Origin: Firmicutes bacterium ADurb.Bin193
Lineage (GTDB): Bacteria > Bacillota > Clostridia > Monoglobales > Firm-18
Direction: 5' to 3'
Assembly: GCA_002070105.1 (NCBI GenBank)
Contig: MWCQ01000006.1
Location: 35,651-99,650, forward strand
Length of the DNA stretch: 64,000 bases
Notes under the pieces: generated by a model
What the model was told of the DNA's origin: nothing
Databases searched by the model: none
What the model saw: only the letters and a program-made list of their open reading frames with translations
Translations under genes and position numbers: made by a program
In this document: positions 1-64,000 of the stretch, piece after piece
Layout: each line of letters opens with the position of its first letter
Position numbering within the stretch: the first letter of the stretch is position 1

Positions 1-213
1 CTCTTTTTCCTCAAGTTTTGTAAGGTTTTTTCCGCTTATCCAAAAATCGGCTACATTCTGACCGCCGTAATAGCTGTCCGCGACCAATGTCAGGTTGTAG
101 GTTATTCCCGACATCCCCACATACATAAAAACGCCGATAGCGGTTACTATAATAACGGACATCAGGCGTGGCAGAGTCGAAAAGATTTCTCTGAAAAAAT
201 TTCGTACAAGCAT
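1..213 (-). CDS. ABC transporter permease (FtsX/MacB-like), N-terminal part; gene runs off the window start
   Basis: My translation from the ATG at 211-213 gives MLVRNFFREIFSTLPRLMSVIIVTAIGVFMYVGMSG..., with a hydrophobic TM1 typical of FtsX-type permeases. The start is 1 nt after the stop of the ATPase gene 215..928. Confidence 0.7.
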   Translation of the reverse strand, partial: MLVRNFFREIFSTLPRLMSVIIVTAIGVFMYVGMSGITYNLTLVADSYYGGQNVADFWISGKNLTKLEEKE

Positions 214-214
214 A

Positions 215-928
215 TTACCACTCCATACTTTCTACGGGTATCGGGTTTTCATTTTTCTCTATGCTTACAATCTTTCCGCTTTTCATCCTCAAAACCAAAT
301 CCCCGATAGGCGCTATTGCCTGGTTGTGCGTTACTATAATAACCGTCTTTTTGCTCTGTCTGCAAATGCGTGCCAAAAGCTCTAAAATGGATTTTCCCGT
401 TTTATAGTCAAGCGCACCCGTGGGCTCGTCGCAAAGCAGAATATCGGGGTTTTTGGCAAGCGCCCTTGCAATCGCAACGCGCTGTTGCTCTCCGCCCGAT
501 ATCTGGGAGGGAAAGTTATTCTCTCTTTCTTCAAGACCCACAAGCCTCAGCGTTTCGCTTGCGTTTAGCGGATTAGTGCAAATCTGGGTCGCAAGCTCAA
601 CATTTTCAACCACCGTCAGATTGGGCATTAAGTTATAAAACTGGAATACAAAGCCGATATTGTCGCGGCGGTATTTTGTAAGCTCGGTCTTATTGTATTT
701 CGAAATGTCCTGCCCCGCTACAAAAACCTCGCCGCTCGTAGGCTTATCCATTCCGCCGAGGATATTTAATACCGTTGACTTCCCTGCGCCGGACGCGCCT
801 AAAAGGATAACAAAGCTCCCCTCATCCACATCAAAGCTTATGTCGTCAACCGCCTTTATTATGTTGTCGCCCATTATGTATTCCCTTACAAGATTCTTTA
901 CCCGGATTGCCTTGTTCAACGAAACCAC
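215..928 (-). CDS. ABC transporter ATP-binding protein (MacB/LolD/FtsE-like)
   Basis: Walker [10 protein letters not shown], signature [15 protein letters not shown], Walker [14 protein letters not shown]-loop VTHN. Confidence 0.9.
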
Positions 929-1072
929 ATCCCTTTAGCGTACCCGTTTAGCGAAACATTCTGTTGTTTATGATTCATAGCGCACAAAAAACACCATACT
1001 ATAGATTATAGCACACATACAGCACTTCTGTAAACGATTTTCAAACAACTGTAATAGTTATTCTATCGGGAA

Positions 1073-1130
1073 AAAACCGCCCCTTTCCTTTTGGAAAATT
1101 TCAAAAGAAAAGCGGCGGTTTTTATTTAAT
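1073..1130 (-). terminator. putative intrinsic terminator downstream of 1175..1942
   Basis: aaaaaccgcc...ggcggttttt stem enclosing an inner hairpin, with a T-run on the minus strand. Confidence 0.4.
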
Positions 1131-1174
1131 ATGAGCGCTAAAACGCACCGTCAACAGTTAGAAGAAAACACTGT

Positions 1175-1942
1175 TTAATAGGTGTAAACAATATTTACCG
1201 TTGCGGTTACCTGTATTTCTCCGCTTGTTATGTTGGTATTACTGCCTTCAAAATCCATACCGCCGCCACCCAATGCCTTAGGCGCAACAGCATTGTAGGT
1301 ATAGTTGTCATAGGGCATAATACTGCCTGCGCTTATGTTTTTGATTTTAATTGAAGTTATACCAAAGGATTTTGCCAATACTCCGGCTTTATCCTGTGCT
1401 CTTTTGGATGCACCTTCAAGAGCCTGCAGATACAGCTCATGCTGTTTCGGCTTGGACAGCGAAAACTGAACGCTGTTAAGCTCGTTAACTCCGTTTTCCA
1501 CCGTAATATCTATAAGCCTTCCCACAAGGGATACATCGGTAAGCATTACCCTTATCATATGGGTAATCTGATATTCCTTCAGTATACGCTTGTTGTAATA
1601 TGTACCTTCATGATATATGCCTGTGTATTCTTCCGTTTTTATATATTCATAGATAGGAACAGAGTTATATTGCGTGGTTTTTATGTATCTTTCATCAATT
1701 CCCAATGCCTTAATCGCATTTATAATGCTATTCATTTTGATTTTGTTTTCCTCTTGGCAGAGCTTGTAGTCTATGTTGTTCGTTTTAACGCCGATTGAAA
1801 CAAATGCCTCGTCTGCAACCGCTACAACCGTATAGTCACCGCTTACCGACAAAACATTTTCCTCATTTTCAGCACTTACGGCAACCGAAAAGATATTCGC
1901 AACAAGGAATGCCACAACAATTACCGACAGAATTTTTTTCAT
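1175..1942 (-). CDS. secreted SIMPL/DUF541-like protein
   Basis: N-terminal signal peptide MKKILSVIVVAFLVANIFSVAVSA. Size and overall pattern recall the SIMPL (26 kDa periplasmic immunogenic protein) family. Assigned from memory only. Confidence 0.55.
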   Translation of the reverse strand: MKKILSVIVVAFLVANIFSVAVSAENEENVLSVSGDYTVVAVADEAFVSIGVKTNNIDYKLCQEENKIKMNSIINAIKALGIDERYIKTTQYNSVPIYEYIKTEEYTGIYHEGTYYNKRILKEYQITHMIRVMLTDVSLVGRLIDITVENGVNELNSVQFSLSKPKQHELYLQALEGASKRAQDKAGVLAKSFGITSIKIKNISAGSIMPYDNYTYNAVAPKALGGGGMDFEGSNTNITSGEIQVTATVNIVYTY

Positions 1943-2008
1943 AAGATTACCTCCTAAAATTTTGTTTCATAATTTAGACGATAAAGCATTATAAAAGTTC
2001 CCGTAATT

Positions 2009-2803
2009 TCACTCATTTGCCTTAAAACTCCAAAGCCCTTTGGCAAGTAAAAAGCCGACCATTCTTGAGAGGGTATCATAATAATTTGCTACACCTCTAT
2101 CGGGACCCATATTGAAAAATCCATGTCCCTTGCCCTCGTAAGCAACAAGCTCACAATTATTCCCGTTTTCCTTCATAAGCCTTTGGAACCTTTGAGAGTT
2201 TTCAAAAGGCACTACGGTATCCGCCGTTCCGTGAAATATTAATGTGTCCGGCAGGCCGGGTCTTATATGGTGTATGGGGGATAAATCCTCAAACGGTCTG
2301 TTCATAAGCATAAGAGGCTTGCTTTGATAACCTCTCTCGGTTGTGTCAAGCACAGGATTAAAAAGCACCATAGCGTTTATTTTTATTTCCGCATCGCTGT
2401 ACTCTTTCGCCAAATCATTCAAAATGGCGACGCTTGCCGCCAAATGTCCCCCTGCGCTGCCTCCGCCAGCAGCAATTTTGTTTTTATCAATGCCAAGAGC
2501 CTCTGCATTTTTTGTTATAAATACGGTTGCGGCAATCGCATCCAAAACCGCAGTGTCGGCAGCGGTATTGTGCCTTGAAAAAACCCTGTAATCGGGGGTA
2601 AACGCAATCATACCAAGCCTTGCAAGTTCCGTTGCCTGCGGCCTGAAATGGGCGACACTGCCTTTTGTCCACCCTCCGCCGAAGAAAAATATCATTGCCC
2701 CTCTTATCTCTCCGTCAGGGTTATTCGGACGGTACATATTCATTGTTAACGGATAACCGTCAAACGCTTTAAATTCAAGTTGTTTGATTTCCATGGAGTT
2801 CAC
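2009..2803 (-). CDS. alpha/beta hydrolase (esterase/lipase, fold-3 type)
   Basis: Oxyanion motif FFFGGGW, nucleophile elbow GGSAGG, C-terminal GHGF. Confidence 0.8.
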   Translation of the reverse strand: MNSMEIKQLEFKAFDGYPLTMNMYRPNNPDGEIRGAMIFFFGGGWTKGSVAHFRPQATELARLGMIAFTPDYRVFSRHNTAADTAVLDAIAATVFITKNAEALGIDKNKIAAGGGSAGGHLAASVAILNDLAKEYSDAEIKINAMVLFNPVLDTTERGYQSKPLMLMNRPFEDLSPIHHIRPGLPDTLIFHGTADTVVPFENSQRFQRLMKENGNNCELVAYEGKGHGFFNMGPDRGVANYYDTLSRMVGFLLAKGLWSFKANE

Positions 2804-2940
2804 CTCATTTGTATTGTTAATATTATCTTACACCTTAATTTTACAAATTGCAACAATTGTATTAAATATCACCGCACAAAAAAGATGCCATTTATATCCG
2901 GCATCTTTTGCGAATCCGTAGTATCGGTCTTTTCCAAGCC

Positions 2941-4020
2941 CTATCTTCTCTTATTCTTTTCTTTTGCGAGCCGACGGGCATTTTTTATACCGCCGACGCT
3001 TTTAAACATTTCATTTATCTTTGCCGTTTCGATTTGCTTTGAGTTAAGCCCCTCATACTTGGCTTCCTTTTTCAGCTTTTGATAGCTTTCAAGCCGTGCC
3101 TGTGTGAGAGTACCGTCATTTACAGCCTTCAAAACCGCACAGCCCGGCTCGCTTTTATGCGCACAGTCGTTAAACCTGCATAATGCTGACAGCTTATCGA
3201 TATCAGAAAAGGCTTTTTGAAGGTCGGCGCTCTCAAGCCCAAGCTCTCTCATTCCCGGCGTGTCGATTACCATACCGCCGTTTGGCAGTATAAAAAGCTC
3301 TCTTTTTGTTGTGGTATGCCTGCCCCTATCGTCGCTTCTTATCTCTTTGGTCGCAATTATATCATCGCCGAGCAATCGGTTAATCAAAGTGGACTTTCCG
3401 ACGCCCGACGACCCGATAAACGCAACGGTCTTGCCCTCCTTGATATAATCCAAAACCTGATTATAGCCGTCTTTGCTCATGCTTGTCGTGACAAGCGTTT
3501 CTACCCCCACGGCAACCGAATTCACCTCCAAAAGCTTTTTTGCAAGGTCGTCGCACAAATCCGCCTTTGTCAGCACAACAACGGGAGTTGCTCTGCTGTC
3601 CCACGCAATGGAGAGATAACGCTCCAATCTTCTGAGATTAAAATCGTTGTTGAGTGACATACAGATAAAGACCGTATCAATATTTGCCGCCACAACCTGC
3701 TCATCATTCGCCGTACCCGCGGCCTTTCTTATAAATGAGCTTTTTCTTGTCAGCACATTGTGTATAATGGCGTTGCCGTTTGTGTCGTCGTCGCGGTCGA
3801 GCATAACAAAATCACCGACCGCAGGGTAATCGGACAGGGCTTTTGCCTCGAAGCGAAACTTCCCTGAAACCTCCGATGTCACCACGCCGCTTTCGCATAC
3901 GACATTATAAAGGTCTTTGTTTTGGGAAATTACCCGCCCGACAAAAAAATCGCTATATAAAGAAGCTTCAGCCAAAAGCCGATGGCTAAGCCCTAATTTT
4001 TGCATATCTGTTTTATTCAA
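2941..4020 (-). CDS. rsgA: ribosome small-subunit-dependent GTPase A
   Basis: Circularly permuted GTPase motifs VVLTKADL, GSSGVGKSTLINRL and DTPGMRE, plus zinc knuckle CRFNDCAHKSEPGCAV. Likely TTG start at 4020, 9 nt after GGAGG; the long ORF reaches 4071. Confidence 0.9.
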   Translation of the reverse strand: MNKTDMQKLGLSHRLLAEASLYSDFFVGRVISQNKDLYNVVCESGVVTSEVSGKFRFEAKALSDYPAVGDFVMLDRDDDTNGNAIIHNVLTRKSSFIRKAAGTANDEQVVAANIDTVFICMSLNNDFNLRRLERYLSIAWDSRATPVVVLTKADLCDDLAKKLLEVNSVAVGVETLVTTSMSKDGYNQVLDYIKEGKTVAFIGSSGVGKSTLINRLLGDDIIATKEIRSDDRGRHTTTKRELFILPNGGMVIDTPGMRELGLESADLQKAFSDIDKLSALCRFNDCAHKSEPGCAVLKAVNDGTLTQARLESYQKLKKEAKYEGLNSKQIETAKINEMFKSVGGIKNARRLAKEKNKRR

Positions 4021-4210
4021 TTTAATTTTCCTCCTTAAAGTTGTGTGAAAACTTATGGGAGGCTTATACATTGATTATTTTGTATACACCTCCCGATGTA
4101 CTACAATTTCCATTGTGTTGTTAAACATAAATTAACAGCTCCTTTCAATAACAATATATCATAAGTATGATATAGAAACAAGAGAGCGAGGATAATTTGT
4201 CAAATCAATC

Positions 4211-4253
4211 AAAAAAACGGCTCTCATCGGCTAAGCGCAGCGATGAAAGCCGT
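4211..4253 (-). terminator. intrinsic terminator after the DUF2935 gene
   Basis: Stem acggctctcatcg / cgatgaaagccgt followed by a 7-T run on the minus strand. Confidence 0.6.
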
Positions 4254-4291
4254 CTTTGTTTTGTACTGATAAGTCAAAATCGGTATAAAAA

Positions 4292-5206
4292 TCAATCGGT
4301 TTTAAGTATTCTTAAAAAGTGATTTGCTTCCCTTAATGTATGGTCGCCCAACAATGGTATAATTATTGACTTTATCTTACATTCCAGTATGCCTTCCGTT
4401 CCCTGTCGTTTGAAATTTCTTATTTCTGTGGTGGCTTTAATACTTTTGTCAGTGACATCGGACAACAATTCGGTGTGTCTTTGCGCTTCCAGGGATTCCT
4501 GTGTAAGCATATCAAAAGTATCGCCGAACATATCAGCCGCATTAAACAAATCAACCTCTGTCGGATCTAACAAGCCCCTGATAAATTTTGCGTGCTCCGC
4601 CATAATTCTGTTCCAGAACGCTTCCTGCTCTGCCAAATCCTTTTCCGAGTCAATATCTTCTCTGTTTTGCAGTCTGTTTATCATGTTCAGATAAAATCTT
4701 GCTTCTCTTAAAACATGATCAATGAGGAGCGGATAATTTAAGGTGAATATTTCACATGTCAGCACGCTGTTAAGTATTTTTTCTTTGAATGATATAATGG
4801 ATTTCAGTAAATTAATTGCCTTTTGGTTAATTTGCCTTACTCTTTGGAGTACCATCGGATTTATCATTACTCTGTTTGCTGCCGACAACCCTTGCTCGGC
4901 TTGCGTCAATCCGATATCAAAAGCAATGCCGGTAAAAAACTGGGTTGCTTTTTCTGCTTCAAGTGTATAGTTGGTTACTATCTCTCCCGAAGCGGCTACC
5001 TGCGGGCTTAATAATCCGTTGGCGACGGATATCGTTTCGGCAAGAATTCTGGTTGCTTCAGCTTTCAGCATATCCGCCTGACGGCCTAAATTTTGGTCTT
5101 TCGGCGTGAATGCAACCTGAATAAAGAACATATGCTCTTTCATTATTCTCATGAAAAATAAGTTTAGGTCTATCGAATGTCTTACAAATTCTTCGTTTGA
5201 CAGCAA
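4292..5206 (-). CDS. DUF2935-like helical-bundle protein (two internal repeats)
   Basis: Repeated F..M.EH..F / REA.HFL motifs (MRIMKEHMFFI, NRIMAEHAKFI, HVLREARFYL, HTLREANHFL). Family recalled from Clostridia. Confidence 0.5.
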   Translation of the reverse strand: MLSNEEFVRHSIDLNLFFMRIMKEHMFFIQVAFTPKDQNLGRQADMLKAEATRILAETISVANGLLSPQVAASGEIVTNYTLEAEKATQFFTGIAFDIGLTQAEQGLSAANRVMINPMVLQRVRQINQKAINLLKSIISFKEKILNSVLTCEIFTLNYPLLIDHVLREARFYLNMINRLQNREDIDSEKDLAEQEAFWNRIMAEHAKFIRGLLDPTEVDLFNAADMFGDTFDMLTQESLEAQRHTELLSDVTDKSIKATTEIRNFKRQGTEGILECKIKSIIIPLLGDHTLREANHFLRILKTD

Positions 5207-5308
5207 TATATTTGCCTCCTTCTAATTTAATATTTATGGCATTTTACCTATACCATTATATGATTGTCATCGGAAGTTGTGATTTTATAGAAGGATTATA
5301 ACTATAAT

Positions 5309-5336
5309 AAAACCGGACTTTTTAAGTCCGGTTTTA
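5309..5336 (-). terminator. hairpin terminator after gerQ-like gene (bidirectional in shape)
   Basis: aaccggac-loop-gtccggtt flanked by A/T runs. Confidence 0.5.
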
Positions 5337-5363
5337 TTAGTATCGCAATTATGTTGTTTACAG

Positions 5364-5750
5364 CTACGGCAGAATCGTTACGAACTTGACCGAATAAAGG
5401 TCACACATAACCTGGGTGCGGGAATTAAAGTCGTCCAGAACAAAATAATTTATGCCGACCTCAATAAGCCTTCCGGTTTTATCCAGATACGATGGGCCGA
5501 TTACAAATTCCGCTCTGACATTTTTACCTATGTTTCTTGCCAAATACGCAGGTATGTAACCGGGCTCGGTAATCATAGGGGGCCCTTGCTGAGTTAGCGT
5601 GCCGTCATCTGTTTCGGTATCCGCCGAGGGCGCCATCTGCGGAGTTTGATACGCAAAGGGCTGAAAAGGCCTCTCATTGCGGGTCGTTTGTTGCGACGGG
5701 CTTCCCCCGACCACGGGATTTCCCATCCAATTTACTTTATTGTTAGCCAT
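5364..5750 (-). CDS. gerQ: spore coat protein GerQ-like
   Basis: Q/P-rich N-terminus. The C-terminal block YIPAYLARNIGKNVRAEFVIG...GRLIEVGINYFVLDD...YSVKFVT parallels B. subtilis GerQ (YIENILRLN.GK...EAAGRDHIIISD...YLDYITF). It sits immediately downstream of a CwlJ-family gene. Confidence 0.6.
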   Translation of the reverse strand: MANNKVNWMGNPVVGGSPSQQTTRNERPFQPFAYQTPQMAPSADTETDDGTLTQQGPPMITEPGYIPAYLARNIGKNVRAEFVIGPSYLDKTGRLIEVGINYFVLDDFNSRTQVMCDLYSVKFVTILP

Positions 5751-5772
5751 ATTTTACATCTCCTTTCATTTA

Positions 5773-6222
5773 TTATGTTTCTCCGTATGCAGCGGTGGGA
5801 TTATAGAAGCAATGCTGATTTACTCTTGTAAGCCAGTATCCGGTTCTGTTGTACGGGAAAAAATTCGGGCATTGCGGTCTGAACGGATTCATATACCACA
5901 ATGAGTTGCCTGTGGCTCCTGTATGTATACCGCCGCCTATAGCCCAATCGGCCACCTGATAATGGATCGGGTCGGGCGTTGCGACCCATACATTCTGTGT
6001 GTTCTGAACGCCCCCTATTATTGTTTTGAGGCACGAAAACTGACAAGCCTGCTCAATCACCCTGCGCAGATCCCCCTTGCACACCCTATGGTATTCGCCG
6101 TAAGAAACCCTTACCCTGTTCATAACTACGGTTGCTACGGCTCTCATTCCGCTTTCGCCCTCGCCTCCGGCTTCGCATTTGATTAGTCTTGCAAACAGCT
6201 CTCTTGTGTCCATGGACTTCAC
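5773..6222 (-). CDS. cwlJ: spore cortex-lytic cell wall hydrolase, CwlJ/SleB (Hydrolase_2) family
   Basis: LIKCEAGGEGESGMRAVATVVMNRV and QFSC motifs typical of SleB/CwlJ catalytic domains. Confidence 0.8.
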   Translation of the reverse strand: MKSMDTRELFARLIKCEAGGEGESGMRAVATVVMNRVRVSYGEYHRVCKGDLRRVIEQACQFSCLKTIIGGVQNTQNVWVATPDPIHYQVADWAIGGGIHTGATGNSLWYMNPFRPQCPNFFPYNRTGYWLTRVNQHCFYNPTAAYGET

Positions 6223-6368
6223 CTCACCATTTTATTTTATTCCGCTGCGAGGAATTTGCTACATCTTATTCGGATATCAAATTATATGCTCATTTCTTTA
6301 GGTTTACCGACATACATTATTGTATAGGCATTGGAGAGCCTAATCAATACGAAGGGAGCATTATAACC

Positions 6369-7457
6369 ATGACTGCCAAAACAACAAATTATTTCGCATG
6401 CGGAAACACGGCACAAGGATTTATAGATTTTTTTGCATCAAATCTGCAGGGGCTGGATAAGGTCTTTATCCTAAAAGGCGGACCCGGTATGGGCAAATCG
6501 ACTATTATAAGGTCAATTAATGCTTTGTGTGGTGATAAAGGATTGTGCACGGAGTTAATACACTGCTCGTCCGACCCGAATTCGCTGGACGGAATTATCG
6601 TTCCAAAGTTAAAACTTGCGGTTGTGGACGGCACCGCACCGCATGTTATCGAACCGACCGCGCCCGGCGCCGTTGATGAGTATGTTAATCTCGGAATTGC
6701 TTGGGACAGTGTGAAATTAAAAGCCCGCAAGGATGAAATATTGCTTATTAACAAGAAAATCGGCGAATGCTTTAAGGACGCGTATAAATGTTTCGCGGAA
6801 GGCCTCAAAATTCACGATGAATGGGAAAGAATATACATAAAAAATATGAATTTTTCCAATTCAAATACACTCACTCAACAGACAATCAATCTTATTCTGA
6901 TAAACAGAAGCTTTAATAAAGCTCCCCTTGTAAAGCATCGGTTTTTCGGCGCAAGCACCCCGCTCGGCTCGGTAGACTATATCGAAAGCATAACATCGGG
7001 TATAAATAAAAGATACTTATTGAAAGGGCGGCCGGGCACAGGAAAGTCTACTCTCTTGAAAAAACTTGCATCAGCCGCCATAGAAAGGGGATTGGATACT
7101 GAAATTTATCATTGCGGCTTTGATGTCAACAGTCTGGATATGGTCTTGCTGCCGGAACTGGATGTGTGTATATTTGACAGCACAGCCCCTCATTTTTATG
7201 AGCCGTCAAAACCGAATGACGAAATAATAGATATGTATGAAAAGTGTGTAAAGCCCGGAACGGACGAGAAATATCAGCGGGAACTTCAGGGAATTACCTC
7301 GCGCTATAAAATGACGGTACAAAAAGGGATAAAACGCCTTGCTGACGCCAAGGCCCTGCATGATGAGCTGGAAAAAATATACATCGGGGCTATGGATTTT
7401 AATAAAACCAATGTTTTGAGGGATGATATAATTAAATATATAACGGAATTGGTTTAA
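6369..7457 (+). CDS. uncharacterised NTPase with two P-loops
   Basis: Two Walker A motifs, GGPGMGKST and GRPGTGKST, in a duplicated architecture. ATG at 6369 lies 10 nt after GGGAG. The track ORF start at 6189 overlaps the cwlJ start region on the opposite strand and has no RBS. Confidence 0.6.
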   Translation: MTAKTTNYFACGNTAQGFIDFFASNLQGLDKVFILKGGPGMGKSTIIRSINALCGDKGLCTELIHCSSDPNSLDGIIVPKLKLAVVDGTAPHVIEPTAPGAVDEYVNLGIAWDSVKLKARKDEILLINKKIGECFKDAYKCFAEGLKIHDEWERIYIKNMNFSNSNTLTQQTINLILINRSFNKAPLVKHRFFGASTPLGSVDYIESITSGINKRYLLKGRPGTGKSTLLKKLASAAIERGLDTEIYHCGFDVNSLDMVLLPELDVCIFDSTAPHFYEPSKPNDEIIDMYEKCVKPGTDEKYQRELQGITSRYKMTVQKGIKRLADAKALHDELEKIYIGAMDFNKTNVLRDDIIKYITELV

Positions 7458-7503
7458 CCACCCACTCCCCTATTTTTATGAAAACACTTTACTTTTTTAA
7501 TAA

Positions 7504-7544
7504 AGCAACCCACCATTTTTTGTTGGTAGGTTGCTACTTTTTTG
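7504..7544 (+). terminator. intrinsic terminator
   Basis: agcaacccacc / ggtaggttgct stem followed by ttttttg. Confidence 0.6.
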
Positions 7545-7611
7545 TTATGGTTTTAGTTTTAGTCGCCGTTGGAGTATTTGAAGTTCACAATTCTATAATA
7601 ATATACCATTT

Positions 7612-8784
7612 TTAATTTCCGCTACGGGTCAGAATAATTGTTTCAGTATTGTCAAGTGCCTGTTTTATAAGGGCTTCAACATCCAAAAACTTTTCGCTTT
7701 CCAGAATTTTTTCAAGGCGGGGCTTTGTAACGGGATGCCTGGGCGTAAATACGGTGCAGCAGTCCTCATAAGGCAGGATTGATGTTTCAAAGGTTCCTAT
7801 CCTGCGCGCAACAGTCACTATTTCCTCTTTATCCATTCCGATAAGGGGTCTGAAAACGGGATACTCGGCGGCATCGTCCGTCACAAAAAGCGACTCAATA
7901 GTCTGAGAGGCAACCTGCCCTACGCTCTCGCCCGTTATAAGTGCGGACGAGCCATGCTTTTTTGCGATTTTATTCGCTATATACATCATAATCCTGCGCA
8001 TTATTATCGTCATTTGTTCGGGGGGACATTTTTGGTTTATCTCAAGCTGAATATCCGTAAAGGGCACAATATTAACCTCAAGCCTTCCGCAGTAGCCCGC
8101 TAAAATACGGGCAAGCTCCAAAACCTTGTCCTTCGCCCGCTCGCTTGTGTAGGGATAGCTGTAAAAATGCACGGCATTTATTAAAACGCCCCTTTTTGCG
8201 ATTACATACCCCGCTACGGGACTGTCAATCCCGCCCGACAAAAGAAGCGTCGCCCTTCCGTTGGTGCCTGTCGGCATTCCTCCCACACCTTGAATTTTGT
8301 TCAGGTAGATATACGCCGCAAAGTCACGAATCTCAACCGTCAGCAATATGTCGGGGTTTTTAAGGTCAACCGAAAGGTGATCAAAGTTTTCAAAAACAGC
8401 CTCTCCAACCAACGCCGAAAGCTCTTGTGAGGTGTGGGGAAATTTTTTGTCCGCGCGCTTTGACTCAACCTTAAAGGTTTTTCCCTCGGCATCCTTCATA
8501 AGCTCCTTTGCAAGGGCGCATATACTTTCTAAATTTTTTTCGGCAATATAGGCAACCGCCGCAGAAACAATGCCGAAAACCCTCGACAGTCGGAGCGCAA
8601 GCTCTTCTTCGTCGGCGCCCTCCCTCGGCTCAACATAAATCGCCGCCTGCGCCTTCCATATTTTCGATATGTCGTCGCCGCCCGCGCTTTTGAGGTTTGC
8701 AATCAGCTTATCCTCAAACAGCGGGCGATTAAGACCCTTTAGTATTATTTCTCCGTATTTTAATAAAATTAAACTGTTCATCAC
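7612..8784 (-). CDS. thiI: tRNA 4-thiouridine(8) synthase ThiI
   Basis: THUMP-type N-terminus plus PP-loop LLSGGIDSPVA. Overlaps the upstream cysteine desulfurase by 4 nt. Confidence 0.9.
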   Translation of the reverse strand: MMNSLILLKYGEIILKGLNRPLFEDKLIANLKSAGGDDISKIWKAQAAIYVEPREGADEEELALRLSRVFGIVSAAVAYIAEKNLESICALAKELMKDAEGKTFKVESKRADKKFPHTSQELSALVGEAVFENFDHLSVDLKNPDILLTVEIRDFAAYIYLNKIQGVGGMPTGTNGRATLLLSGGIDSPVAGYVIAKRGVLINAVHFYSYPYTSERAKDKVLELARILAGYCGRLEVNIVPFTDIQLEINQKCPPEQMTIIMRRIMMYIANKIAKKHGSSALITGESVGQVASQTIESLFVTDDAAEYPVFRPLIGMDKEEIVTVARRIGTFETSILPYEDCCTVFTPRHPVTKPRLEKILESEKFLDVEALIKQALDNTETIILTRSGN

Positions 8785-9899
8785 ATTATCCCCTGTCGGC
8801 TTTTAAGCTCTTTTATGACTTCATTTATTATTTTTACCGCCTCTTTTACCTCATCCTCGGTATTCAGCGCGGAAAAGCTTATTCTTATACTGCTGTCCAC
8901 AAGCTCTTTTGAAAGACCCATTGCGGTTAAAACATGGCTTGGGCTCGGGCGGTTTGACGAACAGGCGGAGCCTGACGATACTATAACGCCCCTTTGCTCC
9001 AACGAGTGTAAGATTATTTCGGAGCGCAGGCCCTTTGCCGAAATATTGAGTATATAGGGTGAGGCGTTATCGGGGCTGTTTATCACAACGCCCGAAAGAC
9101 CCTTCCTCATAATTTCATTAAGCCGTCCGGCGTGGTCAAGGCTTAAAGCATTTTGCGCCGCTATGCCAAAGCCGATAATTGCGGGGGTGTTAAGCGTTCC
9201 GCTTCTGATGCCGCCCTCATGCGCGCCGCCGTATAGCCGGGGAATTATTTTGACCCCTTTCCTGACATAAAGCGCGCCAATGCCCTTGGGGCCGTGTATC
9301 TTGTGGGCGGAGACGGAAATCAAATCGGCAACGCCCTTTGGGAAATCTATCTTGCAATAGCTTTGAACGGCATCCACATGAAACAGGCAATTAGGGTTTT
9401 TCCGTTTTATTGACCGAGCAATTTCCGCAATAGGCGAAATCACACCTGTTTCGTTGTTTACATGCATTATGCTGACAAGGCTTGTATCGTCGTCTATAAT
9501 GCTTTCAAGGTGTTTTATATCTGTCAGACCGTTTGAGTCAACATCGAGATATACGGCGTTTTCAAGCGTCTTAAAAGGCTCTAAAACCGATTTGTGCTCC
9601 GTCTTTGCGGTTATTATCTTTCCCTTTATCCTAAGGGCGCTGTATGCGCCGAGAATTGCAAGGTTGTTGCTTTCCGTGCCGCCCGAGGTAAAGTATATGT
9701 CGCTTGCGGGAACCTTAAGCGGTTTTGCAACCGCCTCGCGCGCAGCTTTAACAGCACGCTCAGCCTTAACTCCGAGCGTGTGAAGTGACGACGGATTTCC
9801 GTAATTGTCACGCATTGCCTCATAAACCGCATTTGCCACTGCTTCATACGGCCTTGTCGAGGCGCTGTTATCAAGATAGATAATATCCAAAACATTCAT
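8781..9899 (-). CDS. cysteine desulfurase (NifS/IscS/NifZ-like, class V aminotransferase)
   Basis: IYLDNSASTRP N-terminus, PLP lysine motif SAHKIHGPKGIGALY, active-site loop SSGSACSS. Start taken at M18 of the track ORF; a TTG a few codons later is also possible. Confidence 0.9.
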   Translation of the reverse strand: MNVLDIIYLDNSASTRPYEAVANAVYEAMRDNYGNPSSLHTLGVKAERAVKAAREAVAKPLKVPASDIYFTSGGTESNNLAILGAYSALRIKGKIITAKTEHKSVLEPFKTLENAVYLDVDSNGLTDIKHLESIIDDDTSLVSIMHVNNETGVISPIAEIARSIKRKNPNCLFHVDAVQSYCKIDFPKGVADLISVSAHKIHGPKGIGALYVRKGVKIIPRLYGGAHEGGIRSGTLNTPAIIGFGIAAQNALSLDHAGRLNEIMRKGLSGVVINSPDNASPYILNISAKGLRSEIILHSLEQRGVIVSSGSACSSNRPSPSHVLTAMGLSKELVDSSIRISFSALNTEDEVKEAVKIINEVIKELKSRQGIM

Positions 9900-10025
9900 T
9901 CCTTTGGTTTGGGTATATGATATGTGTTTTAAATCGTATCCCGTTGTCAAATATGTAATAGCTAATTTATTGTACTATAAATCAGGGGATAATTCAACAT
10001 CATTTGTATAAAACCCCATTAACAC

Positions 10026-10062
10026 AAAACTGAGGCGGGGCATCTTTTGCCCGCCTCAGTTT
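10026..10062 (-). terminator. intrinsic terminator (bidirectional shape) overlapping the stop of 10056..10283
   Basis: ctgaggcggg-10 nt loop-cccgcctcag with T-runs on both strands. Confidence 0.6.
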
Positions 10063-10283
10063 TTTGTGCTTTTTTTCCACTTTTCCTGTTCAATAAGACT
10101 TTTCAGCTTTGCCGCATGGTGTGCCTCATCCTCTGCGAATTCACGGAAGGTATCGGATATCTCGCCTTGCGGCGTTTGGGTTGAATACATCTGAAAATCG
10201 CGCGTAAGCTCCATTGAATTTTCCCAAGCCCTCATAAGACGGTCGCGAACCGCCATTTCGTTTTGGTATGGATTACTGCTCAT
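10056..10283 (-). CDS. small hypothetical protein (75 aa)
   Basis: ORF with its own terminator; helical, with FAEDEAHHAAKL. No family recognised. Confidence 0.4.
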   Translation of the reverse strand: MSSNPYQNEMAVRDRLMRAWENSMELTRDFQMYSTQTPQGEISDTFREFAEDEAHHAAKLKSLIEQEKWKKSTKN

Positions 10284-10339
10284 ATTCCGTTCACCTCAAG
10301 GCTATTTTTGCCATAACGAGGCTTTTTATACAAGTAAAC

Positions 10340-10633
10340 TCATTTTCGAACGGAAGTTATCCCGCCGCTTAAGTACTCATTGTAGGATAGTCCTTTCTCT
10401 CTTGCCTTTTTAATCAGCATATTGTATTTGGTCTGTGCGGCTATAATCCTGTATGCATAAATGTCAATAAGGTCATCGCTGTCGGCAAAGTTATAATTTT
10501 GGGTTGCTGTTTCAAGCTCTGTTTTTGCAAGAATTATATCGTGTATAATCTCTTCTCCCGCCTTGTCGAGCTCTGCTTTGGGTGTTGCCGTTTTTGCCGC
10601 TTCGGGCATGGTTTCTCCCGTCATCCTTATCAC
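10340..10633 (-). CDS. YaaL-like (DUF2508) small protein
   Basis: The D.DLID.Y.Y.I.AA...Y..L...A pattern (DSDDLIDIYAYRIIAAQTKYNMLIKKAREKG) resembles the YaaL family. Confidence 0.5.
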   Translation of the reverse strand: MIRMTGETMPEAAKTATPKAELDKAGEEIIHDIILAKTELETATQNYNFADSDDLIDIYAYRIIAAQTKYNMLIKKAREKGLSYNEYLSGGITSVRK

Positions 10634-10724
10634 CTCTATAATAATTATAGACGGACAAGTTGGAAAATATACCCATTATAACTCATCGGCGGAAAAAATT
10701 TTGATTGGGGACGCCTTACAGTAG

Positions 10725-11479
10725 TTATTTTCGTTTTTGTATATTGTATGTTATGTAAAGCAGGAGTTTGTCGGGAAGAAGCCTTGTGAGCAATCGCGCC
10801 GTTTTCATCATTATCCCGGGCACAATTACAGCCTTGCGCGCGAACATTTTTTAACAGCATATTTAGCGACATCGGCACTTTCAAGATGCGGGGAGGAGAA
10901 GGTCACCCCTGCAACGCTTCCGAATTCCGTATTTACGGGTCCGGGACACAGCGCGCCGATATAGACACGGCTTTTGTCTCTTTTAAGCTCCTCATATATA
11001 CCTTGTGTAAGCCTAAGGACATACGCCTTGGTGGAGTAGTATGTAGCCATCAGCGGCCCCGGAAGGAAGCCCGCCGCCGATGCGACATTAAGAATGTAGC
11101 CGCCATTTCTGCGTTTGAAGTCCTTTATAAACAGCTTTGTAAGAATATGTACGGCAGTAATATTTGTATCAATCATACGAAGCTCGGTTGTGAGATCCGT
11201 TTCGTCAAACCGTCCAAGTTGACCGAAGCCCGCATTGTTTATAAGGATTTCAACACCCGAATCCTTTGTTCTTTCGTAAAGCTCAAAGCAGTTTTCCCTT
11301 CTGGAAAGGTCAAGGCATATAGCCTCTACATTCGTTTTAAGGCTTTTTTGAAGCTCCGAAAGCTTGTCCTCACGCCTTGCGACGACAATAAGATCATAGC
11401 CCGCCTTACAAAGTTCAATAGCTATATCGCGTCCTATACCTGAGCTTGCGCCCGTAATCAATGCTTTCAAAATACGCAC
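10725..11479 (-). pseudogene. SDR-family oxidoreductase interrupted by a 1-nt frameshift in a homopolymer
   Basis: ITGASSGIGRDIA (NAD(P)-binding site) and YSTKAYV (catalytic Y..K). The frame ends ...AVKKCSRARL* at 10826. The adjacent frame continues from 10847 as MFARKAVIVPGIMMKTARLLTRLLPDKLL...* (stop at 10725), a canonical SDR C-terminus. The switch lies in the T6 run at 10847-10852. Confidence 0.75.
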
Positions 11480-11505
11480 CCCTTTTATAACAAACGACTT
11501 TCGGA

Positions 11506-12183
11506 TTATACTTTTTTATGCCCCGTAAGGCCGTATTTTACCGCTATGCGAAGGAATTTTTTCGTAAACAGCCCGCCGAAAAAAAGCATCAGAATACCGT
11601 TTGAAATTGCATGCGCCAAATCCATGGGGAAGGACGCTATGCTTGCGGATATAAAGGTTCCGAATCCGCCGAAGGAGTACCAAAGGTTCATAATCCAGCC
11701 GAACAAAAAGCCCCATAAAAAGCTGTAAACCGTCATAAATATTCCGTTTTTCCCAAGCCACTTCGGCAAAAGCCCCGAAAGAGCGCCCATAATTCCCCAT
11801 GCAAACATCTGCCAGGGCGTCCACGGCCCCTGACCGAGAATAAGATTTGAAGCAAGCGCCGTTACCGCGCCCGTCATAAAGCCCATCTGGGGACCGAACA
11901 CAACGCCCGTCATAATTATGATAAAGGACGAGGGCTGGACGCTCGGAACCCCCGAAAATACAACCCTGCCCGCAGAGGACAGTCCGGCAAGCACGGCAAT
12001 CAGCACGATTTTTTCTGCCGAAACATCGCGCCCTTCAAAAAGGGAAAAGAAAACGACAACGGTTCCGACAATAAAAACAGCAAGGCACATATATAGGTTG
12101 TGCCTTAAAGCCGATACGCTCAGTCCCATAGCTATAAGGATTATAATTATTCCCGTATAAAACCCGGCTTTTCCGTTTTCCAA
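11506..12183 (-). CDS. polytopic membrane protein, probable ECF-transporter S (substrate-capture) component
   Basis: About six hydrophobic helices and Gly-rich motifs (GVVFGPQMGFMTG, GQGPWTPWQM). Overlaps the 3' end of the ECF ATPase gene. Confidence 0.5.
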   Translation of the reverse strand: MENGKAGFYTGIIIILIAMGLSVSALRHNLYMCLAVFIVGTVVVFFSLFEGRDVSAEKIVLIAVLAGLSSAGRVVFSGVPSVQPSSFIIIMTGVVFGPQMGFMTGAVTALASNLILGQGPWTPWQMFAWGIMGALSGLLPKWLGKNGIFMTVYSFLWGFLFGWIMNLWYSFGGFGTFISASIASFPMDLAHAISNGILMLFFGGLFTKKFLRIAVKYGLTGHKKV

Positions 12184-13709
12184 AGCTTAATCACATCCCC
12201 GTATGTAACCGCCGACCCGCCCGTTGCCATCGCGGTTTCGGTCGTGTAGTATCTGTTGCCGCCGAAAAACCCGAAGGGCGCCATTTCAAACGCTATGTCG
12301 CCGTCAAAAAGCATCATGCACACATCGGCGTGGGTTGCCGCAAATTCCACATCGTGCGTAGAAGCCAAAGTCGCCGCGCCCGATTTTTTTATTAAATCCG
12401 CCATAACTGTTTTCATATACGGGTCAACGCCCTTTGTAGGCTCATCAAGCAAAAGTATATCGGGCTTTTTGAGAAGTATCGCCGCAAGCGCCGCGCGCTG
12501 TCTTTCGCCCGCGCTTATGTCGTAGGGGTGGCGGTTTAAAACATCCCTTAACCCCAAAGCATCTATTAGGCTTTCACGATAAGCCAAATCACCGCCCGAA
12601 AGCTCGTCCTCCACACGGTCGCCTATAAAGAAGGCGGTCGAATTTTGAGGGAGATATCCGATTTTTTCGGAGTTTCTTTTAAGCTTGCCGTCAAGCGGGC
12701 GAAGAATTCCCGCAACAATCTTCAAAAGGGTAGTTTTACCGCTTCCGTTCCCGCCCATAATACAGGTAAACTGCCCTGTGTTAACCTTCATATCGAGGTT
12801 CTTTATGACATATCCGCTGCCGCCCGGATACCGATACAAGAGGCTTTTGCATATCACCGCCCGGTCTTTGCCAACCGAATTTTCAGCCTTGTGGTCAGAC
12901 TGCTCTGCGCTTTCCAAAGGAGTAAACTCTTTTGCAAAGTCCTTCGGAGTAAATGCAACACTTCTTCCGCGGCTTACCGTCAGGGACGCCTTTGCAAGAG
13001 AAGGTATGAAATATGCGTTTTTCTCGTCCTGCGCCTTCCAAATATTTTGCATAACCTCCCCGGGCGTTCCGTCATAAACAATCTTACCCCCGTCCATTAA
13101 AATGATACTATCGGCAATTTTTATTACTCCGTCCGTTCGGTGTTCCGTAATAACGACGGTTACGCCAAGTTCTTCATTTATCCTCTGTATCATCTCAAGA
13201 AAACTCTTTGCGGAAAGAGGGTCAAGCTGTGACACGGGCTCGTCCAGAAGCAGCAGCTTCGGGCGTGCCATCATCGCCGCACAAAGAGCGGCAAGCTGTC
13301 TTTGACCGCCCGACAGCACGGCGGGGCTTTTGTATAAAAGCTCCTCCATGCCGAAAAAGCCGATTGTTTCAGCCATTCTCCGTTTCATCGAAACATTGTC
13401 AAGCCCTAAATTCTCCATATAAAAAGCAAGGTCGTTTATGACGGTTGAGGTGACCATTTGAGAATCGCTGTCGCCAAGCACTATCCCTATGTCGGACGGC
13501 GAAACCGAAGCACTTATTTCACCCCTTGTTATACCGACGGGCGCAACCTCCTTTTTAAGGCTTGTAAGCAGAGTCGTTTTTCCGCAGCCAGACGGCCCGC
13601 ATATAACCGTAACCTCGCCCTTTTTTATTTGCAGATTTATATCGCAAACGGCGGGTAGTTTTGAATCCGGATACCATAAAGAGAAATTACTGACAGATAC
13701 CAGAGCCAT
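12147..13709 (-). CDS. fused double ATP-binding protein of an ECF/ABC transporter (EcfA-EcfA')
   Basis: Two complete ABC cassettes: GPSGCGKTT...LSGGQRQL...LLLDEP and GGNGSGKTT...ISAGERQR...LLLDEP. Confidence 0.85.
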   Translation of the reverse strand: MALVSVSNFSLWYPDSKLPAVCDINLQIKKGEVTVICGPSGCGKTTLLTSLKKEVAPVGITRGEISASVSPSDIGIVLGDSDSQMVTSTVINDLAFYMENLGLDNVSMKRRMAETIGFFGMEELLYKSPAVLSGGQRQLAALCAAMMARPKLLLLDEPVSQLDPLSAKSFLEMIQRINEELGVTVVITEHRTDGVIKIADSIILMDGGKIVYDGTPGEVMQNIWKAQDEKNAYFIPSLAKASLTVSRGRSVAFTPKDFAKEFTPLESAEQSDHKAENSVGKDRAVICKSLLYRYPGGSGYVIKNLDMKVNTGQFTCIMGGNGSGKTTLLKIVAGILRPLDGKLKRNSEKIGYLPQNSTAFFIGDRVEDELSGGDLAYRESLIDALGLRDVLNRHPYDISAGERQRAALAAILLKKPDILLLDEPTKGVDPYMKTVMADLIKKSGAATLASTHDVEFAATHADVCMMLFDGDIAFEMAPFGFFGGNRYYTTETAMATGGSAVTYGDVIKLWKTEKPGFIRE

Positions 13710-14655
13710 CGGGCATCCTCCTTTTCACAGCCGCAACACCTTCTGTAACAAGCGGTATGGCAAGATATAAAAGCAGTAAAACATAAAAAATCATGTCCCG
13801 TAAGCTTACGGAAGGCGGCATTAGTTTAGGGTAAATATTATACTGACCCGCACCAGTCATCGCCCCCAAGGCAAGAAGAGTAAAAAGCGCCGCTACGGCA
13901 AAAAGACATATACCGTCGGACACTATAAATTTATAGAGGACATAGCTTGTCCTTGTGTGCCTTCCGTATTCCCTCGACTTTAGCACAAGCGCGGTTTTCA
14001 TTCCCTCCTCAAGACACCATGACACCAAGGCCGAAAAAATTCGGGCATAGTACCTTACCTTGTTTGCAAAGCCTCCTCTATCTTCACCGCCGATACTTCG
14101 GACATCGGCGATTTCCTTTGCGCGGTTTCGGTAGAGATAAAAATATCGTATTGTCATGCTTGTGACAAAAGCGGTTTTCGGCGCTAATCTTGCAAATACA
14201 TATAAAAACCGTCCGCTGTCTATAAGACGGTTAAAGCTTAAAAACAAAATCAGCATGCAGGACAGCATCGCAAAGCCGACAAGCCCCGCCACCGCCGCCT
14301 CGGCGGTAATAGGGTTGTTATAAAGGTAAAACAAAATATGCACTCCGCGGTGGGAGGTAAGCACATTGGAGAGTATTATAATTACTCCGAAAAATACAAG
14401 AGTGCGCACCATACCGAAAAATGCCGCCTTGCCGCAGTAAAAAATCGCCGTAAAAATCGCAAATATTAAAATTAACGCAACAAAAGCAGGGTGCGAAAAC
14501 ATAAATACACAGGCAAAAATGCCCGAATAATATGCGGTTATGACGGCTGGGTGAATCATATAAAAGCGAAAATCCAGAATATCTTTTTGGGGTAACTCTT
14601 TTTTGGGGGTTTTATTTCTTCGCATAGCAACCCTCACAATATCCGTATATTTCAA
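13687..14655 (-). CDS. ecfT: energy-coupling factor transporter transmembrane (T) component, EcfT/CbiQ family
   Basis: Multi-TM protein of CbiQ size and topology, overlapping the ATPase gene. Start uncertain (14655 or 14625). Confidence 0.75.
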   Translation of the reverse strand: MKYTDIVRVAMRRNKTPKKELPQKDILDFRFYMIHPAVITAYYSGIFACVFMFSHPAFVALILIFAIFTAIFYCGKAAFFGMVRTLVFFGVIIILSNVLTSHRGVHILFYLYNNPITAEAAVAGLVGFAMLSCMLILFLSFNRLIDSGRFLYVFARLAPKTAFVTSMTIRYFYLYRNRAKEIADVRSIGGEDRGGFANKVRYYARIFSALVSWCLEEGMKTALVLKSREYGRHTRTSYVLYKFIVSDGICLFAVAALFTLLALGAMTGAGQYNIYPKLMPPSVSLRDMIFYVLLLLYLAIPLVTEGVAAVKRRMPDGSGICQ

Positions 14656-15013
14656 GCCTGTGGCCCGTTATACAAAAGTTTTCAAGGTGTACCGTCTTTG
14701 GCAACGGACATTTTTCAAGGGCGAACACCTTTCGGCACGCCGTACATACCACATAATGCCTGTGTTCGTTTTTGTTTATCTCATAGGTTGCCACATCGCC
14801 CCCCGCAAGGACATTTCTTTGCGCAATACCCTTTTGGACAAAAAGGTCTAAAACACGGTATACCGTAGAAAGCCACAGCCCTTTGCCGCACATCTCCGCC
14901 CCGGTGCAGATTTCCATTGCCGTAAGCGGTTTGTCCGCATTTGACAGCACCGCAAAAACCGCTTCCCTCTGTTTGGTTTTCTTAAAGCCGTTTTGCCACA
15001 AGTCACTTCTCAC
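14612..15013 (-). CDS. zur: Fur-family metalloregulator, probable zinc uptake regulator Zur
   Basis: Winged-helix N-terminus, HRHY motif and two CxxC pairs (CTAC, CEGC). Last gene of the znu cluster. GTG start 9 nt after AAGGAG. Confidence 0.8.
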   Translation of the reverse strand: MRSDLWQNGFKKTKQREAVFAVLSNADKPLTAMEICTGAEMCGKGLWLSTVYRVLDLFVQKGIAQRNVLAGGDVATYEINKNEHRHYVVCTACRKVFALEKCPLPKTVHLENFCITGHRLEIYGYCEGCYAKK

Positions 15014-15857
15014 CTGTAATCACTCCTTTGCCAAGCAATATGGTAACAAGGGAAACAATGCCGACAAGCACAATAGTCCCGCCCGGCTTTAGGTTTGCAT
15101 AAAAGGATATGAAAAGCCCCGAAATCGTAAATAAAAGAGCAAAGACTACGGAATACACCACCGTCTTGAAATAACTTTTCGCAAACTGCATCGCACATAC
15201 GACGGGGACAACCATCATCGATGAAACGATAAGCGCGCCAACTGTTCTTGCCGCAACCGAAACCGTCGCCGCCGTCAGAACCGTGAAGATAAAACTTACT
15301 GTTTTGACGGGTACTCCCGCAAGCAGGGCGTACTGTTCGTCAAGGGCGATAAAAAACAGCTCTTTATAGAGAAATATAAACTCGATAAGAACGAAAAGGC
15401 TTACCGCCGTAACAAGAACAAGCTCAAAATCGCTTATCGCGACAATGCTTCCGAAAAGAAAGCTGTTAAAATTTGCGGAGCTTGGCACAAATCCCGAAAG
15501 TATGCCCGCAAGCCCGATTCCCGCAGACATTATGACCACCGTCGATATTTCGGAGTATTTAGGCATCCGTTTTCTTATGCTCTCTATTCCCAAAGCCGCA
15601 ACCGTGCAAATCGTCACGGCACCCAATACGGGATTTATGCCGAGCACAAGCCCCGCCGCAACGCCCGCAAGCGATGAGTGCGAAAGCGCGTCGCCTATCA
15701 GCGAAAGCCGTTTTAACACGACCACAACGCCTATGCACGGCATTACTATCGCCAGAAGAATACCGACGGTGAAAGCCCTTATCATAAAATCGTAATGAAA
15801 AATCTCCAAAGCAAAAAACCTCTTTTCATCAATGCTTGTGGCGGTGAGAAAGCTCAT
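15003..15857 (-). CDS. znuB: metal (Zn/Mn) ABC transporter permease
   Basis: FHYDFMIRAF...LIGDALSHSSLAG motif of the ABC-3 family. Start taken at M31 of the track ORF. Confidence 0.85.
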   Translation of the reverse strand: MSFLTATSIDEKRFFALEIFHYDFMIRAFTVGILLAIVMPCIGVVVVLKRLSLIGDALSHSSLAGVAAGLVLGINPVLGAVTICTVAALGIESIRKRMPKYSEISTVVIMSAGIGLAGILSGFVPSSANFNSFLFGSIVAISDFELVLVTAVSLFVLIEFIFLYKELFFIALDEQYALLAGVPVKTVSFIFTVLTAATVSVAARTVGALIVSSMMVVPVVCAMQFAKSYFKTVVYSVVFALLFTISGLFISFYANLKPGGTIVLVGIVSLVTILLGKGVITGEK

Positions 15858-16539
15858 GCTCAAGCTGGTCTTTTCCAAGCTCGACAAGCGAGCCCTCCTC
15901 AATGCAAAAAATTCTGTTTGAATACTTTGCGGCGCTTGCCATATCATGGGTTACCATAAGTATAGTAAGCTTTTTGGATTTATTAAGGCTTTGCAAAAGC
16001 TCGCAAAGTGAGGCGGACGATTTTAGGTCAATCCCCGCCATCGGCTCATCCAAAATAAGAAGCTCCGGCTCGTTCACCATAGCACGGGCAATCATCACGC
16101 GCTGACACTGTCCGCCCGACAAGCTGCCGATAAGGCTTTTGGCGTATTCGCCCATACCGACCGATTCAAGCGCACGCAATGCCTTGTTGCGATGCTCTTT
16201 TTTGGGGAAGCGCATAAGCCCAATCTTTGAAAAAAGGTTTGCCTCCACAATTTCAAGTGCGGTCGCAGGGAACCCCGAAAGGTACGAAACATATTGCGGC
16301 ACATAGCCTACCTTGTCCCATCGGTCAAAATCGGATAAGGACTTCCCGAAAAGCCGTATACTGCCGCTTTTGGGGGCAATCTGACCTATAATAAGCCTTA
16401 AAAGCGTGCTTTTTCCGCTTCCGTTAAGACCGATTATACTGACATAATCACCCCGACCGACGGAAAACCCGACCCCTTCGAAAATCGGTCCGCTTCCGTA
16501 GTCAAAACTCAAATTAGATGCGTTAACAATACTGTTCAT
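15829..16539 (-). CDS. znuC: metal ABC transporter ATP-binding protein
   Basis: GLNGSGKSTLL, LSGGQCQRVMIARAM, LILDEPMAGID. Confidence 0.9.
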   Translation of the reverse strand: MNSIVNASNLSFDYGSGPIFEGVGFSVGRGDYVSIIGLNGSGKSTLLRLIIGQIAPKSGSIRLFGKSLSDFDRWDKVGYVPQYVSYLSGFPATALEIVEANLFSKIGLMRFPKKEHRNKALRALESVGMGEYAKSLIGSLSGGQCQRVMIARAMVNEPELLILDEPMAGIDLKSSASLCELLQSLNKSKKLTILMVTHDMASAAKYSNRIFCIEEGSLVELGKDQLEHELSHRHKH

Positions 16540-16547
16540 GGCTTCTC

Positions 16548-17468
16548 CTATTCAAGCGCTTTTTTCAGCGTTTCAAGATTTTCGCGCATTATGGATAAAT
16601 AGTCCGCGCCGGAGGCAAGCTGTTCATCCGTCAGGCGCTCCACCGAGCTTAAAACAGCCGTACTTGCGCCGGTTTCCCTTGCAATAGTATCCGCTGTCTT
16701 GGGGCTTACAAGGCTTTGGAACAGAATATATTTAACATTATTCTCTTTTACAAACCTTATAACCTCCGCCATTTTTCGAGGCTCCGGCTCGGAATCCGCC
16801 GACACTCCCTCAATACCTATCTGATTAAGCCCGTATTCGTGGCACAGGTAGGCGAATGATTTGTGCGACACCACAATATTTTTGCCCGGCAGGGCGGCAA
16901 GACTTTCACCGTACTCCTTGTCAAGCGCATCAAAAAGGCTTGCATACTTGGTATAATTGCGTTCATAATAAGCTGCATTTTGAGGGTCTGCCGATACAAA
17001 GGCATTTTTGATATTCTCCATTTGAAGCTTTGCGTTTTTTATGCTGAGCCAGACATGAGGGTCTGTGCCCTCTTCCTCACTATGCCCGTCCTCTTGTTCA
17101 CTATCTAAAAAGGCAATCCCCTTTGATGCCTCGACAACAACAAGCTCTTTATTGGAAAGCGATTTCAAAACCTTTTTAACCCAATGCTCCATCCCTGCGC
17201 CGTTGTAAATAAAAACATCCGCCCCTTCAAGCTTTATTATGTCGTTGGCGGACGGCTCCCAGTCATGAACCTCGCCGCCTGACGATGTAAGGTTTGTAAG
17301 CTCTATTTTTTCGCCTCCGACCTTTTTTGCAAAGTCGTACATCGGGTAAAAGCTTGTGTAGACCTTGAGTTTATCTCCCCCGTTCGCAGGCTGTTTTTTG
17401 GGGAAACAACCCGTCATAAACACAACAGTAAAAAGTAAAACCACCGCCAAAAGCAGTCTTTTATTCAT
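16548..17468 (-). CDS. znuA: metal ABC transporter substrate-binding lipoprotein (ZnuA/AdcA, TroA-like)
   Basis: Lipoprotein signal MNKRLLLAVVLLFTVVFMTGC. Acidic/His loop DSEQEDGHSEEEGTDPHVW typical of zinc-specific members. RBS GGGGG 8 nt upstream. Confidence 0.85.
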   Translation of the reverse strand: MNKRLLLAVVLLFTVVFMTGCFPKKQPANGGDKLKVYTSFYPMYDFAKKVGGEKIELTNLTSSGGEVHDWEPSANDIIKLEGADVFIYNGAGMEHWVKKVLKSLSNKELVVVEASKGIAFLDSEQEDGHSEEEGTDPHVWLSIKNAKLQMENIKNAFVSADPQNAAYYERNYTKYASLFDALDKEYGESLAALPGKNIVVSHKSFAYLCHEYGLNQIGIEGVSADSEPEPRKMAEVIRFVKENNVKYILFQSLVSPKTADTIARETGASTAVLSSVERLTDEQLASGADYLSIMRENLETLKKALE

Positions 17469-17490
17469 AACCGCAGTCCCCCTGTGTAAA

Positions 17491-17519
17491 TTGCAAATGC
17501 GAATCATACGCATTTGCAA
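17491..17519 (-). promoter_or_regulatory. putative Zur operator (perfect 11-7-11 palindrome)
   Basis: ttgcaaatgcg-aatcata-cgcatttgcaa lies directly between the -10 box and the znuA RBS. Confidence 0.6.
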
Positions 17520-17523
17520 TAAG

Positions 17524-17552
17524 ATTATATATTATATGAGTATATCTGTCAA
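17524..17552 (-). promoter_or_regulatory. sigma-A-type promoter of the znu operon
   Basis: On the minus strand: TTGACA, 17 nt, TATAAT (plus-strand tgtcaa 17547-17552, attata 17524-17529). Confidence 0.6.
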
Positions 17553-17746
17553 TACATTCCAAGGCAAAAGTGTGTAAAGACGGAAAACGGGGGTGATTAT
17601 TTTTTGTTTGGATTTTATGGATTTGATATCAGATATAAGGGTTAAATTGATTAAAAAGCAGACAACACAACCGAAATATGCTATTATGGTAATATCAGTA
17701 TAAATGCAAAAAAGCCAAGCTAATGCTTGACTTTTTATACAATTTG

Positions 17747-17770
17747 CAAAGAGCGCTTTCGCGCTCTTTG
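17747..17770 (-). terminator. hairpin downstream of trxA (one of three consecutive hairpins, 17747-17825)
   Basis: caaagagcgc-tttc-gcgctctttg perfect 10-bp stem. The T-run is stronger on the plus strand. Confidence 0.45.
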
Positions 17771-17835
17771 TTTTACTTATAGCTCGCTGGGCGAGCGGAT
17801 GCGTTAGGGAAGGTGCTATGCACCCGAATAATTTA

Positions 17836-18144
17836 TTATTTGATTAAATCCAACAGCGCCTGTTTTGGTCTTGCTCCCACCACTGAATTTACGACCTTGC
17901 CGTTTTTAATGACAATAATCGTCGGGATGCTCATAACCTTAAAGCTTGCCGCAAGCTCCGGCTGTTCGTCAACATTGACCTTGCCGACCTTGGCGTGTGT
18001 AACCTCTTCAGCTATTTCGTCGATAATCGGTCCGACCATACGGCACGGTCCGCACCATTCCGCCCAAAAATCAAGAAGCACGGGTTTGTCGGAGTTTATA
18101 ACTTCCGAATCGAAATTATCCTTAGTTATCTCAATCGTTGCCAT
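17836..18144 (-). CDS. trxA: thioredoxin
   Basis: WAEWCGPC active site; 102 aa. Confidence 0.95.
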   Translation of the reverse strand: MATIEITKDNFDSEVINSDKPVLLDFWAEWCGPCRMVGPIIDEIAEEVTHAKVGKVNVDEQPELAASFKVMSIPTIIVIKNGKVVNSVVGARPKQALLDLIK

Positions 18145-18230
18145 AGATTCATTCCTCCTTTACTCATTCTTATATGTTTCGTGTGCTGATTATTATTATA
18201 CCCTATTAGGAAATAAATACAGTGACTAAA

Positions 18231-18866
18231 TCACAAAAATAAAAGCACCATAAAATAATGCGCCAGCGCGCCTAAAAGGACAAAAATATGAAAAAGCTCA
18301 TGAAAACCGAAGTACTTAAAAATATTGGGCCTTTTGGCAGCGTATATAACCCCGCCCGCGGTATAGAAGGCTCCACCCGACAGAAGCAAAACAACACCGC
18401 CTGTCGGAAGGTTTCGGGCAAGCGGAACGATTGCGAATATGACCGACCAGCCCATTACAAGATAAATAATGGTGGATAAAATCCTGAATCTTCCCGTAAA
18501 AAATGCTTTAAGCAGTATACCCGCAAAAGCAAAAGCCCAAATACCGATAATGTAACCCCATTTGAGCGCGCCAGTAAACGAAACCGAAACAATCGGCGTG
18601 TATGTCCCCGCAATAAGCACATAAATCATGCAATGGTCGATTATATGGCATACGCGGATAAGCCCCGCAGGGCCGGTTACAAGATGATATGTTGCGCTTG
18701 CGGAAAAAAGAAGCGCCATGCTTATACCGAAAATTAAAAAGGACGCAAGCCTCTCGACATTCCCCGCTTCACCGAGCGCAAGAAAAACCGTTCCGGCTAT
18801 CGCCAAAACGGCTCCTCCTAAATGTGTAAATCCGCTTACCGTATTTCTGAAAACTTTTTTTGACAT
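18231..18866 (-). CDS. hemolysin III / PAQR family membrane protein
   Basis: Seven-TM protein with HLGG..., ATYH, DH..IY and HxxxH-like C-terminal motifs (FHELFHIFV). Start at M33 of the track ORF. Confidence 0.8.
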   Translation of the reverse strand: MSKKVFRNTVSGFTHLGGAVLAIAGTVFLALGEAGNVERLASFLIFGISMALLFSASATYHLVTGPAGLIRVCHIIDHCMIYVLIAGTYTPIVSVSFTGALKWGYIIGIWAFAFAGILLKAFFTGRFRILSTIIYLVMGWSVIFAIVPLARNLPTGGVVLLLSGGAFYTAGGVIYAAKRPNIFKYFGFHELFHIFVLLGALAHYFMVLLFL

Positions 18867-18912
18867 TGTCTTATAACCCTTAATTTCAAAACCCTTAAAA
18901 AATACCTTCGTT

Positions 18913-19314
18913 TTATTCTCTTGCTTTTTTGCAAAGCTCCTCCAGCGTGATGCTGTCGACAACCTCGTCTATTGCGATTTTAAGCCTGTGCCAGACATAC
19001 GCCGCCGCGCACTCCTCTTCTTTTTCACAACTGCCCTCCGCGCATACCGTCGGGGAAAGCGAGCCTTCAACCGCGCGAAGAACCATGCCAACCGTAATTT
19101 TGTCACCCGGCTTGTTCAAAACATAGCCTCCGCGGGGGCCCCTTACGCTTCGCACAAGACCTTCCTTTACAAGGCGCCTTATTATGTGCTCAAGATATTT
19201 TTCGGACAAATCCTGCTTGCCCGATATCTCACGAAGAGACATAGCCCTCGTATCGCTAAGGGCTATGTCAATCATGGCGCGAAGGCCGTATCTGCCTCTC
19301 GTTGAAACTCTCAT
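18913..19314 (-). CDS. Rrf2-family transcriptional regulator
   Basis: MRVSTRGRYGLRAMIDIAL N-terminus plus a Cys cluster (C..C.....C). Its ATG overlaps the ilvE stop (ATGA). Confidence 0.85.
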   Translation of the reverse strand: MRVSTRGRYGLRAMIDIALSDTRAMSLREISGKQDLSEKYLEHIIRRLVKEGLVRSVRGPRGGYVLNKPGDKITVGMVLRAVEGSLSPTVCAEGSCEKEEECAAAYVWHRLKIAIDEVVDSITLEELCKKARE

Positions 19315-20384
19315 ACCTTTTGTGTCCAGCCGAAGGTGTCGGGGATTTCTCCTCTTTGGATTCCCGTAATGTTGTCATACAGCATCTGGGCGATCGGGCC
19401 CGTTTTGTTGTTGTTTATCGTAATTCGGTTTCCTCCCCGATTAAGCTCGCCTATCGGACTTATTACCGCGGCTGTGCCTGTTCCGAACACTTCGTCAAGT
19501 TTTCCCGCGGCGTGCGCCTCATATACCTCGTCAATGCTTATAACCCTCTCGGTAATCTTTATTCCGCGGTGTTTCAAAAGCTCAATAACGCTCATTCGTG
19601 TAATGCCGGGAAGAATACTTCCCTGAAGCATGGGGGTTATGACCTCACCGTCTATTACAAAAAATACATTCATCGTTCCGACTTCTTCAATGTACTTTCT
19701 CTCAACGCCGTCAAGCCACAAAACCTGTGTATATTTTGCATCCTCCGCCTCCTGCTGTGCCTTGAGGCTTGCGGCATAGTTTCCTGCGGTCTTTGAAGCG
19801 CCCACGCCGCCCCTTACCGCACGGACATATTTAGTTTCAACCCATATCTTAACGGGATTTACGCCCTCGGGATAATACTGCCCGCTCGGAGATGCTATTA
19901 TTATAAATTTATAAGTATGCGAGGGATGAATGCCCAAAAATGCATCCGTTGCGATGATAAAGGGACGAAGATACAGCGAGGTTCCCTTCGATGACGGAAC
20001 CCAGTCCCTTTCGACATCAACAAATGTTTTTAGCACTTTTATGCAGAAATCAACATCAATCGGGGGTATGCAAAGGCGTTCGTTGCTTTGGTTTATACGC
20101 TCCATATTCTTTTCGGGGCGGAAAAGCAGTATCTCGCCGTCACTTTTTCTGTATGCCTTGAGCCCCTCGAATATAGCCTGACCGTAATGAAGCACCATTG
20201 TGGAGGGGTCAAGTTCAATCGGTCCGTAGGGGACTATGCGCGGGTCGTACCACCCCTTTTCCGTTGAATAATCCATAATAAACATATGGTCGGTAAACTT
20301 TTTGCCGAATCCGAGATTGCTCTCGTCCGTCGGCTTTTGCTTTGGCTGTTTTGTCAATTGTAGTGCGATTTCCATGATTTGCAT
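19311..20384 (-). CDS. ilvE: branched-chain amino acid aminotransferase
   Basis: Class IV aminotransferase pattern (HYGQAIFEGLKAY, GGVGASKTAGNYA, EEVGTMNVFFV). Confidence 0.9.
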   Translation of the reverse strand: MQIMEIALQLTKQPKQKPTDESNLGFGKKFTDHMFIMDYSTEKGWYDPRIVPYGPIELDPSTMVLHYGQAIFEGLKAYRKSDGEILLFRPEKNMERINQSNERLCIPPIDVDFCIKVLKTFVDVERDWVPSSKGTSLYLRPFIIATDAFLGIHPSHTYKFIIIASPSGQYYPEGVNPVKIWVETKYVRAVRGGVGASKTAGNYAASLKAQQEAEDAKYTQVLWLDGVERKYIEEVGTMNVFFVIDGEVITPMLQGSILPGITRMSVIELLKHRGIKITERVISIDEVYEAHAAGKLDEVFGTGTAAVISPIGELNRGGNRITINNNKTGPIAQMLYDNITGIQRGEIPDTFGWTQKV

Positions 20385-20501
20385 CTCCTTATTTCTGTTG
20401 GGGCTTATAATGCGAAAATTTTTCTTAAGTTTTTTCGTTTAAGCCTCTGTTTGATTTTATTTTAACATAACGGTGCGATAAGCGCAAGGTAAAATTATGT
20501 A

Positions 20502-21554
20502 TTAAACGCTGTAACCCTTAAAATTCAAAAGCGGGGCAAAAGACTGCCTTAAATGTTTTGAATATATGTCAAATACACCTTTGGCGAGCTTTTGGTAATC
20601 ATGGCGCACATTGCCCGTTGCGGTATGAACGCACGGAAGCTCAACAAGCTTAATTTTATTGGAAATAAACTGCTCGGGGTGCACCTCTACAATCTGTGCG
20701 CCGTCCTCTATGTATCGTTTAAGAAGCGGTTCGGGAACCCCCTCGTTATTCACTACGCAGTAGTCCATAATCTTTCCGCCCGCATGGTCGCAAATTGCCT
20801 TTGCGTGCGCAAACGCATCCATATTGTCGGTTTCACCGGGTTGTGTCATAATATTGCAGACATAGATTTTTACAGCCCTGCTTGCTTTCACGGCATCCGC
20901 AACCCCGTCCACGATCAGATTGGGGATAATGCTTGTGTAAAGGCTTCCCGGGCCTAAAACTATTATATCAGCTTCCTCTATCGCCTTCAAAACACCGGCA
21001 ACCGGCTTGGCGTCGGCAGGAACCAGACGGACTTTTTCTATTCTGCTTTTCATTTCCAGGGCGGCCTTTCCTATTTTGCTTTCGCCTTTTACAATTTCTT
21101 TGTTTTCCAGCTGTGCCTCTATGATTACATTTTCGACGGTGACGGGAAGAACCCTGCCCGTTACGCGCAGAACATCGCTTACGGCATTGACGGTTTCTTC
21201 AAAATCGTTGGATATTCCGAAAACCGCGGCAAGTAGCAGGTTCCCGAAGCACTGACCCGATAGATTTCCGCTTGAAAACCTGTATTGCAAAAGCTTTTTC
21301 ATACTCGGCTCAGCCTCGGCAAGCGCAACTATACAGTTTCTGATATCGCCGGGAGGCAGTATTCCAAGCTCACGCCGAAGATAGCCGGAGCTTCCTCCGT
21401 CGTCCGCCATGGTTACGACCGCCGTGATGTTGGGAGTAAGGGCTTTGAGACCCCGAAGCATTGTTGAAAGCCCTGTGCCGCCGCCGAAAGCAACGACTTT
21501 AGGAACGATATTCCTCTTTGTTAATATAAGACATTCCCCCTTTTGGGGCGGCAA
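20502..21554 (-). CDS. yvcK: YvcK/CofD-family gluconeogenesis/cell-shape factor
   Basis: VVAFGGGTGLSTMLRGLK and LGPGSLYTSIIPNL motifs. Follows rapZ as in other Firmicutes. Start codon uncertain. Confidence 0.85.
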   Translation of the reverse strand: MPPQKGECLILTKRNIVPKVVAFGGGTGLSTMLRGLKALTPNITAVVTMADDGGSSGYLRRELGILPPGDIRNCIVALAEAEPSMKKLLQYRFSSGNLSGQCFGNLLLAAVFGISNDFEETVNAVSDVLRVTGRVLPVTVENVIIEAQLENKEIVKGESKIGKAALEMKSRIEKVRLVPADAKPVAGVLKAIEEADIIVLGPGSLYTSIIPNLIVDGVADAVKASRAVKIYVCNIMTQPGETDNMDAFAHAKAICDHAGGKIMDYCVVNNEGVPEPLLKRYIEDGAQIVEVHPEQFISNKIKLVELPCVHTATGNVRHDYQKLAKGVFDIYSKHLRQSFAPLLNFKGYSV

Positions 21555-21568
21555 TTGCCGCGGATGAA

Positions 21569-22426
21569 TCAGCTTTTTTTGTAGTCTCGGTGAATCGTAT
21601 GCACCTTTTTATTCATAGCCCTTAAATGTTCACCCAGCTTTTCGGCAAATGTAACCGAGCGATGTTTCCCACCCGTACAGCCTATCGCAACCACAACCTG
21701 TGATTTTCCCTCTTCCAAATAGTGAGGGATAAGAAAATCCATCATATCAAAAAGCTTGTTCATAAATTCCACACTTTGCGGAAAGCTCATGACATAGTCG
21801 GAAACATCCTTTGAAAGACCGCCTTTATCCTTAAGCTCGACAATGTAGTAGGGATTCGGCAAAAACCTTACATCAAAAACAAGATCGGCATCAAGCGGAA
21901 TTCCGTATTTAAAACCGAAGGACAGTATGTTTATTACAATTTCACGCTTTTCTTCATCCGAGGAAAAAAGCTTTAATAATTTTGCTTTAAGATTTTGGAT
22001 GGACAGTAATGAGGTATCTATAACATGTGTGGCATTTACTCTTATCTCATCGAGCATTTTGCGCTCTTTTGCAATTGCCTCCGGCAGGCGGTCATCAACC
22101 GAAAGGGGATGCTTTCGCCTTGTTTCCTTATACCTTTTTATAAGCGTTTCGTCATTTGCATCCAAAAACAGTATTTCGTATTTATAGCCCTTTTCTTTAA
22201 GCTCCTTCAGATTTTCGGATATCTGTCCGAATATATCCTCTCCGCGTATGTCGCACACAACCGCCGCGCGCTTAATCTTGCCCTGAGAGCTCATGCAAAG
22301 CTCTGCGAACTTCGGAACAAAGAACAGCGGAATATTATCGACGCAGTAATAGCCCGCATCTTCAAAAATTTTCATAGCCTGACTTTTTCCGGCACCAGAC
22401 ATACCTGTAATTATTACAAACCGCAT
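21569..22426 (-). CDS. rapZ: RNase adapter protein RapZ (YvcJ)
   Basis: MRFVIITGMSGAGKS Walker A; C-terminal GCTGGKHRSV. Confidence 0.9.
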   Translation of the reverse strand: MRFVIITGMSGAGKSQAMKIFEDAGYYCVDNIPLFFVPKFAELCMSSQGKIKRAAVVCDIRGEDIFGQISENLKELKEKGYKYEILFLDANDETLIKRYKETRRKHPLSVDDRLPEAIAKERKMLDEIRVNATHVIDTSLLSIQNLKAKLLKLFSSDEEKREIVINILSFGFKYGIPLDADLVFDVRFLPNPYYIVELKDKGGLSKDVSDYVMSFPQSVEFMNKLFDMMDFLIPHYLEEGKSQVVVAIGCTGGKHRSVTFAEKLGEHLRAMNKKVHTIHRDYKKS

Positions 22427-23319
22427 ATCTTCACCTCTGTTTCAAGCTTTACACCGAACTTATCCTCAACCGCGTTTTGGACATGCCTTATCAGACTTGC
22501 AACATCGTCAAAGCTTGCATTTCTGTCGTTTACTATAAAGCCGCAGTGTTTTTGCGAAACGCATGCCCCGCCTATGCGGAAACCCCGAAGCCCCGCGTCC
22601 TCTATAAGCTTTCCCGCATAATAACCTTCGGGGCGCTTAAAGATGCTCCCCGCGCTGTAGCACTCAAGAGGCTGTTTATCACGCCTTAGCTTAGCAAATT
22701 CCTGCATTTTTGCCTTTATCTCATCCCTCGGTTTTTCAAAAAGTTTAAGCCTGTTCTCAATTATTATCCATCGTTTCCCGCTGAATATGCTTTTTCTGTA
22801 ACCAAATTCATGGGCGTCACCCGTTATTTCGTGCACATCCCCGTTTTCGTCAATATAGACCGTTGAAATTACGACATCCTTCATCTCGCCGTCGTATGCC
22901 CCCGCATTCATAACAACTGCTCCGCCGACAGTTCCCGGTATACCCGATGCAAATTCAAAACCGCCCAGCGAGTTTTTAAGGGCGTATGAGGCAATCGAGG
23001 ACAAAAGCGCCCCGCTCTGACAGGTAAGGATATTTCCCTCTAAGGAAATATCCTTCATATTTTCGCAAATCTTGATGACTATACCCCTTATTCCGTTATC
23101 CGAAACAAGCATATTTGAACCGTTGCCCATAACAAATAAGGGTACATCATGAAATTCTTTTACAATAGCGCTTATCTGTTCCGCCCCATTGGGCATTACA
23201 ATAAAATCCGCCAAACCTCCGATTCTGAAAGAGGTGTGGTTTTTCATAGGTTCATCCGTTAGAATCTGACTTTTATCAAGTATTTTCATTAGTCGGTCAT
23301 AGACAGATGAATTTTTCAA
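22414..23319 (-). CDS. murB: UDP-N-acetylenolpyruvoylglucosamine reductase
   Basis: FAD-binding N-terminal domain (NHTSFRIGG, GNGSN.L) and C-terminal MurB motifs (AGSIFKRP, GGA.VS.KH.GFIVN). Confidence 0.9.
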   Translation of the reverse strand: MKNSSVYDRLMKILDKSQILTDEPMKNHTSFRIGGLADFIVMPNGAEQISAIVKEFHDVPLFVMGNGSNMLVSDNGIRGIVIKICENMKDISLEGNILTCQSGALLSSIASYALKNSLGGFEFASGIPGTVGGAVVMNAGAYDGEMKDVVISTVYIDENGDVHEITGDAHEFGYRKSIFSGKRWIIIENRLKLFEKPRDEIKAKMQEFAKLRRDKQPLECYSAGSIFKRPEGYYAGKLIEDAGLRGFRIGGACVSQKHCGFIVNDRNASFDDVASLIRHVQNAVEDKFGVKLETEVKICGL

Positions 23320-23362
23320 TAGAAACCTCCCGAAAATTTATACTTTATATCATTATATGCTG

Positions 23363-24070
23363 TTAAATCTTAAGACCGAGATAGTCTTTTATCTTATCCA
23401 AAGAGGTATTCATAACAAGGTCAAAGTCATAGCCGACTTCGTTAAGAAGCTCGACCGAAAGCGCTACATTCCCCACATCATAGCAAATATGGCTGTCACT
23501 TGTTACAACTATGGGAAGATCGTGCTTTTTTCCGGCAGCCAGAATATCGCGGCATCTGTTTTTTATCCTCCCATCACCCATAAGCGATGCGGCGTTTACT
23601 TCGATAAGCTTTTTGGTCTTTTTTGCATGCTTAACAACCTTTTCGATATCAAAGCCCGTTTGCTCACGCTCGATATGCCCTAAAATATGAACGAGCGGAT
23701 TGTCCATAACCGCTGTCAAAACCTTTGTATGCTCTGCCTCGCTTTTGGGAGAGTATCTGCTTTGGTGGATTGATGCTATAACAACATCAAGCCGTTTAAG
23801 CTCCCACTCCTCAAGGTCAATTATCCCCTTTTCGTTTTGGATATTGCACTCTGCCCCGCGCAGAACAACAACACCGTTTATCTTACGGGGAATTGCATCA
23901 AGATTTTGAAAGTGATAGGAATGTGCTCCGTCCGCGACGCCGGGTCCGTGGTCGGTGACCGCAAACGCCTCCATTCCCTTTTGCGCCGCCAGTTCGGCAT
24001 ATTCCTTTACAGTGCTGAAAGCATGAGCGCTTGCAACGGTATGACAGTGTAAATCAACTGATATATTAAT
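23363..24070 (-). CDS. PHP-domain phosphatase (YcdX-like)
   Basis: The conserved metal-binding N-terminus (I)NISVDLHCHTVASAHAF lies upstream of the first ATG (23974), in frame and directly after the hprK stop. The start is therefore non-ATG (ATT 24070 or ATA 24064) and uncertain. Confidence 0.7.
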   Translation of the reverse strand: MNISVDLHCHTVASAHAFSTVKEYAELAAQKGMEAFAVTDHGPGVADGAHSYHFQNLDAIPRKINGVVVLRGAECNIQNEKGIIDLEEWELKRLDVVIASIHQSRYSPKSEAEHTKVLTAVMDNPLVHILGHIEREQTGFDIEKVVKHAKKTKKLIEVNAASLMGDGRIKNRCRDILAAGKKHDLPIVVTSDSHICYDVGNVALSVELLNEVGYDFDLVMNTSLDKIKDYLGLKI

Positions 24071-24082
24071 AAGTGATCGCCT

Positions 24083-25024
24083 CTATTCTCTTGTTTTATC
24101 TATACCCTCCATAAGACGCTGGCTAAGCGCCTCAGCCGCATTGTAGCCCATTCTTTTCTGGCGGTTGTTCATTGCGGCAATTTCTATGATTACGGCAAGG
24201 TTTCTGCCCGGCTTAACGGGGATAACTATCGACGGAACCTCAATGCCAAGTATTTCCGTCTTCTCTTCGACAAGACCAAGCCTGTCGTAGTGCTTTCCTT
24301 CCACCCATGCCTCAAGATTTAACACAAGGTCAATCTTTTCGTTGTCCTTTACCGAGCCGACACCGAAAATTCTCTTGACATCAATAATACCGATGCCTCT
24401 GATTTCTATAAAATGGCGAATAATTTCGGGTGCACTGCCTACAAGTGAAATTGACGATACGCGTTTTATCTCAACCGCATCGTCGGCAACAAGACGGTGG
24501 CCTCTTTTAACAAGCTCAACAGCCGCCTCGCTTTTTCCCACTCCGCTTTCACCCAAAAGCAAAACACCCTCGCCGTAAACCTCTACAAGCACGCCGTGCC
24601 TTGTTATACGCGGCGCCAATGCAACATTAAGATAGGAAATAAGCGCACTCATAAATGCCGATGTGGAAAGCTGGGTTCGGAGAATGGGTATGTTGTATTC
24701 CTTTGCTATGGGATACATTTCTTCAAAAATTTCAAGCCCTCTCGTTACAACCAAGGCCGGTATCCGCTTTGAGAACAGGGCACGGAATTTTTCCTCTCTT
24801 TGCCAGGACTCCTGATTCTGAAGATAAGTATGCTCAACCATGCCTAGAATCTGAATCCGCCTTGCATCAAAATAATCATAAAAGCCCGTTACCTGCATCG
24901 CAGGACGATTTATGTCGGCTGACTCAACCATAACATCAGAGATGTTTTCACCGCAAAAAACACACTCAAGTTTAAAACGCTCAATTATTTCTTCAAGCTT
25001 AACCGAGTAAACAGCCTCCTGCAT
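24083..25024 (-). CDS. hprK: HPr kinase/phosphorylase
   Basis: Walker A GESGVGKSE and signature LVADD...IEIRGIGIIDV. Confidence 0.95.
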   Translation of the reverse strand: MQEAVYSVKLEEIIERFKLECVFCGENISDVMVESADINRPAMQVTGFYDYFDARRIQILGMVEHTYLQNQESWQREEKFRALFSKRIPALVVTRGLEIFEEMYPIAKEYNIPILRTQLSTSAFMSALISYLNVALAPRITRHGVLVEVYGEGVLLLGESGVGKSEAAVELVKRGHRLVADDAVEIKRVSSISLVGSAPEIIRHFIEIRGIGIIDVKRIFGVGSVKDNEKIDLVLNLEAWVEGKHYDRLGLVEEKTEILGIEVPSIVIPVKPGRNLAVIIEIAAMNNRQKRMGYNAAEALSQRLMEGIDKTRE

Positions 25025-25187
25025 AGCGCCTCATCCCCCGCACAAAACTTTTAATCCGGATAAATATAAATAATTATATCACTAATAGCAGTAAGGGTCA
25101 ATATAATATTGTCTCCTGCGGGCAAAATGGGCGCCGCACTTTTGTACGACGCCCGCAAAGCAACAATAGAAATAAAAAATACGACTT

Positions 25188-25835
25188 CTATAACAGGGGG
25201 ATATCCTCGTCAAAGGAGTGAATATACAGGTCGCAAACTTCTTTCATCCTTTCCTTCTGGGCTTCGCTTGAACGGTCATAAACACCCACAACCCTAAAGC
25301 CCGCCTCCTTTGCAACGACGGCGGCGTGAAGGGCATCTTCAAATACCAAAACCTCATCCGGCTTTAAGCCAAGCCTTTCGGCACAGTAATTGTATATTTT
25401 GGGCTCGGTCTTGGAGCAGTTCAAAAGCCCGCAGGTTGTAACAAACAGGAACATTTGAAGAACCCCAAGATGTTTAAGCGCGTCGCAGGTCAGGTCATAG
25501 TCGTTTGCCGTTGCGACACAAAGCATGATACCCTTTTCTTTAAGCCTGTCAAGCATTCGGTGCGCAAAGGGCTTTAGTTCTATGCGGGTAAGATATACAT
25601 CCCTCATAAGCTCGTTAAGCCTTTTCATAACCTGCTTTTTCGATTGAGCAACACCAAGTTCGCTTATAAAATATTCAACACACTGTTCTATCGTTTTTTT
25701 CTTTAGCATTTCTGAAAGATTATCAGGAACCTTAACTCCGCTTTCCTCAAGAAACGACCGGTCAATGGCGTGCCATATATGCATTGAGTCGAGAAGTGTT
25801 CCGTCAAGATCGAAAATTGCTCCTTTTATATTCAT
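25188..25835 (-). CDS. HAD-superfamily hydrolase (beta-phosphoglucomutase-like subfamily IA)
   Basis: DxDGTLxDS motif (FDLDGTLLDS); C-terminal FEDA. Confidence 0.8.
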   Translation of the reverse strand: MNIKGAIFDLDGTLLDSMHIWHAIDRSFLEESGVKVPDNLSEMLKKKTIEQCVEYFISELGVAQSKKQVMKRLNELMRDVYLTRIELKPFAHRMLDRLKEKGIMLCVATANDYDLTCDALKHLGVLQMFLFVTTCGLLNCSKTEPKIYNYCAERLGLKPDEVLVFEDALHAAVVAKEAGFRVVGVYDRSSEAQKERMKEVCDLYIHSFDEDIPLL

Positions 25836-25968
25836 GGTCTACCTCATCAGATAAAATTAATCAGTATATATTAGAGTATGCCAATACCGTAAAAAATATT
25901 GCATATCCACTTGTGCTACCGTAAAAACCGCATTTAATTTCTTCCTGCAGTATAATCCTTTACGACTA

Positions 25969-26823
25969 TTAAGTCAATTTTTTTATCGGCTTGTCGCCTG
26001 TAATCAGGGGCGCGCCTGCTTTTTCGGGGCAACAAAGCTCGGTCATGTGTTTCCAGTATCGTTTTGGCATGTGGCTCATGCGGCATTTGGGGTTGTGCCG
26101 TCCCTCTACCTCTATCGTTTTGTAGAAAAGCCGCCAGAGTTCACGGAAAACCGTTTCGGCTTCACAGGCCTCGGGAAGCACAAAATCGGATGCAGGGATT
26201 ATTTCGCACCTGTAGGGCTTGTAGATAAGCGCCGCAGAGTGTGTTTTGTCGTGAATCAAAAATGTTTCCTCGGGATACCTTCCGCAAAAATGCTCCGACA
26301 GCAACGGCAAAACAAAATTTTTCGGCTCTATCTGTGCGGCAAGCGCGCCGCCGTAGTCCGAAAAACGGACAAAGCCCTTTAAGAGATGAACTTCGCGGCT
26401 TAAATGCCTGACAGCCTTAAAAAGCTTGTTCACAACATCATCGGCAAGCATATTCATCACCGAGGCGCCATGGGTAAAGCCCTTTCGCAGAAACAAAAGC
26501 ATATACAGCTCTTTTTTCGGAAGGCAGGTCAAAAAAGCCTCCTTTATGAAGGTCAAAGCCGCCGCACCCATCCTTTTCGGAATGGCTTTTAAGACGCGCT
26601 GTGCCTTTTGGAGGTCTGTGTCAATATTTTTTTCAAAAATGAGAGATGTTTGTGAAAAATCCGATACGATATCCCTTGGAATCTCGTTTTTTTCATAGCT
26701 TTCAAAGACACAGCATAAAAAGCCTTCAAAACTTCCGTCATAGCGATAGATTAAATCGGAAAACCCGCAGTTTCGATACGGGCCGCACAAGCCGTTTGGT
26801 CGGGTATTCCAGCCATCAGGCAT
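25969..26823 (-). CDS. DUF4130/TIGR03915-like putative DNA metabolism protein (partner of the radical SAM protein)
   Basis: YDGSFEGFLCCVFESYE N-terminal motif recalled for the TIGR03915 family. Sits downstream of, and 73 nt overlapping with, the radical SAM gene. Good RBS GAGGAG 8 nt before the ATG at 26823. Confidence 0.7.
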   Translation of the reverse strand: MPDGWNTRPNGLCGPYRNCGFSDLIYRYDGSFEGFLCCVFESYEKNEIPRDIVSDFSQTSLIFEKNIDTDLQKAQRVLKAIPKRMGAAALTFIKEAFLTCLPKKELYMLLFLRKGFTHGASVMNMLADDVVNKLFKAVRHLSREVHLLKGFVRFSDYGGALAAQIEPKNFVLPLLSEHFCGRYPEETFLIHDKTHSAALIYKPYRCEIIPASDFVLPEACEAETVFRELWRLFYKTIEVEGRHNPKCRMSHMPKRYWKHMTELCCPEKAGAPLITGDKPIKKLT

Positions 26824-28106
26824 TTTTTCATCTCCTCTTCGATAAGGTTTTCGCGGTCAAAGACGGAAAGCTGTTCCCACTTAGGCGACAACATTCCAAG
26901 CTCTCTCTCGGACATAAGGGCGCGAAGGATTTCATCCTGGGTTATTTTAACGCCTTCGGCTATTTTACCGCGGCAGGTTATAAAATATTTTGCTCGCTTT
27001 AAGACTATTCCGGTCTTTTTAAGACCGTCAAAGTCCAAAGAGCTTGCACGCCGCGCGGTCATTATTCGCCTTGCGCCTGTTACGCCTATGCCGGGTACGC
27101 GTAAAAGCTCATCATATCCCGCTTTGTTTACCTCTATGGGGAAAAGCTCCAAATGATTAAGCGCCCAGTTGCACTTTGGGTCAACATACGGGTTAAGAGT
27201 CTGATGACTTTGGTCTAAAATTTCGCCCGCAGAAAACCCGTAAAAGCGAATCAGCCAATCCGCCTGATAAAGCCTGTGCTCACGAAAAAGCGGCGGACTT
27301 GTATCGGGCGAGGGAAGCAGACTGTCCTCCGCCACGGGTATATACGCCGAGTAAAACACACGCTTTAATTTGTACTTTTTATAGAGGCTTTCGGTAAGGT
27401 TTAGAATATGATAATCGGTTTCGGGCGTTGCGCCAATAATAATCTGGGTGCTTTGACCCGCAGGAGCGAAGGTCGGTGCATTTTTATACTGTATGATTTC
27501 GGACCTGTTTTCCTCAATGCGGTTTTTCAAATAGCCCATCGGGGCAAGAATTGAGGTTTTGGACTTGTCGGGGGCGAGAAGTTTAAGGCTTTCGAGGGAC
27601 GGAAGCTCAAGATTAACGCTCAATCGGTCGGCAAGCATCCCAAGCCTTGAAACAAGCGCGCTGTCAGTACCGGGGATAACCTTGGCATGAATGTAGCCGG
27701 AAAAGCGGTAGTCCTCACGGAGTATGCGAAGCGTTTCTATCATTCGCTCACAGGTGTAGTCGGGGGTTTTTATAACGCCGGAGCTTAAAAAAAGTCCCTC
27801 TATATAGTTTCGCCGATAAAAGTTTATGGTAAGTTCCGCAAGCTCTCGCGGTGTAAAGGCTGCGCGGGGTACATCGTTTGAACGGCGGTTTACGCAATAT
27901 TTGCAGTCAAACACGCAATAATTGGTCATTAAAACCTTCAAAAGCGAAATGCACCTTCCGTCAGCGGCAAAGCTGTGACATATACCGCAGGCAGAGGCGC
28001 TTCCGATTCCTCCTTTTTGCGCGGTTTTATCGACACCGCTCGATGTGCATGCCACATCGTATTTTGCGCTGTCGGTAAGGATTTTTAGCTTGTCAAATAA
28101 GTCCAT
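26751..28106 (-). CDS. putative DNA modification/repair radical SAM protein (TIGR03916-like) with C-terminal helix-hairpin-helix
   Basis: CxxxCxxC cluster (CVFDCKYCVNR) and C-terminal HhH (LLRVPGIGVTGARRI). Start at M69 of the track ORF, preceded by AAGGCGG and a promoter (see 28126..28175). Confidence 0.8.
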   Translation of the reverse strand: MDLFDKLKILTDSAKYDVACTSSGVDKTAQKGGIGSASACGICHSFAADGRCISLLKVLMTNYCVFDCKYCVNRRSNDVPRAAFTPRELAELTINFYRRNYIEGLFLSSGVIKTPDYTCERMIETLRILREDYRFSGYIHAKVIPGTDSALVSRLGMLADRLSVNLELPSLESLKLLAPDKSKTSILAPMGYLKNRIEENRSEIIQYKNAPTFAPAGQSTQIIIGATPETDYHILNLTESLYKKYKLKRVFYSAYIPVAEDSLLPSPDTSPPLFREHRLYQADWLIRFYGFSAGEILDQSHQTLNPYVDPKCNWALNHLELFPIEVNKAGYDELLRVPGIGVTGARRIMTARRASSLDFDGLKKTGIVLKRAKYFITCRGKIAEGVKITQDEILRALMSERELGMLSPKWEQLSVFDRENLIEEEMKKCLMAGIPDQTACAARIETAGFPI

Positions 28107-28125
28107 AAAACCGCCGCCTTGCAAA

Positions 28126-28175
28126 GAACATCCGTTCATATAAAAATTATACCGCAGAACATATGTTCTTGTAAA
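28126..28175 (-). promoter_or_regulatory. promoter with two LexA (Cheo-type) boxes
   Basis: Minus strand reads TTTACA-AGAACATATGTTCTgcgg-TATAAT-ttttat-GAACGGATGTTC. Box 1 (28156-28169) fills the -35/-10 spacer. Box 2 (28126-28137) lies just downstream of the -10. Both fit GAAC-N4-GTTC. Confidence 0.65.
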
Positions 28176-28253
28176 GAGGGGATTTTTTGGGGGGTATTGA
28201 GAGTTTTGCGATTGTAGGTAAAATCTAAGAGAACATCTTATCGCAGTCCCTAG

Positions 28254-28514
28254 CAAAACGGAATATGCGAAAGATTGGTCGGCATAAGTCGTCACGGGTT
28301 GCTGAATCATATCGTCCCTTTAAATCAAAGGCATTTGGAATGTCTATTAAAGGAATATATCAACTATTACAATACAGTTAGAACTCACCAAGGTATTAAC
28401 TGTCAAACACCCATTATGTCTGATGCTCCTACCAAAACTTCAACAACAAATACTTTTTTGGAATCGAAACCGATTCTTGGAGGCTTGTATCATTCTTATC
28501 AGAAAGTCGCTTAA
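28254..28514 (+). pseudogene. 3' remnant of a DDE (rve/integrase-core) transposase gene
   Basis: The open frame from 28254 reads QNGICERLVGISRHGLLNHIVPLNQRHLECLLKEYINYYNTVRTHQGINCQTP...ILGGLYHSYQKVA. This matches only the C-terminal ~85 aa of IS integrase-core transposases; no N-terminal or catalytic part is present. Confidence 0.7.
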
Positions 28515-28604
28515 AATGGTGTGACGATTCTCAAAATTTGGTCTGTTGTAATTTTCAACAGGCTTAATCAGTATGCAGTGAATCAAAATTTTTGCTTTGT
28601 TTTG

Positions 28605-28647
28605 ACAGTTGCCCGCCGTTTCACCACGACAGGCAACTGCTTTTTTG
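28605..28647 (+). terminator. intrinsic terminator after the transposase remnant
   Basis: acagttgcc...ggcaactg stem followed by cttttttg. Confidence 0.55.
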
Positions 28648-28709
28648 ATTTGAATTTTGGTCTTTTACTCGCAGATGTAATTTTTGCAGGCGACAGGGAA
28701 TTCAATTAG

Positions 28710-30029
28710 TCATTCTGTCGTAATAATCACCTGCTGTTTTGCGTCGTCCCAACCAACCTTTGCGCCCAAGCCTTCGGACACGGCGCGGACAGGGACGAGG
28801 GTACGGCTACTCACAAGCCGCGGCGGTACGTCGAGCGTGACGGTTTTGCCATTTACTGTTATTTGATTATTATCTATTTGCAAAGACATTTCTAAATCGC
28901 CTTTTTTCGCCGTTACCGTTTGCGTTTCACCGTTCCAGCCGACCTCCGCGCCAAAGGCTTCAAAGATAGCGCGGAACGGGACAAGAACACGGTCGTTTTC
29001 CATAATTGGCGGTTGGTCGAAAGCGAGGGTCTGACTGTTTAATATAACGGTGATATTGTCCGATGCATCGCTCTCCTCACCACCTTGCTCTGTGTTATTA
29101 CTGCTTGCGTTAAGGATATACGGGTCATTCTCTGTGCCGGAGCCTGTGATTGTTTCTATAGCTTCAGTGTCAAGGTAGAAAGCGGGGCGAATGCCGCGCT
29201 CGGCTGAAATGGCAGCATAAGCTGGAAAGGTTTCATATTTGTCTTTATCCCAAGCAGCTACCATGGATTCAAATATTGGTGTGCGCAGCAAAAATACTTG
29301 CGGCTCCCCGTCATTTTGCTCATTAGGTTTTGATTCATCTGTACGAACAGCGTTCACATTCCCAAGATTCTCCCACATCCTGTATAGTTGCAGTTCGTCA
29401 AGTAAAAACACCGTATCTTCCAGTTGATATGCCGCGCCGAAAAACACATTCGGAAATTCGGAAATATCCCAAAATATCATGGGCGTTGTTGGACTGTGCC
29501 CGCCTCCTCTGCCGGGGTCTTTAAAACAAATATATCCATCAGACAATCCGTTTTCAGATAATTCTACTTTCCCAGAAGGCGTCATAGTCCATTGATTTAC
29601 CGTTTTCATAAGGTCAAGCTCTGCCTGGGTAAAGTTGCCGCTTGACAAAAAACCGGCTTCGTTACGTCTACCATCCAGATTATTTGGCGTAGGCGTTTCC
29701 CCGACAGGCCATTCGATTTCACCAGCCGGCATTGTTGAGTTCAACCATATTCTGATATACGATGTTTCCCACAAGTTTGAAGACTTATATCCACTTTTAC
29801 TGTTGTCATCAAAGCTCTTATAAGTAATAACCTTGTCGCTCACAATCAACATCCCGTTATCATCGTCCGCCGCATACCTCCACAAAATCGGTGCACCTTT
29901 GTATTGCCCGATTATAAAATAATCGCCGATTGAAAACTGCTCCGAATCAGCAAAGATATTCATACAAAAGGCGGAACTGATTATACAAAAAGTCAAAGTA
30001 ATCGCCAATACTCTTTTTAAACTTAACAT
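28710..30029 (-). CDS. secreted protein: DUF6273-like N-terminal region plus tandem copper-amine-oxidase-N-terminal ('stalk') domains
   Basis: Signal peptide MLSLKRVLAITLTFCIISSAFCMNIFA. GDYFIIGQY...PILWR...SNLWETSYIRIWLNS resembles DUF6273. C-terminal repeats RVLVPFRAIFEAFGAEVGWN / RTLVPVRAVSEGLGAKVGWD. ATG at 30029 follows a GGAG RBS. Confidence 0.7.
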   Translation of the reverse strand: MLSLKRVLAITLTFCIISSAFCMNIFADSEQFSIGDYFIIGQYKGAPILWRYAADDDNGMLIVSDKVITYKSFDDNSKSGYKSSNLWETSYIRIWLNSTMPAGEIEWPVGETPTPNNLDGRRNEAGFLSSGNFTQAELDLMKTVNQWTMTPSGKVELSENGLSDGYICFKDPGRGGGHSPTTPMIFWDISEFPNVFFGAAYQLEDTVFLLDELQLYRMWENLGNVNAVRTDESKPNEQNDGEPQVFLLRTPIFESMVAAWDKDKYETFPAYAAISAERGIRPAFYLDTEAIETITGSGTENDPYILNASSNNTEQGGEESDASDNITVILNSQTLAFDQPPIMENDRVLVPFRAIFEAFGAEVGWNGETQTVTAKKGDLEMSLQIDNNQITVNGKTVTLDVPPRLVSSRTLVPVRAVSEGLGAKVGWDDAKQQVIITTE

Positions 30030-30217
30030 AATTTTACTCCTTTCGTTTTTTAAAAGGTTGAACCAAGAAAGCTGTTGACTGAAGGCTCCCAACCTTTGCC
30101 CAACAAACCCTTCGTGATATTGTATATCAACAGACCGTTATATGGTGCATTATGCCCATACTCAGAGCTTCCTTCTCCGTTTTCCGTCATTTTTGTATCA
30201 GTGAACCACAAAGAAAG

Positions 30218-30287
30218 GGAACCAAAGGGACGGTTCTTGCGGTTGGCAGCATCAAATGGAAACCGTAAGAACCGTCCCTCTGGTTCC
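30218..30287. repeat. repeat-A inverted doublet (REPIN-like hairpin)
   Basis: ggaaccaaagggacggttcttgcggtt (30218-30244), a 16-nt loop, then aaccgtaagaaccgtccctctggttcc (30261-30287). The 27-nt arms are complementary except for 2 positions. Confidence 0.85.
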
Positions 30288-30365
30288 TGCTAGTACACTA
30301 CTTGGGGGCTTTACGGGAGCTACATAGTTATACGTTCCTTTGTATTTTGGATCCGTCAGTGGCTG

Positions 30366-30393
30366 CAAGTGTCAATGGGACGGGGGTTTGACA
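30366..30393. repeat. repeat B, copy 1
   Basis: caagtgtcaatgggacgggggtttgaca; internal tgtcaa/ttgaca stem around a G-rich loop. Begins 2 nt after the stop of the transposase gene. Confidence 0.8.
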
Positions 30394-30394
30394 T

Positions 30395-31135
30395 TCAAGC
30401 CTTTAGAACAATTCCCCTATTTATACCCGTTAATCTCTCAATTTGCCTTATTGATAATCCATTTTCTTTTAATATTTTTATATATTTATCTCGTTTATAT
30501 AAATCCAGTGCTTGAAATTCGGAAGGATTTTTGCATTTACTTACTTTATAAATCATGCTTTTAGCAATTTCATCATTTATCCGGCGCACTTCTATAATTT
30601 CTAAACATTTATCATTATTTGTTTCATTATGAAATTTTATAAACTCATTAAGTGAAAGCATATTAAATACAAAATCAGTATCAATAATTTTTTTACCATT
30701 TGATTTTATATATTCATTATAACTGCTAAATTCATATTCATCAATAGTTTCTGTTATACTTGCTCTAATTGGATTTTGATGTATGTATCGCAAAACAGTT
30801 AGGAAATATCCGTCATCCTCAACCACTTCACTCTTATACCTATCTTGAAACAGTCCTCCTATTCTATCATATTTCCAGTTATACCAATATACATATTTTG
30901 CTCCGATTTTACGCATAAAATCGCTTAATTTATCACTTTTTACAAGTAAATGAATATGATTTTTCATTAAACAATAGCCATAGATACAGGTGCTCATATC
31001 ATCCTTATATATGGCTATTGTTTCTAAGAAAACATTGCAATCTTCTTCGTCTTCAAAAATGGTTTGGCGGTTTATTCCCCGCAGCATCACATGATATATT
31101 CCGCTTTCGCTTTTTTTCCTTGCCTGCCTAGGCAT
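30395..31135 (-). CDS. IS200/RAYT-like HUH tyrosine (Y1) transposase-family protein with C-terminal HTH domain
   Basis: YHVMLRG, HUH motif NHIHLLV, catalytic-Tyr region RYIHQNPIRA, C-terminal HTH LSIRQIERLTGINRGIVLKA. ATG (M4 of the track ORF) lies 5 nt after GAGGTGA. Confidence 0.8.
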   Translation of the reverse strand: MPRQARKKSESGIYHVMLRGINRQTIFEDEEDCNVFLETIAIYKDDMSTCIYGYCLMKNHIHLLVKSDKLSDFMRKIGAKYVYWYNWKYDRIGGLFQDRYKSEVVEDDGYFLTVLRYIHQNPIRASITETIDEYEFSSYNEYIKSNGKKIIDTDFVFNMLSLNEFIKFHNETNNDKCLEIIEVRRINDEIAKSMIYKVSKCKNPSEFQALDLYKRDKYIKILKENGLSIRQIERLTGINRGIVLKA

Positions 31136-31172
31136 TTCTATCACCTCAAAAGCATTTTATCATATCTTTTCA

Positions 31173-31205
31173 GGGTTGTCAAACCCCCGTCCCCTTGACA
31201 CTTGA
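31173..31205. repeat. repeat B, copy 2 (inverted relative to copy 1)
   Basis: gggttgtcaaacccccgtccccttgacacttga, identical over 33 nt to 32702-32734. Confidence 0.8.
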
Positions 31206-31219
31206 CATGCTCGCATAAC

Positions 31220-31744
31220 TCATATTATCTCTCCTGTATCCTTTAAAATAGTTATGGAAAACTCATCAGTAATTAACACAATTCTATCCTTTTCTACTTT
31301 ATAATCATTTATTACATTAGTAGAATGTTCCCACAATTTTACTCCATCTAAAGAAATACAAGTTAAGCCAAGTTCCTGAAGTACAATTATTCTATCTTTT
31401 CTTTCTAACGATATAAATTCGTAAAATAATGAATCGAACATAACTGTACAGCGTTTCAAGAAATTATAGATATCAATAATATGAACTTCTTTATTAACCC
31501 CTATGCATATATGCCTTTCATCAATTAATTTACATTCTGGTTGTAATCCATGTCCTTCCGAAATTACGCCTATCTCCAATATAGTTGACAAACCATTTTC
31601 CGCTTCAACTTTAAAAATATAAAAATCTCTTTCTACCTCGCTATTTTCTCCAAGAATCAAATTGTCAGAAGTTGAGCCTCTTAGCTTTTCCTTTAGTTCT
31701 GATTTACTGTCAACTATAATTTTAATAATGTTAATAAAACCCAC
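31220..31744 (-). CDS. hypothetical protein (174 aa), AT-rich, no recognisable motif
   Basis: Uninterrupted ORF lying between repeat A (31838-31863) and repeat B (31173-31205). No family recognised. Confidence 0.45.
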   Translation of the reverse strand: MGFINIIKIIVDSKSELKEKLRGSTSDNLILGENSEVERDFYIFKVEAENGLSTILEIGVISEGHGLQPECKLIDERHICIGVNKEVHIIDIYNFLKRCTVMFDSLFYEFISLERKDRIIVLQELGLTCISLDGVKLWEHSTNVINDYKVEKDRIVLITDEFSITILKDTGEII

Positions 31745-31837
31745 TATTTTCCACCCCCGAACATTTCTACAGTAATCAACTTATTTCCCTCCCAGACAGA
31801 TTGCATTTTTACAACTCCATTTGGTCCAGTAAGAGGA

Positions 31838-31863
31838 GAACCAAAGGGACGGTTCTTACGGTT
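31838..31863. repeat. repeat A, copy 3
   Basis: gaaccaaagggacggttcttacggtt, abutting the TAA stop of the transposase gene. Confidence 0.8.
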
Positions 31864-31864
31864 T

Positions 31865-32626
31865 TTATATTTTCAATATAATCACTCGGCTAATGCCTGT
31901 TAGTCGCGCCAGTTGCCTTGTAGAAATTCCTTTATCCTTTATTTTCTTTAAATATGAATCTCTTTTCTTTGTGTCGAGTTTTTGAAATTCTGTTGCACTT
32001 GTGCATTTAGAGACTTTCCGTATAATTTCTTTTGCTTCTTCATCCGTTAGTCTATAGCGCCCATCACAAATCTCCATGCACTTATCTTCATTTATTTCGT
32101 TCATATATTTTTTATATCTTTCAACTGCTATACTTTTTTCTCCACTAAAAATTCCAAGAGCAAATTCAGTATTGCATAATTTTTCCTTCTCAATATATTC
32201 ATTATAACTGCTCCACTTATACTTTGCAATATCTTTTTCAATCTTTGCTTTGACAGGATTTTGATGTATGTACCTTAGCACCGTTAAAAAATACTCATTA
32301 TCTTCAACCGCTTCACTTTTGTATCTATCTTGAAATAAATGCCCGCTTCTTTTATATTTCCAGTTATACCAATAAACATAACTGGCTCCTATTCTTCTAA
32401 ATATTAAACCTAAATCCTCTTTTCCCTCTTTTATCAGTAAATGAATATGATTACTCATTAAACAGTAAGCATATATTTCGAACCCACTTTTTTTCTTGTA
32501 TACCTCCAGCGTTTGCAAAAGCTTTGTAAAATCCTCATCATTTTCAAATATGTTTTGTCTGTTTATTCCTCTCAAAACTATATGATAGATTTTCGTGCTA
32601 CTCTTTCCTCTTGCTGTTCTTGGCAT
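31865..32626 (-). CDS. IS200/RAYT-like HUH tyrosine (Y1) transposase-family protein with C-terminal HTH domain (paralog of 30395..31135)
   Basis: YHIVLRG, NHIHLLI, RYIHQNPVKA, C-terminal ISTRQLARLTGISRVIILKI. Roughly half the residues are identical to the first copy by eye. ATG (M4) lies 8 nt after GAGGGGG. Confidence 0.8.
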   Translation of the reverse strand: MPRTARGKSSTKIYHIVLRGINRQNIFENDEDFTKLLQTLEVYKKKSGFEIYAYCLMSNHIHLLIKEGKEDLGLIFRRIGASYVYWYNWKYKRSGHLFQDRYKSEAVEDNEYFLTVLRYIHQNPVKAKIEKDIAKYKWSSYNEYIEKEKLCNTEFALGIFSGEKSIAVERYKKYMNEINEDKCMEICDGRYRLTDEEAKEIIRKVSKCTSATEFQKLDTKKRDSYLKKIKDKGISTRQLARLTGISRVIILKI

Positions 32627-32673
32627 AAAAAACACCCCCTCTGAATTATTCTATCATAAATCGGAGGGGTGTC

Positions 32674-32734
32674 AACCGCAAGAACCGTCCCTTTGGTTTT
32701 CGGGTTGTCAAACCCCCGTCCCCTTGACACTTGA
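32674..32734. repeat. repeat A copy 4 (32674-32698) immediately followed by repeat B copy 3 (32702-32734)
   Basis: aaccgcaagaaccgtccctttggtt, whose reverse complement is identical to 30220-30244. It is followed by gggttgtcaaacccccgtccccttgacacttga. Confidence 0.8.
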
Positions 32735-32886
32735 TTCCCTGGAGTAGTTGATACGCAAGAATATATTAAATATTCCAGCTGTAAATCCATAAGTATGTTG
32801 GGCTGATCTTGTGCCATTTTATTGGCTGCTTCATTTGATAGTTCTGCCCAATCTAAGAATTTTCCATTACCATCATATGTCGTCCA

Positions 32887-34191
32887 TTAAACAAGACCAT
32901 ATCCAGGGTTTTTCACGCCTACCTCCCATGCACCAGGATTAAAATGACTTTCATATTCAATATTCCCAAGCAAACCACAAATAGCTTCCTTAGTCCAACC
33001 TTTTTTAGACAAATAATCATAAATGTATTCAGCGTTTGCTACCTGCTCTTCAGGAGATAATCTGTTATTATCAGTTGATACCTTTGCATAAACCTCACTA
33101 TTACCCCTTCCCTTATCTTCCGAGCTTTCATTCAGCTCAAAAGTAAAGCTATCTGTTCCGTTATTATCAAAGCTGTATGTTTTTCCGCTTACCAGATTCG
33201 CAATATCCCAGATGCTGACATAAGTAGTGTCATTGCGCCAGTCGTTTTTAAATTTAAGCTTCAGTTGACCGATAATTTCTGATTCGTTTTCGGCATTGTA
33301 TACATTAAACGACATTTCATTGTTTTTTGCATTATCAAGCTGAGTAATGTTAGCACGAACCACCATATTAATGCATTTGTCGTGGTTATTGATATAAAAG
33401 ACAATATCTTTTGTGAAATCGTCATACGCTACAACCTCATCTTTGCTTCGTCCGCTTAATGCGCTCAATACCTCACGAAGTGGGAACCAGCCGTACTCTC
33501 CGTACCCTTTGTCCTTTGATAAATGATATGAAATAAAATCCGTAGCGTTTATGTATATAAATAGAATAGAATATTCCTCGTATGAACTGTTATGTATTGC
33601 GGTTTTTTGTTCAGGTGTTAAGCCGTTGTTTATTTGATCTTCCTTCCGGACGCTATTATCAGTCCATTCCACAAGCTGGAACGCTGTTTTGGCGGACGAC
33701 CCGATTACAGCGTCACTGCTCAGGAGACGGACGGCGGAGCTTTTATCGGGCACCCTTGCCTTTATAAGCTCCCTATGGACATAATCCGGAATTTTTGTGT
33801 CGCTGGTTTCATCAGCCTTTTCATTTTTCAGTACTGCCACGGCGTTTCCGTCAGCATCCAAAACGGTTATTAAGCAGTCGCAATTCGGATGAATCGGCGG
33901 CAGGTTGACGCCAATTTCTGCATCGGCAATAGAGAACACCTTTCCGCTTAGTAAGTTACAATCCTCACAGCTTTCTCCTTCTGCGAAATACAAATACCTA
34001 CTGCTACCCTTATCCTGATATTCCCATAATAGCATATATTGGTTAAGCTGTCTACTTTTTGATTCTATAAAGTTTTTTAAAGCACTGATTCTTTTGTCTA
34101 TAAGTGAGCCGATAGAATCTATTACAGATAAGGGGGAATCACCCCGTATAACAGAGTCTTTCAGTTCTTTCAAGACGGTATTTACTGTCAT
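32887..34191 (-). CDS. phage-derived protein: partial MuF/SPP1-gp7 head-morphogenesis motif, unknown central region, truncated tail-lysozyme-like C-terminus (probably decaying)
   Basis: CEDCNLLSGKVF...LPPIHPNCDCLI matches the MuF C-terminal signature. The C-terminus GWTKEAICGLLGNIEYESHFNPGAWE...GYGLV matches the phage tail lysozyme type. The ORF ends at an in-frame TAA where a conserved Q (GYGLVQWT) is expected. Confidence 0.6.
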   Translation of the reverse strand: MTVNTVLKELKDSVIRGDSPLSVIDSIGSLIDKRISALKNFIESKSRQLNQYMLLWEYQDKGSSRYLYFAEGESCEDCNLLSGKVFSIADAEIGVNLPPIHPNCDCLITVLDADGNAVAVLKNEKADETSDTKIPDYVHRELIKARVPDKSSAVRLLSSDAVIGSSAKTAFQLVEWTDNSVRKEDQINNGLTPEQKTAIHNSSYEEYSILFIYINATDFISYHLSKDKGYGEYGWFPLREVLSALSGRSKDEVVAYDDFTKDIVFYINNHDKCINMVVRANITQLDNAKNNEMSFNVYNAENESEIIGQLKLKFKNDWRNDTTYVSIWDIANLVSGKTYSFDNNGTDSFTFELNESSEDKGRGNSEVYAKVSTDNNRLSPEEQVANAEYIYDYLSKKGWTKEAICGLLGNIEYESHFNPGAWEVGVKNPGYGLV

Positions 34192-34209
34192 TTGCGGCAG
34201 AGATTCTTT

Positions 34210-34623
34210 TTATGTTTCAAAGATGCCTGAAAAATTTTGAGGGAACCTTTCCAATCCGAAAATTCGACTGTTTAACCGGATATTGCCGTAGAAACGGGAA
34301 AGGCGGTCTTTTATTTCTGCTTCCAATACATCATAACCGCTTATCCCGGTTTTGTTGATTAATTTACCTAAATGGCCGCCTTGGTGAAAATCAATGGTGT
34401 TTCTTTCCGAAGTATTAAGAGGTAGTTTTGCAAAATTAAAATTGTTCCCCACATTTTCGATTGGGATGTGTTTTGTGTAGAAAAACGATATGTCTTTTGA
34501 TATCCGCCACTTTAAAAAATTCACTTCCCTTGCTAAAATACTGTTGATATTTTCCACAAAAATACCGCCTTTCATATTTAATACTTTAAGTATAAATATA
34601 AAGGAATACATATTACAGAGCAC
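34210..34623 (-). CDS. hypothetical protein
   Basis: ORF only, with an uncertain start (ATG 34575 or GTG 34557). No family recognised. Confidence 0.35.
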   Translation of the reverse strand: MLCNMYSFIFILKVLNMKGGIFVENINSILAREVNFLKWRISKDISFFYTKHIPIENVGNNFNFAKLPLNTSERNTIDFHQGGHLGKLINKTGISGYDVLEAEIKDRLSRFYGNIRLNSRIFGLERFPQNFSGIFET

Positions 34624-34669
34624 AATTTAGGCAAAAACACCTTTATAGGCGCGCTATTCTAAAAAACAT

Positions 34670-34698
34670 AAACACCCGCCGATTGAAGGCGGGTGTTT
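34670..34698 (-). terminator. intrinsic terminator closing the rsmD-coaD operon; core/island boundary
   Basis: aaacacccgcc-gattgaa-ggcgggtgttt followed on the minus strand by tatgtttttt. Confidence 0.65.
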
Positions 34699-34733
34699 GA
34701 ATATGCTTTATAACAGCTTTTATAAGCTTTTTA

Positions 34734-35228
34734 TTATTCTTCTTCGGGGATAAAATCGTCTTTCTGGCTTGAAAGGCGCCTTTTGTCCTTCTCGTGCATC
34801 GCTGCTCTGTTTTCCCTCAGTGTCGCAAGGGTTTTTTCTATTATCTTTTCCATGTCGGCAAGGACATCGTCCGCATACTGGCGTGTTCCCTGCTTTATGT
34901 CCTTTGAGCGCTTGTTGGCGATTGATAAAATTTCTTCCGCCTGTTCCTTTGCCCTTTTGGTTATCTCGTTTTCATTAATCATAGAGATTATCTTGTTTTC
35001 CGCGGTTTTTATTATATCGTTTGCTTCCTTTTGAGCCTCCAAAAGAATACGCTGGCGCTCATCCTTTACCCATTTTGCCTGTTTCAAATCATCGGGAAGT
35101 TTAAGGCGAATTTCCTGAATAATATCAAGAAGCTCATCCTTATCAAGCAGGCACCTGCCCGCAAGTGGTATGTTAAGCCCTTTTTCTATGGCATCTTCCA
35201 AGGTGTCAATCAGTTCTAAAATTTCCAT
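34734..35228 (-). CDS. coiled-coil protein of unknown function (ATP-synthase-b-like helix)
   Basis: Charged heptad-like sequence (KQAKWVKDERQRILLEAQKEANDIIKTAENK...). Conserved position after coaD. Confidence 0.5.
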   Translation of the reverse strand: MEILELIDTLEDAIEKGLNIPLAGRCLLDKDELLDIIQEIRLKLPDDLKQAKWVKDERQRILLEAQKEANDIIKTAENKIISMINENEITKRAKEQAEEILSIANKRSKDIKQGTRQYADDVLADMEKIIEKTLATLRENRAAMHEKDKRRLSSQKDDFIPEEE

Positions 35229-35234
35229 ACCGGT

Positions 35235-35714
35235 TTACCTCCTCAATTTGTCGTATATGCTTGACTGAATTTCCTCCGGCACCATTCCGTCGAGCGCGCC
35301 GCCAAGAACAGCAATTTCTTTAACCAGGCTTGAGCTTAAATACATATTATGGGTGGATGCGGTCATAAACAAAGTTTCAACCTTAGGGTTCAGCTTTGTG
35401 TTAATGAGTGACATCTGAAACTCATACTCAAAATCCGACACCGCGCGAAGCCCCTTTATTATTACACTCGCACCGCACGCTTTTGTGTACTCCGCCAAAA
35501 GGCCCGAAAATGAGTCAATCTCGACATTCGGCAGCTTTTTTGTGACTATTCTTAGAAATTCCATCCTCTCGTCTACGGAAAATACCGGAGTTTTCCCCGA
35601 ATTCGACAAAACAGCTACAATCAGCTTGTCGAATATTTTTGACGAGCGAATTATTATATCAAGATGACCGTTTGTGCAGGGGTCAAAGCTTCCGGGGTAG
35701 ACGGCTGTAATCAT
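35235..35714 (-). CDS. coaD: phosphopantetheine adenylyltransferase
   Basis: [18 protein letters not shown] (T/HxGH) motif; 159 aa. Confidence 0.95.
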
Positions 35715-36247
35715 TGCATCACCTTATTTTCAAAAACTGTTACTGCAGTTGTTCCGTATTTATAGCGACCCCGCAGGGAATATTGACAGGATATTTCTTC
35801 ACGGGCAGATGTTTCGCATATTATCAAGGCGCCCTCATTCAAAATCCCATACTGTGAAATAAGCCTTATCGAAGCGTCGCAAAGACCTTTTTTATAAGGC
35901 GGGTCAAGAAAAACAAGGTCATATCTGCGCTTGCAACGGGCAAGATAATCCGCATAATCTTCGGTGTATACCGAACAATTTTCAAAGCGTGTTTTTTGAA
36001 GGTTTTTTATTATGAAGGAGGCTGTGAACTTATCCTTTTCAACAAAATCACACCAATTCGCGCCCCGGCTTAACGCTTCGATTCCAAGCGCCCCGCTTCC
36101 GGCAAACAGGTCCAAAACCATACTTTCGGACACATAACCCTGTATGACCGAAAAAATCGATTCCTTTACTCTGTCGGTCGTTGGGCGGGTTTTAGTCCCC
36201 TCAGGGGACAAAAGCCTGTGGCCCTTTGCCATTCCGGTTATTACCCT
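35711..36247 (-). CDS. rsmD: 16S rRNA (guanine966-N2)-methyltransferase RsmD
   Basis: [12 protein letters not shown]..., [18 protein letters not shown] (SAM site), FLDPPY. TTG start at 36247, 7 nt after AAGGAG; the track ORF is longer. Confidence 0.85.
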
Positions 36248-36363
36248 CAAAGGCTCTTCTCCTTTTATATTTAATAGCATATATCGTATAAAAATCTGTT
36301 CACACAAACAAAGCAAGCACAAAAAACGAAAGCAGTTGTCAAAACATGCGTATTTTATCTTAT

Positions 36364-36391
36364 ATTTTACCCTATTCTACATATTTGTCAA
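36364..36391 (-). promoter_or_regulatory. putative sigma-A promoter for rsmD-coaD
   Basis: Minus strand TTGACA, 16 nt, TAAAAT. Confidence 0.45.
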
Positions 36392-36471
36392 TAGAAATGC
36401 CAATAATATTAAAACCTATTTCCCCAAAATTCTTCTTGTTTTCTGCCGCCGGCTTTATCGGCGGCGTTTTT

Positions 36472-36888
36472 TTAATCATCGGATGTGTTAGTAAGCCTTT
36501 CCAGATCACCGTCAAGCCTTGTGATAAGCTGTGAGATGCTTACCCTTAAATCCGCAGCGTTTTTCTTCAGAAGCCTTAGCTTTTCCTTCTCGCGCTCAAT
36601 CTCCTCGGCAACCTTTTCTCTTTGTAATGCCGCGGATTTCCTCGCCTCTTCTATAATAATGTCCGCCTGCTCGCCCGCCCTGATTAAAGCACGCGCTATG
36701 CTGTCTTTGGACAACTCATACTCCTCTTTAATCTTTTGGAGGTTTTCCGACTCTTTTTTTAACATTCCAAGCTCGGAGTAAAGCTTTTCAAGCTCTGAAG
36801 AGAATTCTTTTGAAGCGTTTTCTATGTATGCGGTTACTTCGCTTTTTTTGTATCCGAACAAAGATGTGCCGAAAACTTTTCGATTCAT
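36472..36888 (-). CDS. DivIVA-domain coiled-coil protein
   Basis: N-terminal F....FGYKKSEVTAYIE (DivIVA-like F..GY...EV) followed by a long coiled coil. Confidence 0.5.
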   Translation of the reverse strand: MNRKVFGTSLFGYKKSEVTAYIENASKEFSSELEKLYSELGMLKKESENLQKIKEEYELSKDSIARALIRAGEQADIIIEEARKSAALQREKVAEEIEREKEKLRLLKKNAADLRVSISQLITRLDGDLERLTNTSDD

Positions 36889-37007
36889 CCCTTTACGCCC
36901 CCTTATCTTTTATATTTTACACAATTTTATACCCTTTCGTCAACCTTTTTAACAAACATGTGGAAAAAAATTGTCCATTATGGTATAATCATATCGGTGA
37001 TTTTTTT

Positions 37008-38117
37008 ATGAAACCTGTAATTCAAAACCTGAAAAAATACGATTTTATAATGCTATTTTGCGCTTTATCGGCTTCACTTTTGGGAATGCTGTTTGTTTAT
37101 AGTGCAACCAAAAGCTTCGACGAGCATCTTAAATATATCGTCGTACAGGGAGGGGCTTTTCTTATCGGGCTTTTTGGCATGTATATCATTGCCAAAATAG
37201 ATTATGAGGATCTTGCGGGAGTCTGGCCGTTTTTTGCAGGGGTCGGGGTTTTTATGCTCGTTCTTGTTTTGTTTATCGGTACGGGAGGTGAGTCAACGGG
37301 AACAAAGGGATGGATTCGCTTTGCCGGAGTGGGTATTCAGCCTGCGGAACTTGCAAAGGTTTTCTTTATTATTACGCTTTCCAAGCATCTTTACCATATA
37401 GGCAACGATGTAAACTATGTTAAAAATGTTATATTTTTGGCGCTTCACCTTTCCGTTCCCGTAGGTCTTGTCATTCTTCAGCCCGATATGGGAACGGCGC
37501 TTGTATATATTTTTATTTTTGTCGTTATGGTTTTTGTTGCGGGAATTGATATAAGATACATTATAGGTGCACTAACCGCATTTTCGGCGTTTTCCGTTGC
37601 GGCGTGGTATTTTTTGCTCTCGCAATACCAGAGGGAACGGTTTTTTGCGTTTTTGAATCCCGAGGCATCGCCCGGAGATTACGGGTATCATGTTATGCAA
37701 AGCAAAATTGCCATAGGCTCCGGGCAGATTGCCGGAAAGGGTCTTTTCCAAGGTATACAGACTCAGCTTGGCTATCTTCCAGCAAAGCAGACCGATTTTA
37801 TTTATGCTGTTATCGGCGAGGAAGCGGGACTTGTGGGATGTGTAATTGTTCTTATACTTCTTATGTCGCTTATAGCAAGGAGCGTTTATATCGGCAAAAA
37901 CGCAAGAACCATGCTTGGAACATACCTCTGCACGGGCGTGGCGGCTATGTGGCTTTTTCATACTTTTGAAAACATCGGTATGACTGTCGGACTTACCCCC
38001 GTTACAGGTATTCCTCTCCCGTTTTTAAGCTATGGAGGCTCGTCGCTTGTTACCAACCTTATGGCCCTCGGACTTGTGCTTAATGTCAGAATGAGAAAAA
38101 GAACCATTAACTTTTAA
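37008..38117 (+). CDS. rodA: SEDS-family peptidoglycan glycosyltransferase (FtsW/RodA/SpoVE)
   Basis: 10-TM protein with RFAGVGIQPAELAKV, QSKIAIGSGQ..GKG, TDFIYAVIGEE and PLPFLSYGGSS motifs. ATG at 37008; the upstream part of the track ORF overlaps the opposite-strand gene. rodA versus ftsW cannot be resolved. Confidence 0.85.
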   Translation: MKPVIQNLKKYDFIMLFCALSASLLGMLFVYSATKSFDEHLKYIVVQGGAFLIGLFGMYIIAKIDYEDLAGVWPFFAGVGVFMLVLVLFIGTGGESTGTKGWIRFAGVGIQPAELAKVFFIITLSKHLYHIGNDVNYVKNVIFLALHLSVPVGLVILQPDMGTALVYIFIFVVMVFVAGIDIRYIIGALTAFSAFSVAAWYFLLSQYQRERFFAFLNPEASPGDYGYHVMQSKIAIGSGQIAGKGLFQGIQTQLGYLPAKQTDFIYAVIGEEAGLVGCVIVLILLMSLIARSVYIGKNARTMLGTYLCTGVAAMWLFHTFENIGMTVGLTPVTGIPLPFLSYGGSSLVTNLMALGLVLNVRMRKRTINF

Positions 38118-38118
38118 C

Positions 38119-38147
38119 TTGACAAACCGATACTGTGATATTAAAAT
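38119..38147 (+). promoter_or_regulatory. putative promoter of tRNA-Arg
   Basis: TTGACA (38119-38124), 17 nt, TAAAAT (38142-38147). Confidence 0.5.
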
Positions 38148-38190
38148 ATATTGGTAGACCAACCCTAATAATTTGTTTATCAATATATTC

Positions 38191-38265
38191 GCCCCCATAG
38201 TACAAGGGATAGTACAAGCCCCTCCTAAGGGTTAGATACATGTTCGAGTCATGTTGGGGGTGCCA
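38191..38265 (+). tRNA. tRNA-Arg (anticodon CCT), CCA encoded
   Basis: Hand-folded cloverleaf: GCCCCCA|TA|GTAC|AAGGGATA|GTAC|A|AGCCC|CTCCTAA|GGGTT|AGAT|ACATG|TTCGAGT|CATGT|TGGGGGT|G|CCA. Confidence 0.85.
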
Positions 38266-38292
38266 GAAAAAGCCGCCGAAAGGCGGCTTTTC
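38266..38292 (+). terminator. intrinsic terminator directly after tRNA-Arg
   Basis: aaaaagccgcc-gaaa-ggcggcttttc. Confidence 0.7.
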
Positions 38293-38295
38293 AAC

Positions 38296-38460
38296 GAAGT
38301 TTGCCCTGTCGGGCAAGTGAAGCAGCTTTCGCTGTGAAGCTGCCTTCGGCAATGAAGTGTGCCCCGAGGGCACATTAGGGCTAACTTCGCTTCATATTCG
38401 CAAAGCGAATACTTCACTACGGAGTAACTTCATTTCGCGCAAAGCGCGATACTTCACTTA
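38296..38460. repeat. array of six short GC-rich hairpins separated by GAAG / CTTC words
   Basis: Hairpins ttgccc/gggcaa, cagc/gctg, tgcc/ggca, tgtgccc/gggcaca, attcgc/gcgaat and tcgcgc/gcgcga. The left units are followed by (g)tgaag; the right units are flanked by acttca(c/t). Confidence 0.6.
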
Positions 38461-38563
38461 CAAAGTATAAATTTTGTGTTATATTGAAAGCAAAGAGAAA
38501 AACGCCCTGTTCTAAAACGGGGCGTTGTTGTTTTGCGCTGTTAAATTACCCAAAAGAGGGAAT

Positions 38564-38833
38564 TTATTTGCTGTTTGCAAAACATTCGCTGCAAAGAATC
38601 GGACGGTCGTTTCTCGGCTTGAAAGGAACGATTGCTTCTTTGCCGCATTCTGCACATGTGGTGGAGTGCATTTCTCTTGATGCTCTTATCGCATCCTTCC
38701 TCGCCACTCGGCAGTCTTTGCATCGGGTCGGCTCATTTTGAAAGCCCTTCTCTGCATAGAATTCCTGTTCTCCTGCGGTAAAAACAAATTCATTTCCGCA
38801 GTCCTTGCAGCTTAGTGTTTTGTCTTCGTACAT
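38564..38833 (-). CDS. zinc-ribbon protein (two CxxC...CxxC units)
   Basis: CKDCGNEF...CKDCR and CAECGKEA...CSEC. ATG at 38833 follows a GAGGG RBS. The longer track ORF would run over a tRNA-like sequence. Confidence 0.7.
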   Translation of the reverse strand: MYEDKTLSCKDCGNEFVFTAGEQEFYAEKGFQNEPTRCKDCRVARKDAIRASREMHSTTCAECGKEAIVPFKPRNDRPILCSECFANSK

Positions 38834-38968
38834 TTCTAAATCCCTCACTTTGATAATTTTCTTGCCACGACCGGATTTGCACCAGTTTCTCTGTTTTATA
38901 CGCAGCACTCTATCTACTATGAGCTACGTGGGCTATATTGTTCAGCCCGGCATATACCCGAACTGATA

Positions 38969-39042
38969 TGGAGCGGATAACGAGGATCGAACTCGCACAG
39001 CCGGCTTGGGAAGCCGGTACTCTACCATTGAGCTATATCCGC
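38969..39042 (-). tRNA. tRNA-Gly (anticodon CCC), CCA encoded
   Basis: Hand fold: GCGGATA|TA|GCTC|AATGGTA|GAGT|A|CCGGC|TTCCCAA|GCCGG|CTGT|GCGAG|TTCGATC|CTCGT|TATCCGC|T|CCA. Confidence 0.9.
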
Positions 39043-39069
39043 TTATGTTCGCCCGAAGAATAAGCGGCG

Positions 39070-39726
39070 CTAATTCATCTTTATTTTCCTTACCCTCCCC
39101 AACTTTCTCTTAATGCGCTGAAGAGCATTGTCAACCGACTTAATATGGGCTTTTAATGCAACGGCTATATCCTGATACGAACAGCCGTCAAGATAAAGCG
39201 TTAAAACATCGGTTTCAAAAGGGCTAAGCTCACTTTTTACAACGCGCTCCATCGTAGTTATCTGTTCCTTTAACAAAAGAAGCTCTTCGGGGTCGCACGC
39301 GGATTCCTCCGCCATAACATCAATCAAGGCGCGCTCGGAATCGTCATCATAAAGCGGCTTATTAAGGGAAATATATGTATTTAAGGGGATATGCTTGTTT
39401 CGGGTTGCCGTTTTTATTGCCGTCATAATCTGACGGGTTATACAAAGCTCGGCAAAGGAACTGAACATGGCTTGTTTGGAGGCGTCATAGTCCCTTATTG
39501 CTTTGAAGAGCCCTATCATACCCTCTTGTACTATATCCTCACTGTCTGCGCCTACTAAAAAATATGTCCTTGCCCGTGCGCGGACAAGATTTTTGTAGCG
39601 ACCTATTATTTCATCAAGGGCATTGGCATTACCTTCAGCCGCAAGCCCGACAAGAGCTTCGTCAGACAGACGGTCATCCTTCTTTTCAGAGACATCCCTT
39701 CGTGTGGAGTTCCTGTTGTTGTCCAT
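39070..39726 (-). CDS. sigH: RNA polymerase sporulation-initiation sigma factor SigH
   Basis: ECF-sized sigma-70 protein. Region 2 is DIVQEGMIGLFKAIRDYD, followed by FSSFAELCITRQIMTAIKTATRNKH, which is typical of Spo0H. Region 4 is an HTH. Confidence 0.85.
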   Translation of the reverse strand: MDNNRNSTRRDVSEKKDDRLSDEALVGLAAEGNANALDEIIGRYKNLVRARARTYFLVGADSEDIVQEGMIGLFKAIRDYDASKQAMFSSFAELCITRQIMTAIKTATRNKHIPLNTYISLNKPLYDDDSERALIDVMAEESACDPEELLLLKEQITTMERVVKSELSPFETDVLTLYLDGCSYQDIAVALKAHIKSVDNALQRIKRKLGRVRKIKMN

Positions 39727-39848
39727 TTAGGTCCCACCTTTCAGGGAAACTTCATTATCGCACTAACATTATAGAATTTTTGTGAGTAATTGTCAAGGAA
39801 AATGTTGTGCAAACACATTTTTTTGTGATACAATACTAAAAAGAGGTG

Positions 39849-40637
39849 ATGGTTTTGTATAATACTCTATTCTTGTCGACGGTTTTTTGTGCATTTTTAC
39901 CTTTAATTACTATTTTCGCTTTAACGCCTTATATTGCAAGAAAAGGCACCTGTTTCGGAGTTTTACTTATGGAGGATGTTTCGCAGTCGCCGAGAATCAA
40001 GAGGTTTAAAGCAGTGTATTCGTTTTCGGTCTGCTGTGTGGGCGCTGTTTTTGTTTCGTTTTGCATTGCCTTTGCAACATACGATGTTTTAAGGGTTGCG
40101 CTTATCTCATACAGCATTGCCTGCCTTGCGCTATATCTTGCTTTTAATATGCTTGTCCAAAATATTGTTATGACCGAAAAGCAGGAGAATTTTCAAAAGG
40201 AAATCAATATGACATATCTGCCTGTCACCAGCAGTAAGGGTGTTATTTCGGCGTGGTGGTACGCCCTGTATGCTCCGACTATCGCAGGGGCATGGTATTT
40301 GTCGTGGAACAGTGAAATCGGCTATGTCTATGTATTGCCCTCTGTTATGATTGTTTTCTTTGCCGTTATGCTTTTTATACACTTTTTTATAAAAAACTCA
40401 AGGCAGTACGCATGCAGTAAAAACATGGAGAGGTCGCTTGAGGAAAACCGAAGGGTACGGCGAAGATGGTCTGTATTTGTATTTTTTGCGGGTTTGGTAA
40501 CGCTTTTAATGCTTGGTGTTTTGCAGCTTGGGCTTGTCGAAATTATCAAAAACTCCCTTATCGTTACTTCGGCTCCTTTTGTTGTCACCGTAGGAATTAC
40601 CGCCGCCACGGTTTTTGTCGCATGGAATAATAAATAG
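39849..40637 (+). CDS. integral membrane protein of unknown function
   Basis: About seven hydrophobic segments; no catalytic motif recognised. Start codon uncertain. Confidence 0.5.
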   Translation: MVLYNTLFLSTVFCAFLPLITIFALTPYIARKGTCFGVLLMEDVSQSPRIKRFKAVYSFSVCCVGAVFVSFCIAFATYDVLRVALISYSIACLALYLAFNMLVQNIVMTEKQENFQKEINMTYLPVTSSKGVISAWWYALYAPTIAGAWYLSWNSEIGYVYVLPSVMIVFFAVMLFIHFFIKNSRQYACSKNMERSLEENRRVRRRWSVFVFFAGLVTLLMLGVLQLGLVEIIKNSLIVTSAPFVVTVGITAATVFVAWNNK

Positions 40638-40645
40638 ACTAAATG

Positions 40646-40686
40646 AAAAAACGCCGCGCTTTTTTAAACAAAGCACGGCGTTTTAT
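40646..40686. terminator. bidirectional terminator between convergent genes
   Basis: aacgccg...cggcgtt stem flanked by an A-run and a T-run. Confidence 0.55.
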
Positions 40687-40693
40687 TAACTCG

Positions 40694-41989
40694 TTATTTT
40701 TTTACATATCCCGAATCGGAGATCAGGTTTTGTCCTTCGGGCTGTGTTAACCACTCGATAAGAGCTTTAACCTTGTCGGTCTGCCTCCCCTTTAATGTCA
40801 CCGCATAATAGCTGATTACGATGGGGTATTGCTTTGACTGAATGGTTTCGGGGGAAGGAGCGACTCCGTTCACCGACAGGAGCTTTATGTCGGGGTTTTT
40901 CTTCATCTCGCTCGCATAGTAATAAACCGAATACCCTATTGCGGCGGAGGTGTTTTCATAATTCGCAACCGCATCTATAAGCTCCCCCATTCCGAAAATA
41001 ACCTCCTGAGACGGTGGTTTTGCCATTGTGAGCCCCTTCATCACAACGCTTTCCATTATTGTCTGACTGCCTGCGTTTGCATTGCGCTGATATGCGATTA
41101 TTCTCTCGTCCGCCCCGCCGACATCCTTCCAGTTTTGGATTTTTCCGCTGTATATGTCCTGAATCTGCGACAGGGTAAGAGAGTTTACGGGGTTGTCCTT
41201 ATGCGTCAGAAAAACGAAGGCTTCATTGCAAATCGGGGTTAGTAGGAGCTCTGCGCCCGCCGCCTTTGCAAGCGCAAGCTCTTCCTCGCTTGGCGCGGGG
41301 GTTATGATAAGGTCGCATTTCCCCTCAATAAGATTGACATACGCACCGTGGGTCTTGCTCGATACGGTTACAAGCTCTGCCGTTTTTTTGCCTATTCCCA
41401 ATATTTTTTCATTAATTGCGTTAACAAGAGGTATAACGGAGGTTGAGCAATCGATTTTCGGATAGTCTTTAAGGTTGAACTTTGCAGGGCTAAACTGCTT
41501 CGCCACGGCTTCGTAATTTGTCTCGCCCCCATCGGTAATGCAGATTATACCGCTTTCCGGATACCATGTTACCTTCCTTTCAAGCGCCTGTTCCGCTATT
41601 GCACGAAGCGGAAGGAAGGTTCTTTCCCCGATTAGATCCGGGGGAACATCAAGCGTAAAGGCTTTGACCGCGCCTGCCTTTTCGACCGTCATCTTTGTAT
41701 CGCCGATTTTAAGGGTAACAAGGCTTTTGGCATCGGTCAGCGTTACCGTCCGGGTTTGTTCCTCCCAATAAACATCATAGCCGAATGCCTCCGCAACAAA
41801 ACGCACGGGAACCAGTGTCCTCCCGTCCTTTATTAGCGGGACGACTTCGGGGTTTTTTAGGTCAATAAAGGTCATTTCACCGCTTATAAGCGCACGATTT
41901 TCGTTTATCTTAAGATATGCAAAGTCCGATGCAAACGCCGTAACCGTAAGCGTCGCAAGAGCAATAAGCAGGGAAACAGACCTTTTCAT
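40694..41989 (-). CDS. secreted protein: copper-amine-oxidase-N ('stalk') domain fused to a PstS-like (PBP-like_2) substrate-binding domain
   Basis: Signal peptide; RTLVPVRFVAEAFGYDVYWE / RTFLPLRAIAEQAL stalk repeats. The C-terminal half has LSQIQDIYSGKIQNWKDVGG and R.A.AGSQ motifs of phosphate-binding-type PBPs. Confidence 0.7.
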   Translation of the reverse strand: MKRSVSLLIALATLTVTAFASDFAYLKINENRALISGEMTFIDLKNPEVVPLIKDGRTLVPVRFVAEAFGYDVYWEEQTRTVTLTDAKSLVTLKIGDTKMTVEKAGAVKAFTLDVPPDLIGERTFLPLRAIAEQALERKVTWYPESGIICITDGGETNYEAVAKQFSPAKFNLKDYPKIDCSTSVIPLVNAINEKILGIGKKTAELVTVSSKTHGAYVNLIEGKCDLIITPAPSEEELALAKAAGAELLLTPICNEAFVFLTHKDNPVNSLTLSQIQDIYSGKIQNWKDVGGADERIIAYQRNANAGSQTIMESVVMKGLTMAKPPSQEVIFGMGELIDAVANYENTSAAIGYSVYYYASEMKKNPDIKLLSVNGVAPSPETIQSKQYPIVISYYAVTLKGRQTDKVKALIEWLTQPEGQNLISDSGYVKK

Positions 41990-41995
41990 TTAACA

Positions 41996-43054
41996 TCATA
42001 TCCTTTCGCAAATTAAGCTTCCCATTTCGGTTGTGCCGATTGGGGATTCTCCGTTTGTTGCTATGTCCGCTGTTCTGAAGCCGTCCTCCAAAACGGAGTT
42101 TACCGCCGCATCTATCGCCGCCGCTTCTTCTTTCAGACCAAAGGATATATCAAGCATCATGGCGACGGAGAGAATTGTCGCTATGGGGTTTGCTATGTTT
42201 TTGCCTGCTATGTCGGGCGCGCTTCCGTGAATAGGCTCATACAGCCCTCGGGAACCATCGCCCGTCGACGCCGACGCGAGCATTCCGATTGAGCCGGTTA
42301 TCTGGCTCGCCTCGTCGGACAGTATGTCGCCGAATATATTGCTGGTCAGCATTACATCAAATTGTGAGGGGTTTCGTACAAGCTGCATTGCGGCGTTGTC
42401 TACAAGTATGTTTACAACGGTTATGTCGGGGTAGTCCTTTGCAACCCTCGCAACGGTTTCTCTCCACAGCCTTGAGCTTTCAAGAACATTCGCCTTGTCA
42501 ACGGAGTGGACAATCTTTTTCCTGCCCTGCGCTATTTTGAAGGCAATCCTCGCAATGCGCTCTATCTCCGGAATCGAGTAGCGCTCTGTATCGTATGCGC
42601 TGTCACCCTCACGCCCGCTTTCGCCGAAATATATTCCGCCGGTAAGCTCACGCACCACGACTATGTCAAATCCTTCTGAAATAATCGAATCTTTTAGCGG
42701 CGATGCCTCCGCAAGCGGCTTGTAAACCTTTGCGGGGCGGATATTGGCATAACATTCAAGGCCTGCGCGCAGACCCAAAAGCCCCTGTTCGGGGCGAACC
42801 TTCGCGGTAGGGTCGTCCCACTTCGGTCCGCCTACCGCGCCGAGAAGCACGGCGTCGGCCGCCCTGCACTTTTCAAGACTGAAATCGGGAAGGGCAACGC
42901 CGTACTTGTCTATGGCACAGCCGCCCATCTCGACATATTCCAAATTAAAGATATGTCCGAATTTTTGTTCTATTTTTTTGATAACTTTTACGGCCTGGGC
43001 GATAATTTCCACGCCGATTCCGTCACCCTCTATGACCGCTATGTTTTTTCGCAT
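41996..43054 (-). CDS. leuB: 3-isopropylmalate dehydrogenase
   Basis: [36 protein letters not shown] and [15 protein letters not shown] motifs. Confidence 0.95.
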
Positions 43055-43058
43055 GGTT

Positions 43059-43562
43059 CTAATCCACCCCTTCTCCGAGCTTTTTCTTTATATACTCTAT
43101 TTCGCCGCCCGCCTCTATGATTTCACGCATAAATTCGGGGAATGCCTCGGACGAGTAGGATTTGCCGGTGGTTTTATTCAGTATCGTGCCTGCCGAAAGG
43201 TCAACTTCAAGACAGTCACCCTCGCTGATCTCGCTTAGTATTTCATCGCACTCAAGAATCGGAAGGCCGATATTTATTGCGTTTCGGTAGAATATTCTTG
43301 CGAAGGAACGCGCGATTACGCAGGATATTCCGCTTCCCTTTATTGCTATGGGAGCATGCTCTCTTGACGAGCCGCAACCGAAATTATACCCTGCAACCAT
43401 TATATCACCCTTTTGGACTTTGTCAACAAAGGCGGCGTCTATATCCTCCATGCAATGAAGGGCAAGCTCGGCAGGGTCTATTGTGTTAAGATAGCGCGCG
43501 GGGATGATTACATCCGTGTCGATATTGTCGCCGAAAATATGTGTTTTTCCTGTCAGTTTCAT
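43059..43562 (-). CDS. leuD: 3-isopropylmalate dehydratase small subunit
   Basis: [15 protein letters not shown] and [12 protein letters not shown] motifs. Confidence 0.9.
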
Positions 43563-44830
43563 TTTTCTACCTCCTCGGGAGCTGATATTTTCCCAGTTAT
43601 TGCGGATGCCGCCGCAACCGCGGGGCTTGCAAGATATACTTCGCTTTCGGTGTGTCCCATTCGTCCTATAAAGTTTCGGTTTGTTGTCGCCAAGCAGCGT
43701 TCACCCGCGGCAAGTATGCCCATATGTCCGCCGAGGCACGGTCCGCAGGTCGGCGTGCTTACAGCCGCACCGAACTCAACCATCGTCTTTAAAAGACCCT
43801 CCTCCATTGCCTGAAGATAAATATTTTGCGTGGCGGGGAAAACTATGCAGCGAAGGCCCGGGGCAATCTTTTTGCCCTTCATTATTTTTGCCGCAACACG
43901 AAGGTCCTCTATTCTTCCGTTTGTGCAGGAGCCGATTACAACCTGATCAAGCTTTACCTCGCCGATGTCTTTGACGGTCTTTGTGTTTGACGGAAGATGC
44001 GGGCAGGCTACCGTATAATCAAGAGTTGAAAGGTTAATTTCCACCGTTTGGGCGTAGGGTGCGTCCGCATCGGCTTCAAATACCTCATAGGGCTTGTTTG
44101 AATGGGCGTTTATATACTCCATTGTCTTGTCGTCAACGGGGAAAATACCGTTTTTAGCCCCCGCTTCTATTGCCATATTCGCTATTGTAAAGCGGTCGTC
44201 CATAGAAAGCGAGGCAACACCCTCGCCCGAAAATTCAAGGGACATATACCTTGCGCCGTCAACCCCGATAAGTCCGATTAAGTGAAGGATTACATCCTTG
44301 CCGCTTACATATTTTTGCGGTTTTTCCTTCAATACCACCTTTATCGCATCGGGAACTTTGAACCAAAGCTCGCCCGCCGCCATTCCGGTCGCCATGTCCG
44401 TACTTCCTATACCCGTTGAGAATGCGCCGAGCGCGCCGTAGGTGCAGGTGTGGGAATCTGCGCCGATTACAACATCACCCGCCGTTACAAGACCTTTTTC
44501 GGGTATCAGGGCGTGTTCTATTCCCATTTGACCAACCTCGAAATAATTTTTGATGCCGTACTTTTTGGCAAACTCCCTTACATCCTTCGCCTGCTGTGCC
44601 GACTTTATGTCCTTGTTCGGACAGAAGTGGTCGGGTACAAGGGCTATTTTTTCTCTGTCAAAAACCTTTGAAACCCCGATTTTTTCAAACTCCTTTATAG
44701 CGAGCGGAGATGTTATATCGTTTCCCAAAACAAGGTCAAGCTTTGCGGTTATAAGCTCTCCCGCTTTTACACTTTCCTTTCCCGCCCGTCTTGCCAGAAT
44801 TTTTTGTGTCATGGTCATTGCTGATGCCAT
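43559..44830 (-). CDS. leuC: 3-isopropylmalate dehydratase large subunit
   Basis: Aconitase-family motifs [22 protein letters not shown] and CGPCLG. Confidence 0.9.
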
Positions 44831-44895
44831 TTTTCTACCTCCTTTTATTTAGCGCTTTGTTTGTTATTGTATAGTGAGTGTTTTTGAGTCTTTCT

Positions 44896-46731
44896 CTACT
44901 GCTTTCCTTTAATAAGCCTCATCGAATTCATAACCGCCAAAAGTGCCACGCCTACATCGGCAAAAACCGCATACCACATGGACGCAATTCCGAATACCGC
45001 AAGAAGCATTACTATTCCCTTTGTTCCGAGCGCGAATACGATATTCTGCCACACCACTCTTCTTGTCAGCCTTCCGACATCTATTGCTTCGGCTATCTTC
45101 GACGGCTCGTCGGTCATAATTATGACATCCGCCGCCTCAATCGCCGCATCGCTTCCCATACCGCCCATTGCTATTCCTACATCGGCAATCGCAAGCACGG
45201 GGGCATCATTTATTCCGTCCCCCACAAACGCAACCGCGCCGCTTTTTTTGATTTCCTCAAGCTTGGAAACCTTGTCGCCGGGGAGAAGATTAAAGTAAAC
45301 CTCGTCGACCCCGACCTGCTCCGCTGTTTTTTTAGCCGAATATCCGTTGTCGCCCGTCAGTATTACGGTTTTCTTTATTCCTGCCGATTTAAGCTTTTGG
45401 ATTGCGGCTTTCGAGTCGGGCTTTAATTCGTCCTCAACCGCTATATGCCCCGCATATTCGCCGTCTATTGATATGTGAACCGCCGCATAAGGCGTTGCCT
45501 CGGCGCCCTCGACAAAATCTGCGTTGCCTGCCACAACCGGTCTTTGGTCTATGACGGCTTTTATGCCCTTTCCCGCTATTTCCGTATAATCGGAAATCCT
45601 TGACTCGTCAATTTCCTTACCGTATTCTTTAACAACGGAGCGGGCTATGGGGTGACCCGAATAATGCTCAGCATAAGCCGCAAGCTCTAAAAGGTTTTCG
45701 ACCTTTGCGTTTATCTCGGTTACCTTGAAGGTGCCCTGTGTAAGTGTTCCCGTCTTGTCAAACACAACCGTTTCAACACTTCTGAGTGCCTCAAGATAAT
45801 TTGCGCCCTTTACAAGTATTCCCCTTTTTGATGCCCTTCCTATGCCGCCGAAAAAGCCGAGCGGAATTGAAACAACAAGCGCGCACGGGCAGGAAATTAC
45901 AAGGAATACAAGCGCCCTGTGTATCCACGGCGAAAACGGCTCACCCAGTATGGGGGGAACCAAAACGGCCATAGCCGCCGCTAAAAGCGTGACCGCGGGA
46001 GTATAGCCCTTTGCGAAGCGGGTTATAAAAGCCTCGGTTTTAGCCTTTCTGTCCGCGGCGTTTTGTGTTAGCTCAAGAATTTTCGCAACCGTGCTGTCAC
46101 CATAGAGCTTTGTGACCTCTATTGTCAAAACCCCGCTCATATTTACCCAGCCGCTTAAAACATCTTCGCCGATGGATACATCCCTCGGCAGAGCTTCACC
46201 CGACAAGGCGCTTGTGTCAACCGCCGCGCTTCCCTCAATTATTTTACCGTCAAGCGGTATCCTCTCACCCGGTTTAACGATAATCGTATCGCCTATACCC
46301 ACCGATTCGGGGGGAACCCTCTTTCCGCCCGGAATAACCGCATAGTCGGGACGAATGTTCATAAGTGAGGATATTGCTTTTTTTGAGCGCTCGACAGAGA
46401 GGTTTTGAAGAATCTCACCGGCCTGGAAAAACAGCATTACTGCCGCACCTTCGGGGTGGTCGCCCATGATGAACGCACCCACGGTAGCAACGGACATTAA
46501 AAAGTTTTCGTCAAATACTTTGCCCTTTAATATATTGGATGCCGCGCGCCGGACAATATCTCCGCCCGCAAGAGCAAAGCTTACAACGAAGAGAAAAAGG
46601 CTTTCGCTAAGTGCATAAGCCGCACCAAAAGCTGTCGCGGACAGTATTAGGCGGATTGCAAGAAAAACAACGCTTTCGGCGGTTTTTCCGCTTCTTGAAC
46701 AGGAGTCACAACAAGCAGGACATCCGTTCAT
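44896..46731 (-). CDS. heavy-metal (Zn/Cd/Co-type) translocating P1B-type ATPase
   Basis: CPC transmembrane motif (SCPCALVVS), DKTGTLT, GDGINDAP, and a Cys-rich N-terminus MNGCPACCDSC. Confidence 0.9.
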   Translation of the reverse strand: MNGCPACCDSCSRSGKTAESVVFLAIRLILSATAFGAAYALSESLFLFVVSFALAGGDIVRRAASNILKGKVFDENFLMSVATVGAFIMGDHPEGAAVMLFFQAGEILQNLSVERSKKAISSLMNIRPDYAVIPGGKRVPPESVGIGDTIIVKPGERIPLDGKIIEGSAAVDTSALSGEALPRDVSIGEDVLSGWVNMSGVLTIEVTKLYGDSTVAKILELTQNAADRKAKTEAFITRFAKGYTPAVTLLAAAMAVLVPPILGEPFSPWIHRALVFLVISCPCALVVSIPLGFFGGIGRASKRGILVKGANYLEALRSVETVVFDKTGTLTQGTFKVTEINAKVENLLELAAYAEHYSGHPIARSVVKEYGKEIDESRISDYTEIAGKGIKAVIDQRPVVAGNADFVEGAEATPYAAVHISIDGEYAGHIAVEDELKPDSKAAIQKLKSAGIKKTVILTGDNGYSAKKTAEQVGVDEVYFNLLPGDKVSKLEEIKKSGAVAFVGDGINDAPVLAIADVGIAMGGMGSDAAIEAADVIIMTDEPSKIAEAIDVGRLTRRVVWQNIVFALGTKGIVMLLAVFGIASMWYAVFADVGVALLAVMNSMRLIKGKQ

Positions 46732-46742
46732 GTCTATCCCTC

Positions 46743-47087
46743 CTATTCAAGTGTATGCTCCATTGCAAGAGCAAATATCTTTTTAACATGATTATCCCCT
46801 AAGGAATAAAATGATGATTTTCCCCTGCGTCTTACGAGTACAAGATTAAAATGGCGAAGGATACGAAGCTGATGCGATACCGCAGACTGAGTCATTCCGA
46901 CAGCCTCGGTAAGGTCCTGCACACACATCTCGCTTTCAAACAGTGCGCATATAATCTTGGTCCTTGTCGTGTCGCCGAAAACCTTAAAAAGCTCCGCAAC
47001 ATCATACAGTATTTCGTCTTTGGGCATTCTTTCTGCAACCTCAGCACCCTTTGACTTTGGTTTATCATCCGTTTTTACAGCGGCCAT
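46743..47087 (-). CDS. ArsR/SmtB-family metalloregulator
   Basis: FKVFGDTTRTKIICAL...EMCVQDL...SAVSHQLRILR wHTH signature. Confidence 0.85.
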   Translation of the reverse strand: MAAVKTDDKPKSKGAEVAERMPKDEILYDVAELFKVFGDTTRTKIICALFESEMCVQDLTEAVGMTQSAVSHQLRILRHFNLVLVRRRGKSSFYSLGDNHVKKIFALAMEHTLE

Positions 47088-47099
47088 GCTTTCACCTCC

Positions 47100-47121
47100 G
47101 CAATAATATATGAATTATTGC
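47100..47121. promoter_or_regulatory. putative ArsR-family operator (8-6-8 perfect palindrome)
   Basis: gcaataat-atatga-attattgc lies between a TTGACA-16-TAAAAT promoter (minus strand) and the RBS of the regulator gene. Confidence 0.45.
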
Positions 47122-47516
47122 TCACATGTTCATTTTAACACCTATTTTGTATTTGTCAATATGTTTTGTCAATTTTTATTTTTTGGCTTGTGATTAACCG
47201 ATCAGGGTTCGGTAAAAAGAGTTTATTCAAATAATGAAACGGAATTGTAAAGAAAAAATGTCGGAATATCTGTTATAATGTAACTATATAGGTCAAGCCG
47301 AAAAACATGGTTTTTCGGTTGCCTAAAATGCAAATACATTTCTGAAAACTGCATGGTTTTTGCAGTTTAGAGAGATTTGTGCGCATTTTTTCATAGGGTT
47401 TGCGGGTAAAGTTTTCTGTGCAAGCCTTATAGCTTTTTCTTCTTGCCGGGCTACATAAAGCCAAGAATATCGTGCGAGCAGGAGCAGCTTAATTCAAAAC
47501 ACACGGGGTGATATAT

Positions 47517-49133
47517 ATGTTTTGGAAGCTGGTTGCTTTTTTAACCGCTTTTGTACTTGTACTTACCGTTGGGGTTTCGGCCCTCAACGGAACCGAAAAC
47601 CACTGGGCAGGAGAGTATGCCCTAACGCTTTACAAAATGGGTATTATGAGCGGCGATGACCAGGGTAATGCGAATCTTGCCGACAACATAAAGCGGAGCG
47701 AGTTTCTTGCTCTTTTGATTCGTGCCGTCTATTCGATCGGTGATATTCATTATGAGAAAAGCTACTTCCCTGACATTCCCAAAACCGCATGGTACTATAC
47801 CATCGCCAACTTTGCAAAGGAAAAGGGTATCGTTGAGGGCGACGACAACGGAATGTTTCTTCCGGACAACAACATCAAAAGGGAAGAAATCGTACTTATG
47901 CTTGTGCGGGCGCTTGAGCTTAAGGGTACTGATACGAAGTTTTCCGATATAGACAGCAGCTATGCCTATTATAAAGAAATATGCGCCGCGGCTTCGAGCG
48001 GTATTATAAAAGGATATGAGGACAATAGTTTTATGCCTAAAAACCCTGCTACAAGGGGGGAGGCGGCCGCTATGATTGCCCGTCTTTTTATTCCTGAGAA
48101 AAGCAAACCGCCGCACATCGACGAGGGCGGCGAAGGGACTATCGGCGGAGTAAACCTAACCTGGCACCATGTTACCAAGGCCGGAATTACAACAAGCGGT
48201 GAGCGCAAGGACGGGCTTAATGTTATTTCGCCGACATGGTTTCGGATAAGGAGCTTTTCCGGGGAAAAGCCTGCCGATTACGAATATAAGCTAAGCGGCG
48301 ACAACAACTACTATTTTCAGGATATAGGCAATATGGAGTACATGAAAGAGGCCAAAAGACACGGGTATAAGGTTTGGGCGCTTTTTAAGTCAAACGATTT
48401 TTCGGCGAGGAATAACAGCGGATTTTTAAACGACGAAAACGCCAGGAAGTCGGCTATATCCTATGTGCGTGAGATGGTTGTAAAATACGGGCTTGACGGA
48501 ATAAATATGGATTTTGAAAATATGCTTGTGGAAGACAGGGACATTTACACGCAGTTTGTAAAGGAAATGAGCGAGATGACAAAGGAGCTTGGTATCGTTC
48601 TTTCCGTTGATGTTACAAAGTATGAGCCCTTGGGCGGGACATGGTCGCTTTGCTATGACAGGAAAGCAATTGCCGAGTATGCCGATTATGTTGCGCTTAT
48701 GGCATACGACCAACATTCCGCTTCAAGCACCGTTGCGGGAAGCGTCGGAGACCTTGACTGGACCGAAAAGGCTATTTTGAAAACGCTCGAAGAGGTTCCG
48801 AGCGAAAAAATTATACTTGGTATTCCTTTTTACACGCGCCTTTGGCAGACAAAGAACGGCAAGGTTGTGAAAACAAGCGCAATCGGCATGGAAATCGCGC
48901 GACAGAAAGTCGAGGAGGCAGGTGTTACGCCCGTTTATGACGAGAAAACAGGGCAGAACTATGCAACCTGGACAGAGGACGGGATTAAATTTGAAATATG
49001 GCTTGAGGACGAGGTTTCGATTAAAAGTCGTATTGACCTTGCAAAAAAATACGGTCTGGCGGGAGTAGCTTCATGGAGCATGGTCTTTGCGGATTCGTCC
49101 GCCTGGACAACTATAAAGGAGAATCTAAAATGA
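47517..49133 (+). CDS. S-layer-homology (3x SLH) protein with GH18 (YaaH/SleL-like) glycosyl hydrolase domain
   Basis: Three SLH repeats following a signal peptide. GH18 catalytic block GLDGINMDFE; C-terminal GLAGVASW. Confidence 0.8.
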   Translation: MFWKLVAFLTAFVLVLTVGVSALNGTENHWAGEYALTLYKMGIMSGDDQGNANLADNIKRSEFLALLIRAVYSIGDIHYEKSYFPDIPKTAWYYTIANFAKEKGIVEGDDNGMFLPDNNIKREEIVLMLVRALELKGTDTKFSDIDSSYAYYKEICAAASSGIIKGYEDNSFMPKNPATRGEAAAMIARLFIPEKSKPPHIDEGGEGTIGGVNLTWHHVTKAGITTSGERKDGLNVISPTWFRIRSFSGEKPADYEYKLSGDNNYYFQDIGNMEYMKEAKRHGYKVWALFKSNDFSARNNSGFLNDENARKSAISYVREMVVKYGLDGINMDFENMLVEDRDIYTQFVKEMSEMTKELGIVLSVDVTKYEPLGGTWSLCYDRKAIAEYADYVALMAYDQHSASSTVAGSVGDLDWTEKAILKTLEEVPSEKIILGIPFYTRLWQTKNGKVVKTSAIGMEIARQKVEEAGVTPVYDEKTGQNYATWTEDGIKFEIWLEDEVSIKSRIDLAKKYGLAGVASWSMVFADSSAWTTIKENLK

Positions 49134-49360
49134 TTGGCACAGTTAAAAGGATTTTGATAGGCGCCTGTTACGGCGCCTGCGCAATACTGTTCTGGCAGGG
49201 AGATATTGTCCGACCACTGCTTTTATCGCACATTTTAGCGGCAATCGTCGTATTTCTTGCCGCAGTCAAGGTTATTAAAAAATCCCCCGACATAATGTCT
49301 GCCTTCGGATTTGCGGCGGGGATTATTATCACTATGCTTGCAATCGGGGAGAAGCTCTGA
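49130..49360 (+). CDS. small membrane protein (76 aa)
   Basis: ATG overlaps the stop of the GH18 gene (ATGA). Three hydrophobic segments. Its stop overlaps the trmB start. Confidence 0.45.
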   Translation: MIGTVKRILIGACYGACAILFWQGDIVRPLLLSHILAAIVVFLAAVKVIKKSPDIMSAFGFAAGIIITMLAIGEKL

Positions 49361-49998
49361 TGAGGATGAGGAAAAAGAAAAACGCCCCCGAAAGGCTTGA
49401 ACTTTGCGGAAGCCTGTGGGTTAAGGAGCCTTGCGCAAACGCCGGGCGCTGGAGAGAGGTTTTCGGTAATGAGGCGCCCCTGCATATTGAAATAGGCTGT
49501 GGGAAGGGCGGCTTTATTACCGAGATTGCGCAAACCAATCCGCACATTAACTATGTCGCTGTGGAAAAGCTTATTAATGTTATTGTCTTGGCGGCGGAAC
49601 GGGTGAAAAACGCCGGTCTTTCAAATGTACGGTTTGTGCTTGGCGATGCCGCTTTACTCTCGAATATGTTCGGTATGGGCGAGGTGCAGAGGATTTATCT
49701 TAATTTTTGCGACCCGTGGCCCAAACGCAGGCATGAAAAAAGGAGGCTTACGCATAAAGCCTTCCTTGATATTTATAAATATGTGCTTGCCCCCGAAAGC
49801 TCGGTTTTTTTCAAAACCGACAACAGGGCTTTGTTCGATTACTCCGTACAAAGCTTTGAGCAGTGCGGGTTTTTGCTTAAAAATTTAACCCTCGACCTCC
49901 ACAACAGCGGAATCGAGGGTAATATAATGACAGAGTATGAAAAATTGTTCAGCGATATGGGCTTTCCGATTTACGCTCTTGAAGCCGTTATTTCGTAA
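49360..49998 (+). CDS. trmB: tRNA (guanine46-N7)-methyltransferase
   Basis: [26 protein letters not shown] motifs. Confidence 0.9.
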
Positions 49999-50704
49999 CG
50001 GAAGGCTGTTTTGCGAAGAAATACCCCACGCCGCGCCTTGTCACAACATATTTCGGATTGGACGCGTCGTCTTCTATCTTCTCACGAAGACGGCGGATTG
50101 TTACATCAACGGTGCGAACATCGCCGTAATACTCATAACCCCACACCTTTTCAAGAAGCGCTTCTCTTGAAAAGATTTTTTCGGGCTGGAGTGCAAGAAA
50201 CTTCAGAAGCTCAAATTCACGGAGGGTAAGGTCTATCACCTTGCCTTCTTTTTTTACCTCATATCGTTCTATGTTTATTTCGAGTGTTCCGTGGATTATA
50301 CTTGTGGTGTCGGCGCTCATCTCAAGATAGGTAAGGTCGGTCGCACCCCTTCGCAGGTTCGCCTTCACCCTCGCCATAAGCTCTCTTATAGAGAAGGGCT
50401 TTGTGATATAGTCGTCCGCGCCGATTGCAAGCCCCAAAACCTTGTCAACCTCTTCCTCCCTTGCGGTTATCATAAGAATAGGGGTTGAAATGCGCTCACG
50501 CAGCTTTTTGCATACGGTAAAGCCGTCCATCTTAGGAAGCATTACATCAAGAAGTATAAGATCGGGATTTGACTCAAGAGCTATCCTTACAGCCTCTTCT
50601 CCGTCGTACGCCTCTAAAACCTTGTATCCCTCTTTTTTTAAGTTGAAGCGAAGTATGTCTACGATTGGCTCTTCATCATCTACAACCAGTATTGTTCTTT
50701 CCAT
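49988..50704 (-). CDS. OmpR/PhoB-family response regulator
   Basis: Receiver domain (DDEE...D...[11 protein letters not shown]...K) plus a winged-helix C-terminus (LTLREFELL..., [17 protein letters not shown]). Confidence 0.9.
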
Positions 50705-50806
50705 TTTGCGCCCCCCTTTTTTTATTAGGCCGCCGACTGACGATGTATTGTTTATAATAAAATACAGATAAAACTTAAAGTGGTTTGCGTTGTTAGCGTA
50801 TATTCC

Positions 50807-52384
50807 TTACAGCCCTAAATAACTTGCCGGATTCTGAGGCGTACCGTTTTTCCTAACCTCAAAGTGGCAGTGAGGCCCTGTGCTTCTCCCTGTATTTCCT
50901 ACCTTTGCTATTGTATCGCCTTTGGACACTTTTTGTCCGGATTTCACCAAAAGAGCACTGCAATGGGCGTAATATGTCACATAGCCGTTGCTGTGATTTA
51001 TCTTGACAAGATAGCCGTATGCGCCTTCCCAGCCCGAATAGATTACCGTTCCGCTGTCAGCCGCCTTAATGGGCGTACCGGTCGGTGCGGCGATATCAAG
51101 GCCGCTGTGCCAACCCCTGCTCCTATTCCCGAATCGGGAGGATATTGTTCCGTATACAGGGCGGGAGAATTTTCCCGAAGCCACTGCCGCAACACGGGTT
51201 GATTTCGTTCCGACCCTTACCTCGGCGGCAACGGGCTCGGACAGTAATTTTTCGGATTTGACATTGTGCTCAACCTCGTCACCGTTTATTTTAACGATTT
51301 CTTCAACCACATATTTTTTGCCCTCAATGCCCGCAACAACAACCTTCCTGCTTCCCGAAGCCATTGAGGAATCTTGCTTTTCTTTTGTTTCGTACGGTAT
51401 CGGCCTTTCGCCTTCGTATATATATGTCGTCCTAACAGAAAGGACGGGACTGCTTTTATTTATTATGATTTCATCACCGGCATGAATGGTCTCCTTTAAG
51501 TTTTCGTTCATGCTATACAGGTCGTCTACGGACATCCCGTACTTTCTTGCTATGCCCCAAAGTGTGTCCTTTTCGGTCACAACATATTTTCTGGTGCCTT
51601 CGTTTGTTGTGGTGAGCGCCGAATATATGCCGTCCTCCGAGCGCAAATATCCTATCGGAATAAATTCCTTTCGGACCGATACATTATCGACAAATTCAAC
51701 AGTCGCACCCGTTATATCCTCTTTGTATTTGGTTTTTACACGCTCAAGCGCGTTGTTTACGCTCTTTTCGTCAAGACCCGCGCAGACCAAAACATCGTTT
51801 ACATATACGGCATAGCCTTCCTCAACCTCGTCAAAGGTTGAGAGAATGTTCTGGCGGAGGGTATAGTTGCTTGTAAGACTTTTGCCGAAAACAAGCCGGG
51901 CAATATACACAGGCTTGGGGGGAGGCGCAACCTCTTTGCCGAGTGTTATGGACAGGGAGTTTTGCATATCCAAAACAAGCTTTTCAAATTCCGCAACATT
52001 TGAAATAACGCCCACCGGCTTTGAGCCTATTATAGCTTCACGCGCGAAATGAAGGTCTACCGCGGAAACAGAGCCGTAAACCAAGATCGCCGCACACAGC
52101 AAAGCAACAGGATACATTGCGGCTTTTCTTATATATCCCAAAAATTCGCCCATGCTAAAAAGGCGTTTCATAATAAGCCTTCCGCTGTCCTGCGCAAAGC
52201 CGATTTTGTATTTTGACAGATTTTTTTCAAGACACGGGTTTGGTTTTACCGCTGTCTTTGGACGCTGGGTTTTCGTTTCCGCAACGGCAATTATGTTTCG
52301 CCTTGCGGAAATGGCCGGCCTTCTTGTAGTCATAACATCAGCCACCTCGAATATCAAGCGCCCGGTTTTTTTGCCGTAAAACAA
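50807..52384 (-). CDS. M23-family peptidoglycan metalloendopeptidase with LysM and G5-like domains
   Basis: LysM (YVVTEKDTLWGIARKYGMSVDDL). M23 motifs HSGLDIAAP..., GNTGRSTGPHCHFEV. N-terminal TM segment. Start uncertain. Confidence 0.8.
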   Translation of the reverse strand: MFYGKKTGRLIFEVADVMTTRRPAISARRNIIAVAETKTQRPKTAVKPNPCLEKNLSKYKIGFAQDSGRLIMKRLFSMGEFLGYIRKAAMYPVALLCAAILVYGSVSAVDLHFAREAIIGSKPVGVISNVAEFEKLVLDMQNSLSITLGKEVAPPPKPVYIARLVFGKSLTSNYTLRQNILSTFDEVEEGYAVYVNDVLVCAGLDEKSVNNALERVKTKYKEDITGATVEFVDNVSVRKEFIPIGYLRSEDGIYSALTTTNEGTRKYVVTEKDTLWGIARKYGMSVDDLYSMNENLKETIHAGDEIIINKSSPVLSVRTTYIYEGERPIPYETKEKQDSSMASGSRKVVVAGIEGKKYVVEEIVKINGDEVEHNVKSEKLLSEPVAAEVRVGTKSTRVAAVASGKFSRPVYGTISSRFGNRSRGWHSGLDIAAPTGTPIKAADSGTVIYSGWEGAYGYLVKINHSNGYVTYYAHCSALLVKSGQKVSKGDTIAKVGNTGRSTGPHCHFEVRKNGTPQNPASYLGL

Positions 52385-52516
52385 ACAACCACCTCGTTAA
52401 TACTTTATGTTGAATAACCTTTAACGCTTGATATTGTATCTTAATTTTAATCTAATTGCAATACTTTTGTAATATTTGGTTGTAATTTTTATTTTGAGGC
52501 TTTGTAAAAAGTCACC

Positions 52517-52897
52517 TTAAAACAGGTTTCTGAGCTTTATTTTGTCTGCATCCTGAATATGGAGAATTCGCTGTCTTATCTTGGATAGCTCTAAAAGGGT
52601 GTTGGGTTTATCCCTTTCCATAATGCTCTTTTTTATATATGCCAGGGACTGTTCAACCTCTTCGGTTTCGGCATGGCGCATAACAACCTCAAAGATACGG
52701 GTCGCCGACTCCCATTCCTCTTCCGCCGTTTTTAGCAGTCCATCGCTTTCTTCCCATCTTTCAACCGATACGGCTTTGTCAAGAAGCGACAGTATTTCGG
52801 TAAGCTGTTCGGTTTTTGAGGAGATATAAAGCGAATTTGCGACAATGAGGGTTAATATTAATATGAAAGAGGCTATTACAATTATCGCTGTTTTCAT
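52517..52897 (-). CDS. DUF4363-like small membrane-anchored protein
   Basis: N-terminal TM segment plus a helical domain with W.E....L......W pattern. Paired with the DUF421 gene by a 4-nt overlap. Confidence 0.55.
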   Translation of the reverse strand: MKTAIIVIASFILILTLIVANSLYISSKTEQLTEILSLLDKAVSVERWEESDGLLKTAEEEWESATRIFEVVMRHAETEEVEQSLAYIKKSIMERDKPNTLLELSKIRQRILHIQDADKIKLRNLF

Positions 52898-53400
52898 TTT
52901 TTCTTCCCCTTCCCGCCCTTTATTTTATTGATATCCTTAATTGTTGCAGGGCTTTTGTCTTTTTTTAGTATAACGCTCATTTGCCCGTTTGTTTCGAGTA
53001 TTGCATACTGGACATCGCCTATGTTGGCACAGCCCGCAAGCCGGAGCTCTTCCATCAGGTCATCCCGGTTAAAGCGTATTTTTTTCATTTCGTTAAACAG
53101 GATTTTTCCCTCATGTACCAGTATGCTTGGCTTTCCGCTCATGATGCGCCGCAGTTTTTTGCTCTTCATTTCAATGTATGAAAAGAAAACCTCAAGTATT
53201 ACAAGCGTGAGAATCGGAACAGCCCCCGATATCAGAGGAACACCCGGCTCTTGCATAGGTATGGACGCAAGCTCGGATATCATTATTGTCACAACAAGCT
53301 CGGCAGGTTCAAGCTCGCCTACCTGACGCTTTCCCATGATTCTTACTACCGCTACTATGAACAGGTATAGCCCTATGGTACGCAAAAACGATATTGTCAT
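52894..53400 (-). CDS. DUF421 (YetF/YdfS-like) membrane protein
   Basis: RIMGKRQVGELEPAELVVTIMISELA motif. Confidence 0.7.
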   Translation of the reverse strand: MTISFLRTIGLYLFIVAVVRIMGKRQVGELEPAELVVTIMISELASIPMQEPGVPLISGAVPILTLVILEVFFSYIEMKSKKLRRIMSGKPSILVHEGKILFNEMKKIRFNRDDLMEELRLAGCANIGDVQYAILETNGQMSVILKKDKSPATIKDINKIKGGKGKKK

Positions 53401-53548
53401 TTCTCCTTTTCACATCCTTTTGTTATAAATCCTAAAAATCACTATGGCAGATTTTAGCCGCTTTTCTATGTTAACACCTTAAAATGAAATTTATGTATTG
53501 CAAAACATTGAAAAGTATGGTAAGATTTTTTAAAAAGGAGTGAGGAAT

Positions 53549-54094
53549 ATGAGCAAAACAAAAATCGTAACAAGAACCGCGGTAATTCTTGCTTTGGCAA
53601 TCATATTTCAAAATCTGAGGCCTTTTTTAGCCGGCTTAGGTCCCAATTCTCAGATTATTATCGGCTCTTTGGTTAATCTTTGCATAATTATCGCTACCGG
53701 AGCCGTCGGTTTTATACCCGGACTTGTTATATGCGTTGTAACCCCGATTATCGCTCTTTTTCAGGGGCATATTCCGCACTATCTTCTTGCGATTGTTACA
53801 CTTTTGGGCAACGCCGCTTTAGCCACGGTTTTTTATGTTTTTTCAAAATCAAAGTTTGCCGAACCGATAAACGCGTTTTTGGGCGTTGTTGTCGGAGCTG
53901 TAGTTAAGTGGGCTGTTATGTATTTCTTCGGTATTAAGTTTATACTATCACTTATTGTCGCAGAAATTAAACCGCCGCAGGTTGCCGCTATTTCCCTTGC
54001 TTTTAATTTTCCCCAAATTATTACCGCTTTAATCGGCGGAATTTTCGGGATTATTATCATAAAGTTTTTAAAAAACGCAAAACTGGTCGATTAG
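53549..54094 (+). CDS. small polytopic membrane protein, possibly a solitary ECF S component
   Basis: About six TM segments in 181 aa. AAGGAG lies 8 nt upstream of the ATG at 53549. Function inferred only from size and topology. Confidence 0.45.
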   Translation: MSKTKIVTRTAVILALAIIFQNLRPFLAGLGPNSQIIIGSLVNLCIIIATGAVGFIPGLVICVVTPIIALFQGHIPHYLLAIVTLLGNAALATVFYVFSKSKFAEPINAFLGVVVGAVVKWAVMYFFGIKFILSLIVAEIKPPQVAAISLAFNFPQIITALIGGIFGIIIIKFLKNAKLVD

Positions 54095-54161
54095 CTCAGT
54101 TGGTTAGAGTACTTGCTTGACATGCAAGGGGTCACTGGTTCGAGCCCAGCATCGACCACCA
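54085..54161 (+). tRNA. tRNA-Val (anticodon GAC), CCA encoded
   Basis: Hand fold: GGTCGAT|TA|GCTC|AGTTGGTTA|GAGT|A|CTTGC|TTGACAT|GCAAG|GGGTC|ACTGG|TTCGAGC|CCAGC|ATCGACC|A|CCA. Confidence 0.9.
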
Positions 54162-54387
54162 CGACAATAATGCGGATGAGGGCTTTGACCCCGCCGCATT
54201 TTTGTTGTTTGTTTTAATACTATCACTTTTTTAAGATATTTTTGTAAAGTGTAAATATTTTAAGGCTAAAAAAATAAACATATGATAGAGTGGGTTAATA
54301 TCGTCTTCGTCATAAAAACAAGTCTTGTGCCTTTAATGATTCGTACAGAGGCAACAAAAGGCGATAAGAAAGATGTTGAGGTCGTTT

Positions 54388-55116
54388 ATGTTTGATTTTT
54401 TAAAAAAGAAAAAACCGGACAAAAAAAGCAGGGTTGCTGCAATTATCACCGCGGCAGGAAGCAGTACGCGAATGAATGGCGTCAACAAACAGTTTTCGGA
54501 TATTCTCGGAGCACCCGTTTTGGCATATACCCTAAGGGCTTTTGAGGCCACTCCCTGTATTGACGAGATTATCGTCACCGCAAGGGAGGAGGATATCCTT
54601 TTGGTTTATGATATCATCCGTGAATATGACATCTCAAAGGCTTCGAGCGTTGTCACAGGCGGAGATACGCGCCAAAAATCCGTTAAAATCGGAATCGATG
54701 CGGCGGGAGAATGCCATATTATCGCCATTCACGACGGAGCAAGACCGTGTATCCTGCCGGAACATATTGAGCTTGCCGTTTCGGCCGCAGAGCGTTACGG
54801 CGCCGCGGCGGTCGGGTGCCCCGTCGCCGACACTCTTAAGCTGGTCGGGGAAAACTCATTTATTGCAACAACTCTTGACAGAAAAGGTATATGGCATATT
54901 CAGACGCCGCAGGTGTTTAAAAGCGGGATAATAAAAGCCGCACATGACAATGCGCAAAGCGAAGGTATTGAGGCAACCGATGATTGCGCTCTTGTTGAAA
55001 GGGCAGGATATCAGGTTTATGTTGTTTTGGGCGATTCGGGGAATATTAAAATTACGACACCCCAGGATTTGTTCATCGCCAGAGGCATTATAGAAAGCAG
55101 GGGGGATTTTAAGTGA
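54388..55116 (+). CDS. ispD: 2-C-methyl-D-erythritol 4-phosphate cytidylyltransferase
   Basis: AAIITAAGSSTRM (P-loop-like), IHDGARP, and TPQVF motifs. ATG at 54388 lies 6 nt after GAGG. Confidence 0.9.
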   Translation: MFDFLKKKKPDKKSRVAAIITAAGSSTRMNGVNKQFSDILGAPVLAYTLRAFEATPCIDEIIVTAREEDILLVYDIIREYDISKASSVVTGGDTRQKSVKIGIDAAGECHIIAIHDGARPCILPEHIELAVSAAERYGAAAVGCPVADTLKLVGENSFIATTLDRKGIWHIQTPQVFKSGIIKAAHDNAQSEGIEATDDCALVERAGYQVYVVLGDSGNIKITTPQDLFIARGIIESRGDFK

Positions 55117-55580
55117 GGGTAGGCATCGGTTACGATGTTCACAGACTTGTTGAGGGGAGAAAGCTTGTGTTGGGAGGGGTCTGTATTCCTTATCCCTTAG
55201 GGCTTTTGGGACACTCCGATGCCGATGTGGTTATACATGCCGTTATGGACGCCCTTCTCGGCGCGGCGGGGCTTGGGGATATAGGCGCATTTTTCCCGGA
55301 CAATGATCCGCAGTATAAGGATATTGAAAGCACCATTCTTCTTAAACGGGTTAATGAGATTATAAAGGAAAAGGGATATACCGTTTCAAATGTTGATTCG
55401 GTTGTTGTCGCACAGGCGCCTAAGCTTGCACCGCATATAGGTGAAATGAGAAAAAATATTGCCAAGATTTTAGAGCTTGGCGATGACTTTGTATGTGTTA
55501 AGGCGACAACTACCGAAAATCTCGGCTTTGAGGGAAGAAAAGAGGGGATATCGGCACACGCGGTATGTATTATAGAATAA
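55113..55580 (+). CDS. ispF: 2-C-methyl-D-erythritol 2,4-cyclodiphosphate synthase
   Basis: GIGYDVHRL, GHSDADVVIHA, and GDIG..FPD motifs. Confidence 0.95.
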   Translation: MRVGIGYDVHRLVEGRKLVLGGVCIPYPLGLLGHSDADVVIHAVMDALLGAAGLGDIGAFFPDNDPQYKDIESTILLKRVNEIIKEKGYTVSNVDSVVVAQAPKLAPHIGEMRKNIAKILELGDDFVCVKATTTENLGFEGRKEGISAHAVCIIE

Positions 55581-55668
55581 AGCATTTAAGCTAAGGCGAG
55601 GTTTCTTACGCCGAAGCGTAAAATTTGCATAGTTACCAACAATAAATATAGAAAGGATTGATTAGGTT

Positions 55669-56364
55669 ATGTATGAAAACCAAAACACTTCAACTCAGTA
55701 TCAGCTTGATGTCACCCTTGCTCTGAACTCGTATATCGCGCGGGTCTTCGGCATTATGTTCGCAGGGCTTGCCGTTACCGCTTTTACCGCTTTTTATTTT
55801 TCGGCGAGCAATCTTATCATCAACTTGGGAAACGGGATTTTTGCTATCATTATCATTGAGCTGATTTTGGTAATGGCGCTGAGCGCCGCAATAAAACGAA
55901 TAAGCTATGGGGTCGCCCTTACGATGTTTATTGCTTACTCATTCCTTAACGGTATTACCCTTTCCATTATTTTTATCATATATGAGTTAGGGTCAATCGC
56001 CACTGCGTTTACCATTACCGCCGCAACCTTTGGGATTATGGCGATTTACGGACATATCACCAAGAATGACCTTACCGGCTTCGGAAGTCTTGCAGGAATG
56101 TTTTTGATAGGCGGACTTATTACAATGTTCGTAAACTTCTTTTTAGGAAGCGCTGCCATTGACTACATTGTTTCGGTTGTCTTGCTTGTCGTGTTTGTAG
56201 GGCTTGTCGCCTATGATACGCAAAAACTTAAGGGCTATTTTTTCGCCACTCAAAATGATGAGGTCGCGCAAAGAAAACTCGGTATTATAGGCGCATTATC
56301 GCTTTATCTTGACTTTATTAATATCTTTATCAGGCTTCTTCGGATTTTCGGTAGAAGAAAATAG
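55669..56364 (+). CDS. Bax-inhibitor-1/YccA-family membrane protein
   Basis: 7-TM protein with characteristic C-terminal YLDFINIFIRLLRIFG. Confidence 0.8.
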   Translation: MYENQNTSTQYQLDVTLALNSYIARVFGIMFAGLAVTAFTAFYFSASNLIINLGNGIFAIIIIELILVMALSAAIKRISYGVALTMFIAYSFLNGITLSIIFIIYELGSIATAFTITAATFGIMAIYGHITKNDLTGFGSLAGMFLIGGLITMFVNFFLGSAAIDYIVSVVLLVVFVGLVAYDTQKLKGYFFATQNDEVAQRKLGIIGALSLYLDFINIFIRLLRIFGRRK

Positions 56365-56482
56365 TAAAAAACACTTGCACACCGAAAAAGTTTGTGGTAA
56401 AATGTTAAAGCTGTTTAATACGCACGCCTGCACCTTCTTATGATTATGCGGCAGGCGGAGGAAAAATAAGGAGGAAAAAATT

Positions 56483-57235
56483 ATGGGAGTTATTTCAATG
56501 AAACAGCTTCTGGAGGCCGGCGTTCATTTCGGTCACCAGACGCGCAGGTGGAACCCGAAGATGGCGGAATACATCTTCACCGAGAGAAACGGTATTTATA
56601 TTATCGATCTCCAGAAAACCGCAAAAAAGGTTGAAGAGGCTTATGCTTTTATCCGCAACACGGTTATGGATCACAAGGACATTTTGTTTGTCGGCACAAA
56701 AAAGCAGGCCCAGGAGGCTATCGCTGAGGACGCCAAAAGAGTTGAGATGTTCTATGTCAACAACCGCTGGCTCGGCGGTATGCTTACAAACTTTAAGACA
56801 ATCAGAAAGAGCATAGACAGGCTTTATCAGCTTGAAAAGATGGAGGCGGACGGAACATTCGAGCTTCTTCCCAAAAAAGAGGTTTTGAAGCTTCGCAAGG
56901 AGATGGAGAGACTTGAAAAGAACTTCGGCGGCATCAAGGAAATGAAAAAAATGCCCGGAGCGATTTTTGTTGTTGACCCAAGGAAGGAAAAAATCGCGAT
57001 AGCCGAAGCGAAAAAGCTTAACATTCCCGTTGTCGCTATCGTTGACACAAACTGCGACCCTGAGGAAGTAGATTATGTAATTCCCGGAAATGATGATGCT
57101 ATCCGCGCCGTTAAGCTTATTGTCGAAACAATGGCTAACGCCGTTTTGGAGGGCAGACAGGGCGAATCCTTTGCCGGAGGCGAGGACAAGGAAAGTGAGG
57201 AAACGGAAGAAGAGGAAGTTTTAGTCGCCGAATAA
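56483..57235 (+). CDS. rpsB: 30S ribosomal protein S2
   Basis: [22 protein letters not shown]. Confidence 0.95.
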
Positions 57236-57264
57236 ACTTATGAATTAAAGGAGTCAGAATATAT

Positions 57265-58173
57265 ATGATTACTGCTGCGAGCGTTAAGGAGCTTCGTGAG
57301 ATAACGGGCTGTGGAATGATGGACTGTAAAAAGGCGCTTACCGAAGCCAACGGGGATATGGAAAAGGCCATTGTAATCCTTCGTGAAAAGGGGCTTGCCT
57401 CTGCCGCAAAAAAGGCGGGAAGAGTTGCTTCGGAAGGGCTTGTTAATGTCAGTGTTGAGGGGAATATCGGCGTTGTTGTGGAAATTAATTCGGAAACCGA
57501 CTTTGTCGCAAAAAATGCCGACTTCAAAGCCTTTGTGGATAATGTTACAAAGCAGATTATCTCGGTAAATCCGGCAAATGTCGAGGAGCTTTTGGCTTCG
57601 CCGTTTGTTGACGATAAATCCGTTACAATCGGTGAGATGCTTACCGAAAAAATCGCAAAAATAGGCGAGAATATGAATATCAGGCGCTTTGAAAGGTTTG
57701 AAGGCGTTTGTGAGGGCTATATACACGGCGGAGGAAGAATAGGCGTGCTTGTTTTGTTCGATACCGACGCTTCCGTTGCCGCAAAGCCCGAATTCAAGGA
57801 GTTTGCCAAGGATATGGCTATGCAGGTTGCCGCAGCATTTCCGCAATATGTCAATATTGCCGATGTAGACCCCGCAGCCGTAGAGGCTGAAAAGGAAATC
57901 CTCAGGGCTCAGGCGCAAAACGAGGGTAAGCCCGAAGCTATCATCTCAAAAATGGTGGAAGGCAGAATTGCTAAATTCTATAAGGAGATTTGCATTGTTG
58001 AGCAGCCTTTTATCAAGGACCCCGACAAGACTGTCAAGTCTCTTATCAAGGAAAAGGAAGCAGAACTTGGCGGAAGCATTAAAATAGCAAAGTTTGTCCG
58101 TTTCGAAAAGGGCGAGGGGCTTACAAAGAAGGAAGAAAACTTTGCCGACGAAGTCGCAAATATGATTAAATAG
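57265..58173 (+). CDS. tsf: translation elongation factor Ts
   Basis: [22 protein letters not shown]-like N-terminus. Confidence 0.95.
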
Positions 58174-58186
58174 TCACAAAATTTTT

Positions 58187-58222
58187 AAGGCTTGTCCTAA
58201 TGCGGACAAGCCTTTAATTTTT
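58187..58222 (+). terminator. intrinsic terminator after tsf
   Basis: aaggcttgtcc-taatgc-ggacaagcctt followed by taattttt. Confidence 0.65.
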
Positions 58223-58269
58223 GAAAATATCCCGGGAAACAACTGATTTTGTTAACGGTTTTCGTTTGT

Positions 58270-59628
58270 TTACAACGCCCTGCCTTCCTGTGTATTTATT
58301 ATTTTTTCCTTTTTTTCCACGACTGAAAAGGTGTAAACCGCGCAGGATACAAGAAGAATTCCCGAAATGAGCATCAGAATTTGTTGACCCTTTAATACCA
58401 TGCCGAACACTACCGGCTTGTATTTATCCGCAAGGGGAAGAATAAAAGAGCCGAGAAAGACACCTAAAAATCCGATTATTCCCGTTACCGCACCACAAAT
58501 GCCGATATATATCGTCCGTCCCTTCATAGGTGCATAGTCGTACTGAACATTTAAGAGCGCAATATTGATAGATGCCCATCCGAAGCTTGCGATAAGCGCA
58601 CTCGCGGGATACGCCCAAATCCATGTCGACGGGGTCAGGAAAAAATTCAAAAGGTGGCTTGCCGCTATAAGTATGACGGAAAGCCTGCACACCCTTGCCC
58701 ATGAGGTCTTGTCGGCAAGACGCCCCCACCGCCTCACGATAACAGCCTTTTGTATCATAGTTATAAAGGATACTGTGCTTATAAAACCATAGCTTATTTT
58801 TAGGTCGTCAACCATATATATTCCGTGATAGGGAACAGCTACCTGTATACCCAACATAAAAATTCCGCTCAGAATCAGCACGGGCCTAAATCCCTTTTCG
58901 GTCAGCACCATTTTCAGAATTTTTGCAATAGGCTCACCCCTGACGGATTGTTCAAGGCTCTCAGGCTCCATTACCCTTGATAACGCTATCGTGTTGATAA
59001 GGGTCAGAATCCCCACTATGACGCCCACATACAAAAAGCCTGTTCCCGCTTTTCCCATATCTTTAAAGTAATCGAGTATAAAGCCCGTTAAAAGCAGCAC
59101 CGCAGCCGCAGTTATCATCGAATAAAATTCGCGCAGGCCGAAATATTTGCCCCGGACGCGCTGAGGCGTCAGGGAAATTATCCAACTGTTTGCCATCGGA
59201 GTTATAAAGGCATTTATAAAATGCCCGGAAAACAGCAGGATTGCGATTACCGCACATGCCTGTGAGGGGGGCAAAAAAAGCGGAACAAAAAATATCAGCG
59301 TGAACATAAGCCTGTGCAAAAGTGCCCCTGCGCTTATGTAGGGCTTGCGCTTTTTTATGTTTTGTGCCAGTGCGGCGCCCATGGGCTGTGCCACATTCAC
59401 AAGCGCCGGAAAGGCGCTTATTATTCCGTTTAGGGTTTTTGGCGCTCCGATGTGGTGAAGAAGCCCCGAAAGGTATACGAACGACACAAGATTCAGCACC
59501 GCAAATGCAGTCACGCCGTCTATGGTAAATGCCCTTCTGCTGTTTAAGTACTCCGACTTGCCCTCGGGAATCTGATTTATGTAGCGGCGGCGAAGCCTGC
59601 CCAATATATACATTATATGATAATACAT
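58270..59628 (-). CDS. MFS transporter
   Basis: 12-TM topology. Start at M13 of the track ORF (AAGGGA RBS). Confidence 0.75.
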   Translation of the reverse strand: MYYHIMYILGRLRRRYINQIPEGKSEYLNSRRAFTIDGVTAFAVLNLVSFVYLSGLLHHIGAPKTLNGIISAFPALVNVAQPMGAALAQNIKKRKPYISAGALLHRLMFTLIFFVPLFLPPSQACAVIAILLFSGHFINAFITPMANSWIISLTPQRVRGKYFGLREFYSMITAAAVLLLTGFILDYFKDMGKAGTGFLYVGVIVGILTLINTIALSRVMEPESLEQSVRGEPIAKILKMVLTEKGFRPVLILSGIFMLGIQVAVPYHGIYMVDDLKISYGFISTVSFITMIQKAVIVRRWGRLADKTSWARVCRLSVILIAASHLLNFFLTPSTWIWAYPASALIASFGWASINIALLNVQYDYAPMKGRTIYIGICGAVTGIIGFLGVFLGSFILPLADKYKPVVFGMVLKGQQILMLISGILLVSCAVYTFSVVEKKEKIINTQEGRAL

Positions 59629-59773
59629 TTTATCAGTCCCTTTGGTTTTTTTCTTTATAGTCATTCTACTATAAGAGGTTCATTATTACAATATTAATTT
59701 GCAATTATAAGCAAATAATTATATAATAACTCAGTATACTTTTATTTCGCAAGCAAAAATGGGAGGAAGGGAA

Positions 59774-60709
59774 ATGTTTGATTCGGGCGTTTTTGCCGCT
59801 TTCGGCGCCGTTTTGACCATCATAATCCTGATTGCGACAGGTTTTTCGCTCAGTAAATTCGGGAAAATTACCCCGGAGATTTCAGGGTTTATCTCATGGA
59901 TTGTCATCAATGTAAGCCTTCCCTGCCTTATGACGGTTACTATTTTAACATCCTTTGACAGAAGTGACCTCGCTTCCATTCCACGCGCCGTTGCGGCCCC
60001 TGCTCTGTCGATAGTTTTAGGGTATTTCGCCGGCTTTGCAGTCGCCAAAATTTCAAAGCCCGCATCGGGAAGATTGGGGCAGACAATCGTTCAGACCGCA
60101 CAAAACAACACAATATTTATGGGACTGCCGGTTAACATCGCAATGCTCGGCGAGGTGAGCGTTCCCTATGTCCTATACTATTACATAGCAAACACCGTGT
60201 TTTTTTGGTCGCTCGGCGTTTATCTAATTTCGGAGAAAAAAAGCAAGAGGGGGAAGAATATACTCAGTATTTTTGTTACGCCGCCTATGTTCGGGATTTA
60301 TATCGGAGCGGTTTGCTTTGTTTTGGGACTTAATCTGCCGAAATTTGCAATGGATTCTTTAAGGTATCTCGGTAACCTTACCACTCCGCTCAGCATGATT
60401 TTTATCGGGCATGTGCTTTGCCGTTCGGGAATTAAAAATTTGAAGATAGATAAGGATGTTGTTGTCGGACTTTTTAGCAGATTTGTAATCGGCCCGTCCA
60501 TTGCGATTTGTATTTATTATTTTATGGGAATAAGCGGTATGATGAGGGATGTATTTATTGTTCAGTCCTTTATGCCCGTCATGGCAAACGCTACAATAGT
60601 GGCAGACAGGTACGGCACGGACAGCCGATACGCCGCTGTTATGGTAAGCCTTTCGACTATTGTTGCCCTTGCTTTGCTTCCGCTTGTAAGGATTTTGTTT
60701 ATAGGGTAG
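59774..60709 (+). CDS. AEC (auxin efflux carrier) family transporter
   Basis: 10-TM protein with duplicated halves. GGAGG RBS before the ATG at 59774. Confidence 0.8.
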   Translation: MFDSGVFAAFGAVLTIIILIATGFSLSKFGKITPEISGFISWIVINVSLPCLMTVTILTSFDRSDLASIPRAVAAPALSIVLGYFAGFAVAKISKPASGRLGQTIVQTAQNNTIFMGLPVNIAMLGEVSVPYVLYYYIANTVFFWSLGVYLISEKKSKRGKNILSIFVTPPMFGIYIGAVCFVLGLNLPKFAMDSLRYLGNLTTPLSMIFIGHVLCRSGIKNLKIDKDVVVGLFSRFVIGPSIAICIYYFMGISGMMRDVFIVQSFMPVMANATIVADRYGTDSRYAAVMVSLSTIVALALLPLVRILFIG

Positions 60710-60789
60710 CGCATGCTCTTTTTTTGCCCTTTATTTATGACATCCTCTGTGTTATATTTGTTATCGTAGCACAAGTGGGGGTGTTCACC

Positions 60790-61005
60790 GTGAGGAAAAA
60801 GGCAGTTGACGAGAAAGAGATTATTCATATTCTTTCCGCTATCGCGCGCGGAAATGTCGGCGACGAGCCCGTTAAGGTCGGCGAACGGCTTAAGGCGGTT
60901 GAACTCTTGGGTAAGAAATATGATATGTTCGGACCTTGTGAGCCGTCCGTGGGCGACATCAGGGTGGTGGTCGATTATGTCGGAAAATGTGAAGGTTCAG
61001 TTTAA
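60790..61005 (+). pseudogene. terminase small subunit, C-terminal fragment only
   Basis: VGERLKAVELLGKKYDMFG matches the conserved C-terminal block of small terminases. No DNA-binding N-terminal part is present. The upstream part of the track ORF lies inside the AEC transporter gene. Confidence 0.5.
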
Positions 61006-62209
61006 CGAGTGCTTCAGGGAGGCAAACCTTTGCACCAAAAGGTACCGCGTTCTTATGGGCGGAGCGGGAAGCGGTAAAAGCGTAAATGTTGCCCAGGATT
61101 TTATATTGAAGCTAATGGATTTAAAATATAAAGGCGCCAACCTTCTTGTTGCGAGGAAGGTTGAGCAGAGTAACAGAAACAGCACATTCGCAGAGCTTTG
61201 TACCGCGATTTCGAGAATTTGCGGTGAAAAAGCGTCGAGTGTATGGGAAATTAAAGAGGGTTTAATGCAGATGCGGTGCCGTATTACGGGGTGCCGTATT
61301 ATTTTTTGCGGTTTTAACGATTCAAGACAAAAGGAAAAGATTAAGTCGCTTAATTTTCCGCACGGTAAGCTTACCTGGATTTGGGTCGAGGAGGCAACCG
61401 AGATTACCGAGAGTGATTTTGATATTTTAGACGACAGGCTTAGGGGGAAGTTTGAAAATCCGGAGCTTTTTTATCAGATTACCCTTACCTTCAACCCGAT
61501 AAGCGGAAGGCATTGGCTTAAAAAAAGATTTTTTGATACGGTTTGCGACGATGTTTATACCCATCGCTCCACATATCTTGACAACGCCTTTATCGATTCA
61601 GGCTATCACAACAGGATGATTAACAGAAAACTCTTTGACCCTGACGGTTACAGAGTTTATGCGCTCGGTGAGTGGGGTATGCAGGAGGGGCTGATTCTGA
61701 CCAACTATGAAGTTTGTGAGTTTGAGCGGGATTTTGACAGTATCGTTTTGGGTCAGGATTTCGGCTTTAACCATGCCAACGCACTTTTGGCGGTCGGATT
61801 TCGGGACGGAAACATTTATGTTTTTGACGAACTTTATGAGTATGGCAAGGACACCGCGGAGCTTATTTCTCTTGCTGAGGGCAGGTTTGACAAAAAGGCT
61901 GTTATGTACTGCGACAGTGCGGAGCCGGACAGGATTAAGACCTGGCGCAGGGCGGGCTTTAACGCCGTCCCCGTCAAAAAAGGCGCCGGAAGTATTTTGG
62001 CACAGATTGATTATTTGAAGAGCAGAAAAATTTTTATAAGACATGTTTGTATTAATCTTATAAGGGAGCTTCAGGCGTGGAGGTGGCATGCCGACAGCAG
62101 CGGCGCACTTACCGACACGCCTTTTGACGGTTTTGACGATGCGATTGCCGCCCTTCGCTATGCTGTCGCGCACAAGATTACAGACGGTGGAATTGAGTTT
62201 TTAAGGTAG
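60977..62209 (+). CDS. phage terminase large subunit (PBSX family)
   Basis: Walker A GGAGSGKS, WVEEATE Walker B-like, and C-terminal nuclease region with DDAIAALRY. Confidence 0.9.
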   Translation: MSENVKVQFNECFREANLCTKRYRVLMGGAGSGKSVNVAQDFILKLMDLKYKGANLLVARKVEQSNRNSTFAELCTAISRICGEKASSVWEIKEGLMQMRCRITGCRIIFCGFNDSRQKEKIKSLNFPHGKLTWIWVEEATEITESDFDILDDRLRGKFENPELFYQITLTFNPISGRHWLKKRFFDTVCDDVYTHRSTYLDNAFIDSGYHNRMINRKLFDPDGYRVYALGEWGMQEGLILTNYEVCEFERDFDSIVLGQDFGFNHANALLAVGFRDGNIYVFDELYEYGKDTAELISLAEGRFDKKAVMYCDSAEPDRIKTWRRAGFNAVPVKKGAGSILAQIDYLKSRKIFIRHVCINLIRELQAWRWHADSSGALTDTPFDGFDDAIAALRYAVAHKITDGGIEFLR

Positions 62210-62228
62210 CTGTAAAGGAGGTTAAAAG

Positions 62229-63563
62229 ATGGTTGGTGAAACGGACATTCTAAAAGGTATGTTTCGTGCAAAGGGGATTAGCGACGAGAAAATTCTCGTG
62301 GATTTAATCGACTCGCACAACAACGCCCATATGCTTGAAGGAATCAGATATTACAACAATGAGGGCGACATTTTAAGGCGCCGGCTTTTCAGGTATGAGG
62401 CAGGGAAGAGGGTTTTGGATACCGAAAAGCCCAACCGCAGGCTTGCGCACAACTGGCATAAGCTGTTGGTTGACCAGAAAACAGCTTATCTCACCGGAAA
62501 CCCCGTACGCTTTAACGCCGAAAACCCGGAGGCGACAAGGCTTATTAACAGGTTTTTGGGTGAACGGTTTGATGACACTCTCTGTGAGCTTGCAAAAGGC
62601 TCCGCAAACAAGGGTGTGGAGTGGCTTCAGCTTTTTATAGATGAGGAAGGTAAGTTTGGATTTTGTGTTATTCCGGCACAACAGGTTATTCCCATTTGGG
62701 ATACCTCGCTTTTGAAAAAGCTCGTCGGCGTTGTGAGATATTATCCGCTTTCAACCGAAGCGGGGGAGAATGAGCTTGTTATCGAATGGTGGAATGACAA
62801 CACCGTCAAGTATTTTTCAAGGCGTGGGGGCGGAAGAATAAGGTTTATCAGGGAAGCTCCGCATTTCTACCGAAGTGGCGTGGGGTACGGCTGGGGCAGG
62901 GTTCCGTTTGTCGCCTTCAAAAACAATGAGGAGATGCTTAGCGATTTAAAATTTTATAAGCAGCTTATCGATGATTATGATATAAATATGTCCGACTTTT
63001 CCAACAATCTTTCAGAGATTCAGGAAGTTGTCACTGTCTTAAAGGGATATGAGGGCACCGACCTTCGTGAGTTTTCCGAAAACCTTAGGTATTATAAGGT
63101 TATAAAGGTCGGGAGCGGTGACGGAAGCGGGGTTGAAAAACTTGAGCTTTCCATTCCCGTTGAAGCTAAAAGAGAGCTTTTGAATCGACTTGAGGAAAAT
63201 ATTTTTCTTTTCGGTCAGGGCGTGAATGTTAAAACAGACAGATTCGGCGCAAGCCCCAGCGGCATTGCGCTTAAATTTTTGTATTCGCTGCTCGACATGA
63301 AGGCGGGGATTACCGAGAGGAAGTTTGTTGTTGCGGTTAAGGAGGTTTTGTGGTTTTTGTTTGAGTATGCCGCAATTTCAAAGGATGTAAGATACGACCC
63401 CGATACCGTTGCCGTTGTGTTTGACAAGAGAATGGTTTTAAACGAGCTTGAAATGGCGCAGATTGCCTTGCACAGCAAGGGGATTATTTCGGACAGAACC
63501 ATCATATCGCATCACCCGTGGACGGAGGATGTGGATGATGAGATTAAAAATACAGCCCTTTAG
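62229..63563 (+). CDS. phage portal protein (SPP1 Gp6-like)
   Basis: Size, position after terL, and motifs (HNWHKLLVDQKTAYLTGNPV...). Confidence 0.85.
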   Translation: MVGETDILKGMFRAKGISDEKILVDLIDSHNNAHMLEGIRYYNNEGDILRRRLFRYEAGKRVLDTEKPNRRLAHNWHKLLVDQKTAYLTGNPVRFNAENPEATRLINRFLGERFDDTLCELAKGSANKGVEWLQLFIDEEGKFGFCVIPAQQVIPIWDTSLLKKLVGVVRYYPLSTEAGENELVIEWWNDNTVKYFSRRGGGRIRFIREAPHFYRSGVGYGWGRVPFVAFKNNEEMLSDLKFYKQLIDDYDINMSDFSNNLSEIQEVVTVLKGYEGTDLREFSENLRYYKVIKVGSGDGSGVEKLELSIPVEAKRELLNRLEENIFLFGQGVNVKTDRFGASPSGIALKFLYSLLDMKAGITERKFVVAVKEVLWFLFEYAAISKDVRYDPDTVAVVFDKRMVLNELEMAQIALHSKGIISDRTIISHHPWTEDVDDEIKNTAL

Positions 63564-63669
63564 ACCGACAAAGGCGTTTGCTTTGTGCTATACCCTTTGC
63601 AGCAGGGCATAAAGAACGGTTACTCCACTACTGTGAAAGACAGTATAAAACTTAAGGAGGTGCATTTTT

Positions 63670-64000
63670 TTGATTTGGCTTGAAAAAATTTTGGAGGGGA
63701 TTGAGGGCGGCGAGCAGATTGCGGAAAAAATCAGGTCAGAGCTTCCCAGGCATTTTATCCCCAAGGACAAGTACAACGAGCTTGTGCAAAGCAAGAAGGG
63801 GCTTGAGGAAAGCCTGAAAGAGCAGATGTCGCAAAGGCTTCTGGATGTTGCGTTATCCTCAGCGCTTGCCTCAAAAAAGGGGGAGATCCGTGATGTCGAT
63901 ATGGTTAAGTCGCTTGTTGACAAAAGCGCTTTAACCGTCGGTGAGGACGGTCTTGTTTCGGGACTTGAGGACCAGCTTCGCTCAATCAGAAAGGTAAAGC
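63670..64000 (+). CDS. phage scaffold / GP20-like minor structural protein (5' part; runs off window)
   Basis: My translation from the TTG at 63670 (AAGGAGG 10 nt upstream) gives IWLEKILEGIEGGEQIAEKIRSELPRHFIPKDKYNELVQSKKGLEESLKEQ.... It stays open to the window end. Confidence 0.6.
   Translation, partial: MIWLEKILEGIEGGEQIAEKIRSELPRHFIPKDKYNELVQSKKGLEESLKEQMSQRLLDVALSSALASKKGEIRDVDMVKSLVDKSALTVGEDGLVSGLEDQLRSIRKVK

Follow-up and report, generated by a model that had tools for sequence, protein, structure and literature searches.

Two palindromes that resemble LexA operators lie in the promoter of an uncharacterised radical SAM gene of Firmicutes bacterium ADurb.Bin193, which raises the question whether this gene and its DUF4130 partner belong to the SOS regulon and whether both palindromes contribute to their control. 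We analysed a sequence of 64,000 nt from this uncultured anaerobic-digester Firmicute (contig MWCQ01000006.1, positions 35,651-99,650). This whole stretch is referred to here as the window, and all positions are given within it. The LexA operator of Firmicutes is the inverted repeat GAAC-N4-GTTC, and its extended consensus in Bacillus subtilis is CGAACRNRYGTTYC. In B. subtilis SOS promoters, for example those of lexA/dinR and dinC, such sites (Cheo boxes) overlap the sigma-A promoter elements, and multiple boxes are present at strongly repressed genes. These multi-operator promoters show the same overlap of box and promoter as the window, with other genes downstream; to our knowledge, B. subtilis lacks the radical SAM/DUF4130 pair.

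SOS control of the radical SAM/DUF4130 pair is already described in the literature. The Clostridium acetobutylicum orthologs CAC3343-CAC3344 were placed in the LexA regulon by footprinting and expression clustering (Wang et al. 2013, PMC3828012), and they are co-expressed with lexA, recA, and uvrB. That report describes no promoter architecture or double operator; the ADurb.Bin193 locus differs from CAC3343-CAC3344 in its two perfect boxes and its lengthened gene overlap. LexA control of TIGR03916/TIGR03915, the families to which the pair belongs, was predicted in Verrucomicrobia by Erill and co-workers (PMC4951493) and in Bacteroidetes, with Alphaproteobacteria cited likewise (PMC8565304). 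The operon of these three groups (COG4277-COG1573) is an orthologous pair that comparative genomics assigned to the SOS regulon (PMC4951493, PMC8565304), so SOS control of the pair recurs across phyla. The LexA motifs are different in those groups and their TIGR03915 protein is fused to a uracil-DNA glycosylase, unlike the 284-aa protein of the window. In Moraxellaceae, loss of ddaA, which encodes an activator and thus a regulator other than LexA, lowers the basal transcription of radical SAM and TIGR03915-family genes more than two-fold, and these genes were listed there as part of the DNA damage response (PMC12392091). Furthermore, a link between DUF4130 and SOS-associated systems was drawn by Aravind and colleagues in 2013 (PMC3765255), and about 20% of bacterial genomes carry enzymes of the TIGR03916/TIGR03915 type (PMC4951493). 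In a 2026 preprint, an ortholog pair from Lachnospiraceae was predicted with confidence to form a heterodimer, and its reaction was called unknown (bioRxiv 10.64898/2026.08.19.745780). The SplB-like radical SAM 'photolyase' (COG1533) is likewise a recurrent SOS regulon member (PMC4951493, PMC7739468). SplB-like proteins are LexA-controlled, and their presumed action on DNA lesions requires neither oxygen nor light; they constitute another radical SAM family, without a DUF4130 partner, while the protein of the window is TIGR03916.

Two predicted LexA boxes overlap the promoter of the radical SAM gene

The radical SAM gene is encoded on the minus strand and begins at the ATG at 28106. We found that the sequence TTTACA-18 nt-TATAAT (28175-28146) upstream of this ATG is the best sigma-70-like site between 25.7 and 28.8 kb in a consensus scan, with 11 of 12 positions matched. 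On the minus strand, the promoter reads, in order, cctc-TTTACA, AGAACATATGTTCT, GCGG, TATAAT, TTTTATAT, GAACGGATGTTC, TTTGC-AAGGCGGCGG-TTTT, and the ATG. The -35 hexamer TTTACA (28170-28175) stands in a 'ctctttaca' context that is kept in the closest orthologs, and the -10 hexamer TATAAT (28146-28151) is conserved in orthologs. The site is therefore a consensus prediction of a sigma-A promoter that is supported by conservation. By standard sigma-A geometry, transcription would be expected to start at the A residues 5-7 nt past the -10 hexamer (28139-28141, minus strand). A Shine-Dalgarno-like, purine-rich stretch, AAGGCGGCGG (28111-28120, minus strand), precedes the ATG. An Rfam scan of 27900-28800 returned nothing but a chance sub-threshold snoRNA match.

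Predicted LexA box 1, AGAACATATGTTCT (28156-28169), is a perfect 14-nt palindrome within the spacer between the hexamers. It starts 1 nt past the -35 hexamer and ends 4 nt (GCGG) ahead of the -10 hexamer. Predicted LexA box 2, GAACGGATGTTC (28126-28137), lies 8 nt past the -10 hexamer, where it would cover positions +1 to +14 of the expected transcript. The boxes are 31 bp apart from centre to centre, or approximately three helical turns, and both overlap or abut core promoter elements. Both boxes have exact GAAC/GTTC arms and an RNRY centre (box 1, aGAACATATGTTCt; box 2, tGAACGGATGTTCt). Neither has the flanking C/G of the B. subtilis consensus, and the same is true of most orthologous sites. 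A first-pass annotation of this DNA had reported two boxes of the GAAC-N4-GTTC type, one in the spacer and one just downstream of the -10 hexamer. When re-read on the minus strand, its coordinates and sequences proved exact, the consensus scan placed the boxes relative to the hexamers as it had stated, and both sites fit the consensus that it had named.

We found that GAAC-N4-GTTC occurs twice in the 64-kb window, where 0.69 sites are expected, and that both sites are in the radical SAM promoter. By an analytic estimate, the probability of two such sites less than 50 bp apart anywhere in the window is ~4e-4; at least two matches somewhere in the sequence were present in 14 of 100 shuffles of the window. 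We also scored the window with a matrix (PSSM) built from orthologous sites. Box 1 received 24.4 bits, the top score of the window, and box 2 received 15.7 bits, while the next match of intergenic quality scored 8.5 bits. A third strong box, AAGAACATATGCTCTT (5124-5139), scored 18.2 bits. It lies approximately 70 nt within a DUF2935 gene (4292-5206, minus strand), encodes KEHMFF, and has no promoter nearby; we judged it to be the product of chance or coding constraint.

Boxes occupy two fixed promoter slots in orthologous loci

The ortholog set consists of 80 loci from a genome scan, with 63-77% protein identity, which span Oscillospiraceae/Ruminococcaceae, Clostridium, Eubacterium, Desulfitobacterium, Negativicutes, and one member of Paenibacillaceae. 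Culturable species are represented by, for example, Caproicibacter fermentans (L024), Eubacterium callanderi (L062), and Faecalibacterium prausnitzii (L043), the last of which has two boxes. Boxes were searched from -130 to -12 relative to the start codon, and expectations were taken from the rest of the loci. Over this span, an exact GAAC-N4-GTTC is present in 47 of the 80 loci (0.19 expected), and 72 loci have a box if one mismatch is allowed (3.15 expected). At least two boxes were found in 23 loci. The boxes are not scattered; they stand at two fixed promoter slots, with 31 loci using the spacer only, 17 the position just past the -10 hexamer only, and 16 both. Of the 50 orthologs with a spacer box, 36 have it beginning 1 nt past the -35 hexamer, and the post -10 box begins 6-7 nt past the hexamer in 30 of 39 cases, this second slot being occupied in 37 orthologous loci. 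The spacing of the promoter itself differs with the presence of a spacer box, as an 18-nt spacer is found in 37 of 50 promoters with such a box versus 4 of 26 without. Since the sequence outside the promoter is unconserved, the box signal is not simply a matter of shared ancestry.

The closest relatives (L001, L002, and L005) have 'ctctttacaaGAACATATGTTCt' in common, which is the identical context of box 1. Their leaders are shorter by 16 nt and lack box 2, which indicates that box 2 is a gain in the ADurb.Bin193 lineage, in a slot that other lineages also use. Box 2 is less typical in its GGAT centre and in its distance from the -10 hexamer, which is 8 nt rather than the usual 6-7 nt. The centre-to-centre distance is 29 bp in most two-box orthologs compared to 31 bp in the window; helical phasing is thus not conserved, and conservation lends no support to cooperative binding. 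None of the 80 orthologs has two perfect boxes.

At two Faecalispora-like loci, the boxed promoter is distant from the gene. One (L050:3201) has it approximately 800 nt upstream of the radical SAM start, with no convincing open reading frame between them, and the other (L053) has a box at -152 and a leader of approximately 130 nt before the radical SAM start. These distant boxed promoters suggest an inserted element or a long leader.

The two-box geometry retrieves an SOS regulon from metagenomes

As an external control, we scanned metagenome contigs for box-N5-TATAAT-N6-9-box, irrespective of the gene downstream, and obtained 81 loci; the gene counts that follow are restricted to loci with a readable downstream gene. 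ImuB-like Y-family proteins with IMS_C and thumb domains only follow the two boxes at 24 loci, and full Y-family polymerases follow them at 5. LexA itself (Peptidase_S24 and LexA_DNA_bind) is the downstream gene at 2 loci. One locus encodes a 122-aa LysM protein that may resemble YneA, the inhibitor of division in the SOS response, and 14 loci on human-gut contigs contribute additional TIGR03916 genes. Another 16 loci encode an uncharacterised Cys-rich family, as counted by its N-terminal signature, and a few more look related; assorted other genes account for a few loci. An unbiased search for the geometry alone therefore retrieves the SOS regulon, including its repressor. The first-pass attribution of the boxes to LexA gains strong support from this result and from the 72 of 80 orthologous promoters that are boxed at the two slots.

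No lexA gene was found in the 64-kb window or in the 80 loci by tblastn with B. subtilis LexA, of approximate sequence, as the query, and a Pfam/NCBIfam survey found no canonical SOS genes in the window. The presence of LexA in the ADurb.Bin193 genome is assumed from taxonomy.

The radical SAM protein belongs to TIGR03916

The radical SAM gene (26751-28106, minus strand) encodes a protein of 451 aa that matches TIGR03916 with 662 bits (cutoff, 343.5), the sole radical SAM family matched. The protein is 100% identical to the deposited BWY15_01043 of Firmicutes bacterium ADurb.Bin193. An open reading frame start at 28310, which would give 519 aa, was rejected since the homologs and the deposited protein begin with MDLFDKL at the ATG at 28106. 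Among 30 homologs, the cysteines of the CX3CX2C motif (C64, C68, and C71) are invariant. N-terminal C20, C43, H44, and C52 are also invariant, and C40 is usual. This suggests that the Cys and His residues between positions 20 and 52 may form a second metal or iron-sulfur site.

The first-pass annotation had described a radical SAM protein with a helix-hairpin-helix tail and a partner of the DUF4130 type. Both gene identities hold, with TIGR03916 at 662 bits and TIGR03915/DUF4130 at 238 bits. For the tail, there is a weak HHH_3 match (E = 7e-4, below the Pfam cutoff), and it covers residues 324-353 rather than the extreme tail. Many close homologs have a precomputed PF12836 match, and a 57%-identical relative passes the helix-hairpin-helix cutoff. 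An AlphaFold2 model of the radical SAM protein, made from a low-diversity alignment of 30 sequences, has a mean pLDDT of 58.7; it is confident in the helix-hairpin-helix region only and unreliable at residues 20-52. A PDB sequence search with the radical SAM and DUF4130 proteins found no relative of either.

A lineage-specific insertion lengthens a conserved gene overlap

The DUF4130/TIGR03915 gene (25969-26823, minus strand) encodes 284 aa, begins with MPDG, and scores 238 bits against a cutoff of 112 (PF13566, 2e-48). The protein matches DUF4130 only. It has no uracil-DNA glycosylase fusion and represents the unfused form, which still allows family membership. A Shine-Dalgarno sequence, GAGGAG (26832-26837, minus strand), lies within the 3' end of the radical SAM gene and is separated by 8 nt from the ATG at 26823. 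In the orthologs, GGAGGA stands approximately 8 nt 5' of a conserved DUF4130 ATG, and the consensus of the protein start is MPD[GR]..[VLI][IV]Y.YDGSF. The true DUF4130 start is thus the upstream ATG, with the conserved MPDG and a Shine-Dalgarno sequence of the GGAGGA type.

From this start, the two genes of the window overlap by 73 nt (26751-26823). The overlap had been reported in the first-pass annotation, and the conserved MPDG start and the DNA alignment agree with it. We rejected the possibility that it is an artefact of ORF calling that masks a 4-nt NTGA overlap, as the codon there is TTA. Among the 73 orthologs in which the overlap could be resolved, 57 have 22 nt and none has 73 nt. 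DNA alignment revealed a lineage-specific insertion of 51 nt (26754-26804, minus strand, with a placement accurate to a few nt), and the 73-nt overlap is accounted for by the conserved 22-nt overlap plus this insertion. The insertion is open in both frames, and it makes the radical SAM protein longer by 17 residues at its C-terminus and the DUF4130 protein by 17 residues at its N-terminus. Overlap and internal Shine-Dalgarno sequence together imply a predicted translational coupling of DUF4130 to the radical SAM gene. Two of the orthologs (L066 and L078) have a gene overlap of 58 nt.

We questioned how far the conserved unit extends. In all 80 orthologous loci, the DUF4130 gene is directly 3' of the radical SAM gene and has the same orientation. 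We rejected a larger operon that extends into the HAD phosphatase and HprK genes further downstream, as the HAD gene is present in none of the 80 loci and the HprK gene in one. Given the constant adjacency of DUF4130 and the lack of conservation of the flanking genes, the functional and conserved unit consists of the promoter and two genes. We detected no terminator-like site past the end of the DUF4130 gene, whose stop is overlapped by a promoter-like TTGACT-17-TATACT (25977-25949). Some read-through into the HAD phosphatase gene is possible.

Alternative explanations for the two palindromes

Since the motif fixes 8 bases only, and at least two matches arose in 14 of 100 window shuffles, both palindromes could be chance matches in AT-rich promoter DNA with no regulatory role. 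We consider the probability of this to be negligible. Both matches fall within 43 bp of one another in the best promoter of the region (P ~4e-4), and 72 of 80 orthologs, compared to 3.15 expected, have boxes at the fixed slots. The ortholog footprint effectively refutes the chance reading, and it is unlikely to be a shared-ancestry artefact because the flanking sequence is not conserved. The palindromes might instead be bound by a regulator other than LexA, for instance a dedicated helix-turn-helix or phage-type repressor, and the lack of a LexA gene in the 64-kb window is compatible with this. Such a regulator is very unlikely, however, given that the motif is the experimentally established LexA box of Firmicutes, that the unconserved neighbours leave the operon with no accompanying regulator gene, and that the same two-box geometry is found upstream of lexA and Y-family polymerases in metagenomes. 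Published footprinting also assigns the C. acetobutylicum ortholog to LexA (PMC3828012).

It is also conceivable that only box 1 works as a LexA operator and that box 2 is recent, weak, or neutral and adds little repression. Box 2 sits in the lineage-specific 16-nt leader extension, and the three closest relatives keep box 1 without it. Its matrix score is the lower of the two (15.7 versus 24.4 bits) and it lies 1-2 nt beyond the modal distance from the -10 hexamer. Nevertheless, box 2 matches GAAC-N4-GTTC exactly and has an RNRY centre, the chance of such a site within 50 bp of box 1 is ~1e-3, and the post -10 slot that it occupies is common to 37 orthologous loci. Perfect two-box versions also precede TIGR03916 genes in another lineage, as observed at the metagenome loci. 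We regard a box 2 that adds little as rather improbable, though a real possibility. The first-pass annotation had taken the double operator as an argument for tight SOS control, which is a reasonable inference for ADurb.Bin193, while its closest relatives carry the spacer box only.

A model for LexA control of the operon

Our preferred reading is that this promoter, with its built-in LexA operators, very probably places the radical SAM/DUF4130 operon in the SOS regulon. In an undamaged cell, a LexA dimer on box 1 would fill the spacer between the -35 and -10 hexamers and block the binding of RNA polymerase. A second LexA dimer on box 2 would cover the start site and early leader and block open-complex formation or promoter escape. 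Upon DNA damage, RecA filaments would promote the self-cleavage of LexA and both sites would be cleared. The derepressed promoter would then give an mRNA with a short leader of approximately 35 nt. Coupled translation of DUF4130, from the Shine-Dalgarno sequence and ATG inside the end of the radical SAM gene, would favour equimolar amounts of the partners of the predicted complex. LexA occupancy, the transcription start, two-site cooperativity, and damage induction are what we infer for this promoter, together with the role of the enzyme, for which an oxygen-independent radical reaction with damaged or single-stranded DNA is most likely.

The regulatory logic of this model is ordinary SOS control, which was proposed earlier for the pair, and the added value of our data is in scale and detail. 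New here are the fixed two-slot promoter architecture across Firmicutes and the conserved 22-nt coupling overlap, as well as the perfect double operator and the 51-nt dual-frame insertion of the ADurb.Bin193 lineage. The footprint across 80 Firmicutes loci and the constant coupling strengthen the case that the TIGR03916/DUF4130 complex, which is widespread and without a solved structure or known reaction, acts on damaged DNA. More speculatively, the pair might belong to the core SOS regulon of nearly all anaerobic Firmicutes, conserved like lexA or the translesion polymerases and equipped with a two-slot LexA promoter module; we offer this as a possibility that falls short of being probable. 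If it is true, a perfect double operator would signal a product that is harmful when made without damage, for example a radical enzyme that works without oxygen on single-stranded DNA, where it would cut, modify, or directly reverse a lesion. The promoter-gene unit would then also provide a clean entry point to a widespread and unsolved DNA-damage enzyme.

Mobile elements in the neighbourhood of the operon

Upstream of the promoter, at 28210-28514 on the plus strand, we observed the remains of an rve-type (IS481/IS3-like) transposase, a C-terminal fragment that has decayed and is interrupted by an in-frame TAG (…SYRSP*QNGICERLVG…YYNTVRTHQGI…). The missing 5' part of this transposase would enter the radical SAM promoter, which indicates that the DNA upstream of the -35 hexamer was rearranged by an insertion sequence. 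The promoter and its boxes are intact despite the adjoining rearrangement. The fragment had no match in plasmids by blastn. A few kb further upstream of the operon is a patch rich in mobile elements (30395-31144, 31865-32635, and 32887-34191, all on the minus strand), which contains two unusually long (249 and 256 aa) IS200-like Y1 transposase open reading frames and a Mu-F-like/phage-lysozyme open reading frame. At the end of the window, a phage terminase large subunit gene and an SPP1-type portal gene (59759-63563, plus strand) are probably the edge of a prophage, and no LexA-like box was found at this prophage-like end.

Gene families downstream of perfect double operators

Two protein families stood out among the metagenome loci. 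The ImuB-like family, the commonest gene downstream of a perfect double operator in metagenomes (24 loci, including L081, L084, L086, L090, L095, and L097), has approximately 370 aa and starts with MIVYCGLRHFYI. Its members contain the little-finger and thumb domains and no catalytic IMS domain. The Cys-rich family has approximately 220 aa, an N-terminal signature of M.LKPCPYR..D.EGHILCDKIK.GDREVSPNICRACP, and no Pfam match. It is downstream of a perfect double operator in at least 16 metagenome contigs (L093, L096, L106, L115, L126, L136, L138, L146, L149, L158, and others). At one of these loci (L138:4978-5673, minus strand), the Cys-rich gene is directly 3' of lexA and 5' of a gene that looks FtsK-like. 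We propose the Cys-rich family as a candidate addition to the SOS regulon, with a possible role in division or segregation.
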